DNA of 64,000 nt from Octopus vulgaris (taxonomy: Eukaryota). Shown in pieces: positions 1-64,000 of this stretch. Both the position numbers and the translations under genes were made by a program. Positions within the stretch are counted from its first letter, which is position 1; each line of letters opens with the position of its first letter. Location of the stretch: positions 5,394,001 through 5,458,000 of the forward strand of contig OX597826.1 of the NCBI GenBank assembly GCA_951406725.2, read 5' to 3'. The notes under the pieces are model-generated. The model worked only from the letters and a program-made list of their open reading frames with translations, was not told the origin of the DNA and did not search any database.

Positions 1-139
1 GAAAAAAGTTGTGATAACATTCATAAAACGTAGAATCAATCGCAATTTCAATAGAACTCATGAACATTTAAATATAAACTCACACATACTCATACACACA
101 TTCAGACACGCACACATTTATGTATTTACAAATGCAATC

Positions 140-172
<33 letters not shown>

Positions 173-1371
173 TGTATGTATGTATGTTTGTATGTATGTA
201 TATGTGAGTATGTATGTAAGTATGTATATATGTTTGTATGTATGTATGCATATATATATATATATATATACACACACTTACATATATATAAGCACATACA
301 TATTCAGATATTTACACACATATGTAAATTATGTATGTATGTATATATATAGAGAGAGACATACATACATACATACCCACAGACACACACACACACACAT
401 ACATATATATATATATGAACACATACGCATACATATATCAACATCAGCCCCTAAATATCATCATTCAGCCCTCCCAAATTACATGATACCATCAAACGAC
501 TTGCTGCTGATATCTGGTGTTATTAATAACATATTAAGATCTCTAACGACTAGTCAGATGACGCTGATAACTTTTTATGGTTTTCCTTTATTGTATTAAT
601 AATAGTTTAGTTATGTTTTACTGTGCGTGTCCATCTTTTTTTATTCCTTTTTGTGTTTCTGATAGGACTGTTTATTAATAATTGTGTGTTTATTATTTTG
701 TTGTTATTTTACATATTTTTTCTTAACTTCTATTATTTATTTTAATTTTTTTTATTCATGTTTGTCTTCCTGTTTTCAGTAGTCGCTTATTTTCGTTTGT
801 TTAACTCTAATAATTTTCCTACTGGGAGTTGATGTTGTAATTATATTTTACATCTTTGTTGTGTTTTAAATTGTAATATTGGTTTCTAAGTTTAGCGTAG
901 ATTCATTATCGTAGGATAATTAGGATGTAGACAATATAATAGACCCACCTTGACCACTGCTGCTTATTTAATCTACAATTTTTTTTTCTGGCGTAGGACG
1001 AGCAAATATAAACGCAAGTGAAATTTGAAGTCAGAATGTTAGAAAAAAACCATATACATCGTATTTACTCATGCACAAAGCAAGTAATTTAATACAAACC
1101 GCCCGAATCATATAAACAGCGAATCATTATTACGGCCTGTGTGAAAAAATTGACAGTAAAATATGATGGAGGGGGGCTCGTTATGTTGTAGGAAATTACA
1201 TTGTTATTATAATAAATTATGCTAATGAGATGAATGAGGCTGCGAGCGGTGAGAGTTGCTAGCGCTTTGGGCAATATGGTTAGAGGCATTTCTGCAACAC
1301 CTTTAGCTTCTGGATTCAAATCCATCCGCGGGCAGCTTTGCTTCATAATTTTGCTTTTTCTTTGTCGTTTA

Positions 1372-1450
<79 letters not shown>

Positions 1451-1788
1451 AGTATGTATGTATATATAAAAAATACAGAAATAGAACAAGAACGCAAAGC
1501 ATGCGGACAGCTAGGTGATGCAAAAAGGGACACCAAATCATCCAGATAGACGATACAAAGAAAACAAGAACGGGTCATATATACATATCTATATATATAT
1601 ATATATATTATATATAGAGGATTTACAGGATAGTACTGTTTATTCAAGAGAAATCTTCCTTAAGATATAGTATATATATATATATTAATTTTATATATAC
1701 CTTATACTGTGGTTATCAACCCGGGATACATATATATATACATGTTTGTCATATTTCCCGATGTCTTCTTATTTAATCCTAAAACAGA

Positions 1789-1871
<83 letters not shown>

Positions 1872-1876
<5 letters not shown>

Positions 1877-2337
1877 ACGCCAAAGTGAAGGCATTTGAAA
1901 GATACACATAAATATAATTTGTTGAACTCTATGCATGCGGGACTCCGGTCAAATGTTATGTATCTAGTTCTGCAAATTATGTTTGTATACGACACACTAT
2001 GCTGATGAGCTTGCAGATTTTCGCGTATGCATATACGTGAATATTAACAAGCGAATCTGATCGGTACATAGGTAATCGTATTTATTTCGTATATTTTCAT
2101 TTGTCTTGCTTATTTTTTACACTTTGGTTTTGTGCTGAGTTTTTTCTTGAGAACACATTCTTCGTGGAAAATAGCAATTTTGACGTCTATATCTAGCATA
2201 TTGACAGTCCACTTTTAGTGGTCAGTCCTTTAAATTTTGTATGTAAAGAATATTTTAATCTTCGGATTTTTTTAATATGCTGGGCCACTGTTTGTAATTG
2301 ATTAATATCAATTTCTACCCTTAATCAATTTTATATT

Positions 2338-2340
<3 letters not shown>
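1872..2340 (+). mobile_element. Hammerhead-bearing non-coding insert (Penelope-like pLTR or retrozyme-like) between two (TA)n tracts
   Basis: Bounded by (TA)n at about 1790-1872 and 2341-2395. Contains the hammerhead motif. The 3' end GGCCACT...AATT..ACCCTT resembles those of the 16.8 kb and 52 kb inserts. Confidence 0.6.
1997..2071 (+). ncRNA. Type I hammerhead ribozyme motif with A15.1>U mutation, in a (TA)n-embedded insert
   Basis: Stem I CTATG(1997-2001)/CATAG(2067-2071). Core CTGATGA 2002-2008. Stem II GCTTG/CAAGC with an internal hairpin. GAAT replaces GAAA. Near-palindromic stem III CTGATCGG, cleavage triplet GTA. Confidence 0.75.
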
Positions 2341-2398
<58 letters not shown>

Positions 2399-2504
2399 CA
2401 TATTGTTGTATTTAGGAATGGTCAATAAAAACACACGTACTATATATTGAGTGTTACTTTGCTTCAGCAGTATTTATTTTTTACATTAATCTTAATGTTA
2501 TTTC

Positions 2505-2548
2505 GACCAGAGTTCTTTCGTCACACTCCTGTGACCGCGTCAGTGGTC
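2505..2548 (-). ncRNA. Minimal type I hammerhead-like motif, variant core CUGACGC-G
   Basis: Minus strand reads GACCA CTGACGC G GTCAC AGGAGT GTGAC GAAA GAAC TC TGGTC. Stems I and II are perfect 5-bp helices. Confidence 0.6.
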
Positions 2549-2852
2549 CTTTGCTTTCTTCTTTCTTATTTGAGTGTCTCTCCTTACTAACCGTCAGCCA
2601 TTTTGTATTTTTATTGTATGTGTCTTCATCGATCGACGTGGATTTTGCGGTGGAGGCGTGCATGGAGATGATCAACGAGAGCGAGGTGTAGTTCCTCATT
2701 GTCAACACAGAGGACCTGGGCTCCTACTTAGACTGACATATGACAACGAATACCTCGATAAACATGATCTTAGTAGTTTCTGCCCCAGTAGACGTTTAAG
2801 AGGTAGACCACCCACAATTACTTCTATGGCTAGGATGACCCATATAGCAAAG

Positions 2853-2896
2853 GATCACTGATGCGGTCACAGGAGTGTGACGAAATAACTCTGGCC
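2853..2896 (+). ncRNA. Minimal type I hammerhead-like motif, variant core CUGAUGC-G (inverted partner of 2505-2548)
   Basis: GATCA CTGATGC G GTCAC AGGAGT GTGAC GAAA TAAC TC TGGCC. Stems I and III are more degenerate than in the partner. Confidence 0.5.
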
Positions 2897-2928
2897 GAAA
2901 TAAGATTAAGATTATATATATGTAGATA

Positions 2929-3067
<139 letters not shown>

Positions 3068-3165
3068 TGTTTTGTTAAGCAGCGTCGATTTTTACAATTC
3101 TGTAAATAATAATAATTGTATTTTATAAGCTCGCTTATAAGCTTTAAGCTCATAATTCAACTATA

Positions 3166-3211
<46 letters not shown>

Positions 3212-4350
3212 TGTACGTATGTAAGTATATATATAAAGTATTTATGTATATTTATATGCGTCACTTTCTCTGAGTATGCATACATGTACATCTTGATTAT
3301 TTGCCAACATTGATATCACATGTCTCATTAGTTATGTCTGAAGTAATGGATGAAATTCACTGAATCCCATTTCCTCTTCAATCCAACTTCTAAACAGTAA
3401 TTTGAAACAACCCTTTTAGTATTACAGACGTTACTACTTGCCGCTTCCAGCCACTTTCAATGAGCTAAAATTCGTTCATTGTGAGCCAGTAATAAAACGC
3501 TCAGTAGTATGCTGAGGTAGAATTCTTCGACTTCTCCCAACCACATCATGTATTATCCCTGTTTATGTTTAATATAATTATATTAGATATATAATGATGA
3601 CCGGGTAGATTTAAATGAGATTAATATTATAGAAAAGTCAAATGGGGTGACTGGTTAGAATATCAAATATTAAGTGTGAGAGTAAAAGAGTGAAGAACTG
3701 GAAGACTGCCTAATTGATACTAATTAGTACACCAATTAAGGTTCTGGCTAAGACGGAAGCAAAAGATGCCAGAACGCATATTTTATCGTTTCTAATTGAC
3801 TACATGATGACGAAATTTTGATTAAGTCATTATTTGTATGTCTATTAGAAAGAGATCTTAGGAGACGATGTATCGCTTTACTATACATGTTTAGTTATGG
3901 CTGAGCAACGAATACTTAAATTCGATCAAAAGAAAGAAACAGTCCAATATATCGGTCACTTTAAATATTTGCACATTCTGTTATGATTGTGTGGCTTTGA
4001 GCTGAAAGTAAATATTATTTTGAATTATCTCAATGCTGTGTCGTGAAATGTCCACAACCCTCAACGAGTCGGGCTATGCTGTCGGCGGAAATTCCACCGT
4101 AGCATTCTATAGCGGGCAAAATCGACAACGCTTACGGTGAAACTGTGGACGTCAGCAAAACGTACTCGCTGGTCTATTGTGGAAGATATTAGGCCCCGTT
4201 ACTTATAGATAATCATCAGAACATTTCTAGATGCGTAGTGGCACTAATGGGTGGGGAAGCGATTATCATTTCGATATAAACTCTACGGGTACGGAAATGC
4301 AGTGACCCGGGCTTGTCCGAGAATTGCAAAGAGAAATGGTAGTGTTCTGT

Positions 4351-4396
4351 GTGCAATAGTTATCTCGTGCAATAGTTATCTGCGTGCAATAGTTAT
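4351..4396 (+). repeat. Short tandem repeat GTGCAATAGTTAT x3 (16-17 bp period)
   Basis: Copies start at 4351, 4367 and 4384. Confidence 0.9.
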
Positions 4397-4483
4397 ACAG
4401 TATCGAGCATCTGTAGTTATATTTGACACGGATGTAGCTTTCTGCCATGGTCTTTGCAAAGATAGCCCCCACTGTATTCTTTG

Positions 4484-4781
4484 TGGTGGTACATGGCCTA
4501 GTGGTTAGAGCAGCAGACTCGCGGTCGAGATATCGCGAGTTCGAATCTCAGACCGGGCGATGTGTGTGTTTATGAGCAAAACACCTAAGCTCCAGGCGGC
4601 TCCGGCAGAAGGTAATGGCGAACTTCTGCTGGCTCTTTCGCCACAACTTTCTCTCACTCTTTCCTCCTGCATCTTCCAGCTCAACTGCGACGGACCGGCG
4701 TCCCGTCCAGGTGGGGAAACTATACGCGAAGGAAACCGGGAAACCGGCCCTCATGAGCCAGGCATGGCTCGAGAAGTAGGA
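4484..4781 (+). mobile_element. tRNA-derived SINE (head type A, tail type 1)
   Basis: A box TGGCCTAGTGG and B box GAGTTCGAATC. Head shared with the 59585 copy, tail shared with 45515-45660. Probable TSD ACTGTATTCTTTG (4471-4483) / ACTGGATTCTTTG (4782-4794). Confidence 0.85.
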
Positions 4782-5284
4782 ACTGGATTCTTTGAACTGG
4801 CAGAATCTATGTATCTAGTAGCCACAGTAAAAGAAGAGTAGTGTTGGACAAGTTGGAACAACTGAAGACAGACAGTTTACACTTTGACCTAGACCGGCAT
4901 CAGCTTTTTTCAAGTCTAACTGGTTAAAGAAACTAAGGTAGATTTTGCCGTCTTACAAATATATAGTCGTGATTAGCAATAATTATTTGAGTGAACGCCT
5001 CTGATCTGAGCATGCTCGTATTGCACTGGAAGATAATGACTTAGAGAGGAGGTTAGTCTCATTGCTAAATTGGCCATGATTTTGCAGGGTTTCCAAGTTC
5101 AGACATCGGTGGTTTGCAATTATTGAGAACTTTACTAGTTAAAACTTTATTGTGGGAATCTTTCTATCTGTTTACGTTAAATTTACATGTAAACATTTGC
5201 TCTTCTCTGTAACTTTGTCCTTCTGATGTCATCGTTTATTTATTGTATCGCTTATATATTTATGATTTATTTATTAGCCCTTTA

Positions 5285-5490
5285 AATTTTGTCACGGCGC
5301 CAGCAATTTCGTGGGGTGGTATAGGTTGCTTACGTTGACTCCAGTGGTCAACTAGTACATATTTTATCTATCCTGAAGGGATGATGTGCAAAATAAACCT
5401 CGGCGGAATTTGAACTCAAAACAGCAAAAAGGACGAAATATTGGCAATCATTTCTCCCGGCCTGCTAACGATTCTGCCACCACACCGCGG
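5285..5490 (-). mobile_element. Degenerate SINE family 3 copy
   Basis: CCTCGGCGGAATTTGAACTCA...GCTAACGATTCTGCCA matches the reverse complement of the 8664 head. Confidence 0.7.
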
Positions 5491-5494
5491 TATC

Positions 5495-5587
<93 letters not shown>

Positions 5588-5670
5588 TATTGTTATTATT
5601 ATTATTATTATCATCATCATCATTATTATCATCATCATTATTATTATTACCATTATTATTATTATCAATA

Positions 5671-5724
<54 letters not shown>

Positions 5725-5726
5725 TC

Positions 5727-5782
<56 letters not shown>

Positions 5783-5895
5783 CATTATTATTATTATCAT
5801 TATTATTATTATTATTATAGTAAGAATAATGATAATGATGATGATAACAATAATAATAACAGCAACAACAATAACGATTATGATGATGATGATAT
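5491..5895. repeat. Compound (CAT)n/(TAT)n/(AAT)n microsatellite
   Basis: Visible trinucleotide runs. Source of the poly-H/Y/L/I ORFs. Confidence 0.95.
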
Positions 5896-6199
5896 TCTCG
5901 TTCTTGCGATTATTAGTATTATTTCTATGGTTATTAGCACTAGAATTATTATAGCTATTATACTTACTATCATTAGTATTTGAGACAGTATTAAAAGTAT
6001 ATAAGAATGGGAAGCGCTAGGAAACAAAAAAGAGAAAGTAGAAGGAGGATAATCACAATGATATAATGACAATGAGGAGAATCAATATCATAATCGTGCA
6101 CGGCTGGGTTACGTTGAAAAGAGGTAAATATGGCCAAATGCAAAGGAAACTGTGATGCAGCCATTGCAACATGTCTCTGCTATATATATATCTCGCTTC

Positions 6200-6231
<32 letters not shown>

Positions 6232-6505
6232 CTATGTGTGTATGTGTATATTATATGTATACATGTAAAAGTATATAATGTTCGCAAAAAACATATATAC
6301 ATGCTCTTAAATATGTACATACATATACATAATATACATATATATATATATATTTATATATCTAAATATAGACATACTTCTAAATATGCGAATACATATA
6401 GATATGTATATATATATATATATATATATGAGCATACATACATACATATATATATATATCTATAAGCATATATATTATACACACACATGTATATATATGT
6501 ATATT

Positions 6506-6542
<37 letters not shown>

Positions 6543-6597
6543 GCATACATATATATATATACTTTTATATATATATATATGTATGTATGTATGCATA

Positions 6598-6635
<38 letters not shown>

Positions 6636-7499
6636 CACACACACAAATGGGCATATACAAATACACACACACATATTTGTATATATACGTGTTTGAATAT
6701 GTGGATGTGTGTGTTTATCTGTTTGTTTTAATCCCAAGCGCAGTCTCCACTTCACAATATACACCGACAATATTGCTAATAACCATCATCTTTACATCGG
6801 TAAGCACCGAAATGACCAAAACGCTCGCACCTCAAGGGATTGTAGAAAATCAAACAGCATTTATGTAAAATAAACACAAGAATATTTATCAATTAATCTA
6901 TCTCTACAACTTTACATCACTCAACTTATCCGTGCATATATATATATATATACATTAATGTACAAACATACAAGCATATATCCACGCACACGGTCTGTGT
7001 AAGTATCTGCCGATTCTTGTATCGGTATGGCTGTGTCTGTGTAAATGTGCGTGATGTGTTCGCAAGAAGGCATCAAGGCATTACAGAATAGATAGAGACT
7101 CATAGAGAAGAGAGAATAGTAGAGAAAATAATCAAGATGGTAAAATAATAACCATGTACTTTTCCAAGTGAAATAAGTGCACCTGTTAAACCTTCTATTA
7201 CTTGCTGAAATAACTGGAATGCACTGGAATACTCTTATTGTTCCAATATAATGTTAATAATAAGTGCTTCTCGTTTATGCACGAGTCTGGAGGTTTGTAG
7301 GAACATGATATATTAGACCGAACTGACGCCATCATACGTCTGCTATTTATTTTATCGCACCGGAGGTGTAGGGTCTTAAGCACCTACACACACACACACA
7401 CGCATACACACACACACACACACGTCCTATGCACGGATGTCTCGGGCTTTGGATCAATTTTTTTATGTTCTGCCGATTAATATTACTAATAATAATTTA

Positions 7500-7700
7500 C
7501 TAAAGCCTGGAATTTTGTGGGAGGTGCTAGTCGATTAAATCGAGTTCAGTGTTCACCTGGTACTTACATTAGGGACCCTGAAAGGGTGGAAGGCGCGTCG
7601 TGCTCAACGGATTTTGAACTCGGAACGCCAAGACTGCTAAAAGCTTCAATGTCGCCAGATATTTCGCACGATGTGGTAACGATTCTCCCAGTTTCCCGCT
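7500..7700 (-). mobile_element. Highly degenerate SINE family 3 copy
   Basis: CTGGTACTT...GACCCTGAAAGGGTGGAAGG...GGATTTTGAACTCGGAACG resembles family 3. Confidence 0.55.
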
Positions 7701-7775
7701 TTATTATTATTATTATTATTATTAATAATTATATATTTTTATGATTTTAGCACAAGTATATCTATATATCTGTAT

Positions 7776-8178
7776 AGGCGTAGGAGTGGCTGTGTGGTAA
7801 GTTGCTTGCTTACCAACCACATGGTTCCGGGTTCAGTCCCGCTGCGTGACACCTTGGGCAAGTGTCTTCTACTATAGCGTCGGGCCGGTCAAAGCCTTCT
7901 GAGTGGATTTGGTAAACGGAAACTGAAAGAAGCTCGTCGTATATATGTATATATGTATGTGTGTGTATATGTTTGTGTGTCTGTCTTTGTCCCCCCAACA
8001 TCGGTTGACAACCGATGCTATTGTGTTTACGTCCCCGTAAATTAGCGTTTCGGCAATAAGAGATGATAGAATAAGTACTAGGCTTACAAAGAATAAGTCC
8101 TGGGGTCGATTTGCTCGACTAAATGACGGTGCTCCAGCACGGCCACAGTCAAATAGCTGAAACAAATAAAAGAGTAAA
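7776..8178 (+). mobile_element. Full-length SINE family 2 (tRNA-like head, internal TA/TG microsatellite, AAAGAGT tail)
   Basis: Head AGGCGTAGGAGTGGCTGTGTGGTAAG...GGGTTCAGTCCC. Homologous copies at 14.3, 14.7-15.6, 43.8, 48.0 and 63.7 kb. Confidence 0.9.
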
Positions 8179-8194
8179 TCAATCAATGTTAGGG

Positions 8195-8540
8195 AAGTGG
8201 TTTCGCCTATTATATCGATCCTGTGCTTATTCACCAGAAATGATGAAAAGTAAGTCAGAAGGTACAGATCGTACAGCCGGAAATAAATGTCACAACGACT
8301 TTTTCCGGCCTGCTAATGACACTGCCGGCTCACCGCCTTTATTAATAGTAATATTTATTTCTACTATAGCCATTAGGATTGAAATTCTGTGGAGAGGTTA
8401 CTATCCGATTACATTGACCCTGTACTCTACAGGTATTTATTTCATTGAACGCGAAAGTATGAAAAGCGAAGTCAACTTCGTCAGGATTTGAACTCCGAAC
8501 ACAAAGGTAAACAAAATACTGATAAATCTTCTGCCCAAAC
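8195..8540 (-). mobile_element. Two degenerate SINE family 3 fragments
   Basis: ATGAAAAGCGAAGTCAACTTCGTCAGGATTTGAACTC and TCCGGCCTGCTAATGACACTGCCGGCTCACCGCCTT motifs. Confidence 0.55.
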
Positions 8541-8663
8541 GTTTTTCTACTATTTAGCCAATGCGAAGTCTTAAGGCGATTCTTTAAGTCGCTCGCACTT
8601 CAACGTAGTTGATATGAAGTATTATGGTGTGACAAAAGTTTTGCAATAATTGCATAGCTACTA

Positions 8664-9019
8664 AGGCGGCGAGCTGGCAGAAACGTTAGCACGCCGGGTG
8701 AAATGCTTAGCAGTATTTCGTCTGTCTTTACGTTCTGAGTTCAAATTCCGCCGAAGTCGACTTTGCCTTTCATCCTTTCGGGGTCAATAAATTAAGTACC
8801 AGTTACGCACTGGGGTCGATGTAATCGACTCAATACCTTTGTCTGTCATTGTTTGTCCCCGCTATGTTTAACCCCTTGTGGGCAGTAAAGAAATAGATAT
8901 TTCGTCTGTCATTACGTTTTAAGATATAATTCCTCCGACTTTCGGAGTCGATAAATTAAGTAGCAGTTGCCCTCTCCATCAAAAATTTCGGGCCTTTTGC
9001 CTAGAGTAGAAAAGAATAT
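8664..9019 (+). mobile_element. SINE family 3, with partial internal duplication
   Basis: Head GGCGGCGAGCTGGCAGAAACG, B box GAGTTCAAATTCC. TSD TTGCATAGCTACTA (8650-8663) / TTGCATAGGTACTA (9020-9033). Confidence 0.9.
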
Positions 9020-9184
9020 TTGCATAGGTACTAGTTTGAAGAGTGAATATCATGCGACCGAAGTAGTTAAAACCATGATAAGTACCCAACAAGATTGTTA
9101 GTATTGTGGTAGTTGGTGCGCCGACGGGTTGAGTGTTACTTCATTTGGTAGGTGATTTGAAAGCCGCACACATTAACGTGCAAG

Positions 9185-9790
9185 GTAGGTGAATGGGGAA
9201 CTTATGACTTACGAGTTCGAACCGGGCCACAACGACGCGAAAGTCACCAAAAACATTTGTAATGAGAAAGATGAAAGCACAGTTGATCAAAGCGCAATGA
9301 GCAGATGGTTCACGAAATTTCGCTGAGATGCAAGCTCCTCGACGATCAGGCATTGTCAGGTAGGCATAAAACCGTAGATTCCAAGGCCGTGATTCAGGCC
9401 ATAGAGGCAAATCCGGTGAGCAACGCTGGGAATGTATCGAATTCACGGATGCATTGGGCGGCGAAAATACCATCCATTGATTAGAAGAATGCGTGTTCTG
9501 CAGCAAGACAGTGCAGATTTTGGGAGATGGGACCATCTCCAGAAACTTGAGAGAATTGAACTGATGACGCAATCAGCATATAGGTTGAACTTAGCTCCAT
9601 TGGATTATTGCTTGTTCCAATCCATGGCCCACTTCCTGTGCTCACGACCTTTCATCAGCCGAAAAAAAAATGTGTAAGCTTCAATGATGGAGTTCTTCGA
9701 ATCGATGAACAAGAACTGGTGTCAACGTGGGATCAAATACCAGGTTGAAAAGTGACTTCAAGCGATGCACACGATACCTTTTACTTCTAA
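9185..9790 (+). mobile_element. Internally deleted, decayed mariner (Tc1/mariner) transposase
   Basis: N-terminal YEFEPGHN..KNIC..RWFTKFR and LDDQALSGRHKTVDS are joined to C-terminal QSAYRLNLAPLDYCLFQSMAHFL (YSPDLAPSDY-like) and EFFES..WCQRGI. Confidence 0.85.
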
Positions 9791-10153
9791 TACCTGGTTG
9801 CCTTTGTTGTATCTTGAATAAAGCAAATACGTTAACAAACTATTTTCAGAACGTTTGACTCAATATATTTTCTTTTAATGACAAAATCTCGCTTGTCCAG
9901 TTTCGGTCTTCCATTATGTACATGGAAAGAGAAAATAGTGTGTGTAAACTCGGAATTGTTTGGTTGGTGTACCCTTGGTATTCCGCTGGTCTGATGACGT
10001 AACTTTCTTTAATTGTATGAATTTGCAAATATACAATTGAAATGTCGAATGCTGAATATACGCATAATGCTTCCATGCTGAAATTAATACTATATTAAAA
10101 AAGATTACAATACAGCCGCAATCCCATTAAGATCAACTCGTTACATGAATATA

Positions 10154-10605
10154 TATTTCTTTACTGCCCACAAGGGTCTAAACATAGAGGGGACAAACAA
10201 GGACAAACAAAGGGATTAAGTCGATTACATCGGCCCCAGTGCGAAAATTGTACTTTATTTATCGACCCCGAAAGGATGAAAGGCAAAGTCGACGTCGGCG
10301 GAATTTGAACTCAGAATGTAACGCCTCAAACTTCAATTCCTATGACTTTGTACCAAATACCTATTTCTTTACTACCCCCAAGGGGCTAAACACAGAGAGG
10401 ACAAACAAGGACAGACAAACGGATTAAGTCGATTAAATCGACCACAGTGCGTAACTGGTACTTATTTAATCGACCCCGAAAGGATGAAAGGCAAAGTTGA
10501 ACTCAGTTGAACTCAAAGTTGAATTTGAACTCAGAACGTAACGACAGACGAAAAACCGCTAAGCATTTCGCCCGGCGCGCCAACGCTTCTGCCAGCTCGC
10601 CGTCT
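10154..10605 (-). mobile_element. Dimeric SINE family 3 insertion with 16-bp TSD
   Basis: Two tandem body units. Perfect TSD TCGTTACATGAATATA at 10138-10153 and 10606-10621. Confidence 0.9.
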
Positions 10606-10707
10606 TCGTTACATGAATATAATTCTCCTCTCAAACTTTAGCCTTTATGATTGCATATATGTGTATGTGTGTTTGTGTATGTGCATGTCTGTATGTAGGT
10701 GCGAGTG

Positions 10708-10956
10708 AAGGCGTCTGATTAAATGGTTAGGGCATTCGTTCATGATTGCGAGGTCGTAAGTTCGCTACCTGCCGGCGCGTTGTATTTTTAGGCAAGACAA
10801 TTTATTTCACATTACTACAGTACATTCAGCTGACAAAAATATGTAGGGCATGTATGAGAAATATCCAGCCTTGCCTCGTTCTGTGTCATGTTGAATATTC
10901 CTGACAACTGCGTTAAAGGTACGCGTGTCTGCATCGTCGTGACTGACTGAGTACTA
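10708..10956 (+). mobile_element. Degenerate tRNA-derived SINE (head type B, tail type 2)
   Basis: GGCG..AATGGTTAGGG head, GGCAAGACAATTTATTTCAC core, and tail CCAGCCTTG...GTTAAAGGTACGCGTGTCTG shared with the 59585 copy. Confidence 0.7.
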
Positions 10957-11044
10957 GTGTGTGTATGTGTGTATGTGTTTGTGTGTAAGTGTGTGTGTAT
11001 TTATGTACGAGTGTGTGCGTGTATGTATATATATATATGTGCGT

Positions 11045-11091
11045 ATATCTAACTATCTAACTATCTATCTATCTACGTAACTATCTCTCTG

Positions 11092-11138
<47 letters not shown>

Positions 11139-11226
11139 ATTTATCTATCTATCTATCTATCTACCTGTCAGTCTTTCTGTCTATCTATCTATCTTTCTTT
11201 CTTTCTATTTATCTATCTATCTATCA

Positions 11227-11290
<64 letters not shown>
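11045..11290. repeat. (TATC)n plus (TA)n microsatellite
   Basis: Visible repeat. Confidence 0.95.
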
Positions 11291-11543
11291 GCAGAAATGT
11301 ATGCGTGAGTTTGAATGACATTTATATGATGATACGTTTTTGTATTATGTTCACGTGCACACATCAACATATATGAATTTGCGCTTATACTAATGCAACT
11401 ACACATTAACTCCCTTATGTTATCTTAAACAAATCCAGTTCCACGGACACAATCATACACAGAAACACGTGAGCACACACGCACAAACACATTCACATGC
11501 AATAATTTTCCTATATACGACCCTATGAATGTGCGTGCGTTAT

Positions 11544-11642
<99 letters not shown>

Positions 11643-12279
11643 TATATGTATGTATGTATACGTATATGTACACACGCACATACACGCACGCACGCATAGA
11701 AATATCGTTCAGGTATAGGCATGGAAGTCTCTAAGTATGTGAGTTTAGATCTACGTCTAAGCTTGCGTAGGAAGTGTGTTGATATTAAATTTATGCTTTT
11801 TATATATATATTTATATTTTTTATTTCTCATTATATCTTATTGTCACTTTCACTCTGTAATCATGTAAATCTATTTTATACATTCCGAATGCTGGAATTA
11901 ACGTGATAAAATACTTAGTGATGCTTCTGTTTGTTAGTTGTAACTGTCATGTGAAAGCTAACTCGTTCATTTGTAGTTGTTTTACTGCAAGTGTTGGTAC
12001 AGGTGGAACAAGTGAAATATATGTATAAATTAAGATGGAAATCACTCACCAAGTAGCGATATATCTTGACTGAGTAGTCACTTAAAGTTTGTTAAGGATG
12101 ATGAAGATGATAAAGATTGTACAGTCGAAATTCAGTATAGCAATTATTGTTTACAACTTCGCTAATTGGCACCATGAACTAAAGAAAATGAGAGCAAATT
12201 ATCTAGTCAGAGAAAATTTATGTCTAATTACATTTCTTTCACTACATTAATATTATGTTTCATTTTATTTTTTCTGACA

Positions 12280-12720
12280 TCATATTCAGTAGCCTTATAT
12301 TTACTTCGTAGATTCAATGCACAACCGAGCGCAGCTGCGTACACCTTACCTAATATCAAATACGTTATTGTTTTCTTCCATTTTTTTTTCTCAGTTGATT
12401 TTACTGCAAGTAATTTCTGTATAGTCCCTAGAAATGCTACTTTCTTGAAACTGGGGATTTCTATTTTAAGTTGTTGGTTCTCAGATACGATTTTGTATGC
12501 ATTTTTTTCTCTTTTATGATTGCACAAACGCTAAATAACATAAGAATTGTTTCGAGTTTTCATATTCTTATTTTTGAAATATCCAGATGTCTGTGTTCTA
12601 ATTATTTCATAATTTCTTTTTTAGTGATATGCTTGCGAAGACTGACAATTCCTTTGGGAAATGGAAGAAATCCATATATTAGTAATCCTTTACAGAAGTA
12701 TCCTGGTTATCAATATTGAT
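12280..12720 (-). mobile_element. Decayed 3' end of an R4/Dong-type non-LTR retrotransposon
   Basis: Minus-strand FKKVAFLGTIQKLL resembles the LQKxALLGTAxILR C-terminus, followed by a putative 3' UTR (GCTGCGCTCGGT...CTACTGAATA). Confidence 0.55.
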
Positions 12721-13034
12721 TCACAGGATTGTGTGGATCAATTAGTATATTCCTGAATAGTGCCGCACCGTCATTCCTCAGACATTTAATTGATTATTTA
12801 TATAATAAAACTTTTAAGATGATAACTTGTATCTTTTACTTGTTTTAATCAACAAACTGAGGTCAGGCGGCGGCATCGCGTTCAAGAATTTTAATAGAAC
12901 GGATTCGGTACCAGTAAGACCTTTTTTATAAACTATGTTACTTATACCTTCGGTACGTAAACACACTAACACCGGTTGTAAAGTAGTTGTGAGGGAAAAA
13001 ACCTCGAAGTCAAACACGCAGGTACATAAAAACA

Positions 13035-13145
<111 letters not shown>

Positions 13146-13584
13146 ATATATCTAATTCAAAGAGAGTTTGAGGTTTTGAAACCAACCAACTAAGGGATAG
13201 TATCTATCCAATATACTGCTGGGAGAATACCCAATTATTAGTACACGTGCTGGAAATAGCGTGGCAATAACACTAATGAGTGTAATAAATGGGCGAGTGT
13301 AAAAAGTGGTTTTACCCTTAATTTATACAACAAGAAGGAAATGGAGGGAATCACGTGGTAGTACGCATAAACTGTTAGACATTGGAGATATTTATTTCTC
13401 GCCTTTGTATATTAATGTTGTTCCAAATTATCTTAGCAAATTCTGGGCAGCTATGGTTTATTGGGGAAACAGATTTTTGAACTCATGCATGTACGAATCA
13501 TTTCAGTGCTAGGACAAATTTAGGATGCTTATAAATAGCAGGACGTATTATAAGATCTTTCTTTTAAAAAATATATAAATAAAA

Positions 13585-13696
13585 ATAACAATAAAAATAA
13601 TAATAATAATAACAACAACATCAGCAACAACAACAACAATGATAATAATGATAATATTAATAATAATAATAATAATAATAATAATTAAAACAGCAA

Positions 13697-13787
<91 letters not shown>

Positions 13788-13790
13788 TAC
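13585..13790. repeat. (AAT)n/(AAC)n microsatellite
   Basis: Visible repeat. Confidence 0.95.
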
Positions 13791-14254
13791 ATGTAGAATT
13801 ATCTGAAAATTGTATTTAATAAACTTTTAATTAATTTTTCATCCCTTTTGATTTCCAATAAATATAATCAGAAATATCATGCAAATATAATTCTCTAGTT
13901 ACTTAGATTTGCATACATTTTAATTATTATAATGGACTCTAATTAAATGGTTCAGATATCTGAACTAAACAGTTATATTATTTTATTTCTATCATCTGTT
14001 TAAATAATGTTGATACGACAACTATAATTAGTAGTCATTTCAATATTATTTTAACAAAATAACAACATTCCACCTCCAATATAATCGCACGCATACACTG
14101 ACACACAAACAATAAATAGCGCACGCACACACACACACAGACACGCATATCTTTTATATATTTTACTTCCTTCAGTTATTGGAGTGCGGCCAAACTGGGG
14201 CACAATCTTGAAAGATTTTAGTCGCATGAATCGGTCCAACAAATATTTGAAATC

Positions 14255-14480
14255 CTATTGTATCATTCTTTTTGCCGAACTGCTAAGTTACAGGTATGTA
14301 AATGCACCAAAACAAGTTGTCAAACATTGGTGGGGGACAAACATAAACACACTGACACACACACACACTGACACACACACAGGCACACACTGACACATAC
14401 ATATATGCGACTGGCTTCTTCTAGTTTCCCTCTACCAAACCCCTTCACAAAACGCTGGTATGCTCAAGGTTATCTGTTGA
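14255..14480 (-). mobile_element. Partial SINE family 2 copy
   Basis: TTTTTGCCGAACTGCTAAGTTAC...GGGGGACAAAC(AC)n...CTACCAAA. Confidence 0.7.
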
Positions 14481-14726
14481 AAATCATGTGTACATCACAC
14501 GTGTATTCTATATTAATAACAATATCTTGAGAGTAGGCGTAAAACTACTAAATAGATACTTTATGTCGTACAGCAGTTTTATTATAACCAGGCGTGGTAG
14601 CACTAAACTACTTGAAATTAGCGGAAAAAACCACTTATCATATCAGAAGAAATTCATGCATGGCTGCATTTCCCGCAAACTAGAGGAAACTTATATTATT
14701 GACAAGAACATCCTACATTTTCCTTC

Positions 14727-14899
14727 AGTGATTGTGTGGTAAGTAGATTGCTTACCAACTTCATGTTTCCGGGTTCAGTCCCACTGCGTAGCACTTTGCA
14801 CAAGTGTCTTCTACTATAGCCTCACGCCGACCAAAGCCTTGTGAGCGGATTTGGTGGACGGAAACTGAAAGAAGCCCGTCAAATATATGTTTATATATG

Positions 14900-14936
<37 letters not shown>

Positions 14937-15319
14937 TAATTTCTTTACTCTTTTCCTTGCTTTAGTCATTTGACTGCGGCCATGCTGGAGCAACGACTTT
15001 AGTCGAGCAAATCGACCGCAGGACTTACTCTTTGTAAGCCTGGTACTTTTTCTATCGGTCTATTTTGCCGAACCGCTAAGTTACGGGGACGTAAGCATAC
15101 CGCCAACGTTTGTCAACCGATGTTTGGGGCGTGGGGACACAAACACCTAAGCACATACACACACTCACATATATACATATATACGACAGGTTTCTTTCAG
15201 TTTCCATCTACCAAATCCATTCACAAGGATTTAGTGGGCCCAAGATGCCTCGCAGCGGGAATGAACCCGGTACCATGTGGTTGGTAAGCAAGCTACTTAC
15301 CACACAGCCACTTCTGCAC

Positions 15320-15358
<39 letters not shown>

Positions 15359-15560
15359 TTGCGTGTATGTGCTTATCTTCCATCATCGCTTGAGAACCGC
15401 TGTTCGTATGTTTACGTCCCCGTAACTTAGCGGTTCGGCAAAGAGACACCGATAGAATGAGTACTAGGCTTACATAGAATACGTCCTGGTGCGTATTTGT
15501 TCGATCAAAGGCGATGCTTCGTCATAGCCACTGTCAAATGACTGAAACAAATAAAAATAG
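14727..15560 (+). mobile_element. SINE family 2 copy split at its internal microsatellite by a nested antisense copy
   Basis: Head 14727-14880 (+) and tail about 15375-15560 (+). Confidence 0.8.
14943..15319 (-). mobile_element. SINE family 2 copy nested within another copy
   Basis: Reverse complement of the 7776-8178 family, running from the tail to the CACACAGCCAC head. Confidence 0.85.
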
Positions 15561-16005
15561 AAAAAAAAAACCACCTCTCGCATTGAAGGAAAAATCTCCA
15601 CTATTATAAAGGAACTATTACCAAGGAACAATAAAAAGAGAAGGAAACACACAATTATAAATTTTCTATCACAAATTCCGATAGAAAATATCAATTGTGT
15701 CAATTGCAAGATATCAAGAATGCCAGAATTTAATCGAAATTATTTGCAGGTTACTACGTTTCTATCACACATCACATTGGTTCTAAAATAATTTTCAAAC
15801 AGTATTGTCATGTTGTTCAAAGCAAAGACACACACGAAGCAGAATTTATTCAAATATTTAAAAATATAGAATTATAACGCGGCAGTAAACCAAAAGCAAC
15901 ACTCCGATTCTACTGTCTTGTAGGCATGAAGATATTACCTTACTTTATGGAAAATAAACCAGTCTGTTAACTGAATTGAAACCTTAAGTTCTTGTTTGCA
16001 GATTA

Positions 16006-16227
16006 TACGAGGATGTGCTCAAAAGATCCCGACGAAACATATCACGAAAAGCCTTATTGGAGGCCCAACATTACGATTTCTCTTTTACAGGTCTTAGAAA
16101 AACTGAAGGACCGCTGCAATAAGTGTGCGACTCTGAGAAGGGAATATGTTGAATAAAATCATAATTAGCTCATCCTCCTATAAGTCGCTTTGCTCAAAGC
16201 CAGGAAATTTTTCAGCACAACCTCATA
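16006..16227 (+). mobile_element. Mariner-derived MITE
   Basis: TIRs TACGAGGATGTGCTCAAAA / TTTTCAGCACAACCTCATA with TA ends. Internal mariner C-terminus-like LEKLKDRCNKCATLRREYVE*. Confidence 0.8.
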
Positions 16228-16678
16228 TATTTTCATTTGCCCATTTTATCATAGAAACACTGCACGGAGTGGGTGGCTTATCAATCACATCAAGGGCACC
16301 GTTCGTTGGGACTTATTTCATCGACCCCGGAAGCATAGAACGTGGAATTATGCTACGTCATAACAGAATCGCATAAAAACGCTCTGGAATCCCGGGCCTT
16401 TTGGAAGTGAGAATAAAGCAAAGCTAATTGAATCCATCGCGGTAAATATTCTCCATTTGATTTTTCTGGACTGAATAAAAAAAAATCACTATCAAAGATA
16501 TCCGTAAAGCACACATACATAAACAGTAACGAAAGAGGCGAACATCTGCATTAAACGGGATATATATAAGCCCATATCCACAATTGCCTTGCACCTATTT
16601 ATATGCATACATCGCTTCACTCATATATTTGTTTCGTTAGTGGCCAGCTTTAATTCTGCGAAAAGATATCAAAAGACA

Positions 16679-16714
<36 letters not shown>

Positions 16715-16774
16715 ATGTTATATAGTATACATATGTACGTGTATAAGCCTATACACATAACCCTCTACACACAC

Positions 16775-16810
<36 letters not shown>

Positions 16811-17088
16811 TTAATAAGGGTGAGAGAATTAGATACTAATTTAATAGTATATTTATTCCACACCAAGTGGCCTAGTGCTCCGAGAAACCTGGATTATTAT
16901 AATATTTTATAACATATTATAATATTTTTACAAAATAAATATAAGAGAGTGGTCACTATATTGCTCACTCTAGCACCAGTTAATCCAAAAGGTTTCAACC
17001 ACGAAAATACATGTTTCCCATGAAAGTCAGTACGATTGTTAGCTCACACGGACAGGGCAAATAAAAAATAACAAAAATACAGATTATT

Positions 17089-17165
17089 TTGGGACAATTG
17101 TTTCGCTATTAATGAATTAAATGTAATTTTACTTACAAAAAATCCATTTGTAGCTCGTCAGCCAA
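17089..17165 (-). ncRNA. Type I hammerhead ribozyme, intact consensus core
   Basis: Minus strand reads TTGG CTGACGA GCTA...TAGC GAAA CAATTG TC CCAA. Palindromic stem III, GUC cleavage triplet. Confidence 0.85.
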
Positions 17166-17734
17166 GACTATCTGGATGAAATCCACTCAATCACACGCCA
17201 GATTTTACCATAACGATAAATACGCGTGTGGTTCAATTGATTACATCCGACGTTATAATTCAAATGCCCCAACCAACAGCGCGCCAAACTTTCACGGAAA
17301 ACAAATACAGCATTTAGAAATAAATGCAGCATAATTATAATTAATTAATAAGGGTGAGAGAATTAGATACTAATTTAATAGTATATTTATTCCACACCAA
17401 GTGGCCTAGTGCTCCGAGAAACCTGGATTATTATAATATTTTATAACATATTATAATATTTTTACAAAATAAATATAAGAGAGTGGTCACTATATTGCTC
17501 ACTCTAGCACCAGTTAATCCAAAAGGTTTCAACCACGAAAATACATGTTTCCCATGAAAGTCAGTACGATTGTTAGCTCACACGGACAGGGCAAATAAAA
17601 AATAACAAAAATAACAAAAAATGTTGGTTGGGGCATTTGAATTATAACGTCGGATGTAATCAATTGAACCACACGCGTATTTATCGTTATGGTAAAATCT
17701 GGCGTGTGATTGAGTGGATTTCATCCAGATAGTC

Positions 17735-17811
17735 TTGGCTGACGAGCTACAAATGGATTTTTTGTAAGTAAAATTACATTTAATTCATTAATAGCGAAAC
17801 AATTGTCCCAA
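17735..17811 (+). ncRNA. Type I hammerhead ribozyme, intact core (inverted copy)
   Basis: TTGG 17735-38, CTGACGA 17739-45, GCTA/TAGC, GAAA 17796-99, CAATTG, TC 17806-07, CCAA. Confidence 0.85.
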
Positions 17812-17961
17812 AATAATCTGTATTTTTGTTATTTTTTATTTGCCCTGTCCGTGTGAGCTAACAATCGTACTGACTTTCATGGGAAACATGTATTTTCGTG
17901 GTTGAAACCTTTTGGATTAACTGGTGCTTGAGTGAGCAATATAGTGACCACTCTCTTATAT

Positions 17962-18022
<61 letters not shown>

Positions 18023-18028
<6 letters not shown>

Positions 18029-18230
18029 TAATCCAAACATGAAAACACAAAGGGGAAACACAACGCGAGGATGTGGAACAAATATAGTATTATTGGACGC
18101 TCATGAAGGAAAGGAAGAAGGAGGGTTTAACGTTTCGAGCTGAGATCTTCGTCAGAAACATAGGAAAAGGAAAGATCCAGAGAAGGGAAGACGGAGGAAA
18201 AAAAATCGCCAACGGTACACACGCGGTCAC
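18023..18230 (-). mobile_element. (TA)n-adjacent repeat with minimal hammerhead motif (same family as 25213-25440)
   Basis: Colinear similarity with 25213-25422. Both copies start immediately after a (TA)n run. Confidence 0.75.
18125..18159 (-). ncRNA. Minimal hammerhead motif (Penelope-type GAAACGUU)
   Basis: Minus strand reads GTTT CTGACGA A GATC TCA GCTC GAAA CG TT AAAC. Stem I is GTTT/AAAC. Stem II has one mismatch. Confidence 0.6.
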
Positions 18231-18241
18231 ACACACACACG

Positions 18242-18276
<35 letters not shown>

Positions 18277-18469
18277 GTATATACACACGTATGTGCATGC
18301 ATAAATACGTACGCATAAGGCTACTCTATAATCTATGATAACAACTGTTTCTACTTGAGAATGTTCTTAATCATTCAGTGGTGGGACAACCCAGATAAAT
18401 TAGCAAATGAAACATGCAAACATTCGTGCATACATACTTGCACATGCTTACATACACACAAGATGGTAG

Positions 18470-18776
18470 TCATGCCATTGACCGGATTACTGGTTGTTGT
18501 TATACATCGATTGCCACAATGTGCTTCGCACGGTTTTATTCTGCGAATGATGTCACTCTGCTGGGTAAGCGAGCAAGTGAACCCCCCCACCTTGATCAGA
18601 ACAATATTCCGTCACAGGGTTACCCCCTCACAGCTGAGTGGATTGTAGCGGCGTGAACTAAAGTGCTTTGCATATAAGAACACAACGCGTCGCTCCGTCC
18701 AGGAATCGAACTCACGATGAAGCAATTGCGACTGCAGCACCCTAACCACTAGACCACGCGCCGTCATGTATACAGA
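18470..18776 (-). mobile_element. tRNA-derived SINE (head type B, tail type 3)
   Basis: Minus strand GGCGCGTGGTCTAGTGGTTAGGG...GAGTTCGATTCC, then GCGTTGTGTTCTT..GCAAAGCACTTT..CACTCAGCTG as in the 10708 copy, followed by a different tail. Confidence 0.8.
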
Positions 18777-18782
18777 CATGCT

Positions 18783-18854
18783 TACGGTGGAGTACTGAAA
18801 AGTTCCTCTATTTTCATTTACCCAAAGCCAGGAACTTTTCAACATCCCCTCATA
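18783..18854. mobile_element. Minimal 72-bp two-ended mariner-type MITE
   Basis: TACGGTGGAGTACTGAAAAGTTCCT ... AGGAACTTTTCAACATCCCCTCATA. The right end CAAAGCCAGGAA..TTTTCA matches that of the 16006-16227 MITE. Confidence 0.65.
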
Positions 18855-19589
18855 TACACTCATGCATACATACATACATACATACATACATACATACATA
18901 CATACATACATACATACATGCATGCATGCATGCATAGGCACATGCGTGCGCACATCCATCTAACTATACGTGAATTGATAACAATTCAACTTTCCATACA
19001 ATAATATATTATTATTTTATGCTAACTTCAGATACAGATAGAAAGATAATGGCAGATGACAATAAATCAATGAAAAATATCTTATTTATTAGCAGACAAC
19101 ACCAGAAACATATCGGTGACAGCATATTTCCTCCACCGTAACAAAATCACATCGTAGTACAGAGAAGAAACGAAACTTCATGAGATTCAGTGACAGATCT
19201 TCCTTAGTATTTATTTAAAAAGGTTACAAGTCTCAGCCTAGAATCGATCTCAAACATTAAACGTCTTAAAATAAAGACGAGATATGTTGACTCAGGTAAT
19301 TCTACCTTGCATTTTTCTGGCCACCTAAATAAGATTGGAATATCAAGGTTGTGTTAGTTCTGACTATTATTTTTACGATATATTCTAAAACGCAGATAAG
19401 AACGGCAATAGCCGCAAAAAGAGGTGCCGGTTTGAAATCGTGGCCAATAAATTAAACACTAATACGCTTTTCAGTCAGATTTCTCATAACTCAGGTATTT
19501 AGTCGTACAAGAACACACACAAAAGCATATACAGACAGGCATAAATGACTGCCTGTCTGTCTATGTATCTATCTATGTATCTATCTATG

Positions 19590-19654
<65 letters not shown>

Positions 19655-19669
19655 CTATATATATCAATC

Positions 19670-19842
19670 TTATTTCTTCATTGCCCACAAGGGGCTAAAG
19701 TAGACAGATTAAGTCGATTAGATCGACCCCAGAGAGTAACTGGTACTTAATTTATCGATATGATGAAAGGCAAAGTCGAAATTTGAACTCAGAACGTAGC
19801 GGCAGACGAAATACCGCTCATCATTTGGCCCGGCTTGCTAAA
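19670..19842 (-). mobile_element. Partial SINE family 3 copy inside (TATC)n
   Basis: GCCCACAAGGGGCTAAA...GATGAAAGGCAAAGTCG..TTTGAACTCAGAACGTA. Confidence 0.8.
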
Positions 19843-19876
19843 GTTTCTATCTATCTATATATCTATCTATCTATCA

Positions 19877-19978
<102 letters not shown>

Positions 19979-20334
19979 TTATCTATCTACATATTTATTT
20001 ATCTATCTATCTATCCATCTATCTATCTATTTTGTATACGATAAATGTATGCATATATATATATATATGTGTGTGTGTGTACGTGTGTATGTGTGTGTGT
20101 ATGAGCGCGCGTGTGTGCGTGTATGTATGTATGCATGTATATATGCATGTATATATGACAATTACAAAGCACCAATCAATAAAGATAATGAAGTAGTGAA
20201 TAAATCAGTATAATTCGGCTGTCACCTTCTAATGCAGACAATACTCCTCCCACTGACACCCATATATTTCTAAGACAACAACAAGAACAGCAACAACAAC
20301 AACATAATGTCTTAATCATTCACTGTACAAACAT

Positions 20335-20365
20335 ACATATATACACTCACACATTCACATACACT

Positions 20366-20424
<59 letters not shown>

Positions 20425-20482
20425 GTATATGCACACATACACATATATATATACAGATATATATATATAAGTATATACTGAC

Positions 20483-20548
<66 letters not shown>

Positions 20549-20720
20549 GTATAGATATACACACACACATATATATATATATATATACACCTACATATAT
20601 ATATGTACATATACATATATATATACATACACGCACACACATATATATATATGTATATATATGTATGCATGTATATAGATATCTATGTATATATGTATGT
20701 ATGTATGTGTGTATGTGAGA
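20335..20720. repeat. Compound (TA)n/(CA)n/(TATG)n microsatellite
   Basis: Visible repeat. Similar blocks at 143-420, 6180-6700, 21340-21710, 28410-28760, 41740-42085, 50610-50850 and 61100-61750. Confidence 0.95.
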
Positions 20721-21401
20721 GAGTGTCTGAATGAGTCAACACCAAGAGGAGACTATACGACCTTGTAGTATCGATCAAGAAGACAAAGAACACCGTCAAG
20801 AATAAAAAAATCAATACGAGTCATTAATCTCCAGTGCAAGCTTCACGCATTCTCTATTAATGCAACACTATCGCCTTATCTCTCTTACCATCTCTACGTC
20901 TATGACAAGCTCTCGCTTTCACTCAGTTACTTAATATCTTGCTCACACATACAGTTAATCTCTCTCATTCATACTCTCTCATTATCTATCTCTGTCTCTC
21001 TCTCTATCTGTCTCACACTATCTTTCTCTGTCTCTCTCTCTCTCTGTCTCTCCACTCTGTGTTTCTCTCAATAGCGCTTTCTCTCCTTCTCTCTTGCTCT
21101 CTGTGATCTAAGTATTTTAGTTGCTTACAGTCTGTATCCTGTTACTATCATCAGAAAAGATCGTCTTCGTGATCATCATCATCGTCATCATCATCATCAT
21201 CATCGTCGTCGTCGTCGTCGCAGCTGTCGTCGTCGTCGTCATCGTCATCATCCATATTACTGCGTCCATCTTACATCAAAGTATAATACGACCACAACTA
21301 ACCAAGTCGCCACAGAAGAAACATTAACAAACTTCCTTGTTCATACATACACATGCACGCACACACGCACACACAAATACGTATACAGATACTTATATAT
21401 A

Positions 21402-21499
<98 letters not shown>

Positions 21500-21542
21500 T
21501 ACATATATATGTATATATATATATATATATATATACATATAC

Positions 21543-21623
<81 letters not shown>

Positions 21624-21759
21624 TACATATATATAAATATAGATATGTGTATATGTATATATATATACATACATAATGATGTGTATATACATATATGTAC
21701 ATATATAATTTTTGCCTACTTCTTCATAGAAGGCCAGCTCTTCAATTAGTAACTGCCAT

Positions 21760-24270
21760 CATGAAATCTCATATGACTAGCGAGTTCGTCTCAGGACAAA
21801 CACATCCTACTGCAGATGTTACAAACACTTTCAGGCAATAATATGTCACTGATTGAAGTCAAGTCCTGTTTACGAAATCCTCGTTTCATGTTGCAACGTT
21901 TGATTCTCCCAGTTTCAAATGATTTATAACAATGCTAGATCAATGCTTTGGAAACTGATTGATTCTCTGTATTCTGCTCCTAATTCTCAATATCCACACT
22001 AAGGGCCATGAGGTTGTTTTTGATGACATCACCAAAACTATTCTTACATCTACATCTGACGTTTACTACGTTGCAACTTTCCGAAATGATAAAAAAAATC
22101 ATAGGTAACCCTCTCATCCTCCATTAGAGTAATATGCCCAGTCCAGCGTATTTGATTGCGTATGAGAAACATCTCAATTTGTTATGTCATCAGTTGCTTA
22201 AGCTCCCCATAATGCAAGCTCGGTGGAATATTTCCAGAGTCTAGAAAGCGAGGTTGCTATGAAGTCCATGTCACAGTAGAGTGTAAATTGGCAGTTAAAA
22301 CACAGGATTGACTGATAATGAGGTTTTGATAGTGATATACCTGTCAGATGACAAACGATTTATTTCAAATGATACCTAAGGCCTTTCAGGATTTTTCGAT
22401 TCTCAGATTTATTTCATAATCATATGATTCATCTCCGGAGAGAGTGCTGCGAAGGTAGACAAAAGAGTCGACCGCATCCAAAATTGTAGCCAGACAAACA
22501 GGTTGGGATTGATGTAGGGCTAGCCTGGAGGTCGAAAAGCAGTGCATACTCAGGAGATGAGATGATTTCCTGCCTGCATGTCTTCTTCAGTGTGAGTGAA
22601 TGAGATACACATCGTGAGCATAAAGTCATTCATAAAAAAAACGGGTCAGGAAATCTTTGATTTTTACATTTATCGAAAGCTTAACCGTGTTTCTGAAGCG
22701 AACGTAGACGTTGATGCTGCAATCCCAGAATGCGCACGAAACAGTTACGGCAAAATATATGGCAGAACTTGTTGGAACAGGAATATCACCTTGTTTGGTC
22801 GCGTATTCAATGGACATTGATTCCAAGACTAAACTGTCGAAGTAAAACGAGATTCCATCACACGATGGAGTTGGTGAAGGAAATTGGCAAACTGAGGTGA
22901 ACCACGAACTTTACTCGAGAATAGGCTTTCGTTAAATTGGCAAAGACCTGGCAAAGAGCTACGCCATGTTCTATAAATCTCTCCCGGCGTAGACAAACAG
23001 GAAAATGTATCAAGCCCATTTTATCAAGACTTGATTTAAAATTACATGCACTTGTCGGGATAACAGGGGCAATATACATATTGTTGGGCGATTAAGTTTT
23101 GAAAAAGCTTACAAACCGTCACATGGAGTATTATTCTTCTGTAATTTATAGATCGGGATTTAAATCCCTTGTCTTTGAAGAGTGAAATTAAAACAGCATC
23201 AACCTAGTCCTGAGACGGAGACATATTTTACCAGACATCTGATATCAGATGGTGGGTCTTTACAGCAATTCTATCACCCCCATGGAGGGGAACGTCAATG
23301 GATGTAAAGTCAAAATATGGTACCTTTCTAGTATCAATTGTTTTAGTCATTTTCTTTTCCTTCTATCACATTACTACTGCAATGGTCCCTCATCTCACGA
23401 ATAATATCATTTTTAAACAGATTATTATGTCTCAATAACTGAGACATAAGGAAAAGTACCTGTGAATTGCTCAATCTAATAAACTTTAATATCTTTGGGA
23501 TCCTTAAACAGAAAGGAATTATCCCTAGATTTGAATGGTAATTCAGATGAAGATTAAGGACCAAATATGGTTAAGTAATATAGAGTTTTAAAATTCTTAT
23601 TGTTTTAAATGTTCTGAATATTTTCGGAAATGTCTGATTATCGTTGATTTCTTTTTCTTTTTATTTTGCACTGAAGTTATGGTTTTACTCCTCAGAGACT
23701 GCAGTAACGAATTTTTATCTTTATCTGGTGCAGTCACATATCTTTGGTGCAGGATATTTTTATCTTCGAGAAACTTGGAAATAGGTGACTCATTTTCATT
23801 CAACCACTTCCGGTGTTTTCTATTTCTAAGACCAAGAAACACAACTTTGACTCTTCAGAACATGAATTTAAACTGATCCCAAATTCCGCCAAATAATTAT
23901 TCAATAACTTTTCGAAGATTCTCGTGCACATTGGATTCATTTAATGTCAACACGTCAGTAAGTTTAGGGACCTTTAATTCCCACCAAATGATTTAACGCA
24001 TGATGTGGGCTTTTAATTTAAAACATATGTGTTTAAGATCCATCCTATAATCCGAGGGCCGTACGATTCGGACAGTGCAGACAAACCAATGGTCTAGTTT
24101 CTTAGTAATAACGTAAACGAGAATATTACCATGTTTGAATCTTCGTTATATCCAAGTTAATTTGCAAACATCGTTCTAGTAAAAAACGGTGCTGCAAATG
24201 GAGAATTTGAATTCAGTGCAAAGCTGAAGAAGGGTAAGATCATCACTGTTTATCTTAATTAAATCATGAT
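21760..24270 (-). mobile_element. Decayed RTE (BovB-like) LINE, endonuclease-RT ORF
   Basis: Minus-strand remnants in order: KHRKWLNENESPI, LISLFKDKG..NYRRIT, LCQVFANLTKAYSRV (VDLTKAFDTV-like), QGDIPVPT..VYVRFR, AVDSFVYLRSTLS..EINLRIEKS, and C-terminal CNICSRMCLS*DELASHMRFH. Many stops and frameshifts. Confidence 0.85.
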
Positions 24271-25076
24271 TCTCTAGTGCACCCCAGATTCCGTGATCAG
24301 TGTTGCCGCTTTCGACGCCGACAAGCCGAGTGAGGAAACAGGTAGTACTAGTTTATATGATAATAGTATCACACGAGAGCACCCTAACAGTGACACGCAT
24401 AAATAAACACACAAACGTGTGTGTGCGTGTACGTGCGTACGTATGTGTGTATGATGTGTATTTCTGTGCATATGTGTGAGTGTGTGTGTTGTGCATATGC
24501 ATGAGTGTGTGTGTGTGCATTTACAAACACATATATTGTGCATGTATACATTTACAAACACATATATTGCGCTCATCAGAAAGCAGAGCATCATATTCAA
24601 CTTCTTTTGTTAAGGTTAGACGTTGTCGACGTCTTCTTCAGCATCATTATTATCACAATCATCATCATCTAGAGCAATATCTGAAAATAAGCGAAAAATG
24701 CATGATTCGTCATATTCTTTTGTATTATGTTTGTCTTAGCTCTGATAAAGATTTCAGCATTCGCAGGTAAGACTTCTTGTAGAAACTTGCTAATCTTCTT
24801 TTACATTGCAAACAAATTCATATTCCCATTATCTGGCTTCATTCTGGATGTTCCCGGAATTTTATTGTTTCGGGATATGAAGGTGTCACATATTGCTTGA
24901 ATATTTCAGTAGATAACGGCAGTCCGTTGTTTCTTATGAGCAAGTAGTAGATTCTGTAGATGCTGGTTTATTAGATTTTGATGGTGTTGTTGAGACTGCA
25001 GCAGCTCCCGTCTGTGCTGTTGCATCATTTGGCCTATTTATATATATATATACTCAACATATATATGTGTGTGTGT

Positions 25077-25146
<70 letters not shown>

Positions 25147-25159
25147 GTATATATATACA

Positions 25160-25212
<53 letters not shown>

Positions 25213-25215
<3 letters not shown>

Positions 25216-25440
25216 CTAATCTAAACATGAACAAAGAGAAAACACAGCATTGCGAGGACGTGGAACAAAAATAGTGTTATTGGATGCTGAGGAAAGGAAA
25301 CGAAAGAAGGAGGATTTAACGTTTCGAGCGGAGAGATCTTCGTCACAAACATAGAAAAGGGAAAGGTCCAAGAAAGGGGAGACGGAGAAAGAAAATCGAC
25401 AACGATAAACAGGCGGTCACATATTGAATGACCGGAAGAG
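25213..25440 (-). mobile_element. (TA)n-adjacent repeat with mutated hammerhead motif (GTGACGA, 25314-25350)
   Basis: Homologous to 18023-18230. Minus strand reads GTTT GTGACGA AGATCTCTCCGCTC GAAACGTT AAAT. Confidence 0.7.
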
Positions 25441-25442
25441 AA

Positions 25443-25524
<82 letters not shown>

Positions 25525-25555
25525 CCTATCTATCTATCCATCCATCCATCCATCC

Positions 25556-25622
<67 letters not shown>

Positions 25623-25644
25623 CATCCATCCATCCATCCATCTA

Positions 25645-25712
<68 letters not shown>

Positions 25713-26524
25713 ATAGTAACAGAAGCAGTATCAATATCAGGAGGTCATAGGCATACCTATTTAAATGCGGGCGTTGTGTTAGAACACAAAATACTGTGGG
25801 TTTTCTTTACCATGAGAGGTACTTTCAAATGGATTTCTGATGTGTATAAGTACTCATGTTTATATCGCTAACAGGTGATAACCATCGTCTATCCCCGTGG
25901 AGAACGCCAGATCACGTGATTTTGATTTGCCTTGATCAATGCACCACAAATCCGCACGGGAGTTTCTCTCATGTTAAATAACGTAGTATGCTGCCCGCTT
26001 TTTAGAGAGGAGCAAAACAATGGCCACCCCATTATGCATCATATAAACGGGTATTATGAAAGAAATTTCTGCGATACCCACGGGGTGAGAACATTGTTTA
26101 ATGTTTGTACTCATTGTTATCAATGATTGCTGTCGTCCTTCATAATCTCTCATTCGTTAGATATTGTGCTACAAGCAAAAGTTTATGTGGATTTACGTTG
26201 AATGCTGTAACCACAACATAAGTTCGATTGATGCATCTGGAAACAGTAACCCTGACTTGGATGCTGCTTATTTCCTTGGCTAGAAGAGTCATCCTTCAAG
26301 GACACATTGTCACTCGTATTGCTTTGATAGAGAGTCTTTATCTCCTGAGTTAGTTGGGCGCCTTTTTTCTTGCTAAGACAATATCTTTTAGTATCTACAT
26401 CGATATTATTGCAGTTATTGATATAATGCTGTTGGTGTTTCTGTAAAAGTTATAAGTGATGTAATTGTTATTGTTACGAAGTATGATTGCCATCAGCTCC
26501 TAACTTTATTGTCTATGTAGCGCA

Positions 26525-26622
26525 ACATCAGCAACAGCAGCAGCAGCAACATTAGTAGCAACAGTGGTGGTAGAAGTATCATCTAAAGTAGTAGTTGCAT
26601 TAGTAGTAGTAGTAGTAGTAAT

Positions 26623-26657
<35 letters not shown>

Positions 26658-26775
26658 TATTTCTCGCATCGTTGTATCTTCGCTGCGCCATCGCTGCCGT
26701 GTCGTCATCGTCTCATCAGTAGTATTAGTAGTAGTAGTAGTAGTCGTAGTAGTAGCAGTAGTAGTAGTAGTTGTT

Positions 26776-26872
<97 letters not shown>

Positions 26873-26900
26873 CAGCAGCAGCAGTAGTAGTATTAGTATT

Positions 26901-26931
<31 letters not shown>

Positions 26932-26952
26932 GTAGTAGTAGTAGTAGTAGCT
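26525..26952. repeat. Compound (TAG)n/(CAG)n/(TAT)n trinucleotide repeat
   Basis: Visible repeat. Confidence 0.9.
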
Positions 26953-27234
26953 GATGTGCGGGTGGAGTCGTTCGCGTAGATTCTTATATCAACAGCAGTG
27001 GTGGTTCTATTCATAACGCTATTGAAATCATTCTTTACTAATTCACAGTGACTCCATCGATCTTCGGAACACCTGTTACCTGCCTCCCACTCCCGCCGAT
27101 ATAAACATCATGGCGCCATCATTCACATCCGTCTTATTCTTTGAATGATTTATTAAAATGAAATAACTGATTTTTTTTTTTGTAAGAAACAGAAATAGAC
27201 GTCAAGGTTGTAATGAGGAGAAGAAGAAACTTAC

Positions 27235-27299
27235 CTGGATGTTGCCATAATTTCTTCTCTAAAGTCGATGAAAATATTACTTAAAAATCCATTTTTGTT
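27235..27299 (-). CDS. Candidate isolated 65-nt exon (NKNGFLSNIFIDFREEIMATS)
   Basis: Minus-strand TGTTTTTAG acceptor and CAG|GTAAGT donor with one open frame. No partner exon or homology recognised. Confidence 0.2.
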
Positions 27300-27424
27300 C
27301 TAAAAACATACGACACACAAAATTCATTGGCGATAAAAGCGAATGCAGTGACGAGGAAAACTACAAACACACCAAGAATAATAAAAGATATTGATAGGAT
27401 AATGATTCTGATAATTTCAATTTT

Positions 27425-27600
27425 AGGACAGGTGGTAAGTCGATCAAGGTGATCCCAGTGTTCAAGCGGCCCTTATTCTATTGAGCCCAAAAGGATGAAA
27501 GGTGAAGTCGACCTGAGTGTTATTTGAATTCAAAATGTAAAGACGGCGTAATACTGCTAAGCAATTTGCCCTACCCACTAACAATCTTGTCAGTTTGCAT
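27425..27600 (-). mobile_element. Degenerate SINE family 3 copy
   Basis: AAAGGATGAAAGGTGAAGTCGACCT..ATTTGAATTCA..GCTAAGCAATTTGCCC. Confidence 0.65.
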
Positions 27601-27603
27601 CCT

Positions 27604-27870
27604 GAGAGATATGACAGTTTTGCTTGTGAAGTTAAACAGTTGTGGTCGATGAACAATGTAGCAGTAGTACCAATAATTGTCGGAGCAAAAATCTCATGAA
27701 GTACGTGGAACAAATAGGGGCTGCAATACGGGTGGAGCACTTGCAGAAAACAACACTGCTTGCAACCGCTCGAATACTCCGGAAGGTGCTCGAAAAATAA
27801 GAGATGTTACCTTAACTCACAGGTAGTGAACAGCTGACACTTTACTACATCTGCAGCGTTAGAAGTGTGT
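27604..27870 (+). mobile_element. 3' end of an R4/Dong-type non-LTR retrotransposon (REL endonuclease C-terminus and 3' UTR)
   Basis: RYDSFACEVKQLWSMNNVAVVPIIVGA / KNLMKYVEQIGAAIRVEHLQKTTLLATARILRKVLEK* (stop at 27798-27800). Confidence 0.85.
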
Positions 27871-27993
27871 ACCTGGTGCCTATTTGATCGACCCCGAAAG
27901 GATGAAAGGCAATATCGACCTCGGCGAAATTTGAACGCAGAACGTAGCGACGGGCCAAATACCACTAAGCATTTCGTCCTGCTCGCAGCCTTA
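27871..27993 (-). mobile_element. Partial SINE family 3 copy
   Basis: GATCGACCCCGAAAGGATGAAAGGC..CGACCTCGGCGAAATTTGAAC. Confidence 0.8.
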
Positions 27994-28021
27994 AAATAAA
28001 CAAATAAATAAATAAATAACT

Positions 28022-28023
28022 AG

Positions 28024-28109
<86 letters not shown>

Positions 28110-28125
28110 TATAATAATAATAATA
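28022..28125. repeat. (AAT)n microsatellite
   Basis: Visible repeat. Confidence 0.95.
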
Positions 28126-28419
28126 TGTATCATAAGCGCTTATTGGAGTGCATAGAAAAGGAATATATCATAACGTTTGCTTCAATAGTAAGTTCATTAT
28201 GGTAACTGGTAGAGTGAACTGCAAAGCCGAGCTCGGTAGCTTTCAAACTCACAGCGCAATGCAGCAATCTTGACATCAGAAAGAATATTTCAGATCCTCT
28301 ACCGATTCCGACAAGCGATATATTTCCTATATTTTAACATGAAGAAAATATAGTGTAAATATATCATGGTTTGTTAGTCACTGAAAAGAGCTACAAGCAC
28401 ATTATCACCATTTATATAT

Positions 28420-28460
<41 letters not shown>

Positions 28461-28565
28461 GATACATACATATATGTGTGTGACGTGTGAGTGTGTATGT
28501 GTGTGTTTGTGTATGTATGTATATGTATTTATATATATATATATATACATCCATATATATATATA

Positions 28566-28606
<41 letters not shown>

Positions 28607-28640
28607 ATATACATACATATATATACATATATATATACAT

Positions 28641-28693
<53 letters not shown>

Positions 28694-28710
28694 CATATGT
28701 ATACATATAC

Positions 28711-28751
<41 letters not shown>

Positions 28752-29166
28752 TATATGTAAACTTAGTATTATTAAAACTTAGTATTTATTGGTATACGTA
28801 AAAAAAAGAAATATGTAATTGATGTGTGCAGTTCATTGAGTACAGAGCGGTATAGAATTTGTACATGTTTTATTGAGCCGGTGAAAGATGAAAGCAAATT
28901 TAATTCCGGTGAGTTTTCTGTTAATAATGTAGCCGGCCAAAACTTAATAACGTAATATACTGACACACACATTACCGTTTCAGACATTATGCTCCTCATT
29001 TATGTTGAATAAAAAACATTCCTTATGATAAGTATATGTACTTACATACACACATACACACACACTAAATTACGCGTACATATATGTATGCATATATATA
29101 CGTTTGATGTGTGTGTCTGTGTTTGTTTATATATGTGTGTGTGTATTATTACATAGAGATATAACT

Positions 29167-29197
<31 letters not shown>

Positions 29198-29277
29198 GTA
29201 CGTATATGTGTGTGCGTATATTTATATGTACAGAGAGAAATTTACAGATACACAATTATATGTATATATACATAATC

Positions 29278-29314
<37 letters not shown>

Positions 29315-30000
29315 AACATATATCACGCACACAAACACACATGAGTGTGCTTGTGTGTGTGTGTATACGGGAATATGTAAAAGAAATGAGACTATATATA
29401 GCAGAAACCTGAGACTGGTAGAATTGTTTTACTTTCTTGACAAACATATATAATTTTATATAACGTGATTACTTCAGTACTGTTGATGATAATGTTGGTG
29501 ACAATATCGATCAAAACGACAAGTGAAAGACCTTGACACATCTTCCATCTAAATGGTAATTTGAATCGAAAACTATAAATGAATTCTCGCGAATATTTTT
29601 CTTTAGAAATTTCATGCGGGTAATTTTACACGCAACGCATACGTGTTATTAATAGATATATACATTATATTCGTTCGATTAAGACTTGCTAGAAGTTAGT
29701 GAAATGTCACTTGAAGTAGTTACACAAGGTTACCAAACAAGCATCTGATCACTAATACCTAATCAATATTCAGATAATTACAGAGTTGTAAACGGTATTA
29801 TTGTTCAGAATTTGTTTGAGCGTTGCGCAACCACCCAGCCGTACATAGGCCTGCTCACATACATACATACATACATGCATACATACATGCATACATACAT
29901 ACATATATGTGTGTTTGTATGTACATAAGTATGCATGTAGGTACGTATTGATAGGTAAATATACAGGCAGACATATATACACATATATATGAATGAATAA

Positions 30001-30057
<57 letters not shown>

Positions 30058-30427
30058 TATATTAATTATATAGCATTTGTTATTTATGTTTTGGTTTATG
30101 TCTATCACTGTTTGAGTTGCATAATAGTGTTTTTATCTCTAATTCATATTTTATATTTATATATTTATACTGTGAAATTTGATTTAATACTAAATTGAAT
30201 TTCTTCCCTGTAAGTTTAGAGTTATACTCCCTAATAGTTTATATATATATATATATAAACTAAAAGAAGGAAAATGCATACAGTTTACATAGTTTTGATA
30301 TATTTTAAATGAAAGAGCATAGTGGTTGACGATCGGTTTCGCCTCCGCTAATCACGACATACTTGTAATTTCGTATATTTTTAAAGAAGACTTATAGTCC
30401 ATGTTCTTTACGAATCAACAAGGAGAA

Positions 30428-30796
30428 AAATCTAAGTGGAGATAATTGGTGATAATTATAACCCACGACAGGGGAGGTCATTGCTGATTTTTGGAGTGCG
30501 ATAAATAAACATACAAAAACACAGAAGCCTAAGTAGTGAGATGAAATATTTTCTGTGACAGGTATGTGATCATAGATCAAAATATATACTAAGGCTAAAG
30601 TTGGTTATGTGTTCATCTTTAGGCGTATATATTTTAATCCATGATCACATATCGATTACTGTACATATTTCATCTCACTAATTTTAGTTTATGAGATTTT
30701 GTAAGTTTATTTATTCCTTCTCAAAAATGAGCAAGTACCCTCCCCCCTGTCCCGAGTAATAAATATCGCCAGTTACCCTCTACCCCACGTAGATTC
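30428..30796. mobile_element. Degenerate fold-back element or MITE (about 165-bp arms)
   Basis: Matching blocks AATCTAAGTGG/CCACGTAGATT, GACAGGGGAGG/CCTCCCCCCTGTC, TAGTGAGATGAAATAT/ATATTTCATCTCACTA and ATGTGATCAT/ATGATCACAT. Confidence 0.75.
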
Positions 30797-30897
30797 TTCT
30801 ACTTCTTGATTCATTCACAAAGTTTCGTACAAGATCATGGGCTAACATCGTCTCAAGGAAATTACAATAATAATTACAGTAATAATTAATAATAATT

Positions 30898-31002
<105 letters not shown>

Positions 31003-31156
31003 GCGTCTGTTTTTCAACATGTAAAGAAGTGGCTTTTACTACATGCCTCTATCTTTCTCTTATATTTCGCGCCGGAATCTTTGATCCCCGCTCCATGGAT
31101 TTGTGACTGTGCCTAAACAAATCTGTGTGGTGCTCTTAAATGTAAATCAGTTTTGT

Positions 31157-31300
31157 TTGATTCACTTCAACATTTAAGTTTAATTTGTCAAAATATTTTC
31201 GTCGCTAAAATTCGCGACCTGTTCACTTACAAGAACAGGTCGCGGATTTTAGCGACGAAAATATTTTGACAAATTAAACTTAAATGTTGAAGCGAATCAA
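31157..31300. repeat. 68-bp near-perfect hairpin (8-nt loop) in a (TA)n-adjacent insert
   Basis: 31157-31224 versus 31233-31300. Confidence 0.95.
31185..31232 (-). ncRNA. Type I hammerhead-like motif with G3:C8 core (GUGAACA)
   Basis: Minus strand reads TTGTAA GTGAACA G GTCGC GAATTTTA GCGAC GAAA ATAT TT TGACAA. Stem I 5/6 paired, stem II 5/5, palindromic AATATT stem III. Confidence 0.6.
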
Positions 31301-31664
31301 CGACTTTTGTGTGTTTCTTAAATGGCTTACAAACTCCTTCCACGCTGCAATTGTTTTCGTTCCAGCACGCGATCTCAGATCAAATCACTTGCTATGCGAG
31401 TACATCTCCGTAAAGTTTTGTTTGGTTATGAGAAATTTTGTTGAAATCGTAACTGTACTTAGCGTCCGCTTTTCATTTCGTTAAAGTTCATTATCAAGAA
31501 CGACGTCTTATTAAATATACATAAGAGATATAAAACAATACAATGAAATTATCAGTCGTGAAATCCTTTATGAATGACTATAATATTAAAAATTGTACTT
31601 GGAGATGAATGTGAAACCAAAATTATCACAAATCAAGAATTCTGCAGTAATTTATTTGTAACTT

Positions 31665-31792
31665 AGGCGTAGGCGTGGCTCTGTGATAGGAAGGGTGCTT
31701 CCTAAATAAATGGCACAAGGTTTAGTTGTATTGTGTGGTATCTTAGCCGCGCCGACCAAAGCGTTGCAGGTCGTAGATGATGTACGTGTGTG

Positions 31793-31835
<43 letters not shown>

Positions 31836-32195
31836 TGTGTGTGTGTGTAAATATAAATATACATATAGACAGTTTCTGCGTCCTATGAGTAATTGCAAAG
31901 GGGAGCCATCCTTCCCGTTTTAAACCTATGATACACACGGACTCGAGTTTCTGGGTATTGACGAGGCGGGAAGGACAGAAACTCGAGTCCGTGTGTATCA
32001 TAGGTTGAAGACGGGAAGGATGGCTTCCCTTTTCAAATACTGATAGGGCACAGAAAGCGTGTCAATAGCCAGCTGGAGGAGGCGTCCTCCTGGGGCTACA
32101 AGCTACAGTAGCATCCACCCTTAGTGGTTAGCCACATTTAAGTGGCAAATGTACTTCACGATGTCGTGCAGCTACTGTTTATACCTGGCTCAGAG

Positions 32196-32245
<50 letters not shown>

Positions 32246-32267
32246 ACATACACACACACACACACAC

Positions 32268-32302
<35 letters not shown>

Positions 32303-32480
32303 ACATACACACACGTGTCACTGTGTGTATGCGCGTGTGTGTGTGGATGTTTGTTTGTGTCTCTGCTTGTCCACCACAACTACTTGCCAACCAATGCCTT
32401 TGTTTTACCTTTTCGTTATTTAGCATTTCGGCAAATATGTCTAAAATTAGGTAATGGGATCGATTGATCCGATAAAAATT
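31665..32480 (+). mobile_element. Old SINE family 2 copy split by an insert in its internal microsatellite
   Basis: Degenerate head 31665-31780 and degenerate tail about 32340-32480. Confidence 0.55.
31873..32056. repeat. About 81-bp inverted repeat with a 22-nt loop, overlapping a partial hammerhead motif
   Basis: 31873-31953 versus 31976-32056. TTGACGA (31958-64)...GAAA CTCGAG TC (31978-89). Confidence 0.9.
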
Positions 32481-33371
32481 TCTTCGAGACAGGAAATTTA
32501 ATTTACATCTTACATAAGTTATTACACTTAGTCACCTATAGTAAGTGATGTAATTTGAAGCGAATATATATATATATATATATATATATGATCCAAAATA
32601 AGTTAAAATTATGTGTTTATGCTACTTATCCTAATAGTACAATCATTTTGATATAAGGGTTACGTAGCTATATCTCTTCAATTTACTTTCTTCTCGGATT
32701 ACTTGTTAAGTATTTACAGATTTATATGTTCTTAGATTTACCATATGGATTTCTATGATGTTATGCACACAACTATAGATGCCCTTAATTGAACTTTCGT
32801 TGAAAGTCTTCTGATATCTGCGAGCAATATACTGACTGATGAAGGGAAAATCCTTGATACAGAAACAATATTAAACAGATAACGCTTCTATTTTTACAAG
32901 TAGCATAATTCGCGTTACTCACAATCGTTCAATTTTGTGTTGTTAACGCCTGCTCACGTGATTGTAGAGTTGGGATGCTTTGCTGACTAATTCTTTGATT
33001 GATGACAGCTTTGATACTAGCTCTACTCTTCCATGTTGTGTAATGTTAAAAATCCTGTCTCCGGAGCTGTAATGGTAGTCATGGTGAATTAAAGTGTTTC
33101 TTAAAACTGAAGGATTTTTTTCGTAAAGTTATAATTATATGTTTGAATTCATTTTGCTTTTCGATATCCTCCAACACAAGGATGTTCGTGATTCCTGAAA
33201 ACTTACAGTTTGAATTACTTTGCATGGGGGTGGGGGTTGAAGAGAATAATTGTCTCATTCAATATCCAGCAATATTGTGTTAAGATCACGAGTCTGATAT
33301 ATTTATACATATATATATACCGACATACATACAAACATCGGTGCATACGTACACACACACGCACACTAATG

Positions 33372-33433
<62 letters not shown>

Positions 33434-34667
33434 TATATATATACAGAGCATCAATGTATGCGGTTTCTAATTGTTGAGAGAATAAATATGGATCAATTTT
33501 ATGTGTCAGCTATTCAAACTTCAGTGGTAATTGTCCATTAAATATCGTCTGTTGTTGCAGTAAACAACAAAACGCCAGGCGTATGATGCTAAATCTATTT
33601 CGCAATGAATACAGAAGTGGTCATATAGACATAATTATCTTTCAATTAAGCAGGAGAATATAAAACAAGTCTACCATCAACTCAAATAAACTGAGACATT
33701 TTATAGTTTACTAAAAAGAAACCCAAACAAATGTGCACAATGAAACAGGGGGAAATGTTTTGATGATTATGAAACATAATATATATTTTATCGACGCTAA
33801 CGATTGATTAGTCTGAGTCTTCTATTATAAAGAATTCAAAACTTATATATCACTTTCTTAGTTAGAAGTATAATACTCGCTAAAATATTATTGATGCATC
33901 CACCAAGAAGTTCGAAAATACCACTGAAAAATCATCGTTAGCGAAAGTAGAAAAACTTTTGTAGTCTTACCACCAATGTATTGCAATACTGAGGATCACT
34001 GCATGAAAGAAATCGAATTGACACATGAATTTGCCAGCGACATGCGACAAAACACGTGGACAAAACCCACAGGGCGCGACATTTTGAACAGTTGATATTA
34101 CTTAGCCAAGGTTGGGAGTTTGGTTGCTTTATGTATATACTGATTGAATTAAAATAACGTAAAATTAAAACGAATATTTAAATACACATATTAATATCCT
34201 GAAAGTAATAACAGAGAAGAAATATGGAAAATAAATTGGGAAGACAAAAACTGTCCTCAATAAACCAACAAAAGAATATTAAAAGCATTGCCCTTGATAT
34301 CTATTGGTCAAATTGAATGTCAAATAAAATTGAAACAGGAAGTAACAACAACCGATATTCATTTGAATTTAGGGAAAACAAACGACATTATAGAGTGTTT
34401 TCAAAATGTAATTCTGATATTTGAAGTTGAACAAATGATGCATAATTTTTTCAATGACAATTGATATGCCTTTCTGTGCGTTTCTAATGGCACATTAACG
34501 TTAAATTCACTAACATTAAAACCTTAACGGATCATTTCCTTAAATTTCAATAACCGTTATGGGTTACAACGGCATATAGGCACAAAATATAGTACCTATG
34601 GGTGCACATATACATACATATATATATATATGTATATATATATGTGTATATATATATAATATATACA

Positions 34668-34735
<68 letters not shown>

Positions 34736-34870
34736 TGCGTGTGCGTTTGTGCGTGTGTGTGTGCGCCAGTGTGTGAGTGTGTTTGTCGTAGAGAGAACAT
34801 ATGTGTGTTTGTGTGCGCCGCTTGTGAATGCCTCCTATTACGAAGCAGGAAAACATGCAAAACATGTTTA

Positions 34871-34935
<65 letters not shown>

Positions 34936-37284
34936 GTCTGTCTGTCAGTCTATCTATGTATATATATTTATAGATATATATACACATGCATGTATTCATA
35001 CCTATTGTTAAAAGCTTGACAGATTTCCGTTATTCAGTTTCACATTTCCGATTGTACTAAAGATATACTTGGATTCTCAGAGCGACAATATGCGAAAGAA
35101 AATATTCAAAAACAGAGGAAGCTATGATTAGAGAACCCTCCATAATTTAATGAGTTCCTACCATCTGCTAAAATTATTTGATATTCAAACTATTCATTAG
35201 CTGATGCAAAATACACGATTTATTTAATGTTTGAATTGCATTTGTAAAATACACCTGTGCAAGGAATGTATCATGTATCATGATATCTTAAAGTTTCTGA
35301 AATGGGCCCTTTATTGTGATAAGACAAATCCATATATAATGCGTTGAAATCTGAAATTGAGATGTTTGTTGAACATTGTAAAATATTAAAATATAATTCT
35401 ATATTTTCCTCGGGGGCTGTGATTGCAGCCTCTGAAAAATTGCTATAGTGAAACTCGAGTTTGTAATATTACAAACATTTTAAAAACTCAGTATCATTAT
35501 CCTTTATAAACAAAATATATTTGGATAATACATAAACTTGATTGAATTGCTGAATATATACACTGATCCCATATTTTGCTCAGTATCTGTGGTATACGGA
35601 AAGACCAGCCGATTTTGCATCCAGAAGTAACTGTAACTGGTTGACATAAATTCACCCAAACCTTGTACTACCCCGGGTACATACTGTGCAGACGTTTCTG
35701 CTTTCACTCTCTACGGGTACTATATGATTGTTGCTTTTCCTAGTTGTTTGGTCCCCCTTAAACCTACGTAGGAATTTTTCACTTAATGTAGTGCCCTCAG
35801 CGTATCATCCATGTTTTGTCTGACCCATACATTTCACACTAGTTACTATTCGCAGTCATCTTGAAGTTGCATTTCGAATTCTCTCTTTGCACGTATCTAT
35901 TTTGTCAATCTCAGCGAGTTCACGGAATCTAAACGAGCTACAAGACCTGTCATTTCAAGCAGGATCGTGGCATTTATCGGTGGACGTATCGATAAATATC
36001 GATGCATTTATCGATGCAGTCATGAACCACAGTGCCACAGAATGAGGCGTATGCATTTCAGTAGAGATATTGTCTATACATGTTACAACATTCAAATCTG
36101 GGTCAATCGGAAGTAATTAAAAATGCGATCTGCACCACACTGATCACGAAGCATTGTACGCAAGGTTAATAACAAAGAATTATAAGACAATATTCCAAAG
36201 CTTATGCTTTTCAAAAGGCACCACAATCCCGTTATATGAAATTAGATATTTTGAAAACAATATACAATGTTGCTTGAGAATCCGGAATGTAACAAAACTG
36301 CACATATAAAGAAAAGAACGATGCAGTTGGTTGTTTTATGATGCGGAAATATTGCTAGTATTGTTAATTATGCATGGAAAAGAAATAATACAAACACAAA
36401 ACACGGGACAGTCTCATTTCTAGGGTGAAGGAAAACCATGATAGCTATAAACATCTGAAAGACAAAGGCAGTATTCAAATTTAAACACTATGTACGATCT
36501 TCATTTCCATGGATGTAATTTTCTATGTTGTTGCTTCATTTGTATATAATCATAGCAGATAAGCTGTCAAATAATTATACAACAACACGTTGTGTTAGAA
36601 CAGTGTAATTGTCTTAAATCCACCTCAAACATGTTTCTTACTGCTTTTATCGACTTCAGACAAATGAATAACAATGTGAAGCTTGGTATTTTCTTATAAT
36701 TAATGACCCAGACAGAGTCGAGCCCACACAAATACAAACATGATAAAGATCAAACATCATTATTTCATACTCTGATAAAATAAGTCAAAATATACTGTAC
36801 ATACAACATATTTGAAAAATTGATAAAGTGAAAGTAGTCTACGAGATGACGATTCAGAGACATGGAGATTATAGGAAATCGCCCATGCATTATTGCTAAA
36901 GACGGCTAGGAAAATAACTGTCTCCTAATAGATTTATCAATACCAATAGATGACAATACATCTATGTACGAAATAGAGAAACTTTCAATATAAAAATGCA
37001 GAGATAACAAGTAAGTCGTTATTAAGCATACAGAGGCACTCTCGATAATGTTATATGTTGAGAGTATGGTGAAGTTGAACAGACTGGTAGGAACATATAA
37101 ATTGAAAAGACAGCTTTATACACGCACAAAACATACAGAAAGAAGGAAGTCAAGGCACTCCTTGTATATACAATACTTTCAGTTCGACAAAAGAACAAAT
37201 GAACTAATAGACATCATGGACGTAAAACAAAGAGTAACACTCGGTTGGGGAGCAAATGTGTATCGTGAAAATAGGTAGGCTAAA

Positions 37285-37285
37285 G

Positions 37286-37373
<88 letters not shown>

Positions 37374-37438
37374 TAATAGTAATGATAATAATAATAACAA
37401 TAACAACAACAATAATGATGATGAGGAGGAGGATGGTG

Positions 37439-37513
<75 letters not shown>

Positions 37514-37531
37514 GTAATGATAATAGTAATG

Positions 37532-37586
<55 letters not shown>

Positions 37587-37590
37587 GAAT
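37285..37590. repeat. (AAT)n microsatellite
   Basis: Visible repeat. Confidence 0.95.
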
Positions 37591-37620
37591 GGTGATGATA
37601 ATAACAGTGACAATAAATCT

Positions 37621-38113
37621 CTTAATACTGGAGACGTAAAAATTTCACGTGGCATTTTCCAGTGTGAGTCTCTATCACAACTCCTCTTTTGCCTAGCCTT
37701 AATACCTCTCTTGAAATTGCTCAATGATGTACAGTACGGTTACAAAATATTTGATAAAAATATAAATCATCTCATTGACATGGATAATTGAAAGCTCTTT
37801 GCGAAAAATGACCAACAACTACAGGGCTTTCTAGTGATTGTTAAACAATTCAGTGATGGCATCAGGATGCAAATTGGCCTCTATAAATGTACAAAAGCTA
37901 CCTTTATCAAAGGAAAAAGGACAGAAGAATGTCATAAGGAATTAAAACCAGCGGAGAGCTATAAATACTTAGGGATATTTGAAGGGGACGGAATCAAACA
38001 TTCAGTGATGAGGGAAAGGGCCAGAAGAGAATGTTATCGATGAGTGAGATCAATACGCAGTACAGAGCTGATGCAAGAAACAAGATCTAAGCGATCAACA
38101 CTTTAGCCATACC
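37621..38113 (+). mobile_element. R4/Dong-type reverse transcriptase fragment (pseudogenised)
   Basis: ISRGIFQCESLSQLLFCLALIPL, INHLIDMDN*KLFAKND (YMDD region), QFSDGIRMQIGLYKC, YKYLGIFEGDGIKH, AINTLAIP. Confidence 0.9.
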
Positions 38114-38275
38114 CGCATACACGCACACATTCACACATGCGCACAAACGATTCCATATACACGTCTATATACGAACAGGGAAAATGCAGGGTGGAAGGCA
38201 GAATACAGAAAAAGTATGCGTAAATCATATATGAGCAATAAACCTATAAAAACAATATTTCTATAAATATGTAAA

Positions 38276-38345
<70 letters not shown>

Positions 38346-39424
38346 TATAAAGACATATAAGTAAAAAGTATAGAGATAAAAACATTGTACGTAGACACAA
38401 TATAGAAAGCAAGTCCTATCTGTAATCTCGGGGGAACCAAACACGTAACAAATATTTAGCCACTTGTGGAAGAATATATATATACAGTGAAAAGAATATA
38501 TATACATACACTGAAAAGAATGTATATATATATATATATATATATACATACAAAAATGTAGCTTCCCCCAGATCCACCGCCACAGCAATATGAGCGTAAA
38601 AAGGTAAGCAATGCAATAGTTCTAAACGAAAGCTGCAAACCTGTGAGTAAAATTTTAAATTTAAATTTTATTTACATATACATCCATATTTATACAAGAC
38701 CGCTAGATATATGCACATTGCTGTTTCCTCTCGGTCTCTCGCTGATACATCAATAATTATTATAACTACGAAATAAACATCAATACATGTCCATGAGCAG
38801 TTTTCAGTTAAAAATACAGACGCTGTAAAAATGAAGCTATTGAAAAACAATCAAAAGAGAAAGGACGGTAGATAGATAACCATGACTACTATGAAATAGT
38901 TGACTTATGATTTACATACACTACTATGCAAAACTACTCCAAGCAGAAGAATAGCGTAAATACTCAAGAAAATGAACAAAGTCTGCAACATGTGCCATAG
39001 AAGGCCGAGACCCACAGAAGAACATTGTGTGTTGATTGTGCGCTGCACAAACAACACACAATTAAAAAACTAATACTACAGAAAACTCAAACGAAACCCC
39101 ATAACAAAACATACTGATGCAATACAATATCTTCCAGCCACCAAATAAATGCTACACACACCACCCCACCGGTCCAAAGGTGCAACAACTGATGCAATAA
39201 AATGTAGCTTGAAGCTATCAGATGTCGAAAAATAATAGTGGTGATGACGTTGGTCGCGTGCGTTACCTTACCTCAGTTAAGAGTCACAGGAGTTTTCGTA
39301 GAACCTCAGGTTGTGACAGCGAAAATGAAGCTGGATCTTTAAGGGAAGACCTCTCGCTCGGCAGTAGTTTAGTAAAGATGCAAACTGACCACGTTGTGAT
39401 CCTAATACAGAGGATAATAGAGTA

Positions 39425-40217
39425 AGGAGGAGGAAGTGGACGAGCGAAGAAAACAGGAAAGTGATGCAGTGCTACTTCGAAAGTGAACCAAAAAGAAGTG
39501 GCCATAGAAAACGGATGTTAATATTTTGGGTAGAAATGGGTATGTTTAATGTGACTGAGCAGAGATTAGTAGATCAAGCTACTGTTATTAGAAGGAAGTG
39601 GATGATAGAATTTGAGTTAGAAGGGACCACATGAGAACTAGAAAAGAAACACCAGGCAGTGAGAAAGACAAACAACATAAGAGATACGTCTCAAACCAAT
39701 GAAGAATCTAAAGGAAAACATAATAATAGCGCTACCAATAAGGAATGGACAACTGGTACCAGCGACTTGAGTGATTTAAATGAGGAAGATCAAAAGATTT
39801 TCGACGAGTTGCAGGAAGTAATGAGTAAAGAAGTAAGAAAAAGATAGCCAGCATTAAATGGCACCAACTGAAGAAAGTTGCTAGAAATGACTAGGAAAGT
39901 AGATTCTGTTATCAGTAGGATAAATGCTAAAAATGTAGGAGACACTAACCTATTGATATTTGTAAGAGGGTAAGTAGTTACAAGATGATTAGGTATCTCA
40001 CAGGGAAAGATTGAAAAAGAGCAAATGTGGAAAAGGAGACTAGAAAATAAACTGAAGACTTTAAAGCAAGGACTAAGTTGAATAGAAGCCTGGAAACTGA
40101 ACAAGTTAGGAAACACAAGATGTAAATCTTCCCTCGAGAAAAGATACTTAGTCAAAGAGAAAGGATCTGGGTCAATAATAGAAGAATTGAAACACCGTAT
40201 GGTAGCAGAAACAGGTA
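39425..40217 (+). mobile_element. R4/Dong-type element, N-terminal ORF region (decayed)
   Basis: RRRKWTSEENRKVMQCYFESEPKRSGHRKRMLIFW..MFNVTEQRLVDQA and WKRRLENKL...IIEELKHRMVA, with in-frame stops. Confidence 0.85.
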
Positions 40218-40334
40218 AGCCCTCCATATATCAGATATTGGTATCAACCATATAGATTCCATATATGGAAGGCACGCTTGATGCCGAAATATTGTTCAAC
40301 CAATTTCACATGATATGACACTCTTCTATTTATT

Positions 40335-40362
40335 TGTTTAATAATTATAATGATAATAATAA

Positions 40363-40393
<31 letters not shown>

Positions 40394-40483
40394 AATGATA
40401 ATAATAATAACAACAAAAATAATAATAACAATAATAATAACAACAATAATAACAACAACAACAGCAATAACAATAAAAATAAC

Positions 40484-40540
<57 letters not shown>
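40335..40540. repeat. (AAT)n/(AAC)n microsatellite
   Basis: Visible repeat. Confidence 0.95.
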
Positions 40541-40542
<2 letters not shown>

Positions 40543-41139
40543 ATGGCCTGTTGCAGTACCAGGCAGTGGCTCTCATGGCTTCTGATAGTATCAGTCTATT
40601 AAATATAAGCGGAAGATATATGGAGGTATGTGATGTAAGCGAATGGAGCACAATAGCTATTGAGATGAGTATTTCCTGCAAGATATATCTATTCGTATGA
40701 ATGCAAGTTGTATACTTGTAGAAGCTGGCCCTTCCGATGAGGTCACTCTCGGATAATGTTTGTCTTTTGGGTAATATAGCATCTGGGCTTACCTTCATCA
40801 CATGGTCTTTCGTGTCTACTTTAAGTGGGTGAAATTTGAAGACGGCGTTTTACCCATAACTTTTTGCGATCGTATCCATACCTATTCTTTCATGACTGTT
40901 CACATTATAGACGGTTATTTATGAAGAGGACAAATAAACACTGACCTTTATCCAACAAGAAGCGGGGAAATCAAAAAAACGAAGCAGAATACGGATAAAT
41001 CACATGGCTACATGTTCTTTTTTTTTCAGAAAAGAAGGAAATATAAGGGACAGTAATGAATAAGAATTGCACTAAAATAATTAGATTAAAAAATTAAATA
41101 TTATCTTCAATTTACCGTGGCAGCCTGGAAAGTATGTTT

Positions 41140-41859
<720 letters not shown>

Positions 41860-41930
41860 TATATACATACATATGTATATATATACATGTATACATATAT
41901 ATACATACATATTGATGTACACACACACAG

Positions 41931-42061
<131 letters not shown>

Positions 42062-42714
42062 ATATATTTATATATATATATATACATGCCGTTATGGGAT
42101 GAAGACAACGCCCAAATCATTTGAAAGCTCTAATATATTAGCCACAGTATCCCCCCCACCAGTTAAATAAGACTACTGGGGTTTAGATTCTTTTAAAAGC
42201 GTTGAATCCATTTCAAGCCTCCAGACTCGATATACTATTCTAATGTGTACCTGTGTGTGTGTTGTTTTTTTTATCTACAGAAATTGATATATGCATGTAC
42301 CGGCATGTAACTAGTCAGAGGAATCGTGAAATGTTCAGTTATTATGGATCATCTCATGGCTAGCGTAAATTACAAGCAGGCAAACAACCGCGGGGTAACA
42401 CACACGGCTATTTGAAGTTTAGAAATCACTAAATTGTAATCGACAGGTTCCTTAGAGTGAGTTGAAGTTTTTAAAGTGATATTCAAATTAATAAGGTTAT
42501 GACCTGACATACTAGGTGACATTAAAATAGTTTGCTATAATGCCAAGAAATGATATGATAATTACTTGGTCCTGGAGTTGTGCGTTAGAATGCAATTCCA
42601 AATACGAAATGCAATGGTGTACTGTCTTCAGAAACTGTAACTTACTACGAATTTAAAATAGATGTTAAACTGATCCGAAAGTATATGACAGATCAAATAC
42701 AGACGTTAAAATAT

Positions 42715-43660
42715 GCTATATTAAAATTGGGCACTCTGACCTCAAAGACTGATCACACACCTGTCGACCAACTGAGTTCGATAAAGAGCAACTGAATCAA
42801 GTTCTTCATGAAAATCCACATCAAACGACTAGAGAATTAGCGGAAGAGATGGCTTGTGATAAAAAAAGGTTCTGGTGAACCACCTACACTCAACAGACAA
42901 GGTTCAGAAATATGGCGCTTGGGTGCCACACACTTTGAGCGAAAACAACAAATGTCAGCGCTCCACAATCTCCGCCTGTTTGCTCGCTCGATATCGCTCA
43001 GCCAATAGTCACAAACAGCGTTTTCTTCACTGCACTGTCACTGGCGATGAAAAATATTGCCTTTACGTCAATATAAAGCAGTGAAAAGAATGTCTCAGCC
43101 CTGAAAAACTAGCGACTACCCAGCGAAACAAGACCTTCATCCTAGAAGTATCACCGTAATTCCTTACGAACTACTTAAGTGCAAACAAACACCAAATGTG
43201 GAGCGCTACCTTCAACTACTGCACTGACTTCTAAAACGAAGCGATTCAGCAAAAAAGACCGAATTGACGAAATGGCTTTCTTCTGCAACACGGAAACGCC
43301 CGTCCTTACATCGCCAGCATGACCAAAGCCACGATTCAAGAACTCAAATGGGAAAGGCTGCTTCATCCTCCATACTCTCCAGACGTGGCGCCATAAAGTT
43401 TTCTTTCTTCTCTTTCGTCCACTTTTGAACGTTTTGCGCGGTGCATCGTTCAATAATAAAGTGCAATTGAGGGTTTGGTTAGACGAATTCTTTGAGTAAA
43501 GACCGGCAGATTTCTATCGCCGAGGAATCGACAAAGTTACTGAACGCCAGGAGGACGTCGTAGACAACAACGGAGAGCATGTTATTGATTATTTTGTTTT
43601 AGTTTTGGTGTCTCAAATAATTTTTTTTTAAATGCTTATGATTTATTCCTCATCCCAATC
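42715..43660 (+). mobile_element. Decayed mariner transposase
   Basis: ENPHQTTRELA, GAWVPHTLSE, VTGDEKYCLY, QHGNARPY, HPPYSPDVAP and FYRRGIDK..DNNGEHV, with stops, frameshifts and an internal deletion. Confidence 0.92.
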
Positions 43661-43753
43661 GATATATATGCTCATAAATACGTACCTATATGCAAATATA
43701 AGAATATATATATACATATAAGAATATATATATATATGTGTGTGTGTGTGTGC

Positions 43754-44090
43754 TTACTCTCTCTTTTACTCTTTTACTTGTTTCAGTCATTTGACTGCGG
43801 CCATGCTGGAGCACCACATTTAGTCGAGCAAATCGACCCCGGGACTTATTCTTTGTAAACACAGTACTTATCATATCGGTCTCTTTTGCCGAACCACTAA
43901 GTGACGGGGACGTAAACACACCAGCATCGGTTGTCAAGCAATGCTAGGGGGACAAACACACACACATACACACATATATATATGGTCGGCCCGGGGCTAT
44001 AGTAGACACTTGCCCAAGATTCCACGCAGTGGGACTGAACCCGGAACCATGTGGTTGGTTAGCAAGCTACTTACCACACAGCCACTCCTG
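43754..44090 (-). mobile_element. SINE family 2 copy (internal deletion)
   Basis: Near-identical to 48003-48423. Confidence 0.9.
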
Positions 44091-44284
44091 CTTATATATT
44101 ATATTATTTATGAATATGTGTATACATCTATACATACGCACATATGCCTTGCCTATGTGTGTATATGGTCATGCGTTTCCGTCTTCTTTTATGTATGTGT
44201 ATATATGTGTGTGTGCTTGTCTGTCCGTGTTACCTATGTACCTCTCTGTCTATTTATCAGTTTACTTACAATTCCATTTACCTA

Positions 44285-44349
<65 letters not shown>

Positions 44350-44421
44350 GTGAACATAACAGCCTACTAACAAATCTACCTGTTTATGTATATACTGTGG
44401 GTATTGGGGTATCTCTGCCTT

Positions 44422-45055
44422 AGTACTGGGGATGTTTCATTTGTGAAGACGTACTCCCGTATTTTTATTGTTGGGTCCTTCGGGTGCCTGGATTAAATGC
44501 GGATATCAAGTCGATTCAGTGTGTCTCCTCGTTGGTGTTTGGCATGTTGGTACAGTATGGAGGACTCTTCTTTGTCGTCAAACTGCCTCAAAGGACCTTT
44601 TAGTCTTTCCGTAATGCTTTCAGATATCTTACGAATGTATGTCATGTTCTTGTCGTTACTAGTACCCTCTATGTACCTTATAGATTACATTTCTAGTTCT
44701 ACAGTTATGTAGTTCTCATTTGTACAAGCAGTTTCTCAAGGGATTACATCCTACATAATTGTGATCTGTTTTGTTGACCTCCTTCAGAGCTTTCCCAAAT
44801 CTTCGGGCTAGTTCTCCATGGGCTGAGACCTCTACAAACATCACTCCTTGATATTTATTGGCTTTGTACCATGTGTTCACCCTGTTTGCTTTGTCACAAT
44901 CTCTCTCTATGCTATTCCAGTCTTTACTTGTGTATTTAGGGCAGGTTTCATTGCATATAGTACTACATAACTTCTGTCTAGCTCCCTTGTATACTTGAAT
45001 CTTATCTTTCTGGTCATATCCAGAGAACTGTCGCGGTGCATGAGGGGCCTGAAGC
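44422..45055 (-). mobile_element. Decayed Penelope-like element ORF C-terminus (thumb/linker and GIY-YIG endonuclease region), between (TA)n tracts
   Basis: Minus strand: MHRxQFSGYDQKDKIQVYKGA, PKYTSKDWNSIER..K..WYK, GVMFVEVSAHGELA, CRTRNVIYKV, TYIRKISESITER, ESSILYQHA, KDPTIK. Motif order matches PLE C-termini; the Neptune-like assignment is inferred. Confidence 0.75.
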
Positions 45056-45514
45056 GCATGCAGTTATATACATATATATATATATATATATACATACACA
45101 TGAATATATATATTCATACATATTAATCTCTCTCTCGCTCCCCCTCTCTCTCTTTCTCTCTCTCTCTCTATATATATATGAGTGTGTGTGTAAAAAGAGA
45201 TACATATAGAGATGTATAAAAGGTAAATGCGAGATTGTTCGGCGCTGTGTCAGCACCGAAGTAATGAATCGCACGTAATAACAAAATTATTATATATAGA
45301 AGAAATAAAATGCATAATCCCACATGGACGAAGAAAACGTTAAAAGAAAATGCTACATGTTTTGAGAGCAAGATATAAACAATTTTGATCTGCTGCTGGA
45401 TAATATATGCGGAACTGTCGATATTTCGATAAGGAAAATATACTCTCCTCGCAGCCCTCGTGTTCAAGTTCCACCAGAAGTCTCTTTTTTTTTCTCTCTG
45501 ACTCTTTTTTGTAT

Positions 45515-45660
45515 GACTCTTTCCTCCTCTATCAGCTCACCTGTAACGGACCGGCATCCTGTTCATGTGGGGAACCTATACGCCATTGAAACTGGGAAAC
45601 CGGCCCTTGTGAGCCAGGCATGGCTCGAGAAAGAACAAACAAAAACAATAACAACAACTT
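45515..45660 (+). mobile_element. 5'-truncated SINE tail type 1
   Basis: CAGCTCACCTGTAACGGACCGGC...GGGAAACCGGCCC..GAGCCAGGCATGGCTCGAGAA matches 4677-4775 and ends in (AAC)n. Confidence 0.85.
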
Positions 45661-45878
45661 CTATACTCAAACGCCGGTGAGTATATGCGCATGCATGCAG
45701 GCATGTATCTGTGAGTGTTTGTATGCACATGCGTGTACATGGGAAAATATTGGGTCAAATTAAAGACTACCTGAAGTAGAAATAGGTCTCTATACAACTT
45801 AAAAGTAAATGTAAAGCAAATAGTTTTATATTACGAATTAGAGAAAACGCGCTTCTCTTTGCTAAACTATTTAATCCG

Positions 45879-45962
<84 letters not shown>

Positions 45963-46871
45963 GATATATGTATGTATGTATATGTACATATATATTTATG
46001 TATAAATGCATATGCAGACGTATAAACATATACATATAAACACGCATATAAGCATACATATGTATATATTCCTATGCATGCACACACACATTTGTACGTA
46101 TACGTGCACACAGAAAAAAGTAGAGAGAGAGAGAGAGCGACGGAGAGAAGGAGAAGGGAAGGGAGTGAAAAAAGAGAAAAGTAAAAAAAAAAATAACAGA
46201 AAGATATTATATAGAAATTCATATCACTTCACAAAAATATATCATTTGGGAAGTTTTTCTCTGTTGGGAAAAAAAACGAATACAATGAATGGCAAGACAT
46301 CAATATCTTTGCTTTGTACATGTGATTCATTCTCAGACGTGCGCTTTGATGGACAATGAAAGCAGGGTCTCCAATGATACAATCAACGAAGACTTCAATA
46401 ATTTCCTAATGAGTATAAATGAGAATAACAAGCTATTATATACTTAAGCATACTAACAGTCGCATCATCAAAGACATTTTATATTCTTATTTTTTTCTTA
46501 TGTATCAATACACTATCAGTAGATTACAAAACAATATTTTGTTACACTGTTTATTTTAGATTGCTGGAAATATAAAATCTCATAGGTAAACCACAATTAC
46601 TATCTTCTCGCAATGAAATGCATTTAATTATTTATTCAAGAGATATGTGGAGAAAACCAAACAATATTACTGTATACTCACAGTCTATTAACGCTTTCGA
46701 AAAATATGTTTCAAGAAGAAAAGCTCAGTGTGATGCAATTTGTTCAGCTTGTAAAATATATACTAGGAACCGTGCGTGCGAAATGAACAGTCCCCACCAC
46801 GCACATACTCACACAAGCACACATACATAGCTATGCTTGTACGTGTATATATTTGTGTATTTGTGAGTGTG

Positions 46872-46911
<40 letters not shown>

Positions 46912-48002
46912 CGTATTTATATAGCTGTGTGTTTGTGTGTACTTTAGGATGTATTTATTGAAAAAATAGGTTGTAGTTACAATATCATATTACAAGATTT
47001 CCCTTCGGAATGTAACGTCACAAAATTATCTTTATATAAAATTTTATAACAAATACTTAAGACACGCACAGTAAGGCACTGTCACACACACACACATGCA
47101 CATAGTGACGCGTGTGCACAAAACACATATACTACACGCACATGTATATGTATATATATATATATACATATATGTATGTGTGAGTGTGTGTGTGTGTGTG
47201 TGTATACATACATATAAGTATTTGTAAGTATCGCTATGTATATTTGTATGTATAAGTAACAGTCATAAACTAAAAGATATGTATAAAACGTATGCTTGTT
47301 TTCCCATCACTATTTAAGCGCAAGAAGATCTATCGTATGTAATCACGATAGGGGATCTGTATGAAATTATTTTCATACATATATTATGGGAGTATTATGT
47401 TCTTATCGAAAGCTTTCTTAGTTACTTTGTTTTTGTCTGCTATCATGCTAAATAAATAAAAGTCGCTTCTGATAAACGAGAAATGATCAAAGATGTTTTA
47501 TACACTCACACACACGCATATATATACTGACTACCAGCAAATGAAAATACTAAGTATAAGGAAAGAGTGTATATAGTGTTAATAAGAAAAACCACAAGAA
47601 TTACATAAATAGGAAGTAAAAGACGAACATGCATCCATTGATATTAAAGGAAGGCATATGAGGAGGTTTAGCAATTGTGGTATAATCACGATGTGTATAT
47701 ATAATAAACGTGTTTAATGCTATTGTTACGTTAAAAATATCTTAACCTTGGGTGTAACGACCGAAGTGTTCCCGTCACCACCCCTATAGATATATTCGGT
47801 AAATTCTATGTTAAGCTGTTTGTAAATTTCAACGCCCTTTTAATCTGGTTGATATAAAAATAACAGAATATTTGATACATACACTAACTATTAATAACCT
47901 AATGTTAAAAATAGAAATATTTGATAAATAATCTACTGAAAACCTAATGCTAAATTTTAATACAAATACTACAAAAATGTCTGCACGTTTCTCTGAGTGA
48001 GT

Positions 48003-48423
48003 ACTCTCTTTACTCTTTACTCTTTTACTTGTTTCAGTCATTTGACTGCGGCCATGCTGGAGCACCACCTTTAGTCGAGAAAATCGATCCCAGGACTTAT
48101 TCTATGTAAGCCCAGTACTTATTCTATCGGTCTCTTTTGCCGAACCGCTAAGTGACGGGGACGTAAATACACCAGCATCGGTTGTCAAGCAATGCTAGGG
48201 GGACAAACACAAACACACAAACACACACACATACACACACATATATATATACATATATACAACATGCTTCTTTCAGTTTCCGTCTACCAAATCCACTCAC
48301 AAGGCATTGGTCGGCCCGGGGCTATAGTAGAAGACACTTGCCCAAGATGCCACGCAGTGGGACTGAACCCTGAACCATGTGGTTGGTTAGCAAACTACTT
48401 ACCACACAGCCACTCCTGCGCCT
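48003..48423 (-). mobile_element. Full-length SINE family 2 copy
   Basis: Reverse complement of the 7776-8178 family. Confidence 0.92.
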
Positions 48424-48673
48424 ATCAATTACAATTATCTCTTTTTCTTAAAGAAATTAAAATATTAGCAGTATTCGTTTTAAGCTCTATCATCTTTATT
48501 TTTATACAAATATATATTACCTGGTATTAATACAATATACTTGTCTTCTGCCCTTTTTCTCGTCAGATTTGAATTAGGGGAGGTTTTCAATGTTTTTTAA
48601 TGGCAGGGATGTTCCCACTTCATTGCCGTTCTGCTTTATATGCACTTTTTAATGAGAATGAAATCAAACCCAC

Positions 48674-49019
48674 CGTTATGTCGCACGTTCGGATGCCTCT
48701 ACTACTCTGTTCTAGTCAGGTTTGTTCTCATCTGGAGTTGCTGTTGCTGCCGCTCTTGTAGTTTTCCAACTGCTTTCAGTAACTCTTCGATTTCGGTACT
48801 ATTCGAAACCTCGTCGCCACTGTTATATCGCACTACTACACAGTGGATGTGTGAGCTACGAAATCCTTGTCACCACTGTTATGTCACACGTTCGGATGAC
48901 CTCTACTCAAATCGATTGTACTACTCTCTACTCTACCGACCTTCTCAACTGTTCTCTCTACTCTCTATATCTACGTATTGGGATGGCCTACTTCATCGTC
49001 TAGGGGCGTCCACACAACA
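48674..49019 (-). mobile_element. Internally deleted Gypsy-type LTR retroelement
   Basis: Minus strand: TG...CA LTR at 49019-48877, then PBS-like TGGTGACAAGG and TGGCGACGAGG (complementary to a tRNA-Ser 3' end), Gag-like EIEELLKAVGKLQERQQQQLQM, then a repeat of the LTR 3' end (about 48705-48674). Flanks CCCAC/ACCAC. Confidence 0.65.
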
Positions 49020-50636
49020 ACCACCCTGACTTATTTTCTTCCATCCTATCATTCACATTCATATTGAGTGCCATTACTTTTCCACTCTTTTCATACATCC
49101 AATCTTGTTTATACCATGCTGATTGCTGTCCCAATTATGCTCTCTTGAACATCCGCTCACAAAAAGTATCAGGCATATCATAACAAAAAACGACAACAAA
49201 AAAAAAAAAAACGGAAAGAATATACTAGAAATGCCGCCTGTGACTCCTGGATTAAATTATGTTCCAAAGGCATATCTTTCACTGTTAAATCGCGTTGACT
49301 ATTGGACAACCAATATTCTCAAGTACTGAAGAGTTTTCGAGCAATATGGTATTTAACGTAGAAATGGTTGGAAATTTTTACGTGACCGATTGAATATGAA
49401 CTTGTGAAATTTCCATTTTGTCTCCTTCTAAAGTACAAGTGTTATAACATAGAAAACTCGGTTAGGAAACATATTTAAAATTATTAATATTATTAATGAC
49501 AAAGTAAAAGAAGACAGCTTTAATATCAGAAGCCAGAGAACATACATGGATAGATTTCAACACATATATTTTCATTAAATATTATCCAATGAAAAATCTC
49601 GTAGTTAGCAGCCTACAGACATTTAAACAAAGATACAATATAAGTTAAGAAAATTTCTTTGTCTCTTATTGTGACTACATTCATATAATCCAAAAATGTT
49701 TTAAAACATGTAACACACATAATATGAGATGTCGTGTTCATTCATATATCAGTGTTATTGCTTCAGGTGAATTAAATTTCGTAAAAAAATTAAATAAATA
49801 AAATCCATACACAGAGTTCTACTTGGTAATTCTTCGGAAACTAACACGGTTGAAGAAATCAAGATGGCGAATTTGAAGATTTCTAGCTCATGCTGTTCAA
49901 ATCCTGCCGTGGTAACATTGCCCCTGATTCCTTTGGGTTAGATAAATAAAACGGTCTATTCTTTCGCTTGCTCGGACTTTTTAGAGGAATAAAACGACTC
50001 CAGCCACATTTAAATGCCCAAGACATGGCGCGTTTAATGACAGTACTCCTAAGAAAACAACATAAGTTATGAACCACAGGCACTTAAGGTGAAAATACGG
50101 CAACACAATTCAGAGCACAAGAAGTATTTTCTCGATAATGTCACAGCATAATTTGAACAATATAGACATAGGTTTAAGTGTGCTAGAATAAAAACTTTCG
50201 TTTGGAGAGAAAGGTAAATCTCATTGAGATTCTATTTCTCGAGCCAGAGGTCTAACATTTTTTACACCGACACGTTGTGCACTCCTAAATCTTTTAGTTG
50301 GTTATGAAATTCTATGAACTTAATTTCTTTATAGCCCCAAATTTCCTCAGCTTAATTTTCTGACAAACATTTTTCATTTTTTTTTTTTTTAGAGCGTTAA
50401 AGAATTAACATTCAATAAAAAAGAAATCGATTTGCATGTTTCTATTTCGATGTGATTTATCAGCATTTTATCGTCGCTGATTGTCAATATGTATCATCAC
50501 CCAATGATTGACGTATTGTGTGAAGACAATTGCAACAATTGATTGCCTTTATTACATTTCTACATGGGAGACCTGTTTAACATGTATAGCATGGATGTAT
50601 ATGTATCTTATCACACACACACACACATACACACAC

Positions 50637-50685
<49 letters not shown>

Positions 50686-50728
50686 CTGATATATATATGT
50701 ATGTATATGTGTGGGTGTGTATACATAC

Positions 50729-50836
<108 letters not shown>

Positions 50837-51914
50837 CATGTATGTATGTATTTATTCATGTATGAAGGCTGGAATACACATTCTTAACTTGCAGGTACGC
50901 ATATAGACACATATACACATTCACACACTTGTTTGTGTGTATGAGTGAGTGTGCATGCGTATTTGAGAGTGTGAGTGTGTTCGTACCTGTGCGCAGGTAT
51001 ATAACAGCATGTTTTATAGTTACATTTTGAGTGAATATATAATCATGACGGGCTTAACGTGAAATGGATGGCTGCACGCCAGGGAATACGAGATTCGAGA
51101 TCCAATACTAAGTCTAATTGAGACGATTCATCATTTTCTTCTACTTGCGAGTATTCGAACGGCTTCCTGTTGGCAAATCAGAACATCCAATGCGATGATT
51201 TAATCTAAACACACGGATCCTTATATTACGATTGTTGAAATAAATAATTTACTAAGAATTTAATATATTGCTCGAAAATATTAGTTACAAGGTTGATGAA
51301 ATTCCAGCAATGATCGAATTCTAGCCGCCATGTTGACCAATAAATTACCATTAAATCCTGCCGTAGAACCGCTAACACAATTGATCAAATTTCTTTCATG
51401 AGATTGCGTACTGTTATGTGCGTACTCTCTGTTCTCCTCTTTCTATTTCGTAAAATCTTAACATTTCAATACTGCTACACGTCTTTCTGCAACTCACGCA
51501 CCACAGCTCTATATTGTTCATGTCAACGAATAACGGCAACTGTATTAAGGTGTTCGCAATCTTTATGCCTGCAAGAAATAGTAACCAAATCTCTTTGAGA
51601 ACGTACCGCATCGTTCGAAAGAATTGTTGGCGATTTTGCATACGCCAGTTAAGAAAAGCACGTCGTCTGCAAGAAGTAACGAGACAAGGTCAAATCGTAT
51701 TTGAAACATAGCTTCATCGTTTTTCAGCATGACAAAGTGAAAGCTGTGATCTATTACTCTAATATACTTCTTGATATAATTCTATTAACATGTTTACTAG
51801 ACCATAGTACTGGGATGAGGAAGTAAAACGTAATCATATCGTCTCTGTCATGAGAGAGGGAGGTACATATAAACAGATAAAAAATACATTACGAACATCT
51901 AAACAGTTTATCAA

Positions 51915-51975
<61 letters not shown>

Positions 51976-51984
51976 TATACATAA

Positions 51985-52470
51985 CCGTCTGATATGAATC
52001 ACCTCAGACAAACCATTGAATTTGCTGGCACTGGCAGTTTGGAGATGGTTTGTCTGAGGTGATTCATATCAGACGGGTATGTTCAATTTTTTAGTGCTTT
52101 CAAATCCAAATTAAGAAATGTTGAGCTGACGAAAGAAATGTCGAGTTTTAATTCGACTAATCTAGAAACGTTAACGTTCTCAAATGATCTTTGTACATGT
52201 GATATTTTGCTGTTTTTTCTTCCATATCTACGTGAATTATTTTTGAGTAAACACTATCTGGGTGACTTTTCTTATAGTAGTAGAAATTGGCTAAAAAAAC
52301 TTTTTGGCTGCTATTTCTAAAAGTTTCAGTATGTGGTAAAGTAAATAATTTTACTGAGCCCTAATTATATAACGTAATATTTTGAATATACCTTGAATGG
52401 TCCTTTTACATACTGAACACTATTTGGTGAAATTAATTAATAATTAATTGATTTTACCCTTTTATTATTT
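51985..52470 (+). mobile_element. Hammerhead-bearing insert between (TA)n tracts with a 5' fold-back
   Basis: Perfect 32-bp inverted repeat 51985-52016/52045-52076 at the 5' junction. Hammerhead at 52121-52183. 3' end AATTGATTTTACCCTT then (TA)n. Confidence 0.75.
52121..52183 (+). ncRNA. Type I hammerhead ribozyme, intact core
   Basis: TTGAG CTGACGA [aAGA..GTCGAG ttttaa TTCGAC..TCTa] GAAA CGTTAACG TT CTCAA. Perfect 5-bp stem I and palindromic stem III. The basal pair of stem II is mismatched. Confidence 0.85.
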
Positions 52471-52660
52471 ATATATATATATATATATAAGAGTAAATAC
52501 TTTGCCAAATATCATTGGTCCACATTTTGGAAGCTGCGAGGAGACTATAGGGTAATATACAAGCCCTCAATCTTGAGTGCATTCCATCGTATCGCACAGT
52601 GTACCCAACCTGTGGTCCGCAAAGATCGTACTGACATCGCTGAACTAAATTCAAAATTTC

Positions 52661-52692
<32 letters not shown>

Positions 52693-52959
52693 GTATGTAT
52701 GTATATATGTATGTATAGATATATAAGGATAAGGGTATAAGGGGTCCGTGGGAAAACTCATTTAAAAAAGGCATCCTTGTTAGTGAGGAGGTTAGCAACC
52801 ACTGGTATAGTAGAATGACCTGTAAGATAGAGACGCCCATGACCTAATTTCTTATTCATTTGTCAATTCAATATCTTATTACTACTCTGTACTCATTAAT
52901 GTACACATTTCCCCACACTTAACTTTGTCCTATATCTGTTTACGCTGTAGGTGCTCTTA

Positions 52960-53800
52960 ATCGTTCGTTCCTGAATTTTTGTAAGGCTATATTTGATTGA
53001 ATGACGTTATAACACTTCCCTTATCTGGAATGTTATTAGCGTGGTTGATTAATATCATTTCATTGTTGACTGCTTGTGTCTCTTTCTTTTATGCGGATCT
53101 CATATCACTTAGTCCAGTACAGCCGTGCACATTTCATAGCTGCGATTCTATTTCTTTAGCATGGAAAGCATATAACTTGTTGCCACAAAGATATAAAAAA
53201 GGACGTTTGGTTCTCCTCAGTAAGCATTTGTATCCGAGTCTTGTCATGCGTAACATTTTGGTTAAGCGAATTAACGTTATGCTGAAAGGGACTGTGAGGT
53301 TGTTACTTGGAAGAGGCTTCTTTCAATGGAATTTGTTTTGTCTTTGTAATTCCTCTTGTTTATATGTATCACCAGCAGTATTTGTCATTTATTTAAGATT
53401 CATTCTATGTATCTACGCCATATTGGTGCTACATTACTCATAGATAATATTTCCAAAACTTCACATGTGGGAAACCCTGTGAAACGGTTTCATGAAATTA
53501 ATGCGTGGCAGGCTTCAGTAGACTTGTTTTTACTTGCATAGTCGTATGCTTTGATTTTATCCACCGATAATCCATCATTAGACGTTTATGAATGTTGCAG
53601 CATTTTGTCTGATTTTCACGAAAAGTTATTTTCTTCTTGCAGATATTTACTGAATCCCAACAATGTTATTGCAGTAAAGGATTTGTAAGATGCAAGACTA
53701 CAGGACATAGGTTTAATTCTGTTTTTTGCAATTTTCTGATGTTTTTCTCTCATTTTGGATGTGGAGAAGGCTTTGCTCTTAGTAAATCACCGAGAGATCG
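52960..53800 (-). mobile_element. Decayed R4/Dong-type RT region
   Basis: Minus-strand PMSCSLASYKSFTAI..KYLQEENN, INFMKPFHRVSH (IDYKKAFDxVxH-like), VLEILSMSNVAP, FSITLIRLTKMLR..GY, KLYA. Confidence 0.65.
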
Positions 53801-54484
53801 TTCCCGTGTCTCTCAGTATTCTAATAAATATTACAGGTAATATCTAACGTATCAAGTTAATATTTTAAAAGTAAATGTTGGTATAATATTATGTACTAGT
53901 GCCATCCGACGTTTTGTTCTTCGGTGCGGCTTAGAACATTATTCTCTAGTTATATACACTACAATTGTTATGTCTTTTAGTTACTTTGAAGAATCGTTTC
54001 TGTTAGGATTCCTACGCTACAACACACCTCTACACAATGTTACTCATACTAACATTTGTGCTGGATTAATTTGCATTTCAGTTTTTGATAAATCTGAGTT
54101 GTTTTGGAGGCAAAACCTTTTTGTTTTGTTAAGAGAATAGCTATTATTTTTTTTTACTGGTAGAAACATTCAAATTTTATGAAGAACTTTTATTCAAGGC
54201 ATTCTTTGATTTCGGGTATTTTATGTTATTGCTTATATTCTAGTAGTATTTTTCTCTCCATTTTCCAGTTTTGTCATTTCAATATTGATTTCATGAACGA
54301 AGAAGAGAAAAAAAATGTCACATGTTTTTTTTTTCTTTTTTATAAAAGTATGTTTGTTTTCCGTTTTGATGTTTTGATACTCATATTAATATATGGGTAG
54401 ATCTGAGACGAGTGCTTTCCATTGCGACTAAAGTCGCTGCTGCATATATTATTTTGTTTACTCCGCTGACTTTGATATCGCACT

Positions 54485-54485
54485 T

Positions 54486-54534
<49 letters not shown>

Positions 54535-54556
54535 AACAACAACAACAACAACAACA

Positions 54557-54602
<46 letters not shown>

Positions 54603-54710
54603 ATACTACTGCTGATGTTGCTGCTGCTGCTACTACTACTACTACCACTACTACTACTGCTTCTGCTACTGCTGCTACTAATACCACTACTACTACTACT
54701 GGTGCTGCTG

Positions 54711-54742
<32 letters not shown>

Positions 54743-54780
54743 GCTACTACTACTACTAATGCTACTACTACTACTACTGG
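54485..54780. repeat. (CTA)n/(CAA)n/(CTG)n microsatellite, possibly in a 5' UTR
   Basis: Visible repeat directly upstream of the candidate coding exon. Confidence 0.9.
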
Positions 54781-54791
54781 AGCTGATAGTG

Positions 54792-55036
54792 ATGGCGAGG
54801 ACAACGTCTACGAAGACGACCATCACCTCCAGCACTGCGACGACAACGACGACAACGACGACGACGATGACGACGACGGTGGCGGCGGTGACAACAACGA
54901 TGTCGAAGATGACGATGATGATGATGATGATGATGATGCTGATCCGACGCCTGCAGCTATTCTTCATTTGTGCTTCCTGTTTTATAACCTCTGGGAACGG
55001 GTCAAATCCAGTAATGTGGGTCCAAACAGGTCAAAA
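54792..55036 (+). CDS. Candidate first coding exon with signal-peptide-like segment (…MLIRRLQLFFICASCFITSGNGSNPVMWVQTGQ)
   Basis: Open frame ending at an AA|GTAAGT donor (phase 2). Basic-then-hydrophobic segment. The true start codon among several ATGs is uncertain. Confidence 0.45.
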
Positions 55037-55241
55037 GTAAGTATGGCAATGTGACTTCGCTGTATGCAAGATGGTTCTCATAAATGCTATGAAAAGCGTA
55101 TTCATTGATTTTGACTGAAAAGTAGCGTGTAAACCTTTCCATTGAATTTTACATGATTTTTGAAGCTTTAATTTTGACCATCAAGTGCTTCACCTGTTGA
55201 GTTCTTAGACTCATCTTCTTAATAACGCTGTTGCTTCCTTT

Positions 55242-55289
<48 letters not shown>

Positions 55290-55290
<1 letters not shown>

Positions 55291-55620
55291 CAAATATAAA
55301 ATATAAAATACAAATGACAAAGTGGGACAAGAATGCAAAAACACACAAAGAGACGACACAAAAAAAAAACAGACGGGTCACTCGAAGCCTCTAATCTTCA
55401 GTCGGAACCGGATCATCTTAGCAATTTCGGCTGTTTAATCTCGATATCACTCCGAACCGGCCAGCCCCAAGAACTAAGCCACAGGCATTAGATTTCTTAG
55501 AAAGAGAACGAATGTATACGAAATAAAAGACAGGATGCCACACGAATATAAATACAAGAAACAAAAAATAGAAATAAAAAACAAGAATGGTTAGCAGGAC
55601 AAACACAGCGGGCGTCTTAC
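55290..55620. repeat. (TA)n-embedded interspersed repeat related to 1470-1580
   Basis: Shared ACAAGAAYGCAAA...AGACGAYACAAA...ACGGGTCA segment. Flanked by (TA)n. Confidence 0.6.
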
Positions 55621-55690
<70 letters not shown>

Positions 55691-55802
55691 GTGTGTGTGC
55701 GTGTGTATATATATATATTTGTTGTGCAAGATTATTGGCTAAACTGGCAAAATGACCATTCCGAAATACAACAATATATATAAAACATTAAATATATAAA
55801 AC

Positions 55803-55983
55803 ATTAAAACAGAAACTGACCCTATAGTGTTCAAGAAGTCTTTGGACAGATTCCTTCAAGAAATCCCGGATGAGCCCCCTACACCCGGATATGTCTCTGT
55901 AAACAATAACTCTCTACTTGAGTGGGCCATAGTGCCCAAATTCTGACTTGAAAGACTTCACCAGGTGGTGCTATTAAGTTAGA
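55803..55983 (+). mobile_element. 5'-truncated CR1-type LINE 3' end
   Basis: IKTETDPIVFKKSLDRFLQEIPDEPPTPGYVSVNNNSLLEWAIVPKF* (stop at 55944-55946), with the FKxxLDxFL..IPDxP motif. Confidence 0.8.
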
Positions 55984-56099
55984 CATATATATATACGTAT
56001 ACTTAGCTTTCTCTCAGGATCGCTATGTGTTAAAGAATAGGTTCAAGATGACGTCGGCCTCACAGTTGTTTCTTGTTTCTCAGTTGGTTAATCTCGTAG

Positions 56100-56300
56100 C
56101 TCAAACATACTTTCCATTGCAAGCAAAGCTTTGTTATGTCTATGGATGGTTATGCTCTTCACCAATTCCACGCAGCCACGGCAATGGACAAGGTGGACGA
56201 TGGTTTCATCATATTTTCCAAAGACACTCTTTTGCAGCTCCTTTCATTTTCTGGTGATAATATAGTGCAGTGTCCATCAACCCATCCGGCACTATTTTCT
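56100..56300 (-). mobile_element. Decayed R4/Dong-type CCHC zinc-knuckle region
   Basis: Minus-strand GKYDETIVHLVHCRGCVELVKSITIHRHNKA resembles ETIxHxxSGCxxLAxxxYxxRHN. Confidence 0.6.
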
Positions 56301-56362
56301 TTTCTTTGGTATTGTGTTTTTTACCAAATCGGGTGATTTTCGAATAATAATTCGTACACACA

Positions 56363-56421
<59 letters not shown>

Positions 56422-56504
56422 AAAAACGTGCACACACTCAGGTATATATATAGAGAGAGAGAGCGAGAGAGAGAGAGGAAGAGATGCATATGTAATACAC
56501 AACC

Positions 56505-56535
<31 letters not shown>

Positions 56536-57075
56536 AGGGTGTGTGCGTATACATACATATTTCTGTATATATGTGTATTTGTATGCATTTAAGCTTTGCG
56601 TTCTAATAGTTGTTCTCTTTTATTTTGACATTTAGCATTCCTGGGAAAATCCTTTTTTGCTTTTTCTAGCAAAGCAGATAATTGAATAATTTTATTTTTC
56701 ATGATCGTTTTTCAGAAATTGATTAAACTAGAAAAATGTGAAATACCTACTTCAGTATTAACAGCAACAATCTACAAGGAAATCCATTTGCAGTATTACC
56801 CAAATTTATATGGCAACAATATTACCTTTTGTGACAGCTTGAATATCTAAGCAAAAGAATATTAGGAGAAGCAAGAAAAGGTAAACGAAAGAAAACATGG
56901 CTGAGATGAAATAGTCATAAAACAGAAAATCGCAAAGTATATATGAAGGACCAAATAAGGGATATTAATGCTGTATATTCAGAAGGAACAACGGCATGAA
57001 GAAGTTAACTCAAAGAAAGAATTAGAGAATATCCACGATAAAACAAGGGGTTTAAGTTCAAGGGAGCGACGAAAA

Positions 57076-57215
57076 GTGTTCCAATTAATTCGATCAACGG
57101 AATAGCCTGTTCTTGAAATTAACGTGCAAGTGGCTGAGTATTCTACAGATACGCGTACCATCAACGTAGTTCTCAGTGTGACATAGAATGTGAAAAGGCT
57201 GGCCCTTTGAATTAC
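57076..57215 (-). mobile_element. SINE tail type 2 fragment
   Basis: Reverse complement of about 59790-59935 (GATCAACGGAATAGCCTG..AAATTAACGTGCAAGTGGCTGAG). Confidence 0.8.
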
Positions 57216-57235
57216 TGATTCTACTTCCTTTTGCC

Positions 57236-57780
57236 AAACGGATTATGTCGATTACATCAACCCCAATGCGTAACTGGTACTTAATTTATCGACCCCGAAA
57301 GGATGAAAGGCAAAGTCGACCTCGGCAGAATATGAATTCAGAAATTGAAGACAGACGAAATACATATTTCTTTACTAGCCATAAGGGGCTAAACACTGAG
57401 AGGACAAAGAAGGATAGACAAACGGACTAAGTTGATTACATCGACCCCAGTGCGTAACTGGTACTTATTTCATCGACCACGAAAGGATGAAAGGCAAAGT
57501 CGACCTCGGCGGAATTTGAATTCAGAAATTGAAGACAGACGAAATACATATTTCTTTACTAGCCACAAGGGGCTAAACACTGAGAGAACAAAGAAGGACA
57601 GACAAACGGATTAAGTTGATTACATCGACCCCAGTACGTAACTGGTACTTATTTCATCGACCCCGAAAGGATGAAAGGTTAATCAACCTCGGCGGAATTT
57701 GAACTCAGAACGTAACGGTAGACGAAATACGGCTGCGCATTTCGTCCGGCGTGCTAACGATTCTGCCAGCTCGCTGCCTT
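57236..57780 (-). mobile_element. SINE family 3 with a 184-bp body unit in triplicate
   Basis: GATTACATC at 57250, 57434 and 57618. A single head ends at 57780. Confidence 0.9.
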
Positions 57781-58597
57781 CTGTACCTGACAACCGGTCA
57801 GTTAATTAGTGTTAGCTTGGCAGGTTAAATCCTAATAAAAATATTATTACTTTGCATAACCTAATGTTCAACAGATAGAGTTTTATCCCGATTCGATGTT
57901 AAAGAAAGGAATTATTTATTTCAGCAATATCAGAGTTGAATTAATTGTGTGGCACATTTAAATTTAAATATTCATCAATATAAACAACTTATTCAGAGTA
58001 TGGAAATTTTGCTAGTTCCATTGCTACTTAATTGATACAACTCTTCTTCAAGTGCAGACCAGTTATACTTACTGCTTAGACTGTTTTAAAATGTTAACAT
58101 TCCTCTCTTAGGTTTAGGGCCTTTCAGAGCCTTAAAGCGTCGGCAAATTATTTGCTAGAGGCAGACACCCTTCAAAATTACACCACAGAATGTACATGAC
58201 GCAGCACCGGGTGGCAGATTATGTGAACCAACGAAGAACTTCGAACCAAAATAACTGAAATAAAAACTGGAAGGAAACTCGTCCAATTCTCTCTAACAAC
58301 CATCGAAACTGATTTGCTAGTTTATCATAATCGTAAGGAAGGCGATTTTGCCCACAGCGGGAATTGAAGTCAGACTGGAGAGAGCCTGTCCAAATGCGAC
58401 TAAATATTTTGCTGTACGCTTCAGCGAGTGTGATACTTCACCACCAAATGCACCAGAAATTCATATAAAGAGGCAGCGGTTTCTTTAATCTTTCTGACTC
58501 TCTTTTCTTTCTCTCTCTACCCTCTCTCCCCTTCTCTGTATTTATCTCTTTATTTATTTCCGTATATGTCTCTCTATCTCTTTTCTTTTCTTCTTAG

Positions 58598-58660
58598 TGA
58601 TCATGATGAGAACTTCCGCGACAAGCGATATTGCTTTCTCAATATGAACGAAGCTGTCAA
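58598..58660 (+). CDS. Candidate internal exon, phase 2-2 (N DHDENFRDKRYCFLNMNEAV K)
   Basis: Long polypyrimidine tract plus TAG acceptor. 63 nt, in frame with the 55036 donor. AA|GTACGA donor. Confidence 0.4.
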
Positions 58661-59515
58661 GTACGATTGATATGAAAATCTACTTGAATCGCCTATGAAC
58701 TTCGGTTACATCTCACCACTTGAATCCGAATTTTCTAACATATCAGTGCAAGATTTATTGACGAGGCTAACATCAACGCTTACACTGTCGCCTCAAGTGA
58801 GCCGCAACTTTAAGCGATATTTCAAAACCTTTCCTTCTATACAATAACGCCATGCTCCTAAGTTTAACTTCATACGCTTCAAGATATCTATATAATTCTG
58901 TATTTGTATTTAACCTCCAACATACAGGTACTATCAACAAATATATTCATCTAGTACACCAAGACGCTTTACTTCCATCAGCAAATAATTAAACAACAAT
59001 AATTCGGAGATGTATGGCAAAAGGTTTGTAAAAGATCAAAGAAATATTACCTAAATTTATCAAAGAAACACTTACAAAACGCCGTAATAATAAATAATCA
59101 GAAATGCATTCTCTACACTATAGAATATAAGATGATGTTGATATTCATGATTAGCCTTTAAACAGGCAAAGAGTCTAACGTGCATCCAATTCGCAATGAT
59201 TCTGCCGAGATTCGTATACCATTGTCCAATAGGACAGTCTGTATTTCAGCAAATAAAGAGAGACTTGATGAAGATTATTCTCATAACTTTAGTAGATAGA
59301 ACAAATGTATAGAGCCTACTACGGGTCTCAGCCTGTATGATGTCCACTTGATAGATACGTCAGTAGTTTCAATATACACCTTAAAAAGAAAAACTTGACA
59401 AATAGAAAAATCGCCGACGGCAGCAACAACAAGAGAAGCAACTACAGATGTAAAGGTTTAAAGAAATAACACGTATTTTGCTCAGATTCTATGTCTACTG
59501 TTTATTGTGCTTCAG

Positions 59516-59566
59516 GACAGAAACTGCAATAAATCAGAACAGCGTCCATCGCTCTACGTTCACCGA
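59516..59566 (+). CDS. Candidate internal exon, phase 2-2 (K TETAINQNSVHRSTFT E/D)
   Basis: TGTTTATTGTGCTTCAG acceptor, 51 nt open in the required phase, GA|GTAAAT donor. Confidence 0.3.
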
Positions 59567-59584
59567 GTAAATACCATGTTAAAT

Positions 59585-59966
59585 GGAGGCGCAATGGCCT
59601 AGTGGTTAGGGCAGCGGACTCGCGGTCGTAGGATCGCGGTTTCGATTCCCAGACCGGGCGTTGTGAGTGTTTATTGGGCGAAAACATCTAAAGCTCCACG
59701 AGGCTCCGGCAGGGATGGTGGTGATCCCTGCTGTACTCTTTCACCACAAATTTCTCTCACTCTTACTTCCTGCTTCTGTTGTACCTGTATTTCAAAGGGC
59801 CGGCCTTGTCACTCTCTGTGTCACGCTGAATATCCCCGAGAACTACGTTAAGGGTACACGTGTCTGTGGAGTGCTCAGCCACTTACACGTTAATTTCACG
59901 AGCAGGCTGTTCCGTTGATCGGATCAACCGGAACCCTCATCGTCGTAACCGACGGAGTGCTTCCAA
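59585..59966 (+). mobile_element. Full-length tRNA-derived SINE (head type A, tail type 2) with 10-bp TSD
   Basis: A box TGGCCTAGTGG, B box GGTTTCGATTCCC. TSD CATGTTAAAT at 59575-59584 and 59967-59976. Confidence 0.92.
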
Positions 59967-60344
59967 CATGTTAAATATCCTCACAGTTAAATACTGCAGC
60001 TCAGAGCAAACCTGCAAATACGAGCAGATACATTACAGGCAAGATATCACCGTTTGATTTTCCGTCATACTGCATATGTTAACACATCATGTCATTCATA
60101 TGTAAGACGTTGTGGATATAATTTATGGGGTTAACAGGACGTCTATTTCTAGCAGATTGAGCGAGCGCATGGTGCCTTATTTCTGCCGTGACATTTAGGT
60201 GACTCTTACCCAAGTCAGGGTGACCTAACATAGTTCATTAACAGAGACCCACCTTTAGGAAGTAATGAGAAATTGAAATTCCTAAGATATTATAGTCATT
60301 TGATAGCTTTTATATGAATGCTAAACAACGACATCAACAACATC

Positions 60345-60396
<52 letters not shown>

Positions 60397-60418
60397 GTAA
60401 TAATAACAATAATAATAA

Positions 60419-60449
<31 letters not shown>

Positions 60450-60489
60450 AGTAATAATAATAACAATAATAGTAATGATGATGATGATG

Positions 60490-60579
<90 letters not shown>

Positions 60580-60600
60580 GTAATGATGATGATGATGATG

Positions 60601-60659
<59 letters not shown>

Positions 60660-60785
60660 GAGAAGACGAAGAAGAAGGAGGAGGAGAAGGAGAAGAAGAA
60701 GAAGGAATAGGAGGAGGAGGAGAAGGAGGAAGAAGAAGAAGAAGAAGAAGAAGAAGAAGAAGAAGAAGAAGAAGAAGAAGAAGAG
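60345..60785. repeat. (AAT)n/(GAT)n followed by (GAA)n microsatellite
   Basis: Visible repeat. Confidence 0.95.
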
Positions 60786-61184
60786 CGTAAACTTCTTTAT
60801 TCGTGTTGATTATGGTTTTAAAATTGCAATTTGCAAAATGTAAATGAAGAAATCGTGTAATTGGTAATAATATATAGAAGCGTAACATACACACATGAAA
60901 ATGAGATAACGAATTTGTGAACGACAATAATTTAATCCATATTCAAATTGCATACGTCATCATAAGAAAAGCTGGTTTCATTTTGGAAAAACAAACAGGA
61001 AAAATAAAACAGCAAATTCATATTTGCAGCTGCAGATGGTTTAAAGCATTGATTTCGATTTTCAGTTCTGCCGTCTAAATAAATATAAAGATACAATTCG
61101 TATATATATATTTGTATATATATATATATATATATATATCTATATATATATATATATATATCTGTCTATCTATCTATCTCTCTC

Positions 61185-61225
<41 letters not shown>

Positions 61226-61247
61226 ATATATATATATATATATATAG

Positions 61248-61329
<82 letters not shown>

Positions 61330-61457
61330 ATGTATATATCTATATATATATATATAAATTGTATAGATGGATATATATACATATACACATATACATATGT
61401 ATAAATACACACTGATGTGTGTATGTATATATACGTATATATACATATATATATATG

Positions 61458-61501
<44 letters not shown>

Positions 61502-61641
61502 AGTGTGTGTGTGTATGTGGTGAGAGGCATATGTAATATAAATTAGATATAGGCATACATGGATGCATACGTACATACATACACACACATATGTCATGTG
61601 TTTACGCATATATTTATATATGAATACATATATACATACAA

Positions 61642-61723
<82 letters not shown>

Positions 61724-62555
61724 GTATGCATGCATGTATGTATGTATGTACGCATATCATGACGTGTGAGTATATATGTACATGACTACCTAATTGCAAC
61801 AATCTATGCATATAGTTATATGATTATATGTATATGTATATAATTTTAATGAGCTTCAGGAAGAGGGACCGTGATTAAAACAAATCGCATATTACTAGAT
61901 TCATTGACTTGAAGAAATACCCTATCAGTATCTAAATTAGCTTAACTTCTTGATTGAAATTGAAATAAGATTGTATTTAATGATTTTTGTATCATTTTAT
62001 AATTGTTCTCAAACTCACTGTCAACGGCAATATATGAAAATATATTGCACATTATATACCGAATTTCAGAAACGAGGCGATTTATTCGGCTTCCAACCGA
62101 GTGAGGGAATATTGCATAAGAATATCCAAGGGCGTTAATTGAGAAATTTATTTGCAACAGATATTTAATGGGATATAAGTGCAATGAATGTATGTGTGTG
62201 CATGTCATTGTGTATGCGTGTTTACGAATATAAATATATGTCTATGCAAATATAATTTAATTGATTATTTGCGTGTATATATATATATATATATATTTCT
62301 GCGTCTGTATAACTGTGTATGTGCTTGTGTATGTGAGAAGGAAAGATATAGATAAACAGATTGTTTGAGAGAGGGAGAGATATATAACGGCACAGTCTAT
62401 GTGTGAGAGAGAAAGTGAGAGGGAGAGAGTGGCAGTGAGAGAGATAGAGAAAGAGAGAGTGGAGTTGTATGTGTAAATGCATGAAAATTTTAAGTGCATA
62501 ATTTCTGTGTGTGTAGTTTGGAAATTGTATTTCATGACACACATGAATAAATAAA

Positions 62556-62620
<65 letters not shown>

Positions 62621-62764
62621 AGAGAAACACACGCACATACGCTCACAAACACACATACCTACACACACACGTACGTAAATTTTGTGCGTGTATATATATA
62701 TATACACACACACACACCCACGCATGTACGTAAATGTGTATGTCTATACACATACTCACACACT

Positions 62765-62808
<44 letters not shown>

Positions 62809-62822
62809 GACAGAGGAGGAAG

Positions 62823-62863
<41 letters not shown>

Positions 62864-63724
62864 TGTGCCCGCGCTTTTGCGTAAGTAAGAATCTGTATAT
62901 GTTTGTATTTATAATTTAATACGAACGGTTATAATTTTCAGAACATTCGTGCATAATACATCAGCAAAGATGAATTATGATAAAGAAAATTAAACAGAAA
63001 TATACGCGGTTATCGAACACAAAATCCGACGCATGCCGCAGGATTCTGGTACCAATTACACCAGAGTGGAATTTTAATAGGTTAAACAGAGTATAATTAT
63101 AAAAGCTTCGCTCACTAAAATACCATAATCCTTGTCTATGAAGCAAAGTTTGTGGTATTTGTTAGTCCTTGACACCCAAACTAAATCTGTTTATATAGGC
63201 TAAAGGTTTACTCCTAGACTGAAAATGGTATCATTGCTATCCTGGTAATACCTATTAAATCGAAACGACGGGTAACGACTGCTCAACTTTTGAACCCCCC
63301 CCCCCCCCAAATGGAAAAACGAAAAGAAAAAGAAATTGATGTTTTCTTACTGGTTTAGCAATTCTAGAGAAGTTTTCGTTTTTGAAATTACCTCCCTTCA
63401 GAGTTGGAGTTGCTCGTTAAGGCAGCTCACCAAATCATTTGTTTACTTTCCATTGAAGTGATGATAATTTCAAACAAAACAAGCAAGATCTTACCTAAGA
63501 AGGTATTTGATAGATAAGCACTTGAACGCGCACACAGATAGACACAGACACAGAGAGACAAATACACACACACACACACACACAAGTATATTTATTTCTT
63601 TTGCAAGATTCTTGATGTGAAAACGTGTGTTGAAATAGATAGATCTTTCGTCACACCCTCTATTACTCACACACACACACACACACATATAAATATATAC
63701 TCACAAACAAATATATGCTTATAT

Positions 63725-63900
63725 TCTTATACTTGCTTCAGTCATTTGACTGCGGCCATTTGTCGGCATTTAGTAGAACAAATCGAGCCCCGGACGTATT
63801 CTCTGTAAGCCTAGTAATTACTCTATCAGACACTTTTTGTCGAACCTCTAAGTTATTGAGGCATAAACATCAGCTGTCAAGTGATGGTGGGGGGGGCAAA
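63725..63900 (-). mobile_element. Partial SINE family 2 tail
   Basis: TTCAGTCATTTGACTGCGGCCAT...TGTAAGCCTAGTA. Confidence 0.75.
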
Positions 63901-64000
63901 CGCACATATACATTTCGGTGCGAATGGATATATATATATATATATATATGCACACACGTGCATATAACTTGCATATTCATATATACATACATATAAGCGT

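Follow-up and report, generated by a model that had tools for sequence, protein, structure and literature searches.

The window analysed here, a 64,000-nucleotide stretch of Octopus vulgaris DNA, contains a real and young insertion of an abundant hammerhead repeat without an open reading frame (ORF), and the inserted element is probably a non-autonomous Penelope-like element (PLE), retrozyme-like and mobilized by a borrowed Penelope reverse transcriptase-endonuclease. The layout of the insertion is itself already known, being the published signature of PLE insertions, and it does not show that the RNA was cut by its ribozyme; the case that the layout records cleavage is weak.

Architecture of the Insertion

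The element spans 16802-17968 and comprises, in minus-strand order, (i) an inverted 347-nt piece (17968-17622), (ii) a filler that separates this copy from the next piece, (iii) a partial unit (17613-17336), and (iv) a full unit (17335-16802), as collected in Table 1. The initial annotation had described this arrangement of near-identical copies ending in (TA)n, and had placed the start of the partial unit at the equivalent of 17079, 13 nt past the predicted ribozyme cut; the repeat coordinates confirm both points. It had passed over the 8-nt filler and the presence of (TA)n at either side. The direct repeat has a period of 534, with 16802-17079 identical to 17336-17613 (278 nt, 0 mismatches, 100% identity), and the inverted repeat relates 16932-17278 to 17622-17968 over 347 nt with 1 mismatch, at 16971/17929. 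The (TA)n sequence flanks the element on both sides, the right array extending over 17957-18024 and being perfect from 17969; the left junction has TATA in common with the target, and no such overlap occurs at the right junction. On either outer side the insertion terminates in an element 3' end that touches (TA)n, and the two 5'-truncated ends meet mid-element. At its 3' end the inverted arm falls 130 nt short of the direct arm, and the two arms overlap by 148 nt.

Table 1. Features of the insertion and of the flanking target runs, in window coordinates
Feature	Position	Strand	Remarks
Left (TA)14 target run	16778..16805		Last 4 nt (TATA, 16802-16805) also match the unit end
Full 534-nt non-coding unit	16802..17335	-	Predicted highly self-paired; 3' end adjoins (TA)n
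Predicted type I hammerhead	17080..17174	-	Motif and helix inspection; cut 17093/17092
5'-truncated partial unit, 278 nt	17336..17613	-	Identical to 16802-17079; pseudo-LTR-like direct repeat; without hammerhead
8-nt filler linking the two 5'-truncated ends	17614..17621		First 7 nt extend a local A-rich 9-mer repeat (probable slip-back)
Inverted 347-nt copy of 17278-16932	17622..17968	+	Second intact hammerhead 17726-17820; 3' end adjoins right (TA)n
Right (TA)n target run	17969..18024		Perfect TA array

The 534-nt unit has a GC content of 33%. The longest ATG frame in 16802-17613 comprises 54 codons, and a Pfam search of 8/8 frames returned no family above the cut-off and no match to a reverse transcriptase (RT) or GIY-YIG domain; the element is not an autonomous PLE. 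Within the 64-kb window, no further copy of the unit was found besides low-complexity matches. A 10-nt AT-only tandem array (3.2 copies), folding as a hairpin, is present at 16897-16928 and 17431-17462, just 3' of the zone where the inverted arm ends.

Neighboring Repeats

The window is eukaryote-like in character and rich in microsatellites. The right flank of the element (18026-18231) and the segment 25214-25421 are copies of an older dispersed repeat, 82% alike, which adjoins a (TA)n run at both places, so that the element sits in a TA run beside an older repeat. A separate repeat family, tandemly repeated at 57235-57710 with a period of 184 nt (2.6 copies, 92% matches), has dispersed relatives at 10148-10616, 8660-8938, and 19704-19848; a relaxed scan of 57235-57710, 10148-10616, and 8660-8938 disclosed no hammerhead core. 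A SINE-like dispersed repeat recurs at 7777-8187, 14727-15317, 15359-15556, 43755-44091, and 48002-48422 with 78-95% likeness, two of its copies (14942-15129 and 15359-15556) being inverted. On the minus strand, 18760-18690 displays a tRNA-like head with A-box and B-box-like motifs and is probably a SINE; ARAGORN reported no tRNA gene in this segment.

Predicted Hammerhead and Folding of the Unit

When the two strands of the 64-kb window were scanned for a hammerhead core with a helix II of at least 4 bp, two matches emerged, both inside the element (17161 on the minus strand and 17739 on the plus strand), with the two cores 578 nt apart on opposite strands. The predicted type I hammerhead, called from motif and helix inspection, comprises (i) helix I, formed by 17174-17162 with 17092-17080, in which 11/13 positions pair; (ii) the core at 17161-17155; (iii) a 4-bp helix II carrying a 40-nt hairpin extension; (iv) the GAAA at 17104-17101; and (v) a 2-bp helix III with a palindromic tetraloop (an 8-nt palindrome), the predicted cut falling at 17093/17092. 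The call has no counterpart in the Rfam library, in which the hammerhead families gave 0 matches at the gathering threshold over the 64 kb; at E values up to 10, the segment 16700-18100 gave 9 weak matches, all far under the family thresholds and none of them a hammerhead, and TA repeats drive the four alignments shown among these nine. According to the accessible part of PMC4209133, hammerheads with a short palindromic helix III are of a type that cuts poorly as a monomer. The hammerhead pattern was also matched elsewhere, with 0 hits in viral contigs and 3 in metagenome contigs; the latter were rejected as chance matches, 2/3 lying within long open frames and none resembling the unit beyond the searched motif.

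When the complete unit is folded, the majority of helix I pairs reach a probability of 0.7-0.85 and the outermost pair only 0.12; in a span-limited fold, helix I is not formed. The free-energy minimum is an inactive form in which the core pairs with helix III (-25.3 versus -18.4 kcal/mol for the constrained ribozyme), helices I and II occurring in both the minimum-energy and the constrained hammerhead folds. The monomer is predicted to be highly self-paired, with a z value for the sense strand of -8.4 in the linear fold (30 shuffles) and -9.9 in the circular fold (40 shuffles); the antisense strand reaches -4.9, and the ten control values, obtained with five segments of the window, lie between +1.0 and -4.2. 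The variants found in the family retain the predicted pairs in 10/14 cases versus 8.5 expected, which gives no support for selection on the fold.

The Family in Public Sequencing Runs

The unit belongs to a high-copy, polymorphic family, of which the copy in the window looks recent. Among the matches listed, 20 of 24 runs (12 studies, 5 organism labels) contain half or more of the 51 words sampled from the unit, and none of the runs with unit words is on record as RNA. Contigs from four of the 24 listed runs (X1, X3, X4, and X20) were compared with the unit, yielding 2659, 1254, 760, and 131 contigs, which cover all 30 bins and are mostly 95-100% alike; 23 variant sites are listed for the family in these four runs. 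Their listing of sites with many molecule starts or stops is empty, contigs being unable to reveal such sites. The only listed variant in the hammerhead core is the free position of CUGANGA (17157). No published description of the 534-nt family was found in the literature searched, outside which lie most subscription journals, Repbase, and supplementary lists.

Head-to-tail joints, in which 17333-17335 is followed by 16802-16805, account for seven of the nine rows of the joint table (six from X1 and one from X4). These rows carry 1-3 variant letters and therefore come from other copies, so that the 534-nt period belongs to the family and not only to this locus. Three proposals of the initial annotation bear on this result. 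The search that it had suggested for 534-nt tandems finds such junctions in other copies (X1, X4), and these junctions also support its view that the template was longer than the unit, as a multimer or circle. Its picture of a 534-nt ORF-less, retrozyme-like monomer holds as to the lack of an ORF, the head-to-tail occurrence in other copies, and folding beyond that of shuffled sequences. In X1, identical palindromic letters stand at three unrelated loose ends, presumably a proximity-ligation linker, and X1 joints may be library chimeras; two X1 rows are still among the five joints counted below.

Among 24 of the 198 loose ends, TA runs follow 16803 in X4 and 16922 in X20 (one contig each), matching the zones in which the arms of the present copy terminate (16802 and 16932). 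At 16/16 family variant sites, the inverted arm agrees with the letter of the unit, including two at which most of the X1 depth differs (0.84 and 0.75), which argues that it derives from the same RNA or a sibling transcript and not from a random family member.

Each of the four runs also contains similar loose ends at 17052-17056, and X3 and X20 contain them at 17185-17190 as well; they point to related families that have part of the unit in common and differ elsewhere. In X3, a joint from 17142 to 16935 represents a diverged copy that passes an altered ribozyme region and returns to 16935, and may be either a shorter tandem relative of about 240 nt or a copy ending in the second 3' zone.

Relationship to Penelope-like Elements and Retrozymes

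The assignment to PLEs is based on the match between the layout and published PLE insertions, namely a partial tandem, an adjacent inverted 5'-truncated copy, an extension at one end, and a bias for (TA)n, and on the hammerhead, which is of type I and, like those of PLE repeats, has a short palindromic helix III. The initial annotation had not recognized the layout as a published one. The accessible part of PMC8557442 describes insertions of PLEs as partial tandems truncated at the 5' end, to which an inverted and likewise 5'-truncated copy is often directly attached on the 5' side. One end bears an extension of 30-40 bp, the pseudo-LTRs contain hammerheads, and microsatellites such as (TA)n are favored as targets; the paper also names non-autonomous PLEs with pseudo-LTRs. 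A layout of two direct copies and one inverted copy is also shown in the part of PMC3846280 available. The endonuclease-bearing (EN+) PLEs (Penelope/Poseidon, Neptune, Nematis, and Hydra) and non-autonomous derivatives such as MRC1 have the same pseudo-LTR partial tandem, the adjacent inverted 5'-truncated copy, unequal 3' ends, a microsatellite target, and a hammerhead inside the repeat (PMC8557442, accessible sections). Unlike these, the present element has no RT or GIY-YIG ORF, and its repeat measures 534 nt, not kilobases. [quoted passage not shown]

Experimental work on a PLE protein offers a further comparison. Purified PLE protein cuts and extends both strands at AT-rich DNA, with two internal starts (PMC11167929). 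These starts of Poseidon PAc of Anolis lie 3' of the hammerhead, which fits the two 3' ends observed here; PAc is autonomous, however, and its starts lie close together in an AC-rich stem-loop, whereas those of the present element are AT-rich and 130 nt apart (PMC11167929). In the accessible part of PMC4209133, PLE ribozyme pairs are reported 100-700 bp apart on opposite strands, and circles are proposed as templates for copies of more than unit length.

The element also resembles non-LTR retrozymes: its head-to-tail unit is non-coding and low in GC, is predicted to be highly self-paired, and contains a type I hammerhead. It differs from retrozymes in that (i) the locus lacks two consecutive direct units each with a complete hammerhead, the direct partial unit having no ribozyme, and (ii) a 40-nt helix II extension replaces the small loop. 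Animal retrozymes have been argued to be non-autonomous PLE derivatives of 51-972 bp (bioRxiv 10.64898/2026.07.22.740005); the unit falls within this range, yet exceeds the 150-450 bp given for animal retrozyme units in the accessible part of PMC7229834, where PLEs are considered the likely mobilizer. The model of PLE-mobilized retrozymes is reviewed in PMC6765202 (available part), and Penelope is among the abundant, expanded repeat families of coleoid cephalopods according to the portion of PMC8967140 available.

A Model for the Insertion

In the preferred reading, a borrowed Penelope RT-endonuclease would have nicked both strands of the (TA)n run, and from each 3' end reverse transcription would have started at an AT-rich site within the same or a sibling RNA (16802-16805 and 16932). 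The first cDNA would have extended over 1.5 units (812 nt) of a multimeric or circular template, through an intact ribozyme, to a stop at 17079, the foot of the predicted helix I within an A-rich repeat, where the enzyme may have slipped and added the filler. The second cDNA, of 347 nt, would also have copied a ribozyme that was intact, after which the 3' ends of both cDNAs would have been joined head to head. The stop near the ribozyme would thus reflect stalling, slippage, or chance, and not a cut end. The observation that the outer ends are element 3' ends at (TA)n, with the 5'-truncated ends meeting, fits two cDNAs primed from both target strands, and the span of the first cDNA implies a multimer or a circle as template, the two being indistinguishable from these data. 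No support came from a test of how (TA)n-like the sequence immediately 3' of the ends is (ranks 224, 65, and 193 of 534). In L1 elements, 5' inversions arise by twin priming, the inverted 5' piece being primed from the second target strand; compared with these, the present element has no poly(A) tail, includes a tandem unit, and shows the 148-nt overlap of its arms. Such an overlap is not readily given by simple twin priming on one linear RNA, a point counted against the proposed course.

Ribozyme Cleavage and Alternative Explanations

The initial annotation had read the layout as the record of a ribozyme-made 5' end. This is not supported, both cut sites having been read through intact: the direct arm passes one and the inverted arm another, the ends of the latter lying 186 and 161 nt from the cut. 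A cleaved RNA could nevertheless be accommodated if the template were a linear multimer whose upstream hammerhead had been cut, the cDNA reaching 17092 and then losing 13 nt, with the inverted arm made from a downstream unit or a second RNA; this course we consider unlikely. The closeness of the breakpoint to the cut speaks for it, since a breakpoint within 14 nt has a chance of 0.026 for one look, or 0.077 for three. The conserved hammerhead core, with its sole listed variant at the free position, also favors it, as does the published proposal of cleavage and circles for PLE tandems (PMC4209133, accessible part). Against it, both hammerheads of the insertion were copied uncut, and 0 bases of 17080-17092 are kept. 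If the inverted arm came from an upstream unit of the same RNA, that RNA was uncut there, and a circular template is incompatible with a ribozyme-made 5' end, as a circle has no 5' end. The 13 missing nucleotides coincide exactly with the 3' strand of the predicted helix I, and an A-rich 9-mer repeat, which the filler extends, surrounds the join, so that stalling or slippage fits equally. This helix-foot argument depends on the folding model, 17079 being among the top 4.6% of the 523 positions when the fold is global but at 57% in the span-limited fold, and 17278 ranking in neither. Fold-back priming, one of the two endings that the initial annotation had proposed for reverse transcription, was rejected for want of complementarity, as the A-run would have to pair with GCGCGC at 17279-17284.

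Other copies provide a small sample of breakpoints. In X3, one contig has lost 65 nt of the ribozyme through a joint from 17091 to 17157; given an ambiguity of 1 nt, the joint may be taken to resume exactly at 17092, and could equally be explained by DNA-level loss across a hairpin. Including it, 1/5 downstream-piece starts (P = 0.12) and 2/10 joint ends (P = 0.027) of the five listed joints fall in 17079-17092, an interval chosen after the fact, with 2/5 joints coming from X1 and possibly being library chimeras. For the accumulation of 5' truncation points just 3' of the cut, which the initial annotation had proposed to look for, the counterpart here is the one joint among the five that is readable at the cut (P = 0.12). 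The second joint end in the interval (17079) is of opposite polarity, and the two loose ends at 17086 (2/10 of the "behind" rows shown) continue with hammerhead-like letters and so look like diverged ribozymes, not truncations; both observations weigh against a cleaved template. In the same direction, cleavage was dispensable for the one PLE protein tested in vitro, unprocessed RNA being its main substrate and no RNA reads beginning or ending at the cut (PMC11167929).

Two further explanations dispense with two-strand priming. A lone monomer might have inserted first and been partially duplicated and inverted later at the DNA level, by polymerase template switching or break repair, in keeping with three local, near-identical pieces and a filler that resembles slippage. 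We regard this as very improbable, given that both outer ends are element 3' ends at (TA)n with no duplication of flanking DNA, that other copies show the same head-to-tail junction and the same two zones of ends, and that the layout is the standard PLE product. Still less probable is an assembly artefact from fold-back or chimeric reads or from mis-joined repeat copies. The great abundance of the family would invite such an error, structures of this kind being known to trouble assemblies (PMC8557442, accessible part), and the filler junction is absent from the five joints and from 24 of the 198 loose ends; against this, the mismatch of the inverted arm is private to it and its filler is unique, the right flank does not mirror the left one, and independent runs contain the head-to-tail junction.

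Significance

The value of the finding lies in the family and not in the layout, the family being short, young, and high-copy with little divergence. It allows a direct count of reverse-transcription starts and stops relative to the ribozyme, and it would offer a way to test among invertebrates whether animal retrozymes are non-autonomous PLEs, as has been claimed chiefly on the basis of vertebrates. What the hammerhead does in PLEs is called unclear in the accessible part of PMC8557442, and in vitro PLE work could not tie cleavage to transposition (PMC11167929); no published count of PLE 5' ends relative to the cut site was found in the literature searched, which leaves out most subscription journals. 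A bolder and doubtful reading is that the family represents a young, very abundant, strongly folded 534-nt circular-RNA passenger of a Penelope element, whose genomic copies break and jump preferentially at the hammerhead (the cut site 17092 and the foot of helix I, 17079). If true, the genome would preserve evidence that Penelope-type insertions are shaped in vivo by the cleavage or folding of the ribozyme.
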